A stretch of DNA of 64,000 bases from Spirochaetia bacterium (lineage in GTDB: Bacteria > Spirochaetota > Spirochaetia > UBA9216): positions 4,128,001 to 4,192,000 of the forward strand of contig OY776510.1 in NCBI GenBank assembly GCA_963675665.1, given 5' to 3'. The notes beneath the pieces were generated by a model. That model was not told where the DNA came from, ran no database searches, and was given only the letters and a program-made list of their open reading frames with translations. Below are positions 1 through 64,000 of this stretch, one piece after another. Every line of letters starts with the position of its first letter. Within the stretch, counting starts at the first letter, position 1. A program made the position numbers and the translations under genes.

Positions 1-2
1 AA

Positions 3-137
3 AAAAACTCATGGTTTTATTCCATTGTATCGAATTACACAACAGAAGAAGTATTTTCAGCCAACCGGCAGAAATTTCTGACTGAGCAGGGATATAAATA
101 TAATATTGAAATCTGGGATGATCTTGTTGATGACTGA
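3..137 (+). CDS. C-terminal end of XPB/Ssl2-family DNA repair helicase (starts before the window)
   Basis: Frame from nt 3 reads KNSWFYSIVSNYTTEEVFSANRQKFLTEQGYKYNIEIWDDLVDD*. FYSxVS..TxE..F...RQxFLxEQGY is the typical bacterial XPB C-terminus. Not in the supplied ORF track. Confidence 0.85.
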   Translation, partial: KNSWFYSIVSNYTTEEVFSANRQKFLTEQGYKYNIEIWDDLVDD

Positions 138-200
138 ATCGAATTATCGGACTGCAGCTGAATTCACCGGCCATCCAAAACGACCGGAGGTTTTTTTAGG

Positions 201-2204
201 ATGATAGACAGCTGGAAGAACAATTTGCTCAACCTTCCCGATTCCGTATTCTTCGATATAATGCGCAATTATCTCGGCGACCTGAAAACCCCTTTTAACA
301 AACATGATCTTATGCGCTCGCTTACAAAACTGATTTCAAAAAAGGAAATAAGAGCCAAAATATTCTCACTGATAGATCATGACGATTCCAGGCTGCTGAC
401 TGCCATAGCCCTTTTGAACACTGCCGGAATTGATGAACTTTACGAATTTACCAGACAGTATTATTCGTTTCTTGAACTTCACAACAGGATTGCTAATCTG
501 CAGGAAAGGCTTCTGATCTGTATCGAAGACAAGCGCCTGATAAAACTCAATCCGGTCTTTGAAGAAGAACTTAAAGAGGATTATCTCGATTCGGCAGCTA
601 TTTTTTCTTCTTTGTCCGTAGCTGATGAACCCGGAAATCCCTGGCTCAACGAACAGTTCATAGCAGCCCTTTTGTCTTTTTTCATCAATAACAGAAATAT
701 CTTCAACCAGAACCTGAACAGCCGTAAAAAAGCTGAAGGCCGCCTGGCGGCTGTATTTCCCTGGCTGACTGAAGCCGACAGCGATGAGCCGGTGAGTTTT
801 CTCATCAGGATGCTCAGTACCCTCGGATTCATCAGTATATCCGATTCGGATCCGGAAATTATTATCGACAATATTTTATCCTTCGGAAAACAGCCAGTCA
901 GCAATCGACGGATTCTCACGGCAGCGGCGGCTGTTTCCGCATGGTCCGATGATAAAGCCGTCAGTCCGGAAACTTTGACCTGTTTTTTATCAACGCTTTT
1001 TTCGAGCCTGAAACCCGGCTCAAGGCTTCATGAAAACGATTTAAAATCCTTTTTCTACCTTATCAGAAGAAATATTAATAAAACGGATGACGGCGCTGCA
1101 AACCTGACGGACGACCTTCTTACCGAAGCGCTCTGTTTCTGCGGTTTTATGATTAAAGATGATGATTTCAGACAATTTACACATGGAGAGACCTCTCCGG
1201 TTTCCGGAGAAAAGATAAGGATTCAGTCCAACTTTGATATAACTGCGCCTGCGGCTTTTCCTTTCAATAATGAAATTTTGACTGCTTTAAGCTGCGAAAT
1301 AAGCAGTTATGATATTACCAGAACGTACGAACTGAAAAAATCTTCTTTTGCCGCTGCGCTTGATGCGGGACTGACTCTCGGGCGGATCCGGGAAAACATG
1401 ACGGAGAATTCAACCGGCGGTATACCGCAGAATATACAATTCTCGTTAAATGCATGGGAAAAGGAATATAACAGTATTAATCTTAAATACGGTGTTGTAA
1501 TGATTGTCGAGCGTGAAAGACTGCCGTTAATCGAACATTCCCCGGGACTGAAAGATTTCTTCACAGCTTCACCTGCACAGGGTGTATTTATACTTGATCC
1601 GGCAAGAGAACCCGAATGGCGGCGGGCTTTTGCCGATGCCGGTTTTGATATGCTTCCGAGAATTATAATCCCGCATGCACAACAGCCTATACCTGAAACA
1701 GGACCGGCTGCGTTTAAAAGGTTTAAATTGACAGGTAAAACCGTTATCCAAAACTACTCGGCAACTTTCAAACCTCAGACAGACGATATAATCGGAAAAA
1801 TATCAGAAAAAATTCGCAGGCTGTCCGTTTCAACGGAAAACAAACAGAAACTTGAAGCCCGGGCAAAAAAGAAATTGATTCTGGCCGATTCCCAGCTGTC
1901 CGCATCAAACAAGCCGGAAGAACGCGGAGAAGCCGGAGGCCTGGACCACCGCGCAAAAATACGCCTTACAGAGCGCGCTCTTGAACTCGATAATCTTTTG
2001 GAAATCACAACAGCGAAGGATCTCGAACTTGAAAAAAGGCTGATTAAACCTTTAAGGCTTGTAAAATCCGATGCCGAAACACCTGACAAACCACCTGTTT
2101 ACCGGATTGAAGCAATAGAACTGCCGGAAGAAACCCAATTAACAGTATCAATAACCCGTATCAGCTATATGCGGATGCTTAAAAGCTCACTTTTCACACC
2201 GTAA
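201..2204 (+). CDS. XPB-partner protein with helicase-associated (Helicase_C_3-like) domain and possible degenerate C-terminal WYL-like domain
   Basis: 667 aa with IQSNFDI...YELKKSSFAAALDAG...IPQNIQFSLNAW motif; GGAGG upstream; directly follows the XPB gene. Confidence 0.7.
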   Translation: MIDSWKNNLLNLPDSVFFDIMRNYLGDLKTPFNKHDLMRSLTKLISKKEIRAKIFSLIDHDDSRLLTAIALLNTAGIDELYEFTRQYYSFLELHNRIANLQERLLICIEDKRLIKLNPVFEEELKEDYLDSAAIFSSLSVADEPGNPWLNEQFIAALLSFFINNRNIFNQNLNSRKKAEGRLAAVFPWLTEADSDEPVSFLIRMLSTLGFISISDSDPEIIIDNILSFGKQPVSNRRILTAAAAVSAWSDDKAVSPETLTCFLSTLFSSLKPGSRLHENDLKSFFYLIRRNINKTDDGAANLTDDLLTEALCFCGFMIKDDDFRQFTHGETSPVSGEKIRIQSNFDITAPAAFPFNNEILTALSCEISSYDITRTYELKKSSFAAALDAGLTLGRIRENMTENSTGGIPQNIQFSLNAWEKEYNSINLKYGVVMIVERERLPLIEHSPGLKDFFTASPAQGVFILDPAREPEWRRAFADAGFDMLPRIIIPHAQQPIPETGPAAFKRFKLTGKTVIQNYSATFKPQTDDIIGKISEKIRRLSVSTENKQKLEARAKKKLILADSQLSASNKPEERGEAGGLDHRAKIRLTERALELDNLLEITTAKDLELEKRLIKPLRLVKSDAETPDKPPVYRIEAIELPEETQLTVSITRISYMRMLKSSLFTP

Positions 2205-3738
2205 AACCGGTAAACAACCTGAACTGCTCATCAGCCTGGGCTTTAAGCATCGGGAAACCGTTCATCACGATACATCCGGCGGCTTCCGCCTGCTTCAGAA
2301 AAACCGTCTTCTCCGGGGCATAAATCAGGTCATAAGCAATTTCCACCCCCCTGAAATCAAACCCCGGAACCGGGTTGCCATCGATGTCAGGTTCCATCCC
2401 GGCGCTTGTGGTCTGGACCACTATCCGGTACGGTGATCGTTCAGCCCGGCGCTCTTCCGTCAGGGCATCAAGCCCTGTGCCGCGGCAGCCGAAATCAGCA
2501 GCAAGGGCTTCAGCCTTTTCAACGGTTCTGTTCGCAACAGTAACGTCAGCCCCGCGGCTTGCAAGCGCATAAACGACCGCCCGCGCCGCGCCGCCGGCGC
2601 CTATGACAAGGGCTGAACAGCCTTTGACGGGTGTTTTTCCTGAAAGGATTTTCTCAAGCGGCGCAAGAAAACCGAGCCAGTCCGTATTACTGCCCCGCCA
2701 GCCGTTTTGAAACACAAGGGTGTTGCAGGCCCCGATTGCATCTACCGATTCATCGACTGAATCAGCGGCGCTGATGACACGCTGTTTATACGGAATAGTA
2801 ACGGAAAGACCGTGGAGGTTCAGTTTTCCGGCATTTTCCAGCAGCATTTCAGGATCCGGCGTCTCAAAAGGAAGATATACCGCATCGATACCGTGCTTCC
2901 GGATCGCTGCATTATGTATTTCAGGCGACTTTGTATGCATTACGGGACGACCGATTATACCGAAAACCTTCGTGCCGGCATTAAGATGCCTGTAATTATA
3001 AATTTCAACAAGATCACGGGGCCGAATATGACCGGGAGCGGCACTTACGCTGCCTGCCGAGCAGAAAGTCAACATAGACCCCCATGCCCCGGCCATAATC
3101 CGCGAGGGAAAACCGATCGGGCCCATTCCGACCAGGATATAATCCGAAAGGAGCGGCCCGTTGGTGCATGAATACCCCTGCGAGGTGTGTTTAACCTCCT
3201 CAAGCCTTTTGTATACATCAACCAGTTTAAGTAAATCATTCGAGCTTTGAGGCATTACCGCAGCTTTCGGAATAAACCTGTCTCCCCGTGAATTATCAAT
3301 CATCCGCTGTGCCAGATTATCCGGAACTCCGGTGAAATCATGAAAGGAAATTATCACCCTGGTGCCTGCAGCTTCGGCGCTTTTAACCAGTTGCAGCTCA
3401 CATTCGGCATCAGCATCTTCTTCCAGATCGATAAAGGCCCACCCCCCCGAAAGAGCCTCATGTATAATACGGCAGCGGCTTTCAATTGCAGAAGGATTCA
3501 AACCTTCCGGTCCGCCGGCAGCCCCTACGGCTTCATTTTCCCGGCCCCCGTCTTTCGGCCATCTGTACGTCAATATACACGGAAGCCCCGCCTGTTCCGG
3601 AAAATCCCGCAACAGGGGCATCTGGTCAGGCAAAAGAAAGTCTGCACGGATTTCAGCCATATCGATGTAATCAAGGTTGTTTTTTATCAGTTCGAGATCG
3701 GCTTCTATTGTACTGCCGGGGCAACTCAGACATATCAT
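2194..3738 (-). CDS. aroE: Bifunctional type I 3-dehydroquinate dehydratase / shikimate dehydrogenase (AroD-AroE fusion)
   Basis: N-half has EIRAD, ISFHDF, SAAPGH (AroD). C-half has HTKSPEIHN, SVTIPYK, GACNT, NTDWLG, GAGGAA, NRT, DLIY (AroE). Confidence 0.93.
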   Translation of the reverse strand: MICLSCPGSTIEADLELIKNNLDYIDMAEIRADFLLPDQMPLLRDFPEQAGLPCILTYRWPKDGGRENEAVGAAGGPEGLNPSAIESRCRIIHEALSGGWAFIDLEEDADAECELQLVKSAEAAGTRVIISFHDFTGVPDNLAQRMIDNSRGDRFIPKAAVMPQSSNDLLKLVDVYKRLEEVKHTSQGYSCTNGPLLSDYILVGMGPIGFPSRIMAGAWGSMLTFCSAGSVSAAPGHIRPRDLVEIYNYRHLNAGTKVFGIIGRPVMHTKSPEIHNAAIRKHGIDAVYLPFETPDPEMLLENAGKLNLHGLSVTIPYKQRVISAADSVDESVDAIGACNTLVFQNGWRGSNTDWLGFLAPLEKILSGKTPVKGCSALVIGAGGAARAVVYALASRGADVTVANRTVEKAEALAADFGCRGTGLDALTEERRAERSPYRIVVQTTSAGMEPDIDGNPVPGFDFRGVEIAYDLIYAPEKTVFLKQAEAAGCIVMNGFPMLKAQADEQFRLFTGFTV

Positions 3739-3769
3739 TATTCAGCTCCTGTAAGGACTTCAGCAGTTT

Positions 3770-4312
3770 TCAGCGGACCAGGTAGAGATACACCTCGGTG
3801 AGGCCTTCTTCTAATCCGGAATCTGTAAAGACGAAGCGCAGCCTTACCGGAGCTCCCCGCCAGGGAAGATTATAATACAGCGAACCGTCGGCTTCAATCC
3901 ACGGAGAACCGCAAACGTGCATGACGGCGGCGGGCGAACTGCCCATTCCGAGCCCTGCAAGCCTGCCCCGGACGGTTGAATCCAGCCGCAGCTGCCTCAC
4001 TCGCCCGTTTACAAACCAGACTGTAAGTCCCCGGAGAAGCTTTTCGTCGGCCGGGTACTCTTCACCGGTATGCTGACCGGCGAAATATAAAATGCGGTCG
4101 GCACGGCTGTCTATTGATTCAGGCTCTATATCGACTGCTTCGGTTCCGAACCCGGCTGAACCGGCGGCGGACAAAACTGTTTGCAGGTCGGACCCGAGCA
4201 AATTATACCAGAACGACAATTCCGGCTGCGATTCCGGGTCCAGCCCGTTTGCAAAGAGAGCTGCGGCAGAAAGTATAAAAAATAAAATAATTGCTGTTCT
4301 TTTACCGATCAC
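3770..4312 (-). CDS. Hypothetical exported protein
   Basis: 180 aa with N-terminal signal peptide; GTGA start/stop overlap with the upstream gene. Confidence 0.7.
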   Translation of the reverse strand: MIGKRTAIILFFILSAAALFANGLDPESQPELSFWYNLLGSDLQTVLSAAGSAGFGTEAVDIEPESIDSRADRILYFAGQHTGEEYPADEKLLRGLTVWFVNGRVRQLRLDSTVRGRLAGLGMGSSPAAVMHVCGSPWIEADGSLYYNLPWRGAPVRLRFVFTDSGLEEGLTEVYLYLVR

Positions 4313-6030
4313 TGAAGCATTCCTTCTATTTCAGCCATCTCTCTTTTTATTTCCTGGTCGGCAGGGGCAAGAGCGGCTGCCTGCTTGATGTACCGGTAAG
4401 CCTTCCGGACATCTCCCATAGCGGTATAGAGCCTGGATATGCTTATAAGGGCATCAATATTCTGAAGGTCTTCAAACAGCGCCGATCTCAGCGACTGCAG
4501 CCTTGCATCATCCGTAAGATCTATAAGACTTTTAAGGTAATAAAGCACGGATCTTTTTTCAGCATCCTTTTCAAGGGGAATCCTCTGATCCAGTATCCGC
4601 TCAGCCTGCAGACGCCTGTTCATACTGATCAATGTTCGTATAAATATTATCGAAGCGTCACTTGAATCCGGGAAACGCTCATATAATCCGCCTGCAATTG
4701 ACAGAGCTTTCTCATAATTACTCTGAACATACCATGCTTTCCATGCTGCAAGCCCCGCTTTCAATGAACCATCGGCTTCAATAAGCCTTGTGGCGTATTC
4801 AGATGCGGCATTCCAGTCCTCCATTTCGATTGCATCGTCAATAAGAACAATCAGCCCCTCAACACCGGCGTCGTCGCTTCGTCCTTCGCCGGTAAGAATT
4901 TCCCGAGCTTCGTCCTTACGCCCGGTGAGCATTAAAACGGCGCCGTATGCTTCTTCAATTGATTTATCTCCTGCATATTTTTTCCTTGCCTGCTCCAGTG
5001 TATTCAAAGCGCTGAGATTATCCCCTGCAGCCCTCTCAATACCGGATTTTACAAGGTAAAAACCTGGTGTTTCATAAGGCATTCTTGCAAGCACATCAAT
5101 CAGGCGCCTGGCCTGCTGAAGATTATTCTGTTCAAGAAAAATTCTGGCGCGCAGAAGAAGTATTTCGGGATTATCAGGTTCAGCACGAAGCACCGCCGAT
5201 GAATAATCAAGCGCACCGCTGTAATCCTTTATCAGCAGTCGTGTCTCAGCAGCCGTTATAAGGATTTCTGTCGAAAACGGATATTGCGCAGAAAGAAGAT
5301 CCATTATTTCAACTGCGGCATCGTTCTTTCCGGTCCTTATATAGATTCGGGCAAGTCCCATTTCCGCCGGGTAAGTCGACGGATCAAGCTCAAGGGCTTT
5401 TGAATAATCAGTGAGTGCTTCATCGTATCTGCCGCGGCGTTCATTAATTAGGCCCCGCAGATAAAGGGGAAGGACCGACTTGTTGTTCATCTGAATAGCC
5501 TGATTAATGAACTCGAGAGAAGTCTGCTCAACTATATCATCTTCCGTATACAACACGGCTGCCGGAACAGTAAGTACAGTGAGAAAAGTTATGTCTTTCT
5601 GGCTGACGTCAGGCACAAGTCCGGATTCAATTTTTGCAAAAATATCCGGATATATGCTTCCGGCCGGTGCTTCAGGAATCATTCTGTCGCCGAGTATGAC
5701 CGGATAGGCGTGCGCCATCAGTTCAGCGGCTATATATGCGTATTCCAGGCCCGCCTCCGACCTGCCGGCGTCTGATTCCGAAAGCAGACTGATAGCCGAT
5801 CTTAGAGTGTCGGGCGAAGCAATACTCAAGTTTCTTTTGCATGTCTCGAGAATATCAAGTTCACTGCTGCTCACGCCGATTTCGGTGCTCTCCCGTGTAT
5901 CGGAAGCGGAAGTACATCCGAAGAGAATCAGCATGAGGCCAAGTATGAGACATGCAGCAAGCTTATTACACAGGGTAATGTTCCTTCGGGAAAAATCCCT
6001 TTTAACACATGTTTTCGATAATAGTATCAC
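4309..6030 (-). CDS. TPR-repeat lipoprotein (start uncertain)
   Basis: LILFGC lipobox; several TPR motifs such as [28 protein letters not shown]. Confidence 0.85.
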
Positions 6031-7213
6031 CGAATTTCGAACATGATACTTCGACAGCGTTTTCCATCAGCCTGGCGAAATCATATGTTACAATTTTCCT
6101 GGAAATTGCAGCGGTGATTCCTTTTTCTATCAGACGGGATGCCTCGGTCCAGCCCATGTATTCAAGCATCATCCGCCCCGACAGGATTATAGAACTGGGA
6201 TTCACCTTGTCGAGACCTGCATATTTAGGCGCGGTTCCGTGAGTGGCTTCGAAAATTGCCGTTCCGCTTGTGTAATTAATATTAGCACCCGGGGCAATCC
6301 CGATACCGCCGACCTGAGCAGCCAGAGCGTCTGATATATAGTCACCGTTCAAATTCATTGTAGCTACTACATCATATTCGGCAGGTCTGGTCAAAATCTG
6401 CTGCAGAAATGCGTCGGCTATAACATCTTTTATCAAAATTTTACCTTCAGGCACTTTTCCGTTGCAGTCTTCCCAGCTGACGACCTGGTCTGCAAATTCA
6501 CGTTTGGCAAGAGCGTATCCCCATTCGCGAAAAGCACCCTCGGTATACTTCATGATATTGCCCTTATGAACAAGGGTCACCGACTTTCTGTCGTTGGCAA
6601 CAGCGTATTCAATAGCCGCACGCACAAGACGTTCAGTGCCGCTCAGACTGATTGGTTTAATGCCTATTCCGGAATCAGGTTTTACTTCCCAGCCCATGGT
6701 CTCTTTCAGGAATTTTATCAGTTCTGCCGTCTTGTCTTTACCGGCAGCAGTTTCGTAGCCGGCGTAAACGTCTTCGGTATTCTCTCTGAAAACCACCATG
6801 TCGATTAGATCCGGATTTATAACAGGACTCGGGATTCCCGGGTAATGCTTTACCGGACGCAGACAGACATAAAGATCAAGCCTCTGTCTCAGCGCAACAT
6901 TAAGACTGCGGATACCGCCCCCGATTGGTGTTGTCAGCGGCCCCTTGATTCCGACAAGGTATTCCGTAAAAGCTTCCTCGGTTTCTCCCGGCAGCCAGCT
7001 CCCGGTTTTATCAAAGGCTTTCTGCCCTGCCAGAACTTCCATCCATTCTATCTTTTTATCGCTTCCGTAAGCTGTTTTTACTGCTGCATCCATGACGCGC
7101 ACTGCCGCGGCCCAGATATCAGGACCGATTCCGTCCCCTTCGATATACGGAATAACCGGATCCGAAGGCACCTGCAGCACACCGTTGTTCATGGTTATTT
7201 TTGTTCCCATCAA
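6002..7213 (-). CDS. icd: NADP-dependent isocitrate dehydrogenase
   Basis: [42 protein letters not shown] and [12 protein letters not shown] motifs. Confidence 0.97.
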
Positions 7214-7258
7214 ATAACTCCTATAAAAAATTCCAGCCGTGGAAGGCTGTTCGGGAAG

Positions 7259-7294
7259 TAATGATAAAATATCATGTATTATATTTTATCATTA
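7259..7294. promoter_or_regulatory. Perfect 14-bp inverted repeat (putative operator) between divergent icd and TPR genes
   Basis: TAATGATAAAATAT-N8-ATATTTTATCATTA. Confidence 0.5.
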
Positions 7295-7391
7295 ATGCAA
7301 CTGATTCTAACAGAATGAATTAGCTCTATCAATCACTATGCATAAACACCCGCTTTTCTTTCATAAACCATTATGGTATCATCTGTCAGAT

Positions 7392-8537
7392 ATGCGAAGG
7401 ATATTTTTTGCCCTGGTGTTGCTGACTGCAATTTTGTTTCTGTTTTCCGGATGCAGAAACCCCAAAGACTGGTTCTACGACAGATTTCTCGCACCTGTAA
7501 ATTATTATATAGTCGGTGATTCCGAAGAACGAACCCAGCTCAGAAGGCTATTCGAAGAAACTGAAAACCGGAAGGGCGATCATGAGGGAACTCTTACGGT
7601 TATGCAACAGATAATCAAGATTCTGCACAATGCCGATGAAGATGAAAAAATGAACCTCTTTCTTACGGCATATGTTGAAAACAATCCGGCTGATCCGTTT
7701 AATGCATATTACCTTCTGATGGTTGCTGAAAACTACCATCAGGACGGCGCCTACCCGTTCGCAACGCATTATTATGAACGAATCCTGAAAAATTACCCTG
7801 ATCTGCTTGTTCAGGGGCAGTCCATTCACAATATCTGCCTTAAATATCTGATTAATATGATCGAAGAACCCGCTATCAGGGTTAATTACTACAAGGAACT
7901 TATCGCGCGTTTCAGCGAACCGAACGAACTTTACCCTGAACTGGACCTGATAGATAAAGGACCGGTGTACTATTACATGGCGAAAACATACGAAGAGCTC
8001 GGCGAATGGGAACTGGCGGTTCAGGCTTACCGCAGTTTTCTGTCATATCCCGAATGTGAAATTCCCGGCAACCCGATGGCCCACTCAGAAATATCAGACA
8101 TGATTGCTTTCTATGATTACCGGGATAAAAGCTGGATAATGGACAACCTTGAGGATCTGACCAAATACGTCCAATGGGCGGTCTGGGGCCGCAACTCATC
8201 CAGGCTCAACCGGTACCGTGCAAAGGTAAACTTCTTTGCTACAGCCTGGGAAGAAGAACTGACCGAAACGAACAAACTGGATGATCTTGAAAGCTTCTAT
8301 TCGGACCTCGGGGTGCTGATGACATCAAGGCTCCGCTGTGCCGAAGAACTTGATTCCGATTCCAACATGCAGGAAGCTTATCTTGAAACCTGGGGCTGGT
8401 CTTACCGAATCCCTACCTGGTATTTTTATTTCAGAAAAATATCGTTTCCTGCCGATCCTGAAATAAACGGAAAATGGGAATGGGCCGGAATTTACCTCGG
8501 CGAAAAACCCTTCTCCAGTGCAAAAAAGGAAGATTAA
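7392..8537 (+). CDS. TPR-containing lipoprotein
   Basis: ATG 7392 gives MRRIFFALVLLTAILFLFSGC (lipobox); TPR-like YYYMAKTYEELGEWELAVQAY. Confidence 0.8.
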   Translation: MRRIFFALVLLTAILFLFSGCRNPKDWFYDRFLAPVNYYIVGDSEERTQLRRLFEETENRKGDHEGTLTVMQQIIKILHNADEDEKMNLFLTAYVENNPADPFNAYYLLMVAENYHQDGAYPFATHYYERILKNYPDLLVQGQSIHNICLKYLINMIEEPAIRVNYYKELIARFSEPNELYPELDLIDKGPVYYYMAKTYEELGEWELAVQAYRSFLSYPECEIPGNPMAHSEISDMIAFYDYRDKSWIMDNLEDLTKYVQWAVWGRNSSRLNRYRAKVNFFATAWEEELTETNKLDDLESFYSDLGVLMTSRLRCAEELDSDSNMQEAYLETWGWSYRIPTWYFYFRKISFPADPEINGKWEWAGIYLGEKPFSSAKKED

Positions 8538-8543
8538 AAACAA

Positions 8544-9836
8544 TTGGGCAGATCAGGACTGCTTTTCCTACTGATATTTATTCTCTTCGCCGTCCCGGCG
8601 GTATTTTCGGATAATTCCCAGCCTCCGTCTTTTTTCCCGCTGCCGCTGCAGGATGTCGGAGGCGCTGCCGTCCATTCTTCAGACGTTTCGGCAGATCCGC
8701 TGATTGCCCACTATATCAATGAATATACAACCGAAAACGGGCAGAAAACAATGACTGCAATCCTTCGCCGCGGCGCCCCCTATTTCGGGTTTATCTACAA
8801 CAGACTTGTTTACGCCGGAATGCCGCCCGAACTGATGTACCTGCCTGCTGTTGAATCAGGTTTCAGGGCCTGGGCGGTTTCACGTTCCGGGGCTGCCGGA
8901 TTCTGGCAGTTTATGATGAACAGTATCTCTCCGTACGACATCGATATCAACGAATGGCAGGACGACCGGCGCGACTTCTGGAAAGCAACTGAAGCGGCGC
9001 TGAAAAAACTGCAGCATAACTACGAACGAACAGGAAGCTGGCCTCTCGCCGTGGCTGCCTATAACTGCGGTCTGGGCCGGATTGAACGCGCTGTTGCGGC
9101 ATCCGGTACAACCGATTATATTAAACTTTACGAACAGGGTTACATTCCGGGGGAAACACGTAATTACGTGCCGAAATTTTTCGCATTTGCCCATCTTGCA
9201 ACCCATGCTGAACAGTACGGTCTTACGGCATCTGCCGTGATGGACACCCCTGCCGCTGAAGAATCTTCCGAATGGGAACGTATCGAGCTTAACCAGGCCG
9301 TTAATCTTGTTATTCTGGCCTCAAAAGCCGGTATTCCCGTGTCTTTTCTGCACGAAGCAAACGCCGAACTCCGTCACGGTATAACGCCGCCGGTATCATA
9401 CAGCTATAAGCTGAAGGTTCCGGCAGGATATTCCGATAGTATAAAAAGAGTGCTTGAACAGACCAGCGAACCGCTTATGAGATTCTACATACATGAGATA
9501 AAAAGCGGTGATACCTTCTATGCGCTCTCACGGCATTTCGGAGTTTCGGTTTCGATGATCGAAATGTATAACCCCGGAGCTGATGCAAGGGCCCTGCGTT
9601 CCGGACAGAAGATAATCATTCCGGCGCTTAAGGAAACAGAGCCGTTCAGGACTGATTATAAAGCGGCTGAAAGATGGAACAGTTCAACGGCGTATACCGT
9701 TGCGGCCGGGGACAGTTTCTGGAGTATCGCCAGAAGGTTCAATACAAGCGTTGAGGAAATTGCTTTTAACAACGGAATGGACGCCGGAGAAACATTGAGA
9801 GCGGGCATTATTATTCAGGTTCCGCTTGATAACTGA
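8544..9836 (+). CDS. mltD: Lytic murein transglycosylase with two LysM domains (MltD-like)
   Basis: VESGF, SGAAGFWQFM, AAYNCG and ETRNYV motifs; LysM motifs HEIKSGDTF and YTVAAGDSFWSIA. Confidence 0.9.
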   Translation: MGRSGLLFLLIFILFAVPAVFSDNSQPPSFFPLPLQDVGGAAVHSSDVSADPLIAHYINEYTTENGQKTMTAILRRGAPYFGFIYNRLVYAGMPPELMYLPAVESGFRAWAVSRSGAAGFWQFMMNSISPYDIDINEWQDDRRDFWKATEAALKKLQHNYERTGSWPLAVAAYNCGLGRIERAVAASGTTDYIKLYEQGYIPGETRNYVPKFFAFAHLATHAEQYGLTASAVMDTPAAEESSEWERIELNQAVNLVILASKAGIPVSFLHEANAELRHGITPPVSYSYKLKVPAGYSDSIKRVLEQTSEPLMRFYIHEIKSGDTFYALSRHFGVSVSMIEMYNPGADARALRSGQKIIIPALKETEPFRTDYKAAERWNSSTAYTVAAGDSFWSIARRFNTSVEEIAFNNGMDAGETLRAGIIIQVPLDN

Positions 9837-10725
9837 ACGGGAGAAAATATCGGCATTAATGAACAGGCTGCAGTATATAAAAAGGAAAATACCGCTCTTG
9901 ATTTCAGCATTACTGCTGACGGCGGCCCAGGGCCTTTACGCCCAATATAATATAGAAACAGATACTGAAGTATCGTGGATTACAGGAGATATACTGATCT
10001 CTGCGTCAGCGGAAATACCGGCAGCAACTGCAAATCTTACTACGGCCAGGTTCCGTTTAACGGAAACCATAGACCGGGATTTAACGTCTATCGTAACCGG
10101 CGCGTTTGACGAAATATATCTTGATTCCCGTCAGACTTTAAGCGAAGGCTTCACTTCAAACCAGAAAAGACTTACCGATTTTGATGCGCTGAACCTGACG
10201 AAAAGCCGGGTTTCAAGCAGTATGAGTCTTAAACTCGATTCGGTCACGAATCTTTATAAATACAATATCTATAACGATCTTATACCGCTTCTTCTTACTC
10301 ATGAAAAACCCGCGCCGATACCGACAATTCTCAACTGGGAACCGACGGCCGCTTTCTCGGGGATAATAATATACGCTGCGGATCCCCTGCCCTGGTACGG
10401 CGAACCAGGCAGCGGGCATCTTCAGCAGGCGGTTTTTCCCAAAATATACAGCCGCCGGATGTCACCGGTAGCCTCAGCCGAAATGGCCGAGCCTGAATAC
10501 CTTGAGAAATGGGGTTTTGTACTTTATACGGATTCTCTTGATGAACGTCGTTTCGAAGAAAGGATAGGCCTGTATCCTTACCGCACAACAGCAGAGGCTA
10601 TTTTCGGGAACAACCACACCGACATCCTGATTACGGAAGAAGCAGCGCAAAAAATCCTGTTCAACAAAGCCAATCACCGCCTTATCCGGGAAGGCCGGAT
10701 TGTCGTTGTTATCGGAAATCACTGA
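9826..10725 (+). CDS. Hypothetical exported protein
   Basis: 299 aa with a signal-like hydrophobic segment; overlaps the mltD stop. Confidence 0.7.
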   Translation: MITEREKISALMNRLQYIKRKIPLLISALLLTAAQGLYAQYNIETDTEVSWITGDILISASAEIPAATANLTTARFRLTETIDRDLTSIVTGAFDEIYLDSRQTLSEGFTSNQKRLTDFDALNLTKSRVSSSMSLKLDSVTNLYKYNIYNDLIPLLLTHEKPAPIPTILNWEPTAAFSGIIIYAADPLPWYGEPGSGHLQQAVFPKIYSRRMSPVASAEMAEPEYLEKWGFVLYTDSLDERRFEERIGLYPYRTTAEAIFGNNHTDILITEEAAQKILFNKANHRLIREGRIVVVIGNH

Positions 10726-11891
10726 AAATAGAGGCCAAGCGCCTGCTTTCGGAAGTTTCGTACCTTCACGTTATCAGTTTCAAAATCAAGATCACCGTCA
10801 TACAGCAGCAAGCCGGCGCCCTGCGGGTTCGAGAGCTTTCTGAAATACCTGATGCCCCTGATAAAATCTTCCCTGAAGGTCCTCGCCGATTTAATTTCTA
10901 CCGGTGTATAGGAAACGCCGGGAATAAGCAGATCCACTTCATTGCCGTGGTGGTCCCTGAAAAAATACAGGTTCGGATCGCTTCCTTTATTCAGCCTTTC
11001 TTTATAAATATCCGCAATTATCATGTTCTCAAAAAGGCTGCCGAATACGGGGTCGCGCTCCAGTTGTTCAGCCGTTTCGATACCCAACAGATAAATCGCC
11101 AGACCTACCTCCGTAAAATAAATTTTCGGCGATTTCGTTAATCTTTTTCCATAATTATTAAAGAAAGGAGGAAGCCTGAATACAATAAAGGAAGCTTCAA
11201 GGACGCTTAGCCATTTTTTCAGCTGCGGGGCGCTTATCCCAACCTGGTTCGCAATGCTGTTGTAGTTGATTTCCTGCCCTGCTCTGGCTGCAAGCAGCTT
11301 CATGAATAGCTCAAAAGCCTGTTGATTCTCTATAGCCATCAGTTTTCGAACATCGCGCTCAATATAGGTCTGAAAATAATCACGGTAAAATCTTCCGGGC
11401 CTGATATTCTGATCATGAAGCCTGGGCATAAACCCCCTCAATAACAACTCACTCCTGTCCTTTTGAATATACGCCGGGCCCAGCTCGCTGAACGAGAAAG
11501 AAAGCAGCGTCAGCATAGCAGTACGGCCTGCCAGCGATTGTGTGATTGCTTCTTTTAACTTCAACTGATGACTTCCGGTCAATATAAATTGTGCCTTCAA
11601 CCGGGGAGAATTATCAGTAGCCACCTGTATCCATGACAGAAGTTCCGGCACGTTCTGGATTTCGTCAATAATAACCGGCGTCGGATACATTTTCAGAAAA
11701 CTCTTAGGATCATTCAAAGCCAGGGTCCGCAACTCCGGATTCTCAAGATTTGCATATCTGTATTCGGGAAAACACATTTTTGCGAGCGTGGTCTTTCCCG
11801 ATTGCCGCGGTCCCGTGATTGTAATTACCGGATATTCCTTTGCTGTTTGAAGCAACTCTGCTTCTATATTCCTTTTCAACATATTGGACAA
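10719..11891 (-). CDS. AAA_14 ATPase with DUF4143 C-terminal domain
   Basis: GPRQSGKTT, IIDEIQ, LTGS, SLAGR, KSPKIYF, FENM and EVD..VEIKS (PD-(D/E)XK-like) motifs. Confidence 0.92.
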   Translation of the reverse strand: MSNMLKRNIEAELLQTAKEYPVITITGPRQSGKTTLAKMCFPEYRYANLENPELRTLALNDPKSFLKMYPTPVIIDEIQNVPELLSWIQVATDNSPRLKAQFILTGSHQLKLKEAITQSLAGRTAMLTLLSFSFSELGPAYIQKDRSELLLRGFMPRLHDQNIRPGRFYRDYFQTYIERDVRKLMAIENQQAFELFMKLLAARAGQEINYNSIANQVGISAPQLKKWLSVLEASFIVFRLPPFFNNYGKRLTKSPKIYFTEVGLAIYLLGIETAEQLERDPVFGSLFENMIIADIYKERLNKGSDPNLYFFRDHHGNEVDLLIPGVSYTPVEIKSARTFREDFIRGIRYFRKLSNPQGAGLLLYDGDLDFETDNVKVRNFRKQALGLYFQ

Positions 11892-11980
11892 TTATAAACT
11901 CAGAGTTTAGATTTGTCCAGATTTAGTAAGCCGAAATTTGATACTATCTTACTCTTTGTACTATCCACAAAATTTTCAAA

Positions 11981-12667
11981 TCACAAAAGGCTCTTCGTTT
12001 CATATTCTTTATTTAACTTCCTAAAATAGTCCTGTAAAATCAGGCGGATCGCATTTTTCTCATTTCCACTATTTCTTTGACTATTCAAATCAAGCGCACG
12101 ATTGAATTCTCTGCTTGCATTTGCATAAGCATCTTCAATAACCGCAGTCTCACTTTCCTGCATTATAGATAACCAATAGATACCGTTAAAAAAACATCTT
12201 GTAACGTCATCATCTTTACCTTGCCAATTATAACTATTAAAAAGGCTTACAAAATGCGATATCATCTCATTCTCGGAATTAATTTTTGCTTCTACAATCA
12301 ACATACTCTTTTCTAATATTATCAAATCATTTTTGATGTCATCGGAGGCTCTGGAATAATCAGCCTGAAGTGTTATTACCGCACTCTCTATTCCAGTGAA
12401 GATTGAGCCCATCTTTGAATCAACTCTTTCAAAATAAGGCTCAATATCTTTGACCTTATCTTCAATATTTATGGTTCTAGTATTTATATTGCTTACAGTA
12501 CGATTAAACTGATTCTTAAGAAACTCATTTTGTTCTTCAAGCTTTTCATTTTGCTCTTCTAATCTTGTTATAATATTTGAATAATCGCTTAAATCTTTGT
12601 ACTTGTTATAAGCGGTAAATCCTAATTGCAAAAAAAGGCATAGAATTGAAACACATATAATAGCCAC
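11981..12667 (-). CDS. AT-rich membrane-anchored coiled-coil hypothetical protein, possibly 5'-truncated
   Basis: TM segment then heptads (EEQNEKLEEQNEFL); visibly lower GC than the flanks; the frame stays open upstream (TIAGIFLTVKYIELKRK) without an ATG. Confidence 0.6.
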   Translation of the reverse strand: MAIICVSILCLFLQLGFTAYNKYKDLSDYSNIITRLEEQNEKLEEQNEFLKNQFNRTVSNINTRTINIEDKVKDIEPYFERVDSKMGSIFTGIESAVITLQADYSRASDDIKNDLIILEKSMLIVEAKINSENEMISHFVSLFNSYNWQGKDDDVTRCFFNGIYWLSIMQESETAVIEDAYANASREFNRALDLNSQRNSGNEKNAIRLILQDYFRKLNKEYETKSLL

Positions 12668-12714
12668 CTTTCTCTTTAGTTCTATATATTTTACAGTAAG
12701 AAAAATACCAGCTA

Positions 12715-13398
12715 TTGTTTATTCTGTCTTATGAAACCGACAACAACGGTGTTTTTAAGGCTTACGGCAAAGAAATAGCTGAGCCACTATCGACAGGACC
12801 TGATTACGGAGTTAAAGGCATGCTGCTGAAAATTTCTCCGGACGGAGAAACTGCAGGCGAACATATTGTTCTTTCAAATTCCTCCTTTCTTCTTGATAAA
12901 CTGAGCTACTTTGCCGTGCCGAACATGAGAAATGAAGCGCTGCTGCTTCACAACCTGACCCGGGAGCGAACGGACAATCCAGGGTACCAACTATACAAGG
13001 TCTCAGTAGATACCGGAAAAATCATAACTGAAAGCGATTTTTTTGAAGGCGAGACTGCCGACAGCAGGGTAATCCCGTCCGGCGAAAACTTCCTCATTGC
13101 AGTTTCCTCCATTGAAAACGGCAGCCCGGTTCTCCGGATCTTTGATAACTGCCTGCATGAGATAAAAGCAATCGAATGTATTGCGCCCTTGTCTTTGGGC
13201 CCGCTGCTCTTCTCAAAAGGCGACGGATTCCGCCTCTTTTTTCTGCAGGACGGCGAAGTCTGGTCGCTTGATTCAAACATGGTTCCCCGAATTGAGCTTT
13301 CATCGAAATATCAACAAGCGGTTTTTTTTCAGAATAAGGGACCCAAACTGCTTCTTTATCGCGATGATAACATAGAAATATTTCCTCTTCTGCGTTAA
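12715..13398 (+). pseudogene. Probable 5'-truncated beta-rich hypothetical protein
   Basis: TTG start without RBS; in-frame TAA at 12697; begins with mid-domain-looking sequence and no signal peptide. Confidence 0.4.
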
Positions 13399-13410
13399 AC
13401 TTCATCTGCA

Positions 13411-14817
13411 ATGATTAAACTTTTATTCACTACAGAATACAACAGGACACAAAAGGATTACGGACTTGAGCTGACGGAAAATGAAAACGCCTGGTCTGCT
13501 TTTTCTGACGGAATGATGGAACTCTGGCCGGACCTGAAACTGCCATCTCCCGGCAGCCTTTCGTTTTCCCGGAGTGAAGAGAATATCACGCTGCATTGTA
13601 AAAAACCTTTAACAATAAACGGAGTTTCGGTTACCGACAGGACACTGAAACAGGGCGACCGCATTATTATCGGTCCGCTCAGAATATTCTATAACTCAAC
13701 TGAAACCGAAACAGAAGCGCCGGTTGCCGCCGCAAGTCCTTCCGTTTTGCCTGATTTCGGTATTCGCCGGGTTAAGCTGCTCCCCGCTGCAATAATAACC
13801 GGCGCTATAGTAGCGGCCGTTATTGCAGGCTGCGTAACCATTCCGAGGGGGAAAACCGCCATGGAAAGCCCTGACAAAGGACTCAGGGAAACTGCAGCAG
13901 CTGTATCAGCGGAACAGATACCGGCGCCGGCGGATGTCCCGGAAAGAGGTTCCGAAAAAAATATTGTAATACCTCCGGGCGGAACAGTGCCTGATTTTGA
14001 CCTCGACATTCTTTTTATTCATGCGCACCCGGACGACGAATCGCTTGATTTCGGCTGCCTGATGGCGCTGGCTGATGCCAAAGGGCTGAAAACCGGGCTC
14101 GTAACCTTCACGGACGGCGAGTCGGGACTCGACCTGTACCCTCTCAGACCGATAACAAACAATTATTCTGATCATTACATGGAAGGCGCCGAACTGGCAT
14201 CAGTCCGTTCGGTTGAACTTAAAAAAGCTGCCGGAATGCTCGGCGTGGACGTTCTTATCCGCCTCGGGCTGAAAAATCATCCGTATAACAGTATCGAGGA
14301 CGAGCTGACCACGGAAGATATTATCGACATCTGGGGCGGTGAAATCCGGTTGTCTGAAAAACTTCGAATGATAATGAATAAAACTTCACCAGAAACTGTC
14401 GTCGCTCCCGAAGGCCCCGGGAAAGCACGCGAACATTTTGAGCATGAAGCAGTGGGCTACATTGTGTCGATGGTGATGTCCGGATTCAGGCAGGAAGACT
14501 CCCATGCGCCCAAAAGGTTCATAACCAGTATTGATCCGAGACAGCGTGAATTATATCCGGAAGCTTCGAAGCTTGATGCCGGAATCATCACAGAAAACAC
14601 AGCAAAAAGCGGGAAGGTATCACTCAGACAAGTGCAGCTGTCGGCTCTGATACAGCATAAAACGCAAAACGATGCGGTAAACGTCGGCGCCGGTTTTCTT
14701 CCTGAATTCGATTATGAATATTATCAGATTCACTACTGGCGGACAAATAATACATGGAACGAATGGATCGCGGAACTTGATAAAACGGATAACAGGCTGG
14801 CGCAGACTACGCGGTAA
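13411..14817 (+). CDS. Membrane protein with degenerate FHA-like N-domain, TM helix and PIG-L/LmbE-family de-N-acetylase
   Basis: INGVSV...LKQGDRIIIG (FHA C-half), TM, then HAHPDDE, TDGE, RxxE, HFEH and HKTQ motifs. Confidence 0.85.
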   Translation: MIKLLFTTEYNRTQKDYGLELTENENAWSAFSDGMMELWPDLKLPSPGSLSFSRSEENITLHCKKPLTINGVSVTDRTLKQGDRIIIGPLRIFYNSTETETEAPVAAASPSVLPDFGIRRVKLLPAAIITGAIVAAVIAGCVTIPRGKTAMESPDKGLRETAAAVSAEQIPAPADVPERGSEKNIVIPPGGTVPDFDLDILFIHAHPDDESLDFGCLMALADAKGLKTGLVTFTDGESGLDLYPLRPITNNYSDHYMEGAELASVRSVELKKAAGMLGVDVLIRLGLKNHPYNSIEDELTTEDIIDIWGGEIRLSEKLRMIMNKTSPETVVAPEGPGKAREHFEHEAVGYIVSMVMSGFRQEDSHAPKRFITSIDPRQRELYPEASKLDAGIITENTAKSGKVSLRQVQLSALIQHKTQNDAVNVGAGFLPEFDYEYYQIHYWRTNNTWNEWIAELDKTDNRLAQTTR

Positions 14818-14897
14818 TTTAGCGTAACCGCCCCTTGCTAAAACCCTGATAACAGGTACAATATACTTGCAGATGACATTTCAAACCGGAGGCTCTC

Positions 14898-16190
14898 ATG
14901 CGTATTTTCAACAGATATTTTACCATTGCCCTAATCATAATTGCCGCCGTTTTTCTTTCATCCTGCCGTTCGCAATATATCGGATGGGGTGTTTTATATG
15001 TAGAAAACCCGGAAAACAATCTGGCTGCCGGAACCGTCCTTCCTGTTCTCCAGGAATCTGAAATCCGTGACGTTTATACAATTGAAGCCGCCGGCAAAGC
15101 CGCCGGAATCGATATCAGCCGCTGGAAAATATCTTTTCATGATAAAGAAACTGAAGCCGAAACATTTGCGGAAAACTATAAACAATGGACCGACATGTTT
15201 GCCGTGACCCTGCTTAACGGTTTATCTATCAGGGAAAACCCCGACGGCGAAGCAGAGAGGATTTACAAGCTTCGGGAAGGCCAGGTAGTAAAGATAATCG
15301 GCCGTGACAACGGCATGGTCAACATCGCCGATCATGACGGCTACTGGTATCTCGTACTTACTGAAGACGGAACATCGGGGTACTGTTTTGATAAAAACCT
15401 GAGAGTTTATGATTCAAAAGAAAGCAGCGCCGGAGCCTCAAATGTGCTGGATGCCGATCTTCTTCAGACTTTTCTCGACAGGGCGTTCAGGCCCGAATCT
15501 TTTAAGGAAATGATTCGCGAGAATTCGATTGACCTGTCAAAATTCAGAACAACCCACGGTATTTTTGCATACCCGGAAGAAAAAAAGGTTGTTCTTTCAA
15601 CCAGCGAACACCAGACTGTATTCGACTATACGGAAATTACGCAAAACAACAGCGGCAGGTTCATTTTTGAAGGTTCATCCCTTCAGGTTGAGATTCGCGG
15701 AGAAAACACAATTGCTGTTTATTATAATTACAACAGTAAGGAATATGCTGAAGTAATGGTTTATATCAGCAATATGGAAGAGCTGATAGAGGCCGAGCTT
15801 GAACGTCGCGATTTACTTTTTCAACAAATCGAAGAACTCGGCAGTGTTTCAAGCAGCGCATACGGCAGGATATCATTTGAGCAGGATAAAAAATTTACCT
15901 GGCAGAGCTATAAGCGACTGATTCCCAATGTTATTCCGGAAAACGCCGGAGAAAAAGGAAAGCTTTCGCTTAATTACTTTCCCGGCATTTCACTCAGAAA
16001 TGATTACGACGGTGTATTGTCTTTCGCTTTTGATAATATTCCCGGCGGCGGACTTGTTAATTTCCTGTTTGAATTATCCGATCTGGGGATCAAACTTGTT
16101 TATGTTCCGCAGTCTGATATAAAAAAAGGCAAGGTAGAACAGGAAAGCGCTTCTCCTCTGGTCATTTTCATGTCCGGCGCGGGGGAATAG
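14898..16190 (+). CDS. SH3-domain lipoprotein
   Basis: FLSSC lipobox; LSIRENPD...IYKLREGQVVKI...WYLVLTEDGTSGYCF (bacterial SH3). Confidence 0.85.
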   Translation: MRIFNRYFTIALIIIAAVFLSSCRSQYIGWGVLYVENPENNLAAGTVLPVLQESEIRDVYTIEAAGKAAGIDISRWKISFHDKETEAETFAENYKQWTDMFAVTLLNGLSIRENPDGEAERIYKLREGQVVKIIGRDNGMVNIADHDGYWYLVLTEDGTSGYCFDKNLRVYDSKESSAGASNVLDADLLQTFLDRAFRPESFKEMIRENSIDLSKFRTTHGIFAYPEEKKVVLSTSEHQTVFDYTEITQNNSGRFIFEGSSLQVEIRGENTIAVYYNYNSKEYAEVMVYISNMEELIEAELERRDLLFQQIEELGSVSSSAYGRISFEQDKKFTWQSYKRLIPNVIPENAGEKGKLSLNYFPGISLRNDYDGVLSFAFDNIPGGGLVNFLFELSDLGIKLVYVPQSDIKKGKVEQESASPLVIFMSGAGE

Positions 16191-16207
16191 GAGCTTCGTT
16201 TATAACA

Positions 16208-18160
16208 ATGGCATTTGTACAGCTAAATAATATTTCACTCAGCTTCGGGGACCGCCGAATTATTGAAAACGTCAATCTGAATATTTCTCATAACAGCAAA
16301 ACGGCCCTTTCCGGCGGGAACGGAAGCGGAAAATCGACGCTGATGAAGATAATTGCCGGTCTGAGCCCATCCGACAGCGGTGAAATCATAAAGGATAAGT
16401 TGTCGCGTGTTGCATATCTGCCCCAGTCGGGTATAATCCTCAGCGGAAAAAAACTGATTGAAGATGCGGAAAGCGCTTATGATTATATTATTCCCGTTAT
16501 AAAGGAAAAAGAAAGCGTAGAGCATGAGCTTTCAGAATCCAGGGAAGATTCCGGCGGAACGGAAACCAGGCTTGAACGTCTGCACGAACTGCAGGAGCAT
16601 ATAACCGAAAGCGGCTATTATTCCAGACGTGAAAATGCGGCAATTATTCTTACAGGCCTCGGGTTTTCCCAAACAGACCTGAACCGTACAACCGATGAGT
16701 TTTCGGGAGGCTGGCAGATGCGTATTGCCCTTGCCCGCCTGCTGCTGTCAAAACCCGATATAATGCTTCTCGACGAACCGACAAACTACCTGGACATTGA
16801 GGCGCGCAACTGGCTTGAAGATTACCTGAATGCATACAGCGGAGGCTTTATTGTTGTTTCACACGATCGATATTTTCTTGATTCTACGGTAAATGAGGTG
16901 GCTGAGCTGTTCAACGGCAAACTGAAAATATACAAAGGTAATTTTACAGCCTATGAAAAGCGGCGCGAGATAGAGCTTCAACAGCTGTTAAAAGATTACA
17001 GCCGCCAGCAGGAAGAAATAGCCAAAACCGAAGAATTTATCAACAGGTTCAGATACAAGGAATCCAAAGCCAGGCAGGTCCAGAGCCGTATAAAACAGCT
17101 TGAAAAAATTGAAAAAATTGTTCTGCCGGAAAACATGAAAAAGATTCATTTTCATTTTCCACAGCCGCCGCATTCGGGAAAACAGGTCCTGAAGATCAGC
17201 AACCTTTACAAGGCCTATGGAGATCTCAGAGTTATAAACAATCTTGAACTACAGCTTGAGGCCGGCGAGAAACTGGTAATTGCAGGCAAAAACGGCGCAG
17301 GTAAATCAACCCTGATGAGGATTGTCGCCGGCATTGATTCGGAATTTTCCGGAGAAATAATATACGGAAGCGGCGTTTCCGCAGGATACTTTTCACAGGA
17401 TGTCGATAATGCACTCACGCCCGGCCTGAACGTCCTTCAGGAGATGGAATCTGCGGCGCCTACTCATCTGATACCTGATCTGCGTGGAATGCTCGGAGCG
17501 TTTCTGTTTCGCGGAGACGATATCTTCAAAACAACCGACATCCTCAGCGGAGGCGAAAAAAACCGTCTGGCGCTGCTGAAACTGCTTCTGCATCCTTCGA
17601 ACCTTTTAATCCTCGATGAACCGACGAACCATCTTGATCTCCAGTCCAAGGATGTTCTGCTTGAAGCGCTGAAAAACTATAACGGAACACTTATTTTCGT
17701 CTCGCATGACAGGTATTTTATAGAACGTCTTGCAACAAAGGTCCTTGAAATAGAAGACGGCAGCCACCGGCTGTTTCCGGGTGATTATGAATATTATCTC
17801 TGGCGCAGGGAACAGGAAGCTCTCGGTGAAACAGACTATACTCCGGCTGCAGTTTTAAAAACATCTGAAACAGAAATTATTTCTGCCGGGAAGCTGAGTC
17901 ATCAGGAAGAAAAACGAGTTAAAAACAGGCTTCGGAAAATCGAACGTGAAGAAGAGGATATAATTGCGAGGGTGGAAATACTTGAGGCAGAAGCAGAGGA
18001 ACTGGAAAAAAGACTGCATGATCCGGATATTTACTCATCCGCACAGAAAGCCCGGGAAGTGCAGCAGGCAATAAAGGAGAAAGAAACTCTGCAGGCGGAA
18101 CTTCTTGAACAATGGGAAACACTTGAAGCCGAAAAATCAGAATTGGAGATCGGGTACTGA
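16208..18160 (+). CDS. ABC-F family ATPase
   Basis: Two NBDs (GNGSGKST/FSGGW/LDEPTN and GKNGAGKST/LSGGE/LDEPTN), no TM segments, C-terminal coiled coil. Confidence 0.95.
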   Translation: MAFVQLNNISLSFGDRRIIENVNLNISHNSKTALSGGNGSGKSTLMKIIAGLSPSDSGEIIKDKLSRVAYLPQSGIILSGKKLIEDAESAYDYIIPVIKEKESVEHELSESREDSGGTETRLERLHELQEHITESGYYSRRENAAIILTGLGFSQTDLNRTTDEFSGGWQMRIALARLLLSKPDIMLLDEPTNYLDIEARNWLEDYLNAYSGGFIVVSHDRYFLDSTVNEVAELFNGKLKIYKGNFTAYEKRREIELQQLLKDYSRQQEEIAKTEEFINRFRYKESKARQVQSRIKQLEKIEKIVLPENMKKIHFHFPQPPHSGKQVLKISNLYKAYGDLRVINNLELQLEAGEKLVIAGKNGAGKSTLMRIVAGIDSEFSGEIIYGSGVSAGYFSQDVDNALTPGLNVLQEMESAAPTHLIPDLRGMLGAFLFRGDDIFKTTDILSGGEKNRLALLKLLLHPSNLLILDEPTNHLDLQSKDVLLEALKNYNGTLIFVSHDRYFIERLATKVLEIEDGSHRLFPGDYEYYLWRREQEALGETDYTPAAVLKTSETEIISAGKLSHQEEKRVKNRLRKIEREEEDIIARVEILEAEAEELEKRLHDPDIYSSAQKAREVQQAIKEKETLQAELLEQWETLEAEKSELEIGY

Positions 18161-18175
18161 TACCCGAAATTATAA

Positions 18176-19114
18176 ATGGAAATTTTAATTCATATACTTA
18201 CGCATAATCTTATTCCCATTTTTGTTATGATTGGAACAGGAATTCTGCTCGGCAGGAAATTCGACCTTCACATACAGACCTTAAGCAAACTTAATATTTA
18301 CGCTTTTATGCCTACTTTTACATTTGTGGCTATCTACACAAGCGATTTATCTGTAAATATAGGAACAACTCTGATTTTTCTCGCTGTCTATCTGCTGATC
18401 AACACTGCAATAGCATATACCGCAGCAGGAATAATGCGGATGAAAGGAAACAAAAAATACGTTCTGCTCAATTCCGTAATCATGTATAACACAGGGAACA
18501 TCGGGATTCCGTTAATCACTCTAATTTTTGCCGGAAGCCCTTACCTGAATCAGGCTCTGGTAATCCAGATTACGGTAATGCTCAGCCAGGTTGTGATAGG
18601 AAGCACCCTTGGATTCTACAACGCCGGAAGAGGCGCAATGCACTGGAAAGATTCCATCATCAGCGTTATAAAATTACCTACAATTTACGCAATTATTGCT
18701 GCTATTATTCTCAAAAAGTTTAACTATGATTTTACTCAAAATTTTGTATGGCCGGCATTTATTTATACAAAACAGGCAATGATAGGCTTTGTGCTGATTA
18801 CTCTTGGCGTACAGTTGTCCGCAACAAAACCCGGCAAGGGAGATTCGGAAGTTGCCGTTGTTGTAGCCCTGAGACTGCTTGCCGGTCCGGCCGCAGCATT
18901 TCTTCTTCTAAAGCTTGCAGGAATACAGGGGATTCTTGCCCAGGTACTGTTTATCTCGTCAGCCGCACCGACCGCCGTGACATCCGCTTTAATTTCGATT
19001 GAGCGTAATTGCGAGCCTGAATTTGCCGCAAAAGTTGTCATGTATTCAACCTTATTCTGCGCCCTGACGTTTATTTTTGTTGTATACTTTTCCAGAATAC
19101 TGTTTCCGGTCTAA
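18176..19114 (+). CDS. AEC (auxin efflux carrier / MleP) family transporter
   Basis: About 10 TM segments; NTGNIGIP and APTA motifs. Confidence 0.9.
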   Translation: MEILIHILTHNLIPIFVMIGTGILLGRKFDLHIQTLSKLNIYAFMPTFTFVAIYTSDLSVNIGTTLIFLAVYLLINTAIAYTAAGIMRMKGNKKYVLLNSVIMYNTGNIGIPLITLIFAGSPYLNQALVIQITVMLSQVVIGSTLGFYNAGRGAMHWKDSIISVIKLPTIYAIIAAIILKKFNYDFTQNFVWPAFIYTKQAMIGFVLITLGVQLSATKPGKGDSEVAVVVALRLLAGPAAAFLLLKLAGIQGILAQVLFISSAAPTAVTSALISIERNCEPEFAAKVVMYSTLFCALTFIFVVYFSRILFPV

Positions 19115-19254
19115 CTTTATTGGAGGATTGATAAAAAGTCAAAAAGTATGCAGTACTTTACATAACTTTTTATCATTTTGAAATTTCCAAACTTTGTTTG
19201 AAAACTTTATCACGCCGACCACCATCCATGGTGGAAGGTTTTACAGGAGGGATT

Positions 19255-20016
19255 TTGAAAACTTTTATATCATGGAATGTAAACGGCATCAGGGCAGCTG
19301 AAAAAAAGGGATTGTTCAACTGGATAGCCGAAAAAAATGCCGATTTCGTCTGTCTTCAGGAGACAAAAGCCCAAACGGAGCAGCTTGACGAAACATTTAC
19401 AGCCCCTGAAGGCTATAAATCATGGTTCGCGTCAGCCGAAAAAAAAGGATACAGCGGGGTTGTCACTTACGCAAAGGAAACGCCTCTTTCAGCAGCGACT
19501 CTGAATATAGATGAATTCGATGCTGAAGGGCGAAGCATAATACTTGAGTACCCTGAATATAAACTGATTAACTGTTACTTTCCGAACAGTCAGGAAGAGG
19601 GGAAACGTCTCGATTACAAAATAAGATTCTGTAACGCCGTCATGGACTACTGCGACAAAACCGTTTCGGAAGGGAAAAACATCATCCTTTGCGGAGATTA
19701 CAATGTTGCGCATAAGCCCATAGACCTGGCAAACCCCACACGCAACGAAAAGAATCCCGGTTATCTTCCGGAAGAACGCGCCTGGATGGACAAATTTACA
19801 GGAGCCGGTTATATCGATACATTCAGGAAGTTCTGTCCCGACCCCGACCGCTACAGCTGGTGGTCGTACCGGTTCAAGGCGCGTGATAAAAATGTCGGCT
19901 GGCGTATCGATTATTTCTGCGTAAATCCCGGCATAGAAGATAAACTTGAAAGCGCGGATATACTCGACCAGGTTATGGGCTCGGATCACTGCCCCGTCGA
20001 ACTGGTGCTGAAGTAG
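19255..20016 (+). CDS. xth: Exodeoxyribonuclease III
   Basis: SWNVNGIRA, LQETK, GYSGV, GDYN, WWSYR, RIDY and SDHCP motifs; TTG start at 19255 after AGGAGG. Confidence 0.95.
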   Translation: MKTFISWNVNGIRAAEKKGLFNWIAEKNADFVCLQETKAQTEQLDETFTAPEGYKSWFASAEKKGYSGVVTYAKETPLSAATLNIDEFDAEGRSIILEYPEYKLINCYFPNSQEEGKRLDYKIRFCNAVMDYCDKTVSEGKNIILCGDYNVAHKPIDLANPTRNEKNPGYLPEERAWMDKFTGAGYIDTFRKFCPDPDRYSWWSYRFKARDKNVGWRIDYFCVNPGIEDKLESADILDQVMGSDHCPVELVLK

Positions 20017-20022
20017 AGGTTT

Positions 20023-20259
20023 ATGAAGGTAACAAATAAAAACCTGGGCAAATTTATCGGGTTTCTAATCATCTTTGCCGTTGCAGGCACGCTTGCATGG
20101 GACCTTATAGAGGTGCTTCTGAATGCGGCAGGGCTTCCTGTCCGGCTTCATGCCGGTCCTGTAGGGTTTGATATCGATGTACTGTCTGTTTATATCTTCG
20201 TTAATCCCGGAACATTTCTCGGTGGAGCCGCCGGATGGTTTCTATTCAGGAAAATATGA
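20023..20259 (+). CDS. Small membrane protein (DUF4321-like)
   Basis: 78 aa with two hydrophobic segments; GAGG RBS; ATGA overlap with maf. Confidence 0.7.
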   Translation: MKVTNKNLGKFIGFLIIFAVAGTLAWDLIEVLLNAAGLPVRLHAGPVGFDIDVLSVYIFVNPGTFLGGAAGWFLFRKI

Positions 20260-20843
20260 ACGGGTTTATACTGGCGTCAGCATCACCCAGGAGACAGGAA
20301 ATTTTGTCCCGCATGGGTATCACCTTTACAGTCAGACCGCAGGATGTAGATGAAAACTTTGAAGGACTGCCTGCATCTGAAGAGGCTGTCAGAATAGCAG
20401 TAAAGAAAGTCAGCGCCTGTATTGATGATGGCTGCGGATCCGCCTGCTGGATTCTGGGCGCCGATACATTTATTGATTTCGATGGGGAGCTCATTGGCAA
20501 ACCGCAGAACCGTTCATCAGCCTTTGCTATGCTGGAACGCCTTTCCGGCCGCACACATTCTGTTATAACCGGCCTGGCGCTTAATGTTCCCGGCGAAAAT
20601 GAACCGAATATTGCAACCTCCTGGTGCAGAACAGATGTTACCTTTTCAATACTGGAAAATGATGAAATTGAATGGTATCTCGATACCGATGAATGGAAAG
20701 GAGCCGCGGCAGCCTACCGGATACAGGAAAAAGGAGCCTTCTTCGTTAACTCAATAACAGGCTCTTATTCAAATGTAATGGGGTTGCCAATTAATACATT
20801 TTATGGCATGCTCAGGGCGAATAATTATAACTTCCGAAACTGA
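20256..20843 (+). CDS. maf: Maf-family nucleotide pyrophosphatase
   Basis: LASASPRR, GADT, GKP, LSGRTH and NVMGLP motifs; ATG 20256. Confidence 0.93.
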   Translation: MNGFILASASPRRQEILSRMGITFTVRPQDVDENFEGLPASEEAVRIAVKKVSACIDDGCGSACWILGADTFIDFDGELIGKPQNRSSAFAMLERLSGRTHSVITGLALNVPGENEPNIATSWCRTDVTFSILENDEIEWYLDTDEWKGAAAAYRIQEKGAFFVNSITGSYSNVMGLPINTFYGMLRANNYNFRN

Positions 20844-20984
20844 ACCGGCTTATACCGGTTTCTTTTTCGAGAAAAAGAGAAGGATAAGTAACGACCTTCG
20901 GTCGTTTTGAACAAACTTTGTTTGTTCTCGCGATTGAATGGATATATTGAACCGGTCGTTGCTGAAAGAACTCAGGAGGACAAA
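20843..20984 (+). promoter_or_regulatory. Structured rpsB 5' leader with four tandem hairpins
   Basis: Hairpins at 20843-20860, 20861-20878, 20890-20906 and 20909-20927, then AGGAGG RBS. Confidence 0.5.
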
Positions 20985-21920
20985 TTGGCAGTAGTAACAA
21001 TGAAGAACCTGCTTGAGTCAGGTGTACATTTCGGACACCAGACCAAGAGGTGGGATCCGAGGATGAAAAAATTCATCTTCGCAGAAAGGAACGGGATTCA
21101 TATCATCGACCTTCAGAAAACAATAGTTTCCATCAAGGAAGCATATGAAGTTGTCAGAAATCTTGTTCACAACGGGCAGACTGTTCTGTTCGTAGGCACC
21201 AAAAAGCAGGCACAGGCGGCCATTCAGCGCGAAGCTGAAAGATGCGGTATGTTTTATGTAAACAATCGGTGGCTGGGCGGTATGCTTACAAACTTTTCAA
21301 CAATCAAAAAATCAATTCTCAGACTTAAAAAGATTGAAAAGATGGAGGTTGACGGAACCTTCGAAAGCCTCACAAAGAAAGAGGTTGCAAAACTCAATCG
21401 GGAAAAAGCAAAACTGGAAAAGAACCTCGGCGGAATCAAGGAAATGAAAGACCTGCCGGGCGCAATTTTTATCATCGATACAAGAAAAGAAGCAATTGCT
21501 GTTGCTGAAGCAAAGCGAATGGGAATTCCTGTAATCGCCATAGTTGATACAAACTGCGATCCTACAGATATTGATTATCCGGTTCCCGGAAATGATGATG
21601 CCATCAGGGCAATTACTCTGTTTACCCAGATTATCGCTAATGCTGTTGTTGAAGCCGATAACGAAATAGGTCTTGAAGTTATTGAGACTCTTCAGGATGA
21701 TGACGATGAAGACGGAATGTCTTTCAGCAGCGGCAGATCGGACAAAGACGATTATGACGACGACGACGATGACGACGACGATGAAAGCGATGATGAGAGT
21801 GAATCTGATGAACCTGAAACTGAAGAAGTTTATGATTCAGAAGCCGCTGAAGAACCTGAAGCCGAAGATGATTCTCAAACTGAAGAATCTGATAAAGAAG
21901 AGACCACAGGAGAAAAATAG
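20985..21920 (+). CDS. rpsB: 30S ribosomal protein S2 with long acidic C-terminal tail
   Basis: [23 protein letters not shown] and PGNDD motifs; TTG start after AGGAGG. Confidence 0.98.
21756..21782 (+). repeat. (GAC/GAT)9 poly-Asp trinucleotide run in the rpsB tail
   Basis: gacgacgacgacgatgacgacgacgat. Confidence 0.8.
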
Positions 21921-22766
21921 ATGGCAGACGTTAAACCAGCTGATGTAAAAAAACTCCGGGACAAGACCGGAGCAGGTATGTTGGATTGCAAAAAAGCTCT
22001 TGTTGAAGCTGACGGAGATTTCGCCAAAGCCGAAAAGCTTCTCAAGGAACAGGGCCTTGCTGCAGCAGCGAAAAGAAGCGACCGCGCAACTAACGAAGGG
22101 CGCGTTTTCACCAAAATAGAAAACAACAAGGCGGGAATTGTCGAACTTGCATGTGAAACCGACTTTGTTGCACGAAATGAAAACTTCATTAATGCCGGAA
22201 CAGAACTTCTTGACGCAATAGTCAGAGACAGTCTTTCCGAAATAACACCTGAGCTTGAAGAACAGGTTAAAATGGTAATCAGTAAGATCAAGGAAAATAT
22301 CTCTATCAAGAGATTTAAGACCTTTGACCTTGCAGACAGCGAATTCTGTATGGACTATATCCATGGCGAAGGCGGAATCGGCGTACTTGTAAAGATGTCC
22401 GCAGACAACAAAAGCCTTTTTGAGAATGAGAAGGTAAAAGAATTCGCTTTTGACTGTGCGCTTCATATTGCAGCCTTCAACCCGCTTTACCTTTCCAAAG
22501 ACGATGTGGACGAAGCATATCTTAACGAACAGACTGAAATATTCATGAAGCAGGCCCAGAATCTCGGCAAGCCGGAGAATGTTCTTCAGGGAATTGTAAA
22601 AGGTAAACTCGGCAAGCATTTTTCACAAATTTGCCTTCTTGATCAGCCTTTCGTAAAAGATGACAAAAACAGCCTTCAAAAGGTTCTTGACTCTGTCGGC
22701 AAAGAAGCCGGCGGCAAACTTAAAATCGAAGACTTTGTATATTACAGAGTCGGAGTGGAAGAATAG
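21921..22766 (+). CDS. tsf: Elongation factor Ts
   Basis: LRDKTGAGMLDCKKAL and ETDFVA motifs. Confidence 0.98.
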   Translation: MADVKPADVKKLRDKTGAGMLDCKKALVEADGDFAKAEKLLKEQGLAAAAKRSDRATNEGRVFTKIENNKAGIVELACETDFVARNENFINAGTELLDAIVRDSLSEITPELEEQVKMVISKIKENISIKRFKTFDLADSEFCMDYIHGEGGIGVLVKMSADNKSLFENEKVKEFAFDCALHIAAFNPLYLSKDDVDEAYLNEQTEIFMKQAQNLGKPENVLQGIVKGKLGKHFSQICLLDQPFVKDDKNSLQKVLDSVGKEAGGKLKIEDFVYYRVGVEE

Positions 22767-22868
22767 ATTTAATCCGCCTGACGTCAGAGCCCCTGTCGTC
22801 ACGGCGGCAGTTCGAAAGACCATCAGCTGCTCTGAAAAGAGCAGCCGCTTTCCTACAAGGAGATAAAA

Positions 22869-23423
22869 ATGCAGGAATCAATTTCAAAAGCCGAAAGCAA
22901 GATGAAAAAAACTCTTGCGGCACTAGAAGATGAATTCAAAACAATACGTACCGGCCGGGCATCAGCAGCACTTTTCGACCAGGTAAAGGTTGAAGCATAC
23001 GGTACGCCCACCCCGCTGAGTCAGGTTGCAACCGTCTCGGTTCCCGAAGCCAGACTTGTTGTAATTCAGCCCTGGGACAAGGGACTCCTTTCCGAGATCG
23101 AACGTGCCATACAAAAATCAGAACTTTCAGTTAATCCCAGCAACGACGGCAAGGTAATAAGAATAAACATTCCGCCCCTTACTGAAGACCGCAGAAAAGA
23201 ATTCGTCAAGGTTGCAAAAAACATGGCGGAACAAAGCCGTGTTGCAATAAGAAATATCCGCCGTGAAGCTAACGAAATTCTTAAGAAAAAACAGAAAAGC
23301 AGCGAAATAACAGAAGACGATGAAAAGAAAGGAACTGACGAGACTCAGAAACTTACTGATAAATATATTAATGATATCAACACCCTTCTCGAAGATAAAG
23401 AAAAGGAAATAATGGAAATTTAA
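22869..23423 (+). CDS. frr: Ribosome recycling factor
   Basis: IRTGRA, PPLTEDRR and RNIRR motifs. Confidence 0.98.
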   Translation: MQESISKAESKMKKTLAALEDEFKTIRTGRASAALFDQVKVEAYGTPTPLSQVATVSVPEARLVVIQPWDKGLLSEIERAIQKSELSVNPSNDGKVIRINIPPLTEDRRKEFVKVAKNMAEQSRVAIRNIRREANEILKKKQKSSEITEDDEKKGTDETQKLTDKYINDINTLLEDKEKEIMEI

Positions 23424-23429
23424 ATATAG

Positions 23430-24152
23430 ATGACGGATTTTCGGATTGATAAAAACAATCTGCCGCCTCATATCGCATTCATTATGGACGGAAACGGCAG
23501 GTGGGCTAAACAACAGGGCAAACCCCGGACAGCCGGACACAGGGAAGGACTTGAAGCAGCCAAGCGGATAGTTAAAGCTGCATCAGAAATGGGAATAAAA
23601 TATGTTACCCTTTACACCTTCTCTACGGAGAACTGGAAACGTACCAGGGACGAAGTATCTTTCCTGATGAATCTTATTAATCTGCATTTAAAAAAAGAAA
23701 TGGATTTTTACAGAAAGAACAGGATCCGGGTTGTTCACAGCGGAGATTCTTCGGCTTTACCCTTATCCGTCAGGCAGGAAATCAACTCCGTAATACAGTC
23801 AACATCAGACTTCAGCGGCACTTCGGTAAATCTCGCTATTAATTACGGAGGAAGGGATGAAATTGTCCGCTCGGTTAACAGATGGCTGGACAACCGGGAA
23901 TCAATAGGCAACCCGCAACTTACCGAAGCTGCAATATCGGAAAATCTGGACTGCCCTGATTTTCCGGATCCGGATCTGATCATCAGAACAGCCGGCGAAC
24001 AGCGTCTGAGCAATTTCCTTATCTGGCAGTGTGCTTATGCTGAATTCTACTACAGCAGTAAATTCTGGCCGGAATGGAACTCTTCCGATCTTGAAGAGGC
24101 TGTTTTGGATTATCAAAAGCGAAACAGAAAATTTGGCGGTATAAATGAATAA
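23430..24152 (+). CDS. uppS: Undecaprenyl diphosphate synthase
   Basis: HIAFIMDGNGRWA, FSTENWKR and RTAGEQRLSNF motifs. Confidence 0.97.
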   Translation: MTDFRIDKNNLPPHIAFIMDGNGRWAKQQGKPRTAGHREGLEAAKRIVKAASEMGIKYVTLYTFSTENWKRTRDEVSFLMNLINLHLKKEMDFYRKNRIRVVHSGDSSALPLSVRQEINSVIQSTSDFSGTSVNLAINYGGRDEIVRSVNRWLDNRESIGNPQLTEAAISENLDCPDFPDPDLIIRTAGEQRLSNFLIWQCAYAEFYYSSKFWPEWNSSDLEEAVLDYQKRNRKFGGINE

Positions 24153-24990
24153 TCTGGTTAAAAGAATACTTCTGGCGGTGTTCGCCATTCCTCTTCTGCT
24201 TGTTTTAATCTTCTTTCTTCCCCATTATCATCATCTTCTGTTGAATCTGGTGATTACCGGCTTGTCAGTACTCGGTGGACTCGAAGCCCGCAGATTGTTT
24301 TTGAAAAGAAAAACGGTGCTTAACCCGGTTAAGTCCGCAATTACTGCAGCAGTCTTTCCACTTTTCAGTATATTTGTAGTACTTGGTTATCTTCCGGAAA
24401 AAATGATCATACCTCTTCTTGCATTATCGATAAGCGTCCTTTTCATCAGGGAAGCTCTGATGCGTAGACAGGATTTAATCCAGTCGGTACTTGAAAGATT
24501 GCCGGCATACAGCTTTCTGCTGATTTTTCCCGGGTTCTTCATGTCGTTTCTTATAAGGCTTAATGCCTTTCCGAATTCTTCGCTGCTGCTGATAATTTTT
24601 CTGACCTTTGTGTTCAGCAACGATACTTTCGCTTACTTTACAGGGATGTTATTCGGAAAAAACAACAGGGGAATTTTCGCCGTAAGCCCGAAAAAAAGCA
24701 TTGCCGGTCTTATAGGCGGAATAGCGACATCCGGTATTGCCGGATATTTATACTACATCTTCTTTCCCGATATTTTTAATAATAACCCTGTCTATGCACT
24801 GTTTACCGGATTCGCAATCGGTTTTACATCGGTTATAGGCGACCTTGTAGAATCAGCATTGAAACGTTCTGCGGATGAAAAGGACAGCGGTACCCTTATG
24901 GGAGGCCGCGGCGGAGTCCTGGATTCTATTGACTCAGTACTGTTCAGCGCCCCGCTTTATTATTATTTGATTTACTTTTTTCAGAAATAA
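24145..24990 (+). CDS. cdsA: Phosphatidate cytidylyltransferase
   Basis: DTFAYF, SPKKS, GDLVESALKR and GGVLDSIDS motifs. Confidence 0.95.
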   Translation: MNNLVKRILLAVFAIPLLLVLIFFLPHYHHLLLNLVITGLSVLGGLEARRLFLKRKTVLNPVKSAITAAVFPLFSIFVVLGYLPEKMIIPLLALSISVLFIREALMRRQDLIQSVLERLPAYSFLLIFPGFFMSFLIRLNAFPNSSLLLIIFLTFVFSNDTFAYFTGMLFGKNNRGIFAVSPKKSIAGLIGGIATSGIAGYLYYIFFPDIFNNNPVYALFTGFAIGFTSVIGDLVESALKRSADEKDSGTLMGGRGGVLDSIDSVLFSAPLYYYLIYFFQK

Positions 24991-25000
24991 GAGTTTTAAA

Positions 25001-26143
25001 ATGAACCGTAAAAAACTTATCGTACTCGGATGCACCGGGTCTATCGGCAGAAACACAGCCACCGTATTAAAATCCAACAGGGAATATTTCAACGTTACGG
25101 GCATTTCCGCTCATACCGACGAAAGCAATCTTATGAAGTTTGCCGAAACATTCGATGTACAGAACATATGCCTGACCGGCCGTGAACCGTCGTATCCCGG
25201 AATCAATTATAAAGGTAATGACGGCCTCATCGAAATGATTAAGAACTCGGAGGCCGACATTGTTTTGAACGGTATTTCCGGCTCTGCGGGCCTGGCTTCA
25301 TCAATCGCTACCCTCGAATCAGGCAAAGATCTTGCGCTTGCAAACAAGGAAACCATTGTAATGGCCGGCGATCTGATTCTTGAACTTGCTGCAAAGAATA
25401 ATTCCGCAATTATTCCTGTAGATTCCGAACACTCTGCTATCTGGCAGCTGATCAGGGGGTTCAAAAAAGAATATATATCTGAGATTATACTGACGGCATC
25501 CGGCGGAGCATTTAGAAACAGATCAATATCATCGCTTAAAAATGTTACGGTGAATGCGGCGCTTGCCCACCCCACCTGGGAAATGGGTCCTAAAATCACA
25601 ATCGACAGCGCTACAATGGCGAACAAGGGGCTTGAAGTAATTGAAGCCCATTTCCTGTTCGGGATCCCGGCTGAAAAGATTAAAATAGTTATCAATCCGA
25701 AAAGTTATGTCCATTCGTTCATCAGAACCATTGACGGTTATCTTTACTCCCAGATTAGTCTTCCGGACATGTCCATCCCCATACAGAATGCCCTGAGCTG
25801 GCCGGAGATAATTCCGTCCAACTTTGCAGCGCTGGAGCTGCCCGGGGTATCTCTTGATTTTGAGGCGCTTGACGAACTGAAATATCCGATTGTCAGCAGC
25901 GCCTACCATACTCTGGAAAAGAAAGGGGCCTACCCTCTTGTTTTCAATGCAGCAAACGAAGTGGCTGTTGCGTCGTTTGTTGACGGGAGTATAGCTTTCA
26001 CTGATATAGCCGATATTGTAGACAAAACCCTGCAGAAAAAATGGCCGTCTCGTATTGATTCGTTTAACCATATCTTTGAGGTCGACTCGGAAGCGCGTGC
26101 TGTAACAATGAAACTAATCAATAAAATCGGACAGAATCTATGA
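25001..26143 (+). CDS. dxr: 1-deoxy-D-xylulose 5-phosphate reductoisomerase
   Basis: GCTGSIG, LANKE, PVDSEH, HPTWEMG and NKGLEVIEA motifs. Confidence 0.97.
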
Positions 26144-27501
26144 TTATAAATATTCTTATTGGCATCATCGGCCTTGGAATTGTTGTTTCAATCCATGAAC
26201 TGGGACATTTTGTCGCTGCAAAGCTTACCGGCATTGAGGTTGAAGCATTTTCCCTGGGCTGGGGAAAACCTGTTTTCAGACATAAATTCAAGGTGACTGA
26301 ATTCCGCATTTCCGTATTCCCGGTAGGCGGCTACTGCAAAATGAAAGGCGAAGAAATGTTTCAGAAAGCCCTGAATTCCGGAAATCCTGAAATTCCCAAA
26401 GATCCGGGGTCACTGTTTGCAGCCCATCCGTTGAAGAGGATTCTCACATATATTGCCGGACCCGGATTCAATTTTATCTTTTCAATCATTTCGCTGGGAT
26501 TAATCTGGTTTATCGGTTTTACCACGTACACCTTTGAAAACAGGGTAATACTGCTGTCCGATTACCAGGAAACTGCAATCGAATCTCTTTATCCAGCGGA
26601 TATTGCAGGAATTCAGACGGGCGACAGAATTGTCGGAATTAACGGCAAACCGGTCAACAGTTTTTACGATTGCCAGAACTACATTTCCCGCAACCCGGAT
26701 AAACCGCTTAAGCTCGAGCTTGATCGTGACGGCAGCATTATTGAAACAACAGTTACGCCCGAACTGGATAAATCTACAGGTACGGGTTACATCGGCATAT
26801 CTGCCTGGATAGAACCCGTCATCAGTTTTGTTCAGCCTGATTCATCAGCCGCCATAGCCGGACTTGAAGTAGGCGACAGGATAATTTCCATAAACGGTAT
26901 TCAAATAATGCACCAGGTTCAATTGTCGGCAATCATCAGAAATAATCCGGGAAAGCTCGAAACAGTTTATGAACGCAACAGTTCCGAACAATCGGTTTTA
27001 CTGATACCGCATGTCAATGATGCCGGAATACCATATATCGGTGTTTCATTCGCCGGCGTCGAGATAAAATCTCCCAAACTTAATTTATTTCAGGCAATCG
27101 GACGCGGAGCGGGCGAAACATTTACAACCCTGGGCCTGAGCATAAAAAGCATCGGCCTTTTCTTTAAAGGGATTAACGTCAGCGAAGCCGTAGCGGGACC
27201 GGTCAAGCTGACCTATTATATGGGCCAGGCGGCTTCATCCGGTTTTAAATCAGGCATAACGGAAGGTTTTACAAATTTCTTCCGCTTTATGAGTCTTATC
27301 AGCGTTGCCCTGGGATTTATGAACCTGCTGCCGATACCGGTAATCGACGGAGGCATGATAATCTTTAACATAGCCGAGATTATCAAAGGCTCGCCGCCCA
27401 AAACCAAATCGCTGTACCGCTATCAAATGATTGGATCTTTCCTGATTCTTCTGTTACTATTGTTAGCTGTATTCAGCGATATAAATTTCATTTTCGGCTG
27501 A
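26140..27501 (+). CDS. rseP: RseP/RIP metalloprotease with two PDZ domains
   Basis: HELGH and [11 protein letters not shown] motifs; two AG...GDRI..ING PDZ motifs. Confidence 0.95.
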
Positions 27502-27517
27502 GTGCAAGGGTTATACT

Positions 27518-28108
27518 ATGATAAAGATACCGTGTCATTGCGGAAATATAATTGAATCTGATCTGGAACCTGTAGTTGATCCCGGAGACGATCCGGATAT
27601 ATATACTAAAATAATCGAAGGCGACTTCATGACCTTTCATTGCCCTCAATGCGGAACAGACCTTAAAACCGAAACGGCACTGAGGCTTACAGACTCCGGC
27701 CGCGGAATAGATATCAGCTTCATTCCTGAACTTGATCGCGGAGAATATCTCAGCGGAAGAATGGATCTTCCCGGAAAGAGAGTTGCAATAGGATACAGAG
27801 AGCTTGTCGAAAAGATTGTTCTTGCAGGAGAAAACCTTGACGACCGCCTGATTGAAATAATAAAATTCAATCTTCTTGAAAAAGCTGATTCGAACTTAAT
27901 TAAGATCTATTTCAGCCACAGGGAAAATGATGATCTCATATTTCATATACACGGGCTGAAACCTGATCAAATCGGATTGTCAAGAATACCGGGAACAGTC
28001 TATACCAAACTGTTGCCGCAGCTTGATGATCTTCTTGGGAATGATGATATTAAACTTTTTACGGAAGGCCCGTATGTTTCCGTCAGCAGGATTTATCTGG
28101 AGGACTGA
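27518..28108 (+). CDS. CpXC-domain protein
   Basis: N-terminal CHCG and CPQCG knuckles; ELVEKI...LDDRLIEIIK motif. Confidence 0.8.
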   Translation: MIKIPCHCGNIIESDLEPVVDPGDDPDIYTKIIEGDFMTFHCPQCGTDLKTETALRLTDSGRGIDISFIPELDRGEYLSGRMDLPGKRVAIGYRELVEKIVLAGENLDDRLIEIIKFNLLEKADSNLIKIYFSHRENDDLIFHIHGLKPDQIGLSRIPGTVYTKLLPQLDDLLGNDDIKLFTEGPYVSVSRIYLED

Positions 28109-28111
28109 CAA

Positions 28112-30154
28112 GTGCGAAAATTAATGCCCCTGATTCTAATAATGTGTTTTACTTCTGTTTTTTCAGCATCGGCCGACGTTCCGCGGTTTATTATAAACAG
28201 CGGGCATACAGATGCTGTGTCTTCACTTGATTATCTTGAAGATGAAAGCCTTCTTTTTTCCGGAAGCAACGACGGGATGATTAAAGTCTGGAACAGCAAT
28301 ACAGGTGAAATTAAATTTCAGTTGCAGGTTTCACACATGCCGGTTTTGAAAATTGAGGTATGCAACGGAAAACCCTATGTGGCTGCGGTAATCAGCGACG
28401 GAATTAACGCGACAAACCTGGCTGTCTACAACTGGCAGACAGGCGATCTTGTATTTCGGAACAGACTTGCAGAAATGCCTTTGTTTCTGCTGTTTTCGCC
28501 CCAGGGAAACTTTTTAACATACGGTAAAACCGACTGGGACAGTCTTGTTTTCCTGGATACGGAAACGGGAAAACCGCTGAATCTTCTTTCAGAGGGCTTC
28601 GGCATAGTCTCATCGGCATTTATATCCAACAGTGAAAAAACACTGCTTACCTACAATAATTCCGGTTCAATCCAGTACTGGGACCTGGCGAATGGAAACA
28701 GAAAAACAAAAATAAACACGGCTGCGAATCTGGAATACATATCATTTACATCAAACGGAAGGTACATGACGGGGTACAGCGGAAAAGAGCTGTTGCTCAT
28801 CGATCTTCTTAAGGGAAATATAATCGATTCAATTTCCGCGGCTGCACTCAGCGGAACAGTAGTAGACCAGAAAAACGACAAACTTGTCTGGATAACCAAA
28901 ACTGCACGTGAAATAATATTCAATTCGGCGTTAATTACCGGCAGCGGTTTTACAAACACCGATGAAACAGTAATCAGAAACTTTGCCGCCCCTGCGGTAC
29001 TGCTTTCAAGCGGAGGCCGTATATTTACAGGCTATGATTCAGGAGCAATTTATAAAAAAAACAGCTGGTCGGACAGTATTGATCTTTTTTCGGAGAACAA
29101 ACTTCTGGAAATCCATGATTTTGCGATAAACGATACTGCACTTGCCATTACAGCTCCGGGAAAACTGCTCTCAATTTCATCGATTTTTTTCAAAAACAAT
29201 ATTTCCGGTATTTCAAGGGCCGAAGCCGCTTCAAATGTATTAAGCATTGATAATTCCGCTACATACGGCATAAGCTCCGGAAACCATTCGGATTTTCTGC
29301 TGTGGGAGTCAGACGGAACAACAGGCGGTTCAATACGAATTTTCAACAGTGAAACAGGCGATATAAACGAACTGGCCCTGATGTCCACCCCCCTTGTGTC
29401 TGCCGGTTATAAAAACGGAAGAATCCTTACGCTTGATCGAAACGGCGAATGCCGGATAATCAATTATAGCGACGGGACAGAGCAATTCAAATATGCTTCT
29501 TTCGGACTTCGTGCCGTTGATTTTATAGACGGCGGAAATATAATCGCCGGAAGGAACAGCTCTTCGGCCCTGCCCTCGCCCCTGCTGCATATCAATACAC
29601 GCACAGGTGAAACCGTTCCGGTTGAAGACAGTAATCTTCTTACTTTTGACCTCGAATATGACGAACTGACGCGCAAACTGTATACCCTGGGTTTTGAAGA
29701 ACGCGGCGGCATTATGCGCACGGTTCTGAAACAGCATACGGGCCGCAGTCACGACAGGGCCGAAACAATTCTTGCTGTTCCCGGCGAAGATTTCAGCGCC
29801 TCTTTTGCATCCGATACCGACAGTTCCAAACTGTTTACGTCTCTCGGGTACGACGGAGTTAAAATGCTCTACTGGGGAGGCTTCACCTCGCTGGAAAAAT
29901 CATTGAGTATTCCCAAAAAACTGAAACTAGAAGGAACACTTCTTGCATCGTTGAACCATGATTCATCTTTTACAATCTTCAATTCCTCAAACGGTTCCAA
30001 AATCATGGATCTTTTTATTTTCAGCGATCTGAGCTGGGCTGCGTTGCTCTCCGACAACATGTTTTACGTATCAGCAGGAGCGGAAAAATATATTACGGTA
30101 TATGACGGAAATACGGACCGCGAACTGCGAAAAACTGAATATATGATTAAATAA
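28112..30154 (+). CDS. Exported WD40 beta-propeller protein
   Basis: Signal peptide; GHTDAVSSL...SGSNDGMIKVWN and further WD repeats. Confidence 0.85.
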   Translation: MRKLMPLILIMCFTSVFSASADVPRFIINSGHTDAVSSLDYLEDESLLFSGSNDGMIKVWNSNTGEIKFQLQVSHMPVLKIEVCNGKPYVAAVISDGINATNLAVYNWQTGDLVFRNRLAEMPLFLLFSPQGNFLTYGKTDWDSLVFLDTETGKPLNLLSEGFGIVSSAFISNSEKTLLTYNNSGSIQYWDLANGNRKTKINTAANLEYISFTSNGRYMTGYSGKELLLIDLLKGNIIDSISAAALSGTVVDQKNDKLVWITKTAREIIFNSALITGSGFTNTDETVIRNFAAPAVLLSSGGRIFTGYDSGAIYKKNSWSDSIDLFSENKLLEIHDFAINDTALAITAPGKLLSISSIFFKNNISGISRAEAASNVLSIDNSATYGISSGNHSDFLLWESDGTTGGSIRIFNSETGDINELALMSTPLVSAGYKNGRILTLDRNGECRIINYSDGTEQFKYASFGLRAVDFIDGGNIIAGRNSSSALPSPLLHINTRTGETVPVEDSNLLTFDLEYDELTRKLYTLGFEERGGIMRTVLKQHTGRSHDRAETILAVPGEDFSASFASDTDSSKLFTSLGYDGVKMLYWGGFTSLEKSLSIPKKLKLEGTLLASLNHDSSFTIFNSSNGSKIMDLFIFSDLSWAALLSDNMFYVSAGAEKYITVYDGNTDRELRKTEYMIK

Positions 30155-30303
30155 CTGATAAATTCTGAAAAAAAACAGTTATTAAAAAACACTTTCAGTT
30201 AATCCTATATATAATAAAATTTTACCGATAACTTAATATTAATTTCAGTATGGAATTCCCGGTATTTTTGTGATAAACTCGAATTGTCCGGAGGCCTGTT
30301 TTT

Positions 30304-32496
30304 ATGAATTTTAAAAAATCTCTTTTTTTGATATTTTTGGGTATTTTCTCGATTTCCTGTATGTTGTATGCACAATCATCTGAAAGGATCGATTTAAACG
30401 TGAAATATAAATATCCGGCGGCGGTAAGCTTTGAATACAAAGGCATGTCGGCACTGGCTGAGTTAGGCACCGATTACGGCGGAGACTTTATTACGACAGA
30501 TTTGGCGCTGTCAGGATATATGCCTCTCAATTTCATGCCGGCGCTTCAGCCTTTTGCCAGAATAGGACTTATAGGACTGAATACCGTTGATTCCGCCTCT
30601 GCTGAAGATTCCGGCCTTGACCGTTTTAACAACAGCCAGTTTTACGCTGAACTTGGCGCGGCATATAAAAGCCTCATGACCAAACAGTTTGAACTCGGCG
30701 GACACCTCGGCCTGGGTTTGGCGCAAATAGCCTATGATGATATCCTGAGAGACGGCGTAACCTACGGCCAGCTCAATTTTCTGGCCGATTTGGGCGGCAC
30801 AATAGGAATAAACCTTTCATACAACCTTAACCTCAGCGCAACGCCTACCCTGCGCTTCACCAGGCATTTCGGAGATTCAATTGAGAGGTTCGACGGGTTC
30901 TCGTTCGGCTTTGCATTCAGCGGATCATACAGGTTCGGAGAGGACCCGGACGCTCCCCATGCGGAAATACGAAGTATAAAGGCTGAGACGATAGAGTTTC
31001 CTCCCATCTTTGCCCCGATGCAGAGTTACTATTCCAAAAATCCCGTAACAACAATAAGCCTTAAAAATATCGAAAAAATAGACATAACGGATGTGGAAGT
31101 TTCTTTCTTCCAGGCAGGCTTTATGGATACGCCCACCCAGGCCGGAACCTTTGATGTTGTAGAGGGCGGAGATACGATAAACGTTAAAATTTCGGCAATC
31201 TACAACCAGCAGGTTTTTACAACAGAGGGAATAACCCCGCTGACGGGCGAAATCATCGTTGATTACAAAAACAACGGGCGGATTGCCCATCAGAAATTCC
31301 CGGTTTCCTATGATCTTTACGACAAGGAATCTCTGACCTGGGACGACGACAACAAGGTCGCCGCCTTCATCACTCCTTCGGACAGCGCATTGCGTAATTA
31401 CTCAAGTTATATAAGGCAGACCTGCAAAGACTACACTATAGCCGGTTTCAGTCCCGAATTACAGACGGCAATGCAGATCTATTACGCCCTTGGGGCCCTC
31501 GGAGTGCTGTACCAGCGTGATCCGACTTCTCCTTTTGAAGCCGCACAGGAAAATCCGATGATTGTAGACGCCATCAGCCTTCCGCGAAACACCCTTACCC
31601 GATCAACAGGAGACTGCGACGATCTTACAGTCCTTTTCTGCAGCCTGCTTGAATCGGTAGGTATAGAAACAGCCTTTATAACCGTACCGGGCCATATCTA
31701 CGCAGCTTTTAAAACCTCAACACCGTCAAAAAGCTACAAGATGCTTCATCCCGACAAGAACATGACGCTTAATATCGACGGGGAATTGTGGGTTCCGGTT
31801 GAAATAACCCTAATCGGTGAAGCAGACTTTCTGACAGCCTGGAGGACCGGTATTGAAGAGTTTATTGTTCATGACGATAATCCCGAAGGACGGGCGCTTA
31901 ACCGCACCCGCAAAGCCCAGGAAATATATCGTCCTGTAGTACTGACGGAAAAAGACCTTGGCCTTCAGTATGGAGACAAGAGCAGAATAGTAAAGGATTT
32001 CAAAGCCGATCTTGATAAAACGGTTGCAATGATAATTGACGATTACGAAATTGATGCAAAAGAAAACGGCAGCAAGGGCAGTTACAACAGGCTCGGCATA
32101 ACATGCGCGCAGCTCGGCGAATACAACAAAGCTGAGCAGGCGTTCAATTCAGCCCTTTCGATGGACCGGAACTATGTTCCTCCCAAAATAAATCTGGGAA
32201 ATGTATACTTCATGAAGGGTGAATACCAGAACGCTTTGCGGCTGCTTCACGGGGCGGAGAATTCGATCAAGGAATCCGGAAAAACCACCTCTTCGTCATA
32301 TTCATCCATTCTGCTGTCCATATCAAAATGTTATTACGAACTCGAGAATTTTGACAAGGCAAATGAGTACATGAATACTCTTGCCGAGTTTGATCCGGAA
32401 GCCGCAGCGCAAAATTCATATTTATCATCAGGTGAGTCGGGCCAGCGCGCTTCCGACAGGTCATCAAGAAACAGTCTGATATTTGCAGAAGAATAA
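30304..32496 (+). CDS. Secreted multidomain protein: predicted OM beta-barrel, Ig-like domain, transglutaminase-like domain and TPRs
   Basis: Signal peptide; alternating amphipathic strands ending FAFSGSYRF; GDCDDL, PGHIY and WVPVE catalytic-type motifs; TPRs (YNRLGITCAQLGEYNKAEQAF). Confidence 0.75.
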   Translation: MNFKKSLFLIFLGIFSISCMLYAQSSERIDLNVKYKYPAAVSFEYKGMSALAELGTDYGGDFITTDLALSGYMPLNFMPALQPFARIGLIGLNTVDSASAEDSGLDRFNNSQFYAELGAAYKSLMTKQFELGGHLGLGLAQIAYDDILRDGVTYGQLNFLADLGGTIGINLSYNLNLSATPTLRFTRHFGDSIERFDGFSFGFAFSGSYRFGEDPDAPHAEIRSIKAETIEFPPIFAPMQSYYSKNPVTTISLKNIEKIDITDVEVSFFQAGFMDTPTQAGTFDVVEGGDTINVKISAIYNQQVFTTEGITPLTGEIIVDYKNNGRIAHQKFPVSYDLYDKESLTWDDDNKVAAFITPSDSALRNYSSYIRQTCKDYTIAGFSPELQTAMQIYYALGALGVLYQRDPTSPFEAAQENPMIVDAISLPRNTLTRSTGDCDDLTVLFCSLLESVGIETAFITVPGHIYAAFKTSTPSKSYKMLHPDKNMTLNIDGELWVPVEITLIGEADFLTAWRTGIEEFIVHDDNPEGRALNRTRKAQEIYRPVVLTEKDLGLQYGDKSRIVKDFKADLDKTVAMIIDDYEIDAKENGSKGSYNRLGITCAQLGEYNKAEQAFNSALSMDRNYVPPKINLGNVYFMKGEYQNALRLLHGAENSIKESGKTTSSSYSSILLSISKCYYELENFDKANEYMNTLAEFDPEAAAQNSYLSSGESGQRASDRSSRNSLIFAEE

Positions 32497-32510
32497 CGGG
32501 AGAATTAGTC

Positions 32511-35500
32511 ATGTTGAATATAAAATCGATAATTAAAAAGGTATCCTTAACGGCAGCAACAGCTGCGGCAGTTCTGACTCTCTCATCCTGCCCCGAACCG
32601 ATAACAGCACCGATGGTAGCTCTTGTTGAAGACACCATTCCGCCGACAATAAATATCAGCACTCCCCGCGGCGGCGACAACTATTATTCCAGCGTGACTG
32701 TAACAGGAATCATCAGCGACGATGTTCTCGCTGAAGGAGATGAATCGGGCCAGATTACAACTATATACTATGAAATAGCAAACGACGACTTCAGAAAAGG
32801 AAAGATCAATATCGGACTCGATGATACGGTAACCGCAGATGAAGACTTCGGAAACGGAACGGTTAGCTATGATCTCACAACAAGGGAATTTTCATTTACT
32901 TTTTCAACCATCAGCCCTACAAAACTGAGAGATTCTCTTTCCCTTTACGTCACAGCTGTTGATCGAAATAATAATGAATATACGGAAGAAATCGACCTTC
33001 TGGAAAATGATGGCCCCTGGGTTGAATACTATTATTATACAGCCAATGATTACCTAGTGCAGACTGACACACTTCCGGGTGAAGGCGTAGGCATCAAGGG
33101 AACAATAGCCGATTCTGAATATTCCACTGATACAGCCGATGAATTGGTATCAATCGCTTACGGCCGTGTCGGTTTGTCTTACGGAGCATCGCTTGACATT
33201 ACCGAGGGCTCTGCCGACTGGAACAGCACCAGCGGTTTATTCAGTGCATACGATACATATAACGATCAATTATTGAATTATGATCCCGAATCAAGAGAGT
33301 TCTGGACTTATACAACAGAAGTAGTAGAAGAAGGCACAACCTTTTATGTCAAGGTAACAGATAAATCCGGCCACACCACTGAGGTCCAGAAACTGCTTCC
33401 GCCTCCGGGATCTCTGAACCTGACGACAATTACATCCACTATTCCGTACTATTCATCTTCTGCAATACCTGCCGTCAGCATTCCTATAACAACAAGGGTT
33501 GTCGATCCCAACGACAATATGGTGGAAGATGATGAAGTGAGCAAAATTACATACAGTTTCAGATCCGATTACGGGGAAAGTGTTCCTTCGGAACCTGTCG
33601 AAGTATTCAATATATCTGATCCTGTTCATGCCAATCCTATTGATTTCTGGGATCCCGTGGGAGATAACTCAGATAACGGCCGTTTTAATTTTAATCTGGA
33701 CACATCCGTTCTCGCAGGTTTTAATTATCCGGTAAAACTCAGAGTAGTAGTTTACGACATCGATAACGATGATAACGGCAAAACCCTGGAATTGGAACGC
33801 GATGTTGCCGGCCCCACAATCTCCGTCACAGGTTTTACAACCACCGGCGGCAATTTAACGGGAGGCATAACATATCTTAATAAAACCGACACTGCGATCC
33901 TGACTTTTACCGTTGAAGACGGTCTTTCCGGTATAGCTGACGGCATCAACTCCATAGAATCAATTCTCATTAATGGACAATCTGTTGATACCGCTGATAT
34001 CTCAGCCGTAGGAGACGGTTCCTTTACCGCTGAATACGAATTATCTGATGCTGCTATTCCTGCTGTAGCAAATTTAACATACTCAATTTCTGCAAAAGAT
34101 AATCTGAATAACAATCGCACAACCAGCCCGTTTACAGACAGTAATAAACTTTATTATCCTGACATAACCGATATTACCGAATCTAACTTTACCTGGGCTT
34201 CATCTAATAGTCCTTCCTATTCAGGATGGGCGCGCGCAACCGATACTGTCACAGGCACGGTTACAAGCTCAAGAGTTCTTTCAACCTCAACTACAATTCA
34301 AATAGGTTCACTGACAGCTGTTCCGATTTCTTCCGGTACTCCGTATACTGCAACATCAGCCGCACTTTCGGGAGCGGGCTTCATAACAACCAGGGATGAT
34401 GTAAAATACACCGCATACATCGTTGATGCAGCGGGTAATACGTTCTCAATGACTGATATAGATACCGGAATAGACTATGACGGCTCTGTTCCTACAGCGC
34501 CGTCAGTCCCGACGTGGTCGTACGGCGACTTTATAAATATTTCGGAATACTCGGGAAGCTTAACCCTGACAACCGAATACTCGGGTTCCGGGGCGCTTTC
34601 GGGTGATACGATTGAACTTTACCTTAACAGCATAACGGCAACTCCCCTGGCAGAAGCCGATTATGAATCCGATTTCTCTACACCTGTCACTATTTCAGGA
34701 AGCGAATTGGGCAGTCACGGTTCAAAAACCATATTCGCAAGAATTGTTGATGCCGCAGGAAACGTCGGGGCAGTAAGTTCCGACCTGGAATTCTTTCTGG
34801 ACCTGGTACGGCCGGGCAACCCCGTCTCGATTTCATCGAACGCTGGGGATGATTATATCAACAAGGCGGAATACGACAGCACTACTAATATAGCTGTTAC
34901 GGTCGGCTACGGCTCATCCAACAGTGATGATGATATAAGACTGTCCTATAACGGCCATACGCAAACAGTTGGATATGACCCGGGGCTTTCGTCGACATTT
35001 TCCATTGCCGACCTTGAGCTTGTGACCGGTGACAACGACTTTTATGCATACACCGTTGACGAAGCCGGAAATGAATGCGCGACACCACAGGAACTGACCC
35101 TGATTCTGGACACTACCCCGCCCGCTACGCCAAGCGATATCGCAGCCCCGTCCGGCGGTGATTATATCAACGCTGCGGATCTTTCCGGTGATGATGTATA
35201 TATTACTGTCACATATAACAATGCCGGCGTTAACAAAGTAACGCTGGGTCTCGGTTCATATACCTATACCGAAATGGATGATACCGACGGAGAAACGGTT
35301 TTCACCGTGCCCAAGACGGACTTAGACACACCATCAAGCACTTTTACAGCCAAGACTACAGATATTGCCGGCAACGACAGTTCCGAAGCAACCATAACCC
35401 TGGACGTTGATGTTGACCCGCCGGGTGACCCGACTTCAATAACTACAGCATCAAACGAGGGTTATATAAATCTTTCAGACATTTCAGCCGGCAACGCACT

Positions 35501-37772
35501 AGTTACCGTTAATTATCCGCCGACGGACGTAAGCACAGTCAAGCTTGTTCTGGACACTCATACGTACACGGTAACCGACGATACGGACGGAAGCACCACC
35601 TTTGAAGTTCCCGAAGGCCACCTCACGGCTTCAAGTACTTTCGAGGCTTATACGGAGGACAGCGCCCAAAACAAGAGCACCTCGATTTATGAAACATTCA
35701 CAGTGGATACTGTTCTTCCGGGAGCTCCGTCAGATCTTTCAGCGCCATCCGGAGGAACTTACATTAACTCGGGCGATATTGACGGCGGGAATGTTATCAT
35801 CACCGTTACATATTCAACTACAGATGTAACGGAAGTCTCGCTGACGCTTGGAGGAGACACTTATACAAGCACAAGTATTACAGGCTCAACCGCCTTTACA
35901 ATACCGGAAGCAGACCTTTCCGGTTCCAACAATTTTACGGCAGCCACTGAAGATGAAGCCGGTAACATGAGTTCATTTCCTAAAACCCTGACACTGGACA
36001 CCACCCCGCCGGCAACCCCGACGGATATTGCAGCACCGTCAGGCGGAGACTACATTAACTCGGACGATATTGTCGGCGGAAATGTAATTATTACCGTTAC
36101 ATACCCCACAACCGGTGGCATAAGCAAGGTTTCGCTGACGCTTGGTACGGCTACTTCTACAAACATTACAGATCTTGACGGCTCAACAGATTTCACTATA
36201 TCCAGTGGAGACTTGTCAGGCAGCAATGCCTTCAGCGCAACTACTGAAGATGCCGCGGGTAATGAAAGCGCCGCTTTAGATGTTACGCTTACAAGAGACA
36301 CCACACCGCCTGTTGATCCTGTATCAATAGACTCCAGTGAAAGTGATGCTTATATCAACTCTGCCGAATATGCCGCAAATAATCTAATTATAACGGTTGA
36401 GTACAGCTCGTCAAACAGCGCTGATCAAATACGACTTGATTACAACAGCCAGTCTCAGACAGATAATTATCAATCCGGCAACTCATCCACCTTCTCCATT
36501 CCAAACACCCATTTGGTTTCAGGAGAAAACACCTTTACAGCATATACGGTTGATGCGGCAGGAAATGAATGCGCTATCCCGCAAAGCCTTGCCTTAACAC
36601 TCGATACTGTTCCGCCAGTCGCGCCGGAATCGATAGAAGCAAACGATGCAGACCTGTATATCAATCTAACTGAATACGGCGACTCAACCGATACTGAAAT
36701 TACAGTAAATTATGATAATGTAAACAGCAGCGACAGTATCAGGCTCTACCATAACGGCACGCCGCAAACCGTCGTCTATGATGCCAGCAAGAAATCAACT
36801 TTCACCTTTGCGGATGATACAGATCTTGTTATCGGAGATAACATTTTCAACGCTTACACAGTCGATACTGCCGGCAATGAAAGTACGGCAGTATCTTTAA
36901 CTGTTCATGTGGATATAACCGCGCCTTCTTTCTCTGATGCTGCCTATGGTGAACATGTCGACGAGTTTGAAATCGCACCTGCAATTACTGAAGAAGGTTC
37001 TGGTATCGAAACCTATATCTGGGCTGTAGCATCCTCTCCTGTGGGTTCAAGCTATTCTTTTACAGCCCCCGTTGACGGTTCCCTGGTTGTAGGCGCAGAC
37101 GGTGCGTATGCTGATCTTCTTCTCAGCGATACTATTGGTGGCTCCGATGACGGTGATTATACTGTCAGCCTGACAGTCGATGATGTAGCCGGGAATTCGG
37201 CAACCCATAATTTTACATTTAAATGGACAGGAGATGGTTCAGGAAGATCACTAACTTTAACTAAGCCTGTAAACTCAACAGGCACATCTTCCGGTTCAGA
37301 CAACTCCTCAGGCTCTTCAGGCAGCCGAATCAACACCTATGACTTCAGCAACAACACCGCTGAATCAGTCGATTCAGGGCAATATAACCTTCGCAATGTT
37401 TCTTCAACCTCAGTCGCCCGCAGAACGGGCAGTTACAGCGGAGGGTTATTCGGACGCACGGCGGCGGCAACAGTAAACGCGTCAGCAGAAAAACCTGTTG
37501 CAGAAACAGACAAAACAAAATCCTCGACTGTTGCTGAAAAACAACCCGCTGCCGACGAAGCCGTTCAGGAATCAATCCCGGACGTTTCGGCGCAATTGGC
37601 CCCGGTTGCGTCTTCCGCTGTCAAGGCCTTAGCTTCGGCAACCGGCAACAGCGCAGTCTCTGCTGCTTCGGAAATTCAACCCGAAAGGGAGAAGAACCGC
37701 AGCGCCATGCTGCTTCTGATTATTCCGGGAGCGGCCGCAGGAATTGTGATTTTCAGAAAGCGCAGACTCTGA
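32511..37772 (+). CDS. Giant Ig-like-repeat surface lipoprotein/adhesin with C-terminal TM and basic tail
   Basis: LSSC lipobox; many DxAGN Ig-like repeats; S/T/A-rich linker; ends AMLLLIIPGAAAGIVIFRKRRL. Confidence 0.85.
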   Translation: MLNIKSIIKKVSLTAATAAAVLTLSSCPEPITAPMVALVEDTIPPTINISTPRGGDNYYSSVTVTGIISDDVLAEGDESGQITTIYYEIANDDFRKGKINIGLDDTVTADEDFGNGTVSYDLTTREFSFTFSTISPTKLRDSLSLYVTAVDRNNNEYTEEIDLLENDGPWVEYYYYTANDYLVQTDTLPGEGVGIKGTIADSEYSTDTADELVSIAYGRVGLSYGASLDITEGSADWNSTSGLFSAYDTYNDQLLNYDPESREFWTYTTEVVEEGTTFYVKVTDKSGHTTEVQKLLPPPGSLNLTTITSTIPYYSSSAIPAVSIPITTRVVDPNDNMVEDDEVSKITYSFRSDYGESVPSEPVEVFNISDPVHANPIDFWDPVGDNSDNGRFNFNLDTSVLAGFNYPVKLRVVVYDIDNDDNGKTLELERDVAGPTISVTGFTTTGGNLTGGITYLNKTDTAILTFTVEDGLSGIADGINSIESILINGQSVDTADISAVGDGSFTAEYELSDAAIPAVANLTYSISAKDNLNNNRTTSPFTDSNKLYYPDITDITESNFTWASSNSPSYSGWARATDTVTGTVTSSRVLSTSTTIQIGSLTAVPISSGTPYTATSAALSGAGFITTRDDVKYTAYIVDAAGNTFSMTDIDTGIDYDGSVPTAPSVPTWSYGDFINISEYSGSLTLTTEYSGSGALSGDTIELYLNSITATPLAEADYESDFSTPVTISGSELGSHGSKTIFARIVDAAGNVGAVSSDLEFFLDLVRPGNPVSISSNAGDDYINKAEYDSTTNIAVTVGYGSSNSDDDIRLSYNGHTQTVGYDPGLSSTFSIADLELVTGDNDFYAYTVDEAGNECATPQELTLILDTTPPATPSDIAAPSGGDYINAADLSGDDVYITVTYNNAGVNKVTLGLGSYTYTEMDDTDGETVFTVPKTDLDTPSSTFTAKTTDIAGNDSSEATITLDVDVDPPGDPTSITTASNEGYINLSDISAGNALVTVNYPPTDVSTVKLVLDTHTYTVTDDTDGSTTFEVPEGHLTASSTFEAYTEDSAQNKSTSIYETFTVDTVLPGAPSDLSAPSGGTYINSGDIDGGNVIITVTYSTTDVTEVSLTLGGDTYTSTSITGSTAFTIPEADLSGSNNFTAATEDEAGNMSSFPKTLTLDTTPPATPTDIAAPSGGDYINSDDIVGGNVIITVTYPTTGGISKVSLTLGTATSTNITDLDGSTDFTISSGDLSGSNAFSATTEDAAGNESAALDVTLTRDTTPPVDPVSIDSSESDAYINSAEYAANNLIITVEYSSSNSADQIRLDYNSQSQTDNYQSGNSSTFSIPNTHLVSGENTFTAYTVDAAGNECAIPQSLALTLDTVPPVAPESIEANDADLYINLTEYGDSTDTEITVNYDNVNSSDSIRLYHNGTPQTVVYDASKKSTFTFADDTDLVIGDNIFNAYTVDTAGNESTAVSLTVHVDITAPSFSDAAYGEHVDEFEIAPAITEEGSGIETYIWAVASSPVGSSYSFTAPVDGSLVVGADGAYADLLLSDTIGGSDDGDYTVSLTVDDVAGNSATHNFTFKWTGDGSGRSLTLTKPVNSTGTSSGSDNSSGSSGSRINTYDFSNNTAESVDSGQYNLRNVSSTSVARRTGSYSGGLFGRTAAATVNASAEKPVAETDKTKSSTVAEKQPAADEAVQESIPDVSAQLAPVASSAVKALASATGNSAVSAASEIQPEREKNRSAMLLLIIPGAAAGIVIFRKRRL
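34479..36911 (+). repeat. Eight tandem ~100-aa (~300-bp) Ig-like repeats
   Basis: Each unit starts DxxPPxxP, contains (Y/F)INxx(E/D) and ends near a D(A/E/I/T)AGN-type motif. Confidence 0.85.
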
Positions 37773-37785
37773 TATACTGTTGCCA

Positions 37786-40700
37786 ATGAAGACAGTTAAA
37801 ACAGTTGCAGCGGTTCTAATAATTTGTTTGGCATATTCTTCCTGCGGTAAAAAGCAGGAAGAAGCCGGCTCCGAAACTTCTGCACAAAAATCAATTCCTG
37901 CAGTGGAGAGCCCTGCCGAACCTGTTGCTGAACCTGAAACGAATGCCGTTACCGAACCATGGCCGGAAGAAAACAATACGCAGCCTGAAACGTCTTCACC
38001 TTACACGCAGGAAGATCTGTCTGATGTCAAGGAACCCCCTGTCTACCCCCCTGCTGAAAAGCTCAGCAAGGCATCAACAAGTCGTGATAATACAGGTATA
38101 ACAACTCAGACGCCGGCCAGGACGCTAGGCGAATCGTTTCTGGCAGTTATGGTTGACAAGGAATCGGGTTTGGATCCTGTTGTTAAACCTCTGCATGAAC
38201 TTGTCATTGTACCGGAACAGGTTACTGTACCCGAACCTGTAACCGCATCCGCCGGAACCGGCGCCGCTTTGCCCGTGATTATTGAGACGGACAGTCCCGA
38301 GATAATGTTGGTCAACCCGGAATTCACCTCTTTTTACGAAGAACAGGTTGAGGTACGCGGATATTTTTCAGGATTCAGTAATATTGAATCTGCAGGATGG
38401 GAACTTGCCGGCACTGAACAGAAAGGAGAACTTCCGAAAATAAATAACGAATTCTTTAGTTTTACGATTGATACAACAGGCTTAACCGATACGCTGGCCG
38501 TCAGAATAAAAGCTGCAAGCTCTTCCGGCAACACGGCGGAAGCTTTAAGAATACTTCTGAACGACAACACCGGCCCCGGAATCAATATTACACAACCGGC
38601 AAACAACAGTCTTTTATCGGAAGCAGAATACATCAGGGGCAAAAGCGGAAAATCGTCTGAAATCCATGCCGAAATCATAGGAAGCAGCATTACATATCCT
38701 GTTTCACAGGGCCCGGACGGCAGTTTTACAATAGATACGGTTGATATGATAAACTCAAGCGGATTTTCCGGGGCTGATGATGAAGATATAATCGTTAAAC
38801 TCACTGCAGATGATTTCAACGGCAATTCTTCAACAGAGTTCCTGGCCCTGAAGCAAAAAAATCAAACAAATGCCATTATAATAAAATCTCCCGCCGACGC
38901 TGATTTTTTCGGCGACGAGATAACAGTATCAGGTACTGTAAATGGCATAAGCGGACTTGACTGGGATATTCCAGGCACAGGACTGTCCGGAACCGTCCCG
39001 CTCGCAGATCAGGCATTTGAGTTACCGCTCCGACTTTCAGGTCTGGGCGACAGAATGATATTAAGATTTTCGGGAAAAGTCTCCGGCGCTGCCGTATCAA
39101 CCACCATCAGACTGACAAACATGGGCAAAACGCCTGCTGTAGCTGTAGCCTCCCCGGTCTACGATCAGTTTTATAAAGACAGCGTCACCCTGAGCGGTGA
39201 CGTTGGCGGCAATGAAGGCGCGTCAATTGATTCCATTAAAAGTCTTTACTGGGGAATCCCGGGTACTGAAAATACAGGCAACCTGTTATTCTTCGATGTA
39301 GACGGAAAATTTAATCTGGACATCTATACCGGTAATTACAGCGGTGTTCTTCCTCTTGAGATTACAGTTGAAGATTACAACAGCAATATCAGCAGTCAAA
39401 TTTTAAAATTGCTGGACGGCAAAGCGCTGCCTTCAATAAAACTTGCAATGCCTTCCAGCGGATCGGAATACGGAGCTTTTATCGATATAGCCGGTAAAAT
39501 TTTTGACCCCTATTCCGGTACGCCTTACGGCGGAATCAGGGAAGCTTTATATGAAATAGTATCAACCGAGAATTACAAATCTGAACCGCTGAAGGGAGCA
39601 ATCGAATTATCTGACGACTACGGCTTTATCCTGCAGATTCCCGCAATTGAACTTGACGGAGATCAGCAGATTATATTAACGGCGACAGCTTCAAACGATA
39701 ATTTTTCTGAACAGATAATTCCGGTACGCAAGAGCGAATACGACATAACGAGTTTCAGCCTGTCGGCAGTTGACGGAACTATTACCGCCGACTGGAACCC
39801 TATACAGTCTGAATCGTCTTATACCCTCCAGCTGACTGACGACGGAAGCGAGCCGTCTGAAGGCAACCCGGTTTTATTTGAAAATGCCTATCCCCCATTC
39901 AGTATCAGCGGACTTGAAAACGGTAAACTCTACAAAGCCCGCATTCTCGCTGAAACAGTATATGGAACTCTATCTTCTTCTACCCAGTCGGCAATACCGG
40001 TGTCTCCGGCGACCTTTAGCCTGAGTGCATCCGGTGAATTCAAAAAAATTAAACTTGACTGGAAAGATCTGATCGGTTCTGATACTTTTACAATCTATCG
40101 TTCTGAAAATAAAAACACTGATTATCAATTGCTCAAAAGCAGCATATCAAAATCCGAGTATACCGATCGTGATATCATGTACGGAAAAAATTACTATTAT
40201 TATGTCACTCCGGATAACTATGAATATGCTAAAAGCGGAATTGCAGCTTCATCAATGCAGCAGGCGCCCAAAGAACGCCTTCAAATGCTTAACAGCATCT
40301 CCTCTTTTACGGCTTCCGATATTAACGTCACCGGTAGTTATGCTTATATCGCAGCCGGAAAAGACGGACTGAGAATTGTGGATCTTACGGACCCTGATGA
40401 TCTTTTTGTGACCGGCGCTGTAGAAGGAATTCAGGCCGACGCCGTCACAGTTCGCGGAGAATATGCTTATATAGCCGGCGGCGACAGCGGTCTCAATATT
40501 GTAAACATAAGCGATCCTGCTGTACCTTTCGTGGTCGGTAACAGAACAACAATTGAAGCCTCCGATATCTGTCTTAAGGACAATTATGCTTACATTGCCG
40601 ATAAAGCCAGCGGTATCAAGATAATTAATATTTCAGATTCAAAAAATCCATCCAGATCCGGGACTGTAAATGATGTTAATTCCTCGGTTGTCAGCGTCTC

Positions 40701-42015
40701 CGGGAATTATCTTTTCAGTAATGATGTTTCGGGTGTTCATATTTATGATATCAGTAACGAATCCAATCCTGTTGAAATATCCTTTTTTAAATTAGCCGAT
40801 ATTACAGATATCAGGATAAACGATATATACTGCTATATTTTATCGGAGAAGACCGGGTTAAACATTTACGATATTTCCGACATTGAAAATCCTGTTTTTC
40901 TCTCTGATTTCAGTCTTGCTTCCGCCGTGAAAATTGCAGTGACCAGTACTCATGCTTATATAGCTGACGGGTACGGCGGTCTTAAAATTATCAATATAAC
41001 AAATCCGCTGCACCCTGTAATTTTTGATTCAATCGAGAGCGGAAATACAACGGCTGTCGACCTTCTTGGAGAATATGTCATTATAGCTGAAGAAAAAGGC
41101 TTGTCTGCAATTCAGACATTTATTCAGGGTATTTCATTTGTTCTCAACAAAATTTTTCTTAACGGTAAAATATCAAATATTTCATTATTCAGAAACTTTG
41201 CTTTTGTTCCCGCAAAAGAGCATGGTCTAAAAGTGCTGGATGTATCTTCTCCTTCAGCACCTGCAGAACTTGAAACTGCTCCGGGAATAGAATACAGCAG
41301 CATTGCCGGAATCTCAGGTAACAGGTTAATTCTTAATACCTCTTCCGATACAATTAATATTTATGATATTAATACAGCTCATCCGGAAATTCTGTCAGGC
41401 TCACCTGCTGTTGTAACTCTTCTTTCGGATATTAAAAACATCAGTATAAATAACAACTCCGCCGGAGAAGAGATTTTATGTGTCTGCACTGACGGCGGCG
41501 GCGTCTCATTTATCAGAAACGGTGAACTTTCCGGAAATATAAAATCAATAGACACAAGAGAATGCCTGTTAGTCAATGAAACAGCCTATTTAAGCGATCA
41601 CAGGGCCGGGTTAATGATTTATGATGTTTCTGATTTGGATAATCCTGAATTTTTATCCAGTATTGAAATTCAGAATGCTGATTTTATGCTGATCGGCGAA
41701 AACCATTTATATTTGTCAGGCAGAAAGGGCATCCATATTTTTGATATAACCATCCCTACAGAACCTGAAGAGACCGGGTTTATTAAAACATCCTACGCTG
41801 AAAAAGCTGTATTAAGAAAGAAGTTTCTTTATGTTGCTGAAGGCTACAAAGGCCTGAAAGTCTATGATATAAGTAATCCTTCAAATCCCCAGCTGGTAAG
41901 CCTGTGCGATACTGTTTACGCTTCAGACCTTGCAGTATCGGATGATTATGTATTTATCACGGACGGTACCGGAATCAATACTGTCAGAGTATTCATTCCC
42001 GACTGGCTAAAATAA
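37786..42015 (+). CDS. Large lipoprotein with disordered linker, Ig-like and FN3 domains, and LVIVD repeats
   Basis: AYSSC lipobox from ATG 37786; I.SP...Y Ig modules; W...YTL/IYRS FN3; many GxYAYIA..xGL.I.DISxP repeats. Confidence 0.88.
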   Translation: MKTVKTVAAVLIICLAYSSCGKKQEEAGSETSAQKSIPAVESPAEPVAEPETNAVTEPWPEENNTQPETSSPYTQEDLSDVKEPPVYPPAEKLSKASTSRDNTGITTQTPARTLGESFLAVMVDKESGLDPVVKPLHELVIVPEQVTVPEPVTASAGTGAALPVIIETDSPEIMLVNPEFTSFYEEQVEVRGYFSGFSNIESAGWELAGTEQKGELPKINNEFFSFTIDTTGLTDTLAVRIKAASSSGNTAEALRILLNDNTGPGINITQPANNSLLSEAEYIRGKSGKSSEIHAEIIGSSITYPVSQGPDGSFTIDTVDMINSSGFSGADDEDIIVKLTADDFNGNSSTEFLALKQKNQTNAIIIKSPADADFFGDEITVSGTVNGISGLDWDIPGTGLSGTVPLADQAFELPLRLSGLGDRMILRFSGKVSGAAVSTTIRLTNMGKTPAVAVASPVYDQFYKDSVTLSGDVGGNEGASIDSIKSLYWGIPGTENTGNLLFFDVDGKFNLDIYTGNYSGVLPLEITVEDYNSNISSQILKLLDGKALPSIKLAMPSSGSEYGAFIDIAGKIFDPYSGTPYGGIREALYEIVSTENYKSEPLKGAIELSDDYGFILQIPAIELDGDQQIILTATASNDNFSEQIIPVRKSEYDITSFSLSAVDGTITADWNPIQSESSYTLQLTDDGSEPSEGNPVLFENAYPPFSISGLENGKLYKARILAETVYGTLSSSTQSAIPVSPATFSLSASGEFKKIKLDWKDLIGSDTFTIYRSENKNTDYQLLKSSISKSEYTDRDIMYGKNYYYYVTPDNYEYAKSGIAASSMQQAPKERLQMLNSISSFTASDINVTGSYAYIAAGKDGLRIVDLTDPDDLFVTGAVEGIQADAVTVRGEYAYIAGGDSGLNIVNISDPAVPFVVGNRTTIEASDICLKDNYAYIADKASGIKIINISDSKNPSRSGTVNDVNSSVVSVSGNYLFSNDVSGVHIYDISNESNPVEISFFKLADITDIRINDIYCYILSEKTGLNIYDISDIENPVFLSDFSLASAVKIAVTSTHAYIADGYGGLKIINITNPLHPVIFDSIESGNTTAVDLLGEYVIIAEEKGLSAIQTFIQGISFVLNKIFLNGKISNISLFRNFAFVPAKEHGLKVLDVSSPSAPAELETAPGIEYSSIAGISGNRLILNTSSDTINIYDINTAHPEILSGSPAVVTLLSDIKNISINNNSAGEEILCVCTDGGGVSFIRNGELSGNIKSIDTRECLLVNETAYLSDHRAGLMIYDVSDLDNPEFLSSIEIQNADFMLIGENHLYLSGRKGIHIFDITIPTEPEETGFIKTSYAEKAVLRKKFLYVAEGYKGLKVYDISNPSNPQLVSLCDTVYASDLAVSDDYVFITDGTGINTVRVFIPDWLK

Positions 42016-42045
42016 AAGGGATACGGCCCATCAGAGCTGTATCCC
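42014..42045. terminator. Hairpin between convergent genes (intrinsic terminator, U-tract on minus strand)
   Basis: AAAA-GGGATACGGC-N8-GCTGTATCCC. Confidence 0.65.
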
Positions 42046-42068
42046 CATTCGTTTTGTATCTTAATTAT

Positions 42069-42965
42069 CTAAAGATTATTTTTGTATGATTTTGCAGCTT
42101 TCGCAGTTTCCGAACCGGGATCCAGCGCGATCAGCTTGTTTATAGCGGTTTGTGCTGCATTCTTGTTACCGCTGTTATTTCCTGCTACTGCAATCATGAA
42201 ATAAATATCCTGCAGTTTCTGAGGAGTATTCTTTCCTGCTGAAACATCATAATCTTCAAGAAAGCTGAAAGCTTCATCGTAAGCGAAACTTTCTACCAGC
42301 AACTGGCCTTTCAGAAGATAAAAATCGGTATAATACTCTGAATCATCTTCTACATCAGCCATATCCAGGTTTGTCAAAGCATCTGCATAATTACCGCCTA
42401 GTGCTGCAGTCAAGCCGAGAAAATACAGTGCTTCGCTTTCTTCATATAAATCAGCTGCATAATCATATGCTTCTGAAAAATAAGATTCGGCTTCTTCAAG
42501 ATCTCCTTCTTCAAGAGCACTCTTTCCGTCTGATATAAGTTCTGCAGTTTCACTGCTCATCCAGTCAACAGTAACGGTTTCTGCCTCTGCAGCTCGAACT
42601 CCTCCGACTGTCGTCTGGGTTTTATTTGAATCTTCCTGCAACAGGGTTTTAAATTTTCCCGAAAAAAGCGACCCCATACCTGCATTGGCTACATCGTTTT
42701 TGGCCCCGACCAGTTTTTTAAGTTCGTATGTTCCGGCTCTGGACAGCTTGATGGTATCGTTGCCGTAGAGAAATTCTGCATAGGAATCCTCATCAAGTCG
42801 TACAACCGCATCTTCGGGTAACGAATCACCTATAAATACTTCATACCAACTGCCGCTTTCCTTTACATCAAGTATTCCGTCAACATATTCGGTGATAAAA
42901 TCAAGGGAAATTGCCGGGAAAACTGCAATAATCAACAGACCTGCAAGCGCGATTAATTTCTTCAT
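42069..42965 (-). CDS. Exported protein with FecR-like beta domain and TPR repeats
   Basis: Signal peptide from ATG 42965 (AGAAGG RBS); W..V.IGD.L....VRL..DSYAEF motif; TPRs. Confidence 0.7.
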   Translation of the reverse strand: MKKLIALAGLLIIAVFPAISLDFITEYVDGILDVKESGSWYEVFIGDSLPEDAVVRLDEDSYAEFLYGNDTIKLSRAGTYELKKLVGAKNDVANAGMGSLFSGKFKTLLQEDSNKTQTTVGGVRAAEAETVTVDWMSSETAELISDGKSALEEGDLEEAESYFSEAYDYAADLYEESEALYFLGLTAALGGNYADALTNLDMADVEDDSEYYTDFYLLKGQLLVESFAYDEAFSFLEDYDVSAGKNTPQKLQDIYFMIAVAGNNSGNKNAAQTAINKLIALDPGSETAKAAKSYKNNL

Positions 42966-43033
42966 ATACAACCTTCTCTTCTTCTTTATAATTATCTGCT
43001 TTTAATATACCACATTGAGTTACATAATCCAAT

Positions 43034-43327
43034 TTAATGAGCCGGATTTACAGATATTTTAACTATTGCATTATTTACGGCCTTTTTTACTTCTTCTCCG
43101 TAGTCCGTGTTATTCAGACTTCCGGCATAGACCTTGCCCAGTAATGAAACCCGGTAAAAAGGTTTAACGGTATTGAGTGCAAGAGCAGCCATATCAAGAA
43201 CGCAGTCCTGACATTTACAAACATCGGAAGCCCAGTCTTCATTCAGTTGACTTTCGAGTTCTTCAAAAACAAGACTTTCCGCTTCATTTTCCAGATAATC
43301 CAGTTCATATTCTTCTCTGAAACCCAT
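43034..43327 (-). CDS. ComFB-family protein
   Basis: ATG 43327 after AGGAG; LENEAESLV...CKCQDCVLDMAALALN..P.Y motif. Confidence 0.88.
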   Translation of the reverse strand: MGFREEYELDYLENEAESLVFEELESQLNEDWASDVCKCQDCVLDMAALALNTVKPFYRVSLLGKVYAGSLNNTDYGEEVKKAVNNAIVKISVNPAH

Positions 43328-43367
43328 AAATAACTCCTGTAATACCTTCCATTTCGGATGGCGGAAT

Positions 43368-44708
43368 TCAATTGTATTCTTTCGAATGTGATTCAAATCT
43401 AGTATATTGCGGAACGAAGACCAAATCAACCTTTCCAACCGGACCATTTCTCTGTTTTGCAACAATTAATTCGGTTTTCCGTCCTGCATCTGAACCTTCT
43501 TCTCCCGAACTGATTCTTTCGCGGTGCAGAAACATTACAACATCGGCATCCTGCTCCAGCGAGCCTGATTCTCTAAGGTCAGAGAGCCTGGGAGGTTCTC
43601 CTTCAGCCTGACGTCCGACCTGCGAAAGGCACACGACAGGAATCTCAAGTTCACGGGCCAGAGCTTTAAGCGAACGCGATATTTCACCAATCTGTTCGTG
43701 TCTCGGTGTCTTGCCCTTGTTTTCAGGCTCAATGAGACCTATATAGTCAATAAAAATTATTTTAACATCTTCCTGCGCTTTCATTCGCCTTGCGGTTGAA
43801 CGTATCTGCAGAAGCTTCATGTTAGGCGAGTCATCAATGAATAGCGGCGCTTCATAAATCCTGGAGGCGGCGCCGGTCAGTTTTGCAAAATCGGAATTTT
43901 TCAGCATTCCGGAACGAAGGTGGCTTGAATTAATTTTTGCTTCAGATGAAACAAGACGCTGCATCAGCGCCATATCGGACATTTCAAGAGAAAAGAAGCC
44001 TGCGCTTGTTCCCTGATCGACAGTGATATTTGCAGCCATAGTAAGCGCCAGAGCGGTTTTTCCTATCGACGGACGCGCCCCTATTATAATGAATTCCGAT
44101 TTCTGAAAGCCGCTGGTCATCTGATCAAGATCGGTAAAGCCTGACGGGACGCCCGTATATGCTTCTTTCGTATGATACAGCTTCTCTATGGCGTCGATCG
44201 TTTTGGAAACAACCTCTCCGGCGTTTTTGTACATTGCGTTGCTGTTGGAATCGCTTATGTCAAATATTGCCTTTTCGGAATCTTCAATTATTTCACTGCC
44301 CTCACGAGTTTCATCATGAGCGCTTTTTATCATGTCCTGGGCTGTTATTATCAATCTTCGTCTTACGCTGCAGTCATGAACTATCTTTGCGTAATATTCA
44401 ACATTTGCCGATGTAGGAACAAAATCGGATAATGTTGATATGTAGGCGGCGCCCCCGCATTGTTCCAAATCACCCTTGTCACGCAGTTTCTCAGCAAGTG
44501 TAATCAGATCAATAGGCTCCGACTGGTTCGACAGGTCTATAATTGCCTGAAATATTTTTTTATGTGCAGTTCTATAAAAATCATCAGCCCTCAGAAACCT
44601 GAGGACTGTGTCGATGGCATCCTGATCGAGAAGTACCGCACCAAGCGAAGCTTTTTCAGCATCGTCATTATGGGGCGGTACTTTATCCTTCAGGATTTCC
44701 GGTGTCAT
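43368..44708 (-). CDS. dnaB: Replicative DNA helicase
   Basis: PPHNDDAE, GARPSIGKT, SLEMS, DLRESGSLEQDAD and KQRNGP motifs; no intein. Confidence 0.98.
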   Translation of the reverse strand: MTPEILKDKVPPHNDDAEKASLGAVLLDQDAIDTVLRFLRADDFYRTAHKKIFQAIIDLSNQSEPIDLITLAEKLRDKGDLEQCGGAAYISTLSDFVPTSANVEYYAKIVHDCSVRRRLIITAQDMIKSAHDETREGSEIIEDSEKAIFDISDSNSNAMYKNAGEVVSKTIDAIEKLYHTKEAYTGVPSGFTDLDQMTSGFQKSEFIIIGARPSIGKTALALTMAANITVDQGTSAGFFSLEMSDMALMQRLVSSEAKINSSHLRSGMLKNSDFAKLTGAASRIYEAPLFIDDSPNMKLLQIRSTARRMKAQEDVKIIFIDYIGLIEPENKGKTPRHEQIGEISRSLKALARELEIPVVCLSQVGRQAEGEPPRLSDLRESGSLEQDADVVMFLHRERISSGEEGSDAGRKTELIVAKQRNGPVGKVDLVFVPQYTRFESHSKEYN

Positions 44709-44721
44709 GTCTCCTCAGACT

Positions 44722-45399
44722 CTATTCTTCTTCGGATGAATCTTCGTCTTCTTCCGATTCTTCTTCAGATGCTTCGTCGTCATCAGCCTCAGAAACTTCG
44801 GCATCTTCAGCTTCAACATCGTTGTCATCTTCAGCAACAGCCTCTTCAGCGGCAGCTTCTGATGCCGCTTTCTTCTCGGCAGCCTCTTCAGCTTTCTGTG
44901 CTTTTGATTTGGCAGCTTCAAGTTTTCTGGCCAATGCAGCCTCAGCTTTGCCGTCTGTGCTTGCAACATTAACTTCTATCTTTGCAATTTCACCGCTGTA
45001 GAGTTTAATCAGGACAGTATATTTACCGACCATTTTGATTGAACTTGAAGCAACTTCAATCTTCTTTTTCTCTACATTGATGCCCTCTTTTTCCAGTGCT
45101 GCGGCAATTACAGCATTATTTACCGAACCGAAAAGCTTACCGGTTTCTCCGGCAGGCATTTTTACAGTAAGCGAAATATCTTCAAGCTGCTGTTTAAGAC
45201 TCTGTGCAGTCTTTCTTTTTTCCTCTTTTCTCTTTTCGATCGCTTCTTTTCTGCTTTCGAAAACAGCAAGATTCTGTTTGTTGTAAGCAACTCCCAGACC
45301 CTGAGGTAAAAGGTAATTTCTTGCATAGCCGTTGGCTACTTCGCAGACATCCCCTTCTTCTCCGAGATTATATACATCTTCGTTAAGTATTATCTTCAC
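44722..45399 (-). CDS. rplI: 50S ribosomal protein L9 with long acidic C-terminal extension
   Basis: GTG start 45399 (MKIILNEDVYNLG..G.ARNYLLP); KLFGSV motif; AAGGAG RBS. Confidence 0.96.
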   Translation of the reverse strand: MKIILNEDVYNLGEEGDVCEVANGYARNYLLPQGLGVAYNKQNLAVFESRKEAIEKRKEEKRKTAQSLKQQLEDISLTVKMPAGETGKLFGSVNNAVIAAALEKEGINVEKKKIEVASSSIKMVGKYTVLIKLYSGEIAKIEVNVASTDGKAEAALARKLEAAKSKAQKAEEAAEKKAASEAAAEEAVAEDDNDVEAEDAEVSEADDDEASEEESEEDEDSSEEE

Positions 45400-45401
45400 G
45401 A

Positions 45402-46397
45402 TTAAGTACTCCTTATAGAATTTCGTAAATTTATCCAGGTTTCGGAAATTCCGAAAACCGGAAGTCCTATCATCACAACATAATTCACACCCGGCATTGC
45501 AAGCATCAGAAGCAGAATAAATTCTGTCATAAGCCTCAAACCTTGCGGTAATTTGAATTTTATAAACAGACTTCTGAGGATTCCCAATCCCTGCAGACCG
45601 TAAATAAACATCAGTATAATACCCGCATTCCATATTACCGGTGAAGCGTATCCAAGTTCTATAAACTCAAATATCTCTACCAGCATTCCTACCGCCGTCA
45701 GCAGCATCGGCCAAAGAAGTACTTCAGGCACCTTGAACAGGGTCAAAGACAGAATCTCACGTCTTTGAAGTCTGTATAGAACAACTTCCGCTGCTCTCGC
45801 TGAAATCAACAGTATGAAAAAATACATTGCTGCTGCAGATTTCATATAGAAACTCTTCATATATCCCAGCAGACCTTCATCACCTATATAGGTTTTTACG
45901 ATCTCGCCTTCATATGTTTCAGAGCCCGCCCCAAGCATTACTCCGCCTATTGCATTTATCTGGTTTGTTATTGCTTCCATAAACACCTCATTACTTTTAA
46001 GCATTATGAAAACAGGAACACAGATAATAACTGCGGCAAATGTGGCAATAAAAAGTCTGTAAAGCCTTCTTAATCCTGATATGACAGGAATTATGTCTAT
46101 AACAAAGAACATTCCAAGCATTAACAGTATCGGGATAATCATCTCGATAACAGTCAGCGCTCCGCGCATGTCGGCATCGGCTACCGACCGAATCCTCCAG
46201 ACCGCCAGGATAACAAGCAGAAATATTGTAATTCCAGCTCCTATCAGCAGGTCCTCGGCTCCTCTCCTGTAGTACAGGGTATAAAGCGGAACAGTATATA
46301 AAAGAACCAGAAAACCGAACTGACTGAAAACTACAGACAGTATTACGGTTATCAGAATTTCCTTTAACCTTATGTTTCGCCCCTGAGTCAGAAGCAT
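45402..46397 (-). CDS. DUF2232/YybS-family membrane protein
   Basis: Multi-TM; LQGLG motif; lies between rpsR and rplI. Confidence 0.8.
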   Translation of the reverse strand: MLLTQGRNIRLKEILITVILSVVFSQFGFLVLLYTVPLYTLYYRRGAEDLLIGAGITIFLLVILAVWRIRSVADADMRGALTVIEMIIPILLMLGMFFVIDIIPVISGLRRLYRLFIATFAAVIICVPVFIMLKSNEVFMEAITNQINAIGGVMLGAGSETYEGEIVKTYIGDEGLLGYMKSFYMKSAAAMYFFILLISARAAEVVLYRLQRREILSLTLFKVPEVLLWPMLLTAVGMLVEIFEFIELGYASPVIWNAGIILMFIYGLQGLGILRSLFIKFKLPQGLRLMTEFILLLMLAMPGVNYVVMIGLPVFGISETWINLRNSIRST

Positions 46398-46399
46398 AT

Positions 46400-46696
46400 T
46401 TATCTCTTCATAAACGGCAGAAGAGCTATAACCCTTGCCCGCTTGATTTCCCTGGCAAGCTGCCTCTGGTGTTTTGCACAGGTGCCTGTGATTCTTCTTG
46501 GAAGAATCTTTCCGCTTTCCGTTACGAATCTGCGAAGTACTTCAGGATTTTTATAATCCATAACTACTTTCTGTGTACAGAACCTGCAAACCTTCTTTCT
46601 GAAGAAGGATTTGTTTCTTGGGCCGCCTCTGTAACCGCCCTTGTCATCACTGCCCCGATCCCGATCGTCGGAACCTCTCTTTATGTCATCACTCAT
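46400..46696 (-). CDS. rpsR: 30S ribosomal protein S18 (Zn-binding C+ form) with N-terminal extension
   Basis: CRFC...DYKN...[17 protein letters not shown]. Confidence 0.97.
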
Positions 46697-46711
46697 GTGT
46701 AACTACTCCTG

Positions 46712-47212
46712 TTAGAATGGTATATCATCCTCAAAATCCGCAGAATAATTATTGTCGGGTTGAAACTTGTCATTTCCACCCTGCTGGAAGTTATTTCCCC
46801 CGCCTTGCGGCCCGTTTCCATATCCTCCATTCATTCCGCCCTGCTGAAAACCTCCGCCCTGTGCAGATCCCTGCATTCCGCCGCCGGCACGACTGCCCAG
46901 CAGCTGAATATTGTTGGCCAGGATTTTCACTTTGCTTCTTTTGTTTCCGTCCTGCTCCCAGCGGTCCTGTGTCAGTGTGCCTTCAACAGCTACCTGCTGA
47001 CCTTTCGTAAGATACTGGTTTAGTCCTTCAGCCCGTTTCCCGAACAGTGCCAAATCAAAAAATGAAACCTCATCTTCCCAGTTATCCCCGGACCTCTTTC
47101 TGCGGTTAACTGCAAGTGAAAAGCTGCTTACGGCAAGACCGGAATTCGTGTATTTCAACTCCGCGTCTCTGGTAAGTCTGCCGATTAAGATTACATAATT
47201 TACATCTTCCAT
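46712..47212 (-). CDS. ssb: Single-stranded DNA-binding protein
   Basis: NYVILIGRLTRD; Gly/Gln linker; C-terminal DDIPF. Confidence 0.98.
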   Translation of the reverse strand: MEDVNYVILIGRLTRDAELKYTNSGLAVSSFSLAVNRRKRSGDNWEDEVSFFDLALFGKRAEGLNQYLTKGQQVAVEGTLTQDRWEQDGNKRSKVKILANNIQLLGSRAGGGMQGSAQGGGFQQGGMNGGYGNGPQGGGNNFQQGGNDKFQPDNNYSADFEDDIPF

Positions 47213-47235
47213 TTTTGGCTCCTGATTTTTGAGAT

Positions 47236-47517
47236 TTACTTCTCTTTTTTAACGAACATGAATTTCAGAACTTCGTTAAAGAGTTTTATATTCTTTTCAA
47301 TTGTAACGATTGAGTCAGGTTTAAGTTCGAGATCGAAAAAATAATAATGTCCTCTTGATTCTTTCTTGATCTGATAAGCAAGCTCACGGTCGCCCATATC
47401 GTCCTCTTTGACAATATTGGCCCCTGCCTTTTTTAACTCTTCTTTTACCTTCTCAAGCCCGCCGTTATAAGCGTCGGCTTCAGTCCGAAAAATAAAAACT
47501 GCTTCGTAGTTTCTCAT
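47236..47517 (-). CDS. rpsF: 30S ribosomal protein S6
   Basis: MRNYE...G.RELAY.I...GHY. Confidence 0.96.
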   Translation of the reverse strand: MRNYEAVFIFRTEADAYNGGLEKVKEELKKAGANIVKEDDMGDRELAYQIKKESRGHYYFFDLELKPDSIVTIEKNIKLFNEVLKFMFVKKEK

Positions 47518-47575
47518 TTTTCCTCCCTATGGTCTTAATGATCCGCATTTCATACCGATACGGATAAAGAGGTCA
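47518..47575 (-). promoter_or_regulatory. Probable S6:S18-type rpsF leader
   Basis: On the mRNA, CCTCTTTAT can pair with ATAGGGAGG (the SD); inner stem ATCCGTAT/ATGCGGAT. Confidence 0.5.
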
Positions 47576-47579
47576 CGAT

Positions 47580-47608
47580 AAACTACCACAGGGAAAGAGC
47601 TTAGTCAA
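47580..47608 (-). promoter_or_regulatory. Sigma70-type promoter of the rpsF operon
   Basis: TTGACT-N17-TAGTTT with a TG extended -10. Confidence 0.6.
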
Positions 47609-47710
47609 GGCGGGGGATAATTCCCAAAGTGCATTATTATTATCATTGACGAATCTCCGGTATTGTTAATCCTACAGCCATAGCTTTTTTATTCCGAAAA
47701 TAAAGATATT

Positions 47711-48166
47711 ATGGCAAGTATGATTCATTATGAAGAAGATCTGTTTCTGCTCAAGGAAATGCTCAGGACCCTGCGACGGGGCTGCAGTATCAGTATTGAT
47801 TCATCGATATTTCTCGAATATACGGTTAACCAGCTGCTTTTCATAAGCAAGGCGCTGAAAGAGCTGTATTCGACCATTTCAGAGGCAAGTCATATAAAAT
47901 CTCCTGAACAAATCAGAAACATACTGAGGGTGTCATCGGGTTACAGGGGACTTCTTGACGATCTTGTCAACGACAGGCTGAAATTCAGCGAATTTACCCG
48001 TAACTACACTGATGACTTCAAATCAATTGAAGAAGAACATAGAAAAGAATCAGCCAGAATAAAAGAACTTCTTCTATCGATTACCGCAGAAGACGAAAGC
48101 GAAGAGCTTGTTTCCGAAGAAGAGTTCATGTTTCTTTTCAGGGAAGATGAAAACGGGGAAGAATAG
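47711..48166 (+). CDS. Hypothetical helical protein
   Basis: 151 aa, all-helical, acidic C-terminus. Confidence 0.75.
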   Translation: MASMIHYEEDLFLLKEMLRTLRRGCSISIDSSIFLEYTVNQLLFISKALKELYSTISEASHIKSPEQIRNILRVSSGYRGLLDDLVNDRLKFSEFTRNYTDDFKSIEEEHRKESARIKELLLSITAEDESEELVSEEEFMFLFREDENGEE

Positions 48167-48170
48167 ACTC

Positions 48171-49790
48171 CTAATCGTTGAAACCTACATACACTGCTGC
48201 TGCATATGCTGCCGAGTACGAACCTGTTATCGAAGGAGCAGTTTTGTTCGATACATCAACAACTGCAAATTCGTGATCGGTTGCAACATAGGCGTAATTA
48301 CCGATTACCTGAACCTCAGTCGGCCAGCCTGTCCAGTTGGTTCCGTCAAGATAACCGGTAATTGACGATGAGGACAGATCTATTACCTCAAAACCTGCTG
48401 AAGAGTCAGCCACATATGCATCATAGCCTTCGACATAGACGCCCACGGCGTTGTTATATGTTGGGACATCATCAAAATACAGTAAATTATCCGGAGCCGC
48501 GGCATTGATAACAATAATTCCGCTTGAAGCATCAGCAACAATTGCATAAGTACCGTAAACATAGATATTCTGTGCATGGCCCGGGGTATTATAATCATCC
48601 TCTATCTGCGGAGACGCAGGATTGGATATATTGAATACCCTGAGACCGAGATCACCCCATGCGACGTATGCGTAACTGCCGCTGACATGGACTTTGTTTG
48701 CATAATTTGAACCTGCAACGCTTCCGGCAAATGAAGGATTATAAGGATTTGAAACGTTTATAGTGGCAAGACCGTTGGTAGAGTCGGCAATATAGGCATA
48801 GCCCTCTGCGACATATACCCCAGTTGCGTTTCCGGCGGTATCATACGTCCCGATAATAGACGGTGACTCAACATTTGAGACGTCTATAACCTGAAGTCCG
48901 CTTGTACCGTCGGCAACGTAAGCATAGCTGCCGGCTACATATACATCCGAGGCATTTCCGGGAGTATCGCATTCACCCAACAATACAGGAGCCATATAAT
49001 CATACGCATCAACTATCTTGAGGCCGTAGCTGCCTGAAGCAAGATATGCCAGAGGGCGCTCAACATCAGCAGTAGCGAATGCCTGGGTTGCCGTCGAATA
49101 GTTTCCGGCATCATCGTAGGTAAAACCTGAGTAATAATAAGATGTTAATTCAGACAGACCGGTATGAGAGTATTCTTCAGCCGTTCCGGTATAAATCTGT
49201 GTGCCGTCGGCTATAGTTACAGGCCAGGTCCCGGTACTGTACCGAATCTCCACATGATCGAAATCATCTGCCGGGTTTGTCCAGCTCAAATTTATTCTTG
49301 CATGGCGTTCAATCGTGGCAATAGCTGAAAGTACATCCGGAGGGGTATTATCGAGCAGCGCGGAAGCACTAGCGACAGGCCCCAATTCTTCCTCCGAAGT
49401 TTTTGCCTGCACAAACAGATAATATACGCCGTCACCGTCATTCTGACTTGCCGTTGTACCAGTTGAATACGGCTCGTTGCTGAATGTAAAATCTGCATTC
49501 TGGGTTACTGCGCTTCTGAACACACATCCGGCGGTATCAACAGACCAGCTCCAGCTCTTTGTCTGCCTGGGTGTTGTATCCGTAATAGTACCGTTTATGG
49601 TGACAACAGGGCCGAGTCCTGAATCCGGATCCGGATCCGTGCCTTCTACATAATCAGGATCCGTTTCAGAATCATACAACGGGTCCAGCGGGTTCCAGCG
49701 ACTTGCGGGGTTGGGATTAAGTATTTGGTCGCATGTCGAAAATATAAACACTGAAAAAATCAAAAAACTGATTATAGTTGTTCTTTTCAT
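48171..49790 (-). CDS. Lipoprotein with Ig/FN3 domains and LVIVD repeats
   Basis: IFSTC lipobox; NPLDP motif; FN3 (LSWTNP...YSHTGL...YYY); about 7 LVIVD repeats. Confidence 0.87.
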   Translation of the reverse strand: MKRTTIISFLIFSVFIFSTCDQILNPNPASRWNPLDPLYDSETDPDYVEGTDPDPDSGLGPVVTINGTITDTTPRQTKSWSWSVDTAGCVFRSAVTQNADFTFSNEPYSTGTTASQNDGDGVYYLFVQAKTSEEELGPVASASALLDNTPPDVLSAIATIERHARINLSWTNPADDFDHVEIRYSTGTWPVTIADGTQIYTGTAEEYSHTGLSELTSYYYSGFTYDDAGNYSTATQAFATADVERPLAYLASGSYGLKIVDAYDYMAPVLLGECDTPGNASDVYVAGSYAYVADGTSGLQVIDVSNVESPSIIGTYDTAGNATGVYVAEGYAYIADSTNGLATINVSNPYNPSFAGSVAGSNYANKVHVSGSYAYVAWGDLGLRVFNISNPASPQIEDDYNTPGHAQNIYVYGTYAIVADASSGIIVINAAAPDNLLYFDDVPTYNNAVGVYVEGYDAYVADSSAGFEVIDLSSSSITGYLDGTNWTGWPTEVQVIGNYAYVATDHEFAVVDVSNKTAPSITGSYSAAYAAAVYVGFND

Positions 49791-49800
49791 TTCACCCCTC

Positions 49801-50742
49801 TCAGTATCGCAGATTTATAATGAAACCCAGCGCCTGATAAGACGGGACAATTGCAGCTGTGATTTCGGCTGTTTTATCAGCTTCCGGAAGAAACAGCAGC
49901 GCGGCACCGCCTGCTGCAGCTAAAAGCCCCCCCGCAGTCAGCGATATGCCCAGAATCATTGTTGTGCGTCTTGCTCCGTACAGAGAAGTATAATCGGTAT
50001 ACAAACTGTCAAAGTCGGATGTTGCCGAGTCGTATTCCGTCCAGGCTGCATCCACAGCAACTGTCTGCGGCCCTGCGGCATCATAAATGAAGTACCCCCC
50101 GGCCCCGGCGGCTATCGCCCCAATCGAAACAAGGCCTATGCCCCCAATCTTTTTGATATTTAAAGCCCCGGATTCCTTTTCAGCAGATTCCGGAAACTTA
50201 GCTCCCGCTTTTTCAGTTGGAGAGGTTTCAGAAATTCCAGGGCCGTCAGAAGCTTCTTCATCCGGAAAAATATGCATCGTCAGACGACCGCCAATATTAA
50301 AAAGATCATCAACCATCATATCCAGATCATTATAGATACCATCAGCAGTTCCGAGTGTTTTCCCTGTTTCCGTTTCAAGAAGTTTTGTGGAGATAACATA
50401 GCGCGAACCTATTCTGCTCATTGAGCCGGTGACTATCATTTCAGCCGACAGCAGCATTCCGATTTCCAGCATACACGAATCGTCCGAACAGCCGCTTGCC
50501 GAGAACTGTATTTCGTTTAATATGTTTTCACGCTGACCGACATCTATAACGGTAAACTTTCCCATTTGAAACAGGGAAGAACTGAGGAGGCTGATTACCG
50601 TCTTCATCTCATTTTCTGAAACACCTTCAGTAGTAAAATCAAGAACGGTAATTATAGGTTTGTTTTCGGCGATGATGATCTGTACCGGCAGGATAAAAAG
50701 TAAACAAAAAAGCATCAAAACCGGAATCGAAGATTTTCTCAT
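49801..50742 (-). CDS. CsgG/HfaB-like (TolB-N-like) domain protein with C-terminal hydrophobic segments
   Basis: ITVLDF..GVS...FTVID...IL.E..FS.SGC...C..EIG.LL.A..IVTGS...IG..Y....KL..TETG. Confidence 0.75.
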   Translation of the reverse strand: MRKSSIPVLMLFCLLFILPVQIIIAENKPIITVLDFTTEGVSENEMKTVISLLSSSLFQMGKFTVIDVGQRENILNEIQFSASGCSDDSCMLEIGMLLSAEMIVTGSMSRIGSRYVISTKLLETETGKTLGTADGIYNDLDMMVDDLFNIGGRLTMHIFPDEEASDGPGISETSPTEKAGAKFPESAEKESGALNIKKIGGIGLVSIGAIAAGAGGYFIYDAAGPQTVAVDAAWTEYDSATSDFDSLYTDYTSLYGARRTTMILGISLTAGGLLAAAGGAALLFLPEADKTAEITAAIVPSYQALGFIINLRY

Positions 50743-50829
50743 ATAATCCTCTCGTTCGTCTGGATGGTTTACTGATTTCTCTAAATTTAATTATAACCGG
50801 GAGAACCGATAATAGCAATTTTTTCAGTT

Positions 50830-50855
50830 AAAAAAACCGGCAGAGCCCCTGCCGG
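50830..50855 (-). terminator. Intrinsic terminator of the dehydrogenase-ETF operon
   Basis: Minus strand CCGGCAG-GGGCT-CTGCCGG followed by T7. Confidence 0.8.
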
Positions 50856-50873
50856 GTGTAAAGATAATCGTTC

Positions 50874-51884
50874 TTATTCCTGTGAAAGCCTGGCTTCAAG
50901 CGCGGTCAGGATTTTAACAGCATCGCCTGCAACCTTGATATCCGAAACTTTGAAAATATCGGCATTCTCATCTTTATTGATGCTGATAATCAGTCCGGCG
51001 TCGCTTATTCCGCAGACATGATGCATTGCGCCTGAGATTCCCGCGCCTATATACAGTTTCGGCCGAACGGTCTTGCCGCTTGTTCCGATCATTGAACCGT
51101 CGTCGTCCGCCCAGTTTTCATCGAGGGCGGGCCTTGTACAGCCGACTGCGGAATGCTCAAAATAGCCCGCAACCTTCTCGAGAAGCTCCCAGTTCTCATC
51201 ACAGCCCATCCCGAAACCACCGCAGATAATAACCTCGGCTTTTTCCACGGGAAGGCTGTCATGCTCTTTTATATGCACATCCTTGAGTACAATTCCGTCT
51301 GTCGCAAAATCATTCAGATCCGGAGTAAACTCAATAATTTCGGCATCTTTTGATTCAAAACCGGCGGACTGAAACAGGCCCGGTTTTACCGTAGCTATCT
51401 GGGGAAGTGTATCAGGCGTTAGTATTTCGCCAATCACCTTGCCGCCGAATGCCGGAACATCCTGCACGAACGCGCCGTCGTCGTCGACCCTGAGATCAAC
51501 ACAATGAGCTGAAACTCCGGTATGCAGCTTAACCCCGAGGGTTGGCGCTATCTCGGTTCCCATGGCAGTGGAACCGAATAAAAATATGAACGGTTTCTCT
51601 TTTTTACACAGCTGGGCAACGGCTTCCGAATAGACGGCCGGATTGTATACTCCAAGTTTACTGTGCCTTATGCTGTAGACAGCATCAGCTCCGGAATCCG
51701 CAAGGCTTTTAATTGCGTTTTCATCCGCATTGCCGACGGTTACGGCACATATCCGGGCAGGGGCGCCGTCAAGGCTGGTATAAGCCTTATTAATCTCATA
51801 CGCCTTGGCAAGCAGCTCGAAATAAACGCTGCCTATGCTTCCGCAGTCGTTTTCCGCAAATATAAATATTTCCCTGTCACTCAC
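50874..51884 (-). CDS. etfA: Electron transfer flavoprotein alpha subunit
   Basis: PAFGG, PQIATVKPG, GCTRP, GKTVRP, GISGA and INKD motifs; GTG 51884 after GGAGG. Confidence 0.93.
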   Translation of the reverse strand: MSDREIFIFAENDCGSIGSVYFELLAKAYEINKAYTSLDGAPARICAVTVGNADENAIKSLADSGADAVYSIRHSKLGVYNPAVYSEAVAQLCKKEKPFIFLFGSTAMGTEIAPTLGVKLHTGVSAHCVDLRVDDDGAFVQDVPAFGGKVIGEILTPDTLPQIATVKPGLFQSAGFESKDAEIIEFTPDLNDFATDGIVLKDVHIKEHDSLPVEKAEVIICGGFGMGCDENWELLEKVAGYFEHSAVGCTRPALDENWADDDGSMIGTSGKTVRPKLYIGAGISGAMHHVCGISDAGLIISINKDENADIFKVSDIKVAGDAVKILTALEARLSQE

Positions 51885-52722
51885 GGCAACCTCCTCCGGA
51901 AACAATTCCAACACCTGAAGCTTTTATTCTTTTCAGAAGCTCCTCTGCGATTTCTTCGGGGCGGCCTTTAATTTCTTCACTCTTTCTCCCGGTATCAGGC
52001 GTAAAAATCGCTCCTGCCTTTGTCGGCGAGCCGTCAACCCCGATCCTGGACATATCAGGCTCAAGGGTTTCACAGTCATATATTTCAAAAGGTTTCTTTT
52101 TCGCCCTGATAACTCCCATGGCCGAGGTATAACGGGGTTTGCTGATATCTCTTGTTACACCGAGAACCGCAGGCAGTTTAATAATAAATTCGTTCCGGCC
52201 ATTTTCGTATTTCTGAAGAACGGTTAGAAATGCCGGGTTTGTATCGTCCACGGATATTATCTTTGTTATACTGCTCAGGTGGTTATAGCCCAGTTGTTCT
52301 CCGACCTGCGTCGGAACATGGCCTGTTGCGCCGTCGGCGCTCTCATTTCCGGCAATTATCAGATCAAAAGGCCCGGAAACCTCCTCCTTTTTTCGTATGG
52401 CTTTTACAAGCGTATAGGAAGTGGCCAGGGTATCGGCTCCGCCGAAAGCCCTGTCGCTTGCAAGGACCGCTTCATCAGCGCCCATCGCAAGCACCTCCAT
52501 CAGTTTCTCGCGTCCGTCCGGGGGCGCCATCGCAAAAACCGTTACCGTTCCGCCAATCTGCTCTTTAAGCTGAAGAGCGGCCTCGACAGCGGATTTATCG
52601 GCGGGGTTCACTATTGAAGGCGCCCCCGCCCTGTCGAGCCTTTTCGTTTCAGGGTCTATTGTTATACTGTTGTACTGCTCCGGGTCGGGAACAGGTTTAA
52701 CCAACACACCGATATTCATCAT
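51877..52722 (-). CDS. etfB: Electron transfer flavoprotein beta subunit
   Basis: KPVPD, NPAD..AVE.AL, AMGAD, GADTLATS and GSPT motifs. Confidence 0.95.
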   Translation of the reverse strand: MMNIGVLVKPVPDPEQYNSITIDPETKRLDRAGAPSIVNPADKSAVEAALQLKEQIGGTVTVFAMAPPDGREKLMEVLAMGADEAVLASDRAFGGADTLATSYTLVKAIRKKEEVSGPFDLIIAGNESADGATGHVPTQVGEQLGYNHLSSITKIISVDDTNPAFLTVLQKYENGRNEFIIKLPAVLGVTRDISKPRYTSAMGVIRAKKKPFEIYDCETLEPDMSRIGVDGSPTKAGAIFTPDTGRKSEEIKGRPEEIAEELLKRIKASGVGIVSGGGCRE

Positions 52723-52741
52723 TTACTCCAATAAATACTTC

Positions 52742-52828
52742 CCGCACGAAGGCGGACTCAGAATTAATGCAGTGGAGTTTGCCCGGCAAACTCCACAATA
52801 AAAAATTGCATGGATGCAATTTTTTATT
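52742..52828. repeat. Three-hairpin intergenic element, copy A
   Basis: CCGCACGAAGGCGG; 12-bp-arm palindrome 52772-52796; 15-bp-arm palindrome 52797-52828. Confidence 0.75.
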
Positions 52829-53984
52829 ACGCTTTCCAGCCCCGGTAGGTTGCGCCTGCAATTATCAGTTTCTGTATTTCTGTGGTGCCTCCCGACGAAA
52901 TGCTGGCAAGTGCGTCCCTGTGGAATCTTTCAACCGGGTATTCGGTCATTACACCGTAGCCGCCCATAAGCTCAATAGCATTCTGCGAAGCTTTTACTGC
53001 GTTATCTACACAAAAGCATTTTGCAAGGGCGAATTCTGTAATTGCATTGATTCCTTTATCCTTTAAAGAGGCCGCCCGGTAGGTAAGTAGTCTTCCCGCT
53101 TCATACCAGGTTCGCATCTCCGCAATATGAAACTGGATCGCCTGTAGTTTGCTTATCGGTTTTCCGTATAATATTCTCTCGTTTGAAAACTTGACGGATT
53201 CTTCAAGACATCCCCTCATCAAACCCAACGCTATCGCGGACATTGAAGCGCGTCCGATTTCTCCAATCTGCTTCATTCCCAGCGGACCGCCGGCCCCTTC
53301 ATCTCCAATCAGTCTGTCAGAACCGATCTTTACCTCATCCATTATTACATCGCCTGTCCATGAACCGCGAAGCCCCATTTTATGCTCTTTTCTTCCCGGA
53401 CCGAAACCTTCATCTCCTTTCTCAAAAAGAAAGGTGGATATAAGATTTCTTCCGCGATCGTCCTGGCCGGTCACTGCCGTACAGACTGTGATATCTGCGG
53501 CTCCGGCATTTGTGATGAAGCACTTTCGTCCATTTACAATCCAGCCGTCGCCGTCTTTTACTGCGGTTGTTTTCTGACCGGCATAATCCGATCCGCCGCC
53601 CGGTTCAGTAACTGCAAGACCGCATATCTTTGAGCCGTCGCAGAGTGAGGGCAGATATTTCTTCTTCTGCTCTTCGCTGGCGCCGTCCAGAATTGCTCCC
53701 ATGCAAAGATGGTGGGTAAACACCGCTATGGCAAGTCCGCCGCTGTAACGGGCAATTTCTTCGATTACCATAACGCGTTCGATATGGCCGAGTCCTGCTC
53801 CGCCGTATTCTTCCGGAACAAAGATTCCCATCATTCCTATCTCGCCCATTTTGGGCCAGAGCTCCGCCGGAAAATAATCCTCGGAGTCCCACCTGGCTGC
53901 TTCCGGGGCAATCTCGGCCTCGATAAATTCCCTGAATGCGTTTCTAAGCATTTCCTGATCTTCGGTAAAAGTAAAATCAATCAT
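52827..53984 (-). CDS. Acyl-CoA dehydrogenase (Bcd-like)
   Basis: TEPGGGSD, NGRKCFITN, KMGLR, GGYGVM.EYPVER and GTTEIQ motifs; ATG 53984 after AGGAG. Confidence 0.95.
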   Translation of the reverse strand: MIDFTFTEDQEMLRNAFREFIEAEIAPEAARWDSEDYFPAELWPKMGEIGMMGIFVPEEYGGAGLGHIERVMVIEEIARYSGGLAIAVFTHHLCMGAILDGASEEQKKKYLPSLCDGSKICGLAVTEPGGGSDYAGQKTTAVKDGDGWIVNGRKCFITNAGAADITVCTAVTGQDDRGRNLISTFLFEKGDEGFGPGRKEHKMGLRGSWTGDVIMDEVKIGSDRLIGDEGAGGPLGMKQIGEIGRASMSAIALGLMRGCLEESVKFSNERILYGKPISKLQAIQFHIAEMRTWYEAGRLLTYRAASLKDKGINAITEFALAKCFCVDNAVKASQNAIELMGGYGVMTEYPVERFHRDALASISSGGTTEIQKLIIAGATYRGWKA

Positions 53985-54004
53985 CCTTTCATCTCCTACT
54001 GTTT

Positions 54005-54784
54005 TCAAGCTTTAAAATCAGCCGCCCTTTTTTCCAGAAAAGCGGTCATGCCTTCTTTCTGCTCATCAGTTGCAAACGTAAGAGCAAAAAGTTCAATTTC
54101 ATTATTCAATGCCGATTTCTGATCGGCTTCCATACCGTTATTAATAGCTTTTTTGGCAAGTTTAACAGCAAAAGGCCCTTTTTTATAGATTGTTTCAAGC
54201 ACCTTGCGGCATTCGCTGATCAGCTCGGAAGCCGGGACAACCTTTTCGACCAGCCCTATGCGCAGGGCTTCAGCGGCGTCTATCATTTCAGCAGTCATGA
54301 TAAGGTATTTTGCCATACCCTTTCCGACAAGCCTCGGCAGCCGCTGGGTCCCGCCGAAACCCGGAATTATTCCCAGGTTAACTTCGGGCTGGCCCAATCT
54401 TGCAGTCTCGGACGCTATCCTGATATCACAGGCCATTGCAAGTTCACATCCGCCGCCCAAAGCAAAACCGTTAACGGCCGCGATAACCGGTTTGGAGCAT
54501 TCTTCTATTGCGTTCATAACCGAATGGGCGGCCGCCGACATACTGCGGCTTTCAAGCGCGGAGTAGTCTCTCATCTGGGCTATATCGGCCCCGGCCACAA
54601 AGGCTTTTTTGCCCTCTCCCGTTACAATAACTCCGCGTACTTCGTCGTCGGCCTCGATTGCATCAAAGATTTGTTTAAGCTCGCTGATCACGTCAAGGTT
54701 AAGGGCGTTAAGCGCTTCAGGCCGGTTTATCGTTACATAAGCCGTTGATTCGGCGACTTCATATTTGACATTACTCAGTTTCAT
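54005..54784 (-). CDS. crt: Enoyl-CoA hydratase (crotonase)
   Basis: NRPEALNAL, AFVAGADI, GGGCELA and PEVNLGIIPGFGGTQRL motifs. Confidence 0.93.
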   Translation of the reverse strand: MKLSNVKYEVAESTAYVTINRPEALNALNLDVISELKQIFDAIEADDEVRGVIVTGEGKKAFVAGADIAQMRDYSALESRSMSAAAHSVMNAIEECSKPVIAAVNGFALGGGCELAMACDIRIASETARLGQPEVNLGIIPGFGGTQRLPRLVGKGMAKYLIMTAEMIDAAEALRIGLVEKVVPASELISECRKVLETIYKKGPFAVKLAKKAINNGMEADQKSALNNEIELFALTFATDEQKEGMTAFLEKRAADFKA

Positions 54785-54802
54785 ACGTTTTTTAAACCTC
54801 CG

Positions 54803-56479
54803 TTAAAAATGAATTGCTTTCCCGCGGACAGCCTCACAGGCTTCCATCAATGCTTCTGAAAGCGTAGGATGTGCATGAACAGCGGCGGCAAGCTCTTCCG
54901 AAGTAGATTCAAGGTGAACGGCTGCCCCGGCTTCAGCAATAAGATCTGAAGCATGTGCTCCGATAATATGCACGCCGAGGATCTCATCCCAGCGTTCATC
55001 AACTATGACCTTCACGAACCCTCCGGCTTCGCCTCCGGCAAGCGCTTTTCCGATAGCCTTGAACGGAAACTTGCCGACTTTAACGGGAAGCCCCTTTTCT
55101 TCTGCTTCGGCTTCAGTCATGCCGACCCAGGCGATTTCAGGTTTTGTAAATATGCATGAAGGAACAGCATTATAGTTTATCTTCTCAGTTTTTCCGTTGA
55201 ACAGATGTTCCGCCACCTGTAGCCCCTGCTTGCTCGCAACATGTGCAAGCTGGCATATGCCTGTTATATCGCCGATAGCATAAATATTTTCGGCGGAGGT
55301 CCCCAGAGTATCATCCGTTTCTATAAAGCCTTTCGAATCAAGTTTTACAACTGCTTCGGGACTCAACCCGTCGAGCACCGGCTGTCGTCCGACGGCGATT
55401 AGAACCGCGCCGGCGGCGATCTCCGAACCGTCTGCAAGCACAGCCCTGCCGTCCTTCACTGCCCTGAACCCCGTTGAAGTTCGTATATCTACGCCTGATT
55501 TAACCAGTTCCGCCCTCAGCAGCTCCGAAACCTCGGCGTCGGCCGCCGCAATGATACTGTCGAGCATTTCCACAATTGTAACCTTCACCCCGAATGATGA
55601 ATATATCGAGGCCATCTCCACACCGATTACACCTCCGCCGACTATCACGATTGATTCCGGAAGCTTCTTTTCGGCAAGCAGTTCCGCCGAATTATAGATC
55701 CTGACGCTGCCGTCGTTATCAAAGGGTATTTCAAGCGGTTTTGTACCGGTAGCCAGCACGATGTTTTCGGCTTTCCAGGTTTTGCCGGCAGCCGTTATTA
55801 TTCCGTCTGCGCCTGCCGAAGCCTCCGCCCTGACTATTTCAACATTGTTCTTCTTAAGAAGGCCCTCCACACCGCTGACAAGCGTATTAACAACCCGGTC
55901 TTTCCGTTCAAGGATCTTTTCCCAGTCGAACGACGGGTCCGACAGGCTGATTCCCATGGGGCCGGCATTCAGCACTTCCTGCCAGGCTTCGGCATTTCGG
56001 ACAAGGGCCTTTGTCGGAATGCAGCCGCGGTTAAGGCACACGCCTCCGAGCGAATCCTTCTCGAACAGAACAACCCTGGCGCCGAGCCGGGCCGCCCTTA
56101 TTGCGCAGACGTAGCCTCCGGGGCCCCCGCCGATTACTGCAAGGTCGTAAGAAGCTGACGCTTCTTCAACAGCTTCAACCCGTTCCTGCTTTGCCTCATC
56201 AACAGGACTCTTTTTTCCTACCGTAGGAGGAACCTCGCCGGGCTCTCCGATATACATAATAGGCTCGTTAACCTTTACAGTATCGCCGGCAGCGGCATAT
56301 AACTCGAGAACAGTACCGTCCGCGGCGGGGTTATCAACTTCAAGGCTGAGTTTCCCCGTTTCTATTTCTACTACGATATCTCCGCGCTGTATTTTATCGC
56401 CCTTTTTTACCAGCCAGTCGACTATTATTCCCTCTTCCATCGACATGTCCAGTTTGGGCATTGTCATAAATTTTCCCAT
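54803..56479 (-). CDS. lpdA: Dihydrolipoamide dehydrogenase (E3) with N-terminal lipoyl domain
   Basis: Lipoyl motif EIETGK; GGGPGG, GGVCLNRGCIPTK and HAHPTLSE motifs; ATG 56479 after AGGAG. Confidence 0.95.
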   Translation of the reverse strand: MGKFMTMPKLDMSMEEGIIVDWLVKKGDKIQRGDIVVEIETGKLSLEVDNPAADGTVLELYAAAGDTVKVNEPIMYIGEPGEVPPTVGKKSPVDEAKQERVEAVEEASASYDLAVIGGGPGGYVCAIRAARLGARVVLFEKDSLGGVCLNRGCIPTKALVRNAEAWQEVLNAGPMGISLSDPSFDWEKILERKDRVVNTLVSGVEGLLKKNNVEIVRAEASAGADGIITAAGKTWKAENIVLATGTKPLEIPFDNDGSVRIYNSAELLAEKKLPESIVIVGGGVIGVEMASIYSSFGVKVTIVEMLDSIIAAADAEVSELLRAELVKSGVDIRTSTGFRAVKDGRAVLADGSEIAAGAVLIAVGRQPVLDGLSPEAVVKLDSKGFIETDDTLGTSAENIYAIGDITGICQLAHVASKQGLQVAEHLFNGKTEKINYNAVPSCIFTKPEIAWVGMTEAEAEEKGLPVKVGKFPFKAIGKALAGGEAGGFVKVIVDERWDEILGVHIIGAHASDLIAEAGAAVHLESTSEELAAAVHAHPTLSEALMEACEAVRGKAIHF

Positions 56480-56496
56480 TATATCTCCTCTTTCAG

Positions 56497-56581
56497 CCCG
56501 CACGGAGGCGGGTATTCGGGGCGCAGTTTGAAGAAGTCTTCAAACTGCAGATTCAAATTGAACACGAAGTTCAATTTGAAT
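56497..56581. repeat. Three-hairpin intergenic element, copy B
   Basis: CCCGCACGGAGGCGGG; 12-bp-arm palindrome 56523-56548; 13-bp-arm palindrome 56551-56581. Confidence 0.75.
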
Positions 56582-56599
56582 AAATCTCCTGCCGCCAGT

Positions 56600-57589
56600 T
56601 TATAGATCGACCAATACGCACATCGGATTTGCAAGCAGATCTTCCAGCGTCTTCAGAAACCTGGCGCCTTCTATACCGTCTATAATCCGGTGATCCAGCG
56701 TCAGACTGAAACCGGTCACGGTTCTGACAACAATCTCGTCGTCAACAACAACGGGCTTTTTTGAAGTCCTGGAAATACCAAGAATCCCGCCTTCGGGCGA
56801 ATTGATAATCGGTGTTGAAAAATCAACAGGATAATTCCCAAGATTGCTGATGCTGAAGGTCGAACCCGTGTATTCGTCCGGAGTTAGCCTGTTTTCACGG
56901 GCCCTGGTTACAAGCTGCCGGCTGATTTTATTAATGTCCGAAAGCGACAGTTTTTCCGCATTCTTAACGACAGGAACTATAAGCCCTTCATCTAGCGCAA
57001 CAGCTATTCCGATGTTAACTGAGGTGTACCGCCTGATTTGTCCATCAACAAGGGCTGAATTAATCTTCGGGTTCTGCATCAGCGCAACAGCCGTTATTTT
57101 CACCAGGACATCGGTAAAAGTCAGTTTTGCGTCGGCGAACCGGCTGAATGCAGTCTTTGCCTCTGCAAGAAATCTGAACACTTCGGAAGTATCAAGCTCG
57201 GCGCACATGGTATACTGCGGCTGGGTTTTCATACTGTTAAGCATATTTTCGGCTATGACGTTTCTCATGCCGGACATGGGTATTTCAGTGTAACCGGGAC
57301 CTCCCCGGCCTGCGGCAGCTGAGTCGTTGCCGGTTATACCTTCAGTTCCTGCAAGTACATCAGCTTTTCTTATCTTCCCGTCTGCAGGGCTTAATGTTGA
57401 AGTGTCAATTCCATAATAATCAGCCATCTTTGCCGCAACTGCAGTAATTTTAACGCTTTTATGCTTAAAGGCAAGTACATCGCGGGTCAGCACAGCGCCG
57501 TAATCCCCTGTGCCCCGGACCTTTGACAAATCAATATTCTGCTCGGCTGCAAGTCTTCTGGCTGCCGGAACGGCCGGTATATTTTTCAT
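56600..57589 (-). CDS. Dihydrolipoamide acyltransferase (E2) lacking a lipoyl domain
   Basis: Two peripheral-subunit-binding motifs; SISNLG, PIIN and DHRIIDG motifs. Confidence 0.92.
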   Translation of the reverse strand: MKNIPAVPAARRLAAEQNIDLSKVRGTGDYGAVLTRDVLAFKHKSVKITAVAAKMADYYGIDTSTLSPADGKIRKADVLAGTEGITGNDSAAAGRGGPGYTEIPMSGMRNVIAENMLNSMKTQPQYTMCAELDTSEVFRFLAEAKTAFSRFADAKLTFTDVLVKITAVALMQNPKINSALVDGQIRRYTSVNIGIAVALDEGLIVPVVKNAEKLSLSDINKISRQLVTRARENRLTPDEYTGSTFSISNLGNYPVDFSTPIINSPEGGILGISRTSKKPVVVDDEIVVRTVTGFSLTLDHRIIDGIEGARFLKTLEDLLANPMCVLVDL

Positions 57590-57601
57590 GCCTGTCCTCC
57601 G

Positions 57602-58582
57602 TTATCTTTTTACCAGTTTCCTGACAGTTCCGACGACATCGTCGACTACAGGAACTATCTGCTTCTCGAGATCAGGGTTATAGGGGACCGGCATTTCCTT
57701 TCCTCCGAGCCTTTCCACCGGAGCGTCAAGATAATAAAAAGCCTCGCTTTCCATTATTGAAGAAACAACCTCGCCGGCAAAGCCCCCGAATTTGGGCGCT
57801 TCGTGAACAATTACCGCCCGGCTTGTTTTTTTGACTGAATTTATAATTGTTTCGGTATCAAGCGGTTTAAGTGATCGCAGATCGACAACCTCGGCGTTAA
57901 TACCCTCTTCAGCCAGTTGTTCGGCAGCCTCCAGGCAAACGGGCAGCATTCTTGAATAGGAGATTATGCTGATATCAGTCCCTTCGCGTTTTATGTCAGC
58001 CTTCCCTATTTCAATTGTATATTCAGCCTCAGGGACCTCGCCTTTTGTCCTGTACAGAAGCTTGTTTTCAAAAAACAGGACAGGGCCGTTATCCCTGATA
58101 GCTGATTTCAGCAGGCCCTTCGCATCATACGGAGTTGCAGGATATATTATTTTTAAACCGGGAGTATTCGTATACATCGATTCGAGACTCTGGGAATGCT
58201 GCGCAGCAGCGCCTGTTCCGGAACCGAAAGGTGCCCTGAAAACCAGCGGCACCTGCACCTGGCCGCCGGTCATAAACCTGTATTTGGCTGCATGGTTGAT
58301 AAGGCCGTCCGAAACAAGGGTTGAAAAGTCACCGAACATTATCTCAACAATTGGCCGCATCCCTACCATTGATGCCCCCATTGCCAGGTCCATAAAACCT
58401 TCTTCCGAAATCGGGGTTTCAAGCATCTGATCAGTACCGAATTCATCAAGCATCCCGCGTGAAACACCGAAACATCCCCCGTATACGCCAATATCTTCAC
58501 CGACGAGAACAACATTACGATCCGCTCTCATCTCTTCGCTCATAGCATCTTTAACTGCCTGTAAAAAAGTTATCTCTGCCAT
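57602..58582 (-). CDS. 2-oxoacid/acetoin dehydrogenase E1 beta subunit
   Basis: GEDIG, TPISE, AQHSQS and EVVDLRSL.PLD motifs. Confidence 0.95.
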   Translation of the reverse strand: MAEITFLQAVKDAMSEEMRADRNVVLVGEDIGVYGGCFGVSRGMLDEFGTDQMLETPISEEGFMDLAMGASMVGMRPIVEIMFGDFSTLVSDGLINHAAKYRFMTGGQVQVPLVFRAPFGSGTGAAAQHSQSLESMYTNTPGLKIIYPATPYDAKGLLKSAIRDNGPVLFFENKLLYRTKGEVPEAEYTIEIGKADIKREGTDISIISYSRMLPVCLEAAEQLAEEGINAEVVDLRSLKPLDTETIINSVKKTSRAVIVHEAPKFGGFAGEVVSSIMESEAFYYLDAPVERLGGKEMPVPYNPDLEKQIVPVVDDVVGTVRKLVKR

Positions 58583-59563
58583 CTAAATATCCCCCTGACT
58601 GCTGTAAACATAACCAAGCGCTTCTTCAAGGCTGATCCTTTCCTTGCCCCTGCATTTTTCGGTTGCGGCTTCTATTTCAGCCTCAACATCAGTCTTCATC
58701 TTCTCAAAAGATTTCTCGGTAATATAACCGCGTTCCAGCAGCTTTGCCCTGAACATGGCTATGGGACATCTTTCCTTCCATTCGGCTTCTTCTTCCTTGG
58801 TGCGGTACTCACGTCTGTCGGACTTCGAATGTCCCAGCCACCTGTAGGTCTTGACCTCAAGAAGGAAGGGTTTCGGGTTCTTCCGCATATTATCCGCAAG
58901 CTCCTTTACGGTGCTGTAAACAAGTTCTACATCGTTTCCGTCGATTACCCGGTTTTCAATGTTATAGGCTGTTCCGCGAACTGCAATGTCTTCAACCGAA
59001 ACAGCATACCTGGCCGGCACCGACATCCCGTAAAGGTTGTTTTCACATATATACAGAACAGGCACGTCCCATATTGAAGCCATATTAAGCGCTTCATGAA
59101 AAGCTCCCCGGTTGCTCGCTGCATCTCCGAACATCGTGCAGACGATATTTTTGGAACCCGATCTTTTCAGTTGAAGGGCCATTCCGGTCGCCATCGGGAT
59201 TGCTGATCCGACAATTCCTGAACTTCCCATGTTTTTATAACGCGTATCGATAATATGCATCGAACCGCCCATTCCTTTGCATACGCCTTCCCTGATTGCC
59301 ATCAGTTCCGCCATTATATCGTACGGAGTGGAGCCTTTTGCTATGCAGTGCCCGTGCCCCCGGTGGTTAGGAAGAATCCAGTCGTCCCTGTCAAGCGCCG
59401 GGCTTACACCCGCATGAAGGGCTTCCTGTCCTATTCCGAGGTGTGTCGTTCCGTGTATCAGTCCCTGCATAAACATTTCGTTTACCTTCTCTTCGAAACG
59501 GCGCGACGTGAGCATCAGCCGCATGGTTTCAAGAGACTGTTTTTTTCCGAATTCAAATGCCAT
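58583..59563 (-). CDS. 2-oxoacid/acetoin dehydrogenase E1 alpha subunit
   Basis: GTTHL.IGQEA, HRGHGH, GGSMH, GDAA...N TPP motif and TYRWLGHS.SD. Confidence 0.95.
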   Translation of the reverse strand: MAFEFGKKQSLETMRLMLTSRRFEEKVNEMFMQGLIHGTTHLGIGQEALHAGVSPALDRDDWILPNHRGHGHCIAKGSTPYDIMAELMAIREGVCKGMGGSMHIIDTRYKNMGSSGIVGSAIPMATGMALQLKRSGSKNIVCTMFGDAASNRGAFHEALNMASIWDVPVLYICENNLYGMSVPARYAVSVEDIAVRGTAYNIENRVIDGNDVELVYSTVKELADNMRKNPKPFLLEVKTYRWLGHSKSDRREYRTKEEEAEWKERCPIAMFRAKLLERGYITEKSFEKMKTDVEAEIEAATEKCRGKERISLEEALGYVYSSQGDI

Positions 59564-59652
59564 TTATTGCCTCCCTGGACATAATTTTTATATCAGCGCC
59601 GTTTATAAAACCGGCGTCCGTCAGGCAGGGTTTCTTCAACCTCTGTCATAGT

Positions 59653-59717
59653 GTTACATTTGCTCACTTGTATTACTTATGTAACTTTATAATATTACAA
59701 ATCGGGTGAATTCGCAA
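59653..59717 (-). promoter_or_regulatory. Putative promoter and operator of the dehydrogenase operon
   Basis: Minus strand TTGCGA-N17-TATTAT (59717-59689); GTTACAT-N19-ATGTAAC inverted repeat (59653-59685) over the predicted start site. Confidence 0.45.
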
Positions 59718-59803
59718 GGGTAAAAACATGTTTTAAGAAAAATAATGAATAAAAATTACTGCAAGATGTATTAGACTTTGAAGAACAACAACGGAGGGTT
59801 TCA

Positions 59804-60301
59804 ATGACCATATCAGTCAGTGCGGGCAGTTTCCTGTATATCATGATGGCGGTTATAATTGGCGTAATTATTTTATCGATGCTTCTGAAAAAGGGAGACC
59901 GAAATAAAAAAATCATAACAGTAGTAATAGTTCTTGCAGTATTTATTTTTATTTACATATTGTTCGGCAGACCTGCCAAAATATTAATTGATGAACAGGG
60001 AATTAATTCCACTGCGTACGGGAAAATTGAATTCAACTGGAGCGATGTTAAAAGCGCGGAATATATAAGTAACTATCAAAACAGCCCGTACAAACCTTCA
60101 CTTAAATTGAACGGAACAGCCTTAAAATATTTTCGCGTAGGAAAATTTCGACTTGCAAACGGAGATAATGTTAAACTTGTTACCCAGAAATCCGACGATG
60201 CTTTGATATTTTACACTTCAGACGGAATCTATCTTTTTGCTATTGATCAGCTTAAAGAGATGATTGACATTGCAGATAACTACATTGAGGTGGTATACTG
60301 A
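59804..60301 (+). CDS. Membrane protein with bacterial PH-like domain
   Basis: Two TMs then I.W.DVKS...KLNGT....FRVGKFRL.NG; GGAGG RBS. Confidence 0.75.
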   Translation: MTISVSAGSFLYIMMAVIIGVIILSMLLKKGDRNKKIITVVIVLAVFIFIYILFGRPAKILIDEQGINSTAYGKIEFNWSDVKSAEYISNYQNSPYKPSLKLNGTALKYFRVGKFRLANGDNVKLVTQKSDDALIFYTSDGIYLFAIDQLKEMIDIADNYIEVVY

Positions 60302-60310
60302 TGTCAGGAT

Positions 60311-61258
60311 ATGGAAAACAGTTATACGAATACAGTACTCGAGGCAATCACAAAAGCCCTTAATCAGGGAATAAACGATGTCGGTTCCGTAACCATCACA
60401 ATCGTTGTGATAGTCGTGCTGATAACCGGATTATCAGTTATTATCAAATTCAGAAGTAAAAGCAGAATTAAGAACTCTTCGGAGGAAAGTTATCAGAAAT
60501 TAATCCGAAAGTTTAATCTTACAATCCTTGAGCTGGATCTGCTGGACAAGCTTGCTTTATCGCTTAAAAAACCGGAAGAAAAATATATTCTTCTTATCAA
60601 TAAAAGCAAATTGAGGCAGGCAGTCAACCGGACTGACAATTTAACGGACACGGACTTCAAAATGCTTGAACAGCTCCGGCTCAGGCTCGGCTTTGTCAGA
60701 AAGGACGATTCGGAAGGTAAAATATCCACAAAATCCATTAAACAGGCAATGCCTGTAATACTCAAACTGCATAACGGAGAATTTGCTGAGGCTGAAGTAT
60801 ATTCACTTTCCGAATCAAATATCACCGTAAAATATATGCATCAGAAAGAACCTGTAATCCCTGATAACGAAGTCCTTATGATTACGTTCATTTCCGGAAC
60901 CCCGGCTTTGTTCAATCTCCGCCCCGACCGCGTTAAAGGCGAACTTTTCAAGGCTCCTCATATCGAAGCTTTCGAATTTGAAAAGATAAATACAAAAATC
61001 GAGATAACATGTGAAGAAATTGCCGATTCTGATTCCGACAGTCAGGACAGGAATGAAACATTCAAATCGTTAATCGGTATTCTGTTTCCAAACGGCGCTG
61101 TAATACGATACGGCAGAAGCGAGCTGGTCCAGGAACAGGCTGTAAAAATCTTTCTTGACAACGACAGAAAGAAACAATATCCGCTTTATGCGGAAGTAAT
61201 AAAAATATCGGAAAAGAAAGGCCTGGCATCAGTCAGGTTTATAAATTTTAAAAGTTAA
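60311..61258 (+). CDS. Membrane-anchored protein with probable degenerate PilZN/PilZ-like domains
   Basis: N-terminal TM, helical domain, two beta domains ending AEVIK...ASVRF; the RxxxR and DxSxxG motifs are absent. Confidence 0.5.
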   Translation: MENSYTNTVLEAITKALNQGINDVGSVTITIVVIVVLITGLSVIIKFRSKSRIKNSSEESYQKLIRKFNLTILELDLLDKLALSLKKPEEKYILLINKSKLRQAVNRTDNLTDTDFKMLEQLRLRLGFVRKDDSEGKISTKSIKQAMPVILKLHNGEFAEAEVYSLSESNITVKYMHQKEPVIPDNEVLMITFISGTPALFNLRPDRVKGELFKAPHIEAFEFEKINTKIEITCEEIADSDSDSQDRNETFKSLIGILFPNGAVIRYGRSELVQEQAVKIFLDNDRKKQYPLYAEVIKISEKKGLASVRFINFKS

Positions 61259-62011
61259 GTGAAATACTGCAATCATCCTTTTGCTCTTCCTACAGACAGG
61301 GCGAAAATCCATGCCATGGCCCTTATGAAAATGCTTGAAAATCATGGAAGAATAGATTTTGAAACGATTCCTCCGGCAACTGGCCCCGTTTCGGATGCCA
61401 GGTTGTCGACCTCGCTGCTGTTCAGCGAAAACAGGGGCCAGATGTTCGGCATCCTGTTATGTACAGCTCCTGATATTTATTCCGCTCCTGCTGTGCTGAA
61501 GGCTTTCTCGGGACAATATAACGGGCTTTGGGAGGTTCCGGGCTGGGCGCCGCCCCTTATAGATCCGGGAACCTTTGAGAACGCGGTACTGAAGGCCGAC
61601 CCTGCAATAAAGGAGCTGACGGCTAAAATCTCAAACCTGCCGACAAAGTCGGCCGAACGCGCTCTGCTAATTGACCGGCGCAGAGAACTTTCCCGGCGGC
61701 ATATGCATGAAATACACGAGATGTATACAATCCGGAATTTCGCCGGCGAATCAACTGATTTATTCAGCCTGTTTAAAGACCGCGGTGGCATCCCGGCAGG
61801 CACCGGCGACTGCTGCGCCCCGAAGCTACTCAATCATGCAATAGAACGAGGACTGAAGCCTTTAAGTCTTGCCGAGTTCTACTGGGGACGCGACAACCGT
61901 TCCGGCACAAGGAAGCATCGCCGGTTCTATCCGCCCTGCAATGAAAAATGCAGACCGCTTCTGGAGTTTATGCTTGTCGGCACGGAATTCAGCGGAGCCG
62001 GCAATGCCTGA
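61259..62011 (+). CDS. Stand-alone TrcP-like cytidine-deaminase-fold protein
   Basis: GQMFGIL, KAFSG, WAPP, GTGDCCAPKLL, LAEFYWG and FYPPCNEKC match the N-terminal motif set of long RluA/TrcP proteins. Confidence 0.75.
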   Translation: MKYCNHPFALPTDRAKIHAMALMKMLENHGRIDFETIPPATGPVSDARLSTSLLFSENRGQMFGILLCTAPDIYSAPAVLKAFSGQYNGLWEVPGWAPPLIDPGTFENAVLKADPAIKELTAKISNLPTKSAERALLIDRRRELSRRHMHEIHEMYTIRNFAGESTDLFSLFKDRGGIPAGTGDCCAPKLLNHAIERGLKPLSLAEFYWGRDNRSGTRKHRRFYPPCNEKCRPLLEFMLVGTEFSGAGNA

Positions 62012-62684
62012 AATACTCTACTCTGATAAATCAATAGTTGTAATTAACAAACCCGCCGGTATGCTGTCTGTTCCGGGACGCAGCCTTGGTATGCAGGACA
62101 GTGCGGCGCTGCGCATCAGAAAAAAATTTCACGGATGCATAGAGCAGCCTTCTGTTCACCGGCTTGATATGGACACCTCGGGCCTTATGGTCTTTGCATT
62201 AACAGTGGAGGCTCACCGAAACCTTTCGATTCAGTTCAGTAACTCAACCATAAAAAAAACCTATATTTCTGTACTGGACGGAATAATTGATAAACGCCTT
62301 GGAGCTTCAGGCCGTATTGAGCTGAAATTCCGCCTTGACATAGACAACCGGCCATACCAGATCTTCGATTCCGTTAACGGAAAAACGGGGATTACCCTAT
62401 GGAATAAGATTGAAGAAAAGAACGACCGGACACGTATTGAATTTATACCGCACACCGGCCGCACTCATCAGTTACGGCTGCATTCGGCGCATCCGGTCAA
62501 TTTTATGGACGGCTTAAACCATGGCGGACTCGGCTGCCCTGTCGCAGGAGACAGGCTATACGGAAACAGCAATGATGATGAACATGCTGCAGGCATACGA
62601 ATGCTTCTGCACGCTTCAGAGCTTGAGTTTGCACATCCCGATACCGGCGAATATCTGCATTTTTTTTGCGCCGCTCCATTTTAA
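62004..62684 (+). CDS. RluA-family pseudouridine synthase
   Basis: NKPAGMLS, HRLDMDTSG (catalytic Asp), TGRTHQLRLH, GDRLYG and LLHA motifs; ATG 62004 with GGAG RBS. Confidence 0.95.
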   Translation: MPEILYSDKSIVVINKPAGMLSVPGRSLGMQDSAALRIRKKFHGCIEQPSVHRLDMDTSGLMVFALTVEAHRNLSIQFSNSTIKKTYISVLDGIIDKRLGASGRIELKFRLDIDNRPYQIFDSVNGKTGITLWNKIEEKNDRTRIEFIPHTGRTHQLRLHSAHPVNFMDGLNHGGLGCPVAGDRLYGNSNDDEHAAGIRMLLHASELEFAHPDTGEYLHFFCAAPF

Positions 62685-63376
62685 CCGGGAGCTTGCTCGT
62701 CCGCAAAAACTCCCGGCAGACGGCCGGTTATTTCAACAAAGCGCCCATAGAATTTCAGAAATAACCCTATAACGGGACCCAGCGAAAGCCCCACCAAAAA
62801 AGTTCCCCAGAATACGCCTACAAGCTTGCCGAAAAAAATAAAACTCAATGCAACGGCAATCGCCAGATTTGACAGATCAAAAACAAGTTTTACCCTGCTG
62901 AACCGAATACCATATTTCACGGAAATCTTCCGTACAAAAATGTCGAAAGGCAGCATCGGGAACCCGGACAATATAAAATTTGTAATGGCGAAGCTCATTA
63001 TCACAATAGCCCCGACAAGCATGATTACCCGCCCGAACGGAGAGTTCAATTGTAAATTCCCAAGAATAAATGTCCATAAGTCTATAACATACCCAAAAAG
63101 AACCGCAGACAGAAATGTCAGCAAGTATCTCAGGCGGATTTCACGAACCACAGTCAGCATTAATAAAAAAATTATGCCCTGATGAAGGTAGCTTAAAGTC
63201 CCGAATGAAAGAGTATCAATATAACGGCTGAGGACATAGGAAGGAGATGTCACAACAGCAACGCCGTAATTGGCTTTAACAGTAAGCACTACGCCTAAAG
63301 CAAGAAGAAATTGACCCGTAAAATAGGCAACAATATTATTCAGTTTAATTTTGTTCATTATATTAAAACCCGCCAT
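62681..63376 (-). CDS. YczE/YyaS (DUF6198-like) membrane protein
   Basis: ALGV.L..KA..GV..VTS; K..FD; G.L.GV..GT; multi-TM. Confidence 0.8.
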   Translation of the reverse strand: MAGFNIMNKIKLNNIVAYFTGQFLLALGVVLTVKANYGVAVVTSPSYVLSRYIDTLSFGTLSYLHQGIIFLLMLTVVREIRLRYLLTFLSAVLFGYVIDLWTFILGNLQLNSPFGRVIMLVGAIVIMSFAITNFILSGFPMLPFDIFVRKISVKYGIRFSRVKLVFDLSNLAIAVALSFIFFGKLVGVFWGTFLVGLSLGPVIGLFLKFYGRFVEITGRLPGVFADEQAPG

Positions 63377-63454
63377 GGCTGAAAATAATTAGAATGCCCG
63401 GTATTCTATCATATGTAATTGAGTCTTGTGTACTAATAGAATAGAATACCTGCA

Positions 63455-64000
63455 ATGCATAAATGGCAAAAAAATCTTTATACAGTATGGTTTACCCAGT
63501 TTCTTTCCCTGATGGGTTTCGGGTTCGGAATGCCTTTTCTTCCTTTTTTTATTCAGGACCTGGGTGTTACAGATCCGGCGGCATTAAAAATGTGGACCGG
63601 CTGGCTGGCTTCGGCTCCGGCTCTCGCTATGGCGATTATGGCTCCGATTTGGGGTTATCTTGCGGACAAAAAGGGCAAAAAGATAATGCTGATAAGGGCA
63701 ATGCTCGGCGGAACCGTTGTAATGTTGGGGCTCGGCCTGTCAAAAACGGTATATGCCGTGCTGGTTTTCAGAACCCTGCAGGGCTTGCTGACCGGCACCG
63801 TAACATCAAGCGCCGCGCTTGTAGCAAGCGGAACACCTGATAAAAAACTTTCATATGCTCTTGGATTTATATCTTCCTCTACATTTATAGGATACTCGCT
63901 GGGGCCGGCAGCAGGCGGACTGATCGCAGAACACTTCGGTTACCGCCCAAGTTTTTTTATAGGTGCGGCAATTGTGTGCGTAGGCCTGGCCCTGGTTCTG
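63455..64000 (+). CDS. MFS transporter (MdtG-like), truncated by the window end
   Basis: Frame from ATG 63455 reads MHKWQKNLYTVWFTQFLSLMGFGFGMPFLPFF...APIWGYLADKKGQKIMLIR. Not in the supplied track. Confidence 0.88.
   Translation, partial: MHKWQKNLYTVWFTQFLSLMGFGFGMPFLPFFIQDLGVTDPAALKMWTGWLASAPALAMAIMAPIWGYLADKKGKKIMLIRAMLGGTVVMLGLGLSKTVYAVLVFRTLQGLLTGTVTSSAALVASGTPDKKLSYALGFISSSTFIGYSLGPAAGGLIAEHFGYRPSFFIGAAIVCVGLALVL

Follow-up and report, generated by a model that had tools for sequence, protein, structure and literature searches.

To our knowledge, TrcP is the only enzyme that turns a genomically encoded cytidine into pseudouridine, and a locus in a Spirochaetia bacterium raises the question of whether the two catalytic halves of such an editor can also exist in nature as separate genes. 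In Vibrio cholerae, TrcP (VCA0104) is a single polypeptide that edits position 32 of tRNA-Tyr from C to pseudouridine (Kimura et al. 2022, PMC9553926), and that paper describes all of its homologues as containing both halves. The window examined here, i.e., the whole 64,000-nucleotide stretch of DNA that was analysed, carries near its end two overlapping genes, ORF1 and ORF2, that the initial annotation took for a split editor of this type. The relevant features, in window coordinates, are the following.

61259 to 62011, + strand: ORF1 (250 aa; GTG start, TGA stop), a stand-alone homologue of the Cys3-type cytidine deaminase domain at the N-terminus of TrcP.
61565 to 61720, + strand: residues 103-154, a helical hairpin that interrupts the deaminase fold (AlphaFold2 helices; the long forms carry their insert at this point too).
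61811 to 61813, + strand: codon for Cys185, a predicted zinc ligand equivalent to TrcP C282 (invariant; TrcP spacing).
61874 to 61876, + strand: codon for Glu206, the predicted catalytic glutamate, equivalent to TrcP E303 (invariant in 76 stand-alone members; TrcP spacing).
61937 to 61951, + strand: codons for Cys227-Asn-Glu-Lys-Cys231, with two predicted zinc ligands equivalent to TrcP C324 and C328 (both Cys invariant).
61994 to 61997, + strand: GGAG, a Shine-Dalgarno-like site for ORF2 within the 3' end of ORF1 (sequence reading; 6 nt 5' of the ATG).
62004 to 62011, + strand: ATGCCTGA, containing the ORF2 start and the ORF1 stop in an 8-nt overlap (sequence reading).
62004 to 62684, + strand: ORF2 (226 aa; ATG start), a pseudouridine synthase of the RluA family, collinear with fused TrcP-type proteins over their C-terminal half.
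62157 to 62168, + strand: codons for His52-Arg-Leu-Asp55, the RluA-family motif with the catalytic Asp (invariant in 45 ORF2 homologues).

The five motifs originally quoted for ORF1 are all present in its translation, namely GQMFGIL (residues 60-66), AFSG (82-85), GTGDCCAPKLL (181-191), AEFYWG (205-210), and PPCNEKC (225-231). ORF2 occupies a different reading frame, and its start, its stop, and its match to Pfam model PF00849 (E = 3.1e-28; 99.4 bits against a cut-off of 26.8) agree with the description of a complete RluA-family synthase having its own GGAG and an 8-nt overlap with the upstream gene. The public gene call for ORF1, P0003, is 231 aa in length and spans 92% of the ORF, so it probably begins at the next in-frame start, Met20. 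The GTG is more likely the true start, since residues 6-19 are conserved across the family, with A15 nearly invariant, and are modelled by AlphaFold2 at high confidence. A scan of positions 59400-63500 for promoters and terminators gave counts that did not exceed those of shuffled sequences (10 vs. 8.2 and 6 vs. 4.6), and no RNA dataset was found among the public runs that contain the stretch.

On the upstream side, a 315-aa gene (60311-61258, + strand) ends with a TAA directly before the GTG of ORF1 and in the same frame. Its product appears from the sequence to have one N-terminal membrane helix and has no Pfam match, while a language-model look-up led to spirochaete clusters partly annotated with PilZ (score 0.92), which is a lead only. 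In three genomes of the genus a homologue of this gene precedes the pair, and in a second genus it follows ORF2; the gene therefore travels with the pair within the taxonomic family. On the other side, the 3' end of ORF2 overlaps by 4 nt (62681-62684) a convergent gene for a DUF6198/YczE-like membrane protein (62681-63376, - strand), and a GC-rich hairpin at 62713-62727 is terminator-like on both strands.

What, then, is ORF1? It matched no family in Pfam or NCBIfam at E ≤ 1, and a profile search of PDB sequences returned a best E of 0.17, to an unrelated protein. A word-seeded search recovered 1563 relatives of 137-438 aa, nearly all of them unnamed "hypothetical proteins" of ~250 aa, together with 1736 relatives of 439-2000 aa; among the matches listed, both synthase motifs occur in 117 of 120 of these long relatives. 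A profile built from 76 stand-alone members retrieved 1664 representative clusters at E ≤ 1e-3, including 719 at E ≤ 1e-30. The best 150 of the 1664 comprise 85 clusters of 200-399 aa, none of which has the synthase motifs, 54 of at least 400 aa, and 11 of fewer than 200 aa that are taken to be fragments. The same profile matched, at ~1e-47, proteins of 550-575 aa from Gammaproteobacteria, Myxococcaceae, and Reichenbachiella, a genus of Bacteroidota; Gammaproteobacteria, Myxococcaceae, and a Bacteroidota genus are the groups named for TrcP homologues (PMC9553926).

A genome scan seeded with the long forms kept 80 loci, including three Vibrio species; V. cholerae TrcP itself was absent from the 80, and a 568-aa protein encoded on chromosome 2 of Vibrio europaeus was used for comparison. 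ORF1 aligns with it in two blocks (E = 9e-28 and 2e-6), and the gap between them corresponds to the much longer helical insert of the Vibrio protein. ORF2 aligns with its C-terminal 203 residues, up to the very last one (E = 1e-50). By sequence comparison, ORF1 is a clear homologue of the TrcP-type N-terminal deaminase domain.

Some variation at the ends of the family was also observed. Two proteins of ~480 aa, P0134 and P0136, have an N-terminal GDSL/SGNH hydrolase domain (residues ~50-225) ahead of the ORF1-like domain and no pseudouridine synthase, and they could represent either a different fusion partner or a gene-calling merger. Most stand-alone members start with CxxC...H...HC, resembling a small extra zinc knuckle, and because of it one source names a family member as a YacG-like zinc-ribbon protein. 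ORF1 has lost most of this knuckle: it retains one of the two Cys (61259-61300), and its start codon lies at the place of the first.

The active site agrees closely with that of TrcP. In the alignment of 76 stand-alone members, C185, C186, E206, C227, and C231 are invariant, as are 21 other columns, and within the Cys pair only C185 is also invariant in the long forms. The spacing C-21-E-21-C-4-C is that of TrcP C282, E303, C324, and C328, four residues at which mutation abolished editing (PMC9553926). The "Cys-type HAE...PCxxC" site of the initial annotation does not describe this arrangement, as the Glu follows the first Cys by 21 residues and the two closing Cys form CxxxC, as in TrcP. In TadA, ADAT2/3, and the archaeal tRNA C8 deaminase CDAT8, the motif is H/C-A-E...PCxxC, unlike that of ORF1, and there is no coupling to a pseudouridine synthase. 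An independent origin is raised as a possibility in the TrcP paper (PMC9553926).

The AlphaFold2 model of ORF1 (pLDDT 92.5) has an alpha/beta core interrupted by the hairpin, whose two helices span residues 103-125 and 132-154. Fold searches with the whole model matched hairpins only, much as the TrcP authors report for their own protein (PMC9553926), and the evidence for the fold comes instead from a fused relative, G021, that lacks the hairpin. Its N-terminal 181 residues, modelled from the family alignment at pLDDT 89.3, gave a blasticidin-S/cytidine-deaminase fold, and the globular core of that fold that characterizes TrcP-type editors was thereby found in the family. Among solved structures, the closest folds are those of blasticidin-S and free cytidine deaminases, with DNA deaminase toxins next.

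G021 (L010, 1180-2367) is a fused protein of 395 aa with Gln in place of the catalytic Glu ("YDQFFYG"), and it is possibly an inactive deaminase domain retained as a tRNA-binding module. Inactive members may therefore exist, and it is conceivable that ORF1 is itself an inactive deaminase serving ORF2 as a tRNA-binding specificity subunit, like the inactive partner in ADAT2/ADAT3; the N-terminal half of TrcP does promote pseudouridylation by tethering the tRNA (PMC9553926). However, the three Cys and the Glu are present in ORF1 and in 76 of 76 aligned stand-alone members, as expected of an active site under selection, and this explanation of ORF1 is improbable.

The hairpin bears on the substrate. 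The long helical domain of TrcP is inserted in the deaminase domain and carries a basic patch that binds tRNA (PMC9553926). The insert of ORF1 occupies the same insertion point, with ~52 residues against ~135 in TrcP and the other long forms, and contains ten K/R residues, among which K118 and R141 are invariant in the 76-member alignment. From the alignments and the model, the hairpin reads as a short counterpart of the TrcP long helical domain, and by analogy it probably helps to hold the tRNA.

The nearest solved folds might suggest that ORF1 deaminates not tRNA but, for instance, rRNA, mRNA, free nucleosides, or a nucleoside antibiotic, and so might the family members that have no linked synthase or that carry an SGNH hydrolase domain. 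Set against this are the fact that coupling to an RNA enzyme of the RluA type is conserved, the basic hairpin placed where TrcP has its tRNA-binding domain, and a strong homology to TrcP-type proteins with none to small-molecule deaminases. For example, blasticidin-S deaminase and the homotetrameric cytidine deaminases (3oj6, 1wn6, 3b8f) have no detectable sequence similarity to the ORF1 family, which differs from them in a Glu supplied from a different position in the chain, an extra N-terminal helix, the helical insert, and a presumed RNA substrate. We consider a non-tRNA substrate very unlikely.

For ORF2, the identity of the domain is plain. H52, R53, L54, and D55 are invariant in 45 homologues, the Asp of HRLD being the catalytic residue of the RluA family, and a GRTHQLR motif is also present. 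E. coli RluA, the synthase for pseudouridine-32 of tRNA and pseudouridine-746 of 23S rRNA, likewise has the PF00849 domain, both motifs, and a similar size. ORF2 differs from it in being always paired or fused with a deaminase domain in its clade and in its score against NF007543, the RluA model that is its best equivalog-type NCBIfam match; at 129.6 bits it falls below the cut-off of 286, and by this measure ORF2 does not qualify as an RluA equivalog. The genome has five synthase genes, three of which were scanned against NCBIfam. ORF2 has the top RluA-equivalog score of these, and all three stay below the cut-off, so that none stands out as a separate canonical RluA; being the closest to RluA among them, ORF2 may act on ordinary U32 substrates as well.

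Is the split genuine? An assembly or sequencing frameshift in a fused gene, or a recently broken pseudogene, might be suspected since the whole genome is a single 5.15-Mb contig and since the fused form is common in other parts of the phylum; of 301 genomes sampled from it, 21 have the family, and 19 of these have open frames of 404-610 aa. Against this, contigs from four public runs of three studies span 62004-62011 and contain no indel there; two of these contigs differ from the window by 28 and 62 substitutions (the best-matching of the four runs is possibly the source sample itself). Six other genomes, at 54-59% ORF1 identity, likewise have two genes, with different overlaps, and ORF2 has its own start and GGAG. 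The indel-free contigs and the layout of the six genomes rule out an assembly error or a pseudogene, to which we assign next to no probability; the 1-nt indel fusing the ORFs, on which the original proposal would have fallen, appears in none of the contigs.

Among 41 related genomes, ten possess an ORF1 homologue, and in all ten an ORF2 homologue lies directly 3' of it. In seven (from this genus and a second genus) the ORF2 homologue is in another frame, and all seven junctions overlap by 4, 8, or 11 nt; in the other three it shares the same open frame. The survey of split and fused homologues that had been recommended was extended to metagenomes, where the best 80 loci to ORF1 comprise 57 split, 4 fused, and 9 without a synthase gene, the last meaning none within the locus despite at least 700 nt downstream, together with 10 that are cut; other thresholds gave 56, 3, and 21. 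By comparison, 77 of the best 80 genome loci to the long form are fused. At 63 split junctions, the two genes overlap in 38 cases, 22 of them through ATGA, TTGA, or GTGA; in 16 they are separated by 0-30 nt and in 9 by more, counts that are approximate because start codons were assigned by rule. Taken together, the homology, the fold, the indel-free contigs, and the layout kept in relatives and metagenomes uphold the central claim that the deaminase and RluA-type halves are two separate, translationally coupled genes.

The ORF1 homologues that have no synthase gene within the locus (L143, L144, L156, L161, L163, L170, L189, L191, L193, and L048) are deaminase genes unlinked from a partner, and their neighbours include MatE transporters (three loci), RNase PH, a sigma-54 activator, and a porin.

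The history of the split was addressed with a FastTree phylogeny of the concatenated deaminase and synthase parts (101 full-coverage rows from 189 classified loci; 422 columns). The 45 split pairs all group within a single 47-row clade (support 95). Next to this clade lies one of 18 rows, all fused, with 16 rows from spirochaete genomes and 2 from metagenome loci, and on the other side lies a 36-row clade of long forms, again all fused, to which the Vibrio protein belongs. A minimum of 3 state changes is required on this tree, compared to a mean of 33 in shuffles, and an IQ-TREE analysis of 70 thinned rows also gave 3. Since both neighbouring groups are fused, the simplest reading of these sequences, on a tree whose root was not inferred and whose sampling was by similarity to two queries, would be one ancient fission followed by two re-fusions (G009 and L128). 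The split is not peculiar to this genome but the usual condition of a large clade.

With TrcP, the pair has in common the homologous deaminase domain, the Cys/Glu/Cys/Cys spacing, the site of the insert, and the synthase order (compare PMC9553926). It differs in being two genes and two polypeptides where TrcP is one, and in total size, with 476 aa for ORF1 plus ORF2 compared to 568 aa for the V. europaeus homologue. Judged from alignments and models, ORF1 and ORF2 appear TrcP-type in every tested respect except covalent fusion and insert length.

We consider it probable that ORF1 and ORF2 are the two subunits of a naturally split form of TrcP that edits tRNA from C to pseudouridine. For the chemistry, the substrate, and the physical association of the two proteins, we infer the following course. 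ORF1 would act as a zinc-dependent cytidine deaminase, with Cys185, Cys227, and Cys231 as predicted ligands and Glu206 as the proton shuttle, and would convert an anticodon-loop cytidine, most likely C32, to U. ORF2, an RluA-type enzyme with Asp55 as its putative catalytic residue, would then isomerise that U to pseudouridine. The overlapping stop and start would allow both proteins to be made together, probably for association without a covalent link.

Work on TrcP itself makes the last step pertinent. The isolated N-terminal domain was sufficient as a C-to-U editor in vitro, and the isolated C-terminal half produced no pseudouridine, even with the N-terminal half supplied in trans, which its authors attribute to the tethering of the tRNA by the long helical domain (PMC9553926). 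As the halves of TrcP fail when separated, a natural split would need either a non-covalent complex or a synthase able to bind the tRNA unaided. The stop/start overlap fits co-synthesis and assembly of ORF1 and ORF2, and a single prediction of their complex scored 0.01 against a mark of 0.32, a result that counts neither for nor against.

Alternatively, the two could be sequential enzymes that do not bind each other, with ORF2 an ordinary RluA-like pseudouridine-32 synthase and ORF1 either enlarging its pool of U32 or ending at U. The top rank of ORF2 among the three scanned synthases, none of which reaches the RluA cut-off, would be accommodated by such an arrangement, as would the 9 of 70 metagenome loci with enough downstream sequence that have no synthase gene (the neighbours including MatE and RNase PH) and the gaps of more than 30 nt at 9 of 63 split junctions. 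Yet the genes are adjacent in 57 of 61 metagenome loci with a neighbouring synthase and in 10 of 10 relatives, 38 of the 63 junctions overlap, and the re-fusions inside the split clade fit partners that already cooperated; moreover, the TrcP synthase half needed linkage to the N-terminal half (PMC9553926). Independent action in sequence is a possible but distinctly less favoured account, and the two-subunit editor is the reading retained here.

Which tRNAs would such an editor serve? The tRNA-Tyr(GUA) of this genome has C32, as in TrcP's known target, and is one of 28 C32 tRNAs out of 46, a census that does not discriminate the target. In nine tRNAs the loop is C-U-N-N-A-A-A, a sequence that deamination would bring into line with the RluA-type consensus, and only one of this genome's ten tRNAs with N-U-N-N-A-A-A loops has U32. 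Whereas RluA modifies U32 in E. coli tRNA-Phe, position 32 of tRNA-Phe is C both here and in each of the 28 related genomes that were read. Across those 28 (9 with the system, 19 without), C32 in tRNA-Phe showed no association with presence of the editor.

Wider targets for a free-standing ORF1, as originally envisaged, are a matter of speculation. A combined scenario would have the split clade edit in trans, with ORF1 a free-standing, 250-aa RNA cytidine deaminase for C32 in several tRNAs and ORF2 the cell's only RluA-like synthase. We regard this conjunction as rather unlikely, and if it were true, C-to-pseudouridine editing would be common in sulfate reducers and spirochaetes and not Vibrio-specific.

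A literature search found no paper on split TrcP homologues, TrcP being described only as a single polypeptide; subscription journals lay outside its coverage. A 2025 study still calls trcP "so far reported as Vibrio-specific". Supplementary Data 7 of the TrcP paper, a BLAST of the V. cholerae N-terminal domain, lists matches to "hypothetical proteins" in Desulfobulbus, Desulfovibrio, and Spirochaetes, as well as fused spirochaete proteins (PMC9553926). Stand-alone proteins are present in that list, and the accessible portion of the paper does not discuss them (PMC9553926).

The two-gene arrangement is a genuine natural variant of TrcP, both conserved and widespread, and it is ordinary within its own clade. 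Because the halves are separate natural genes in a large clade, the need for linkage between them becomes directly testable with natural proteins. Small, natural stand-alone deaminases (250 aa in this case) that lack a Pfam model could also interest those who build RNA base editors. Finally, homology suggests that the range of C-to-pseudouridine editing likely extends to Spirochaetota and Desulfobacterota-type bacteria.
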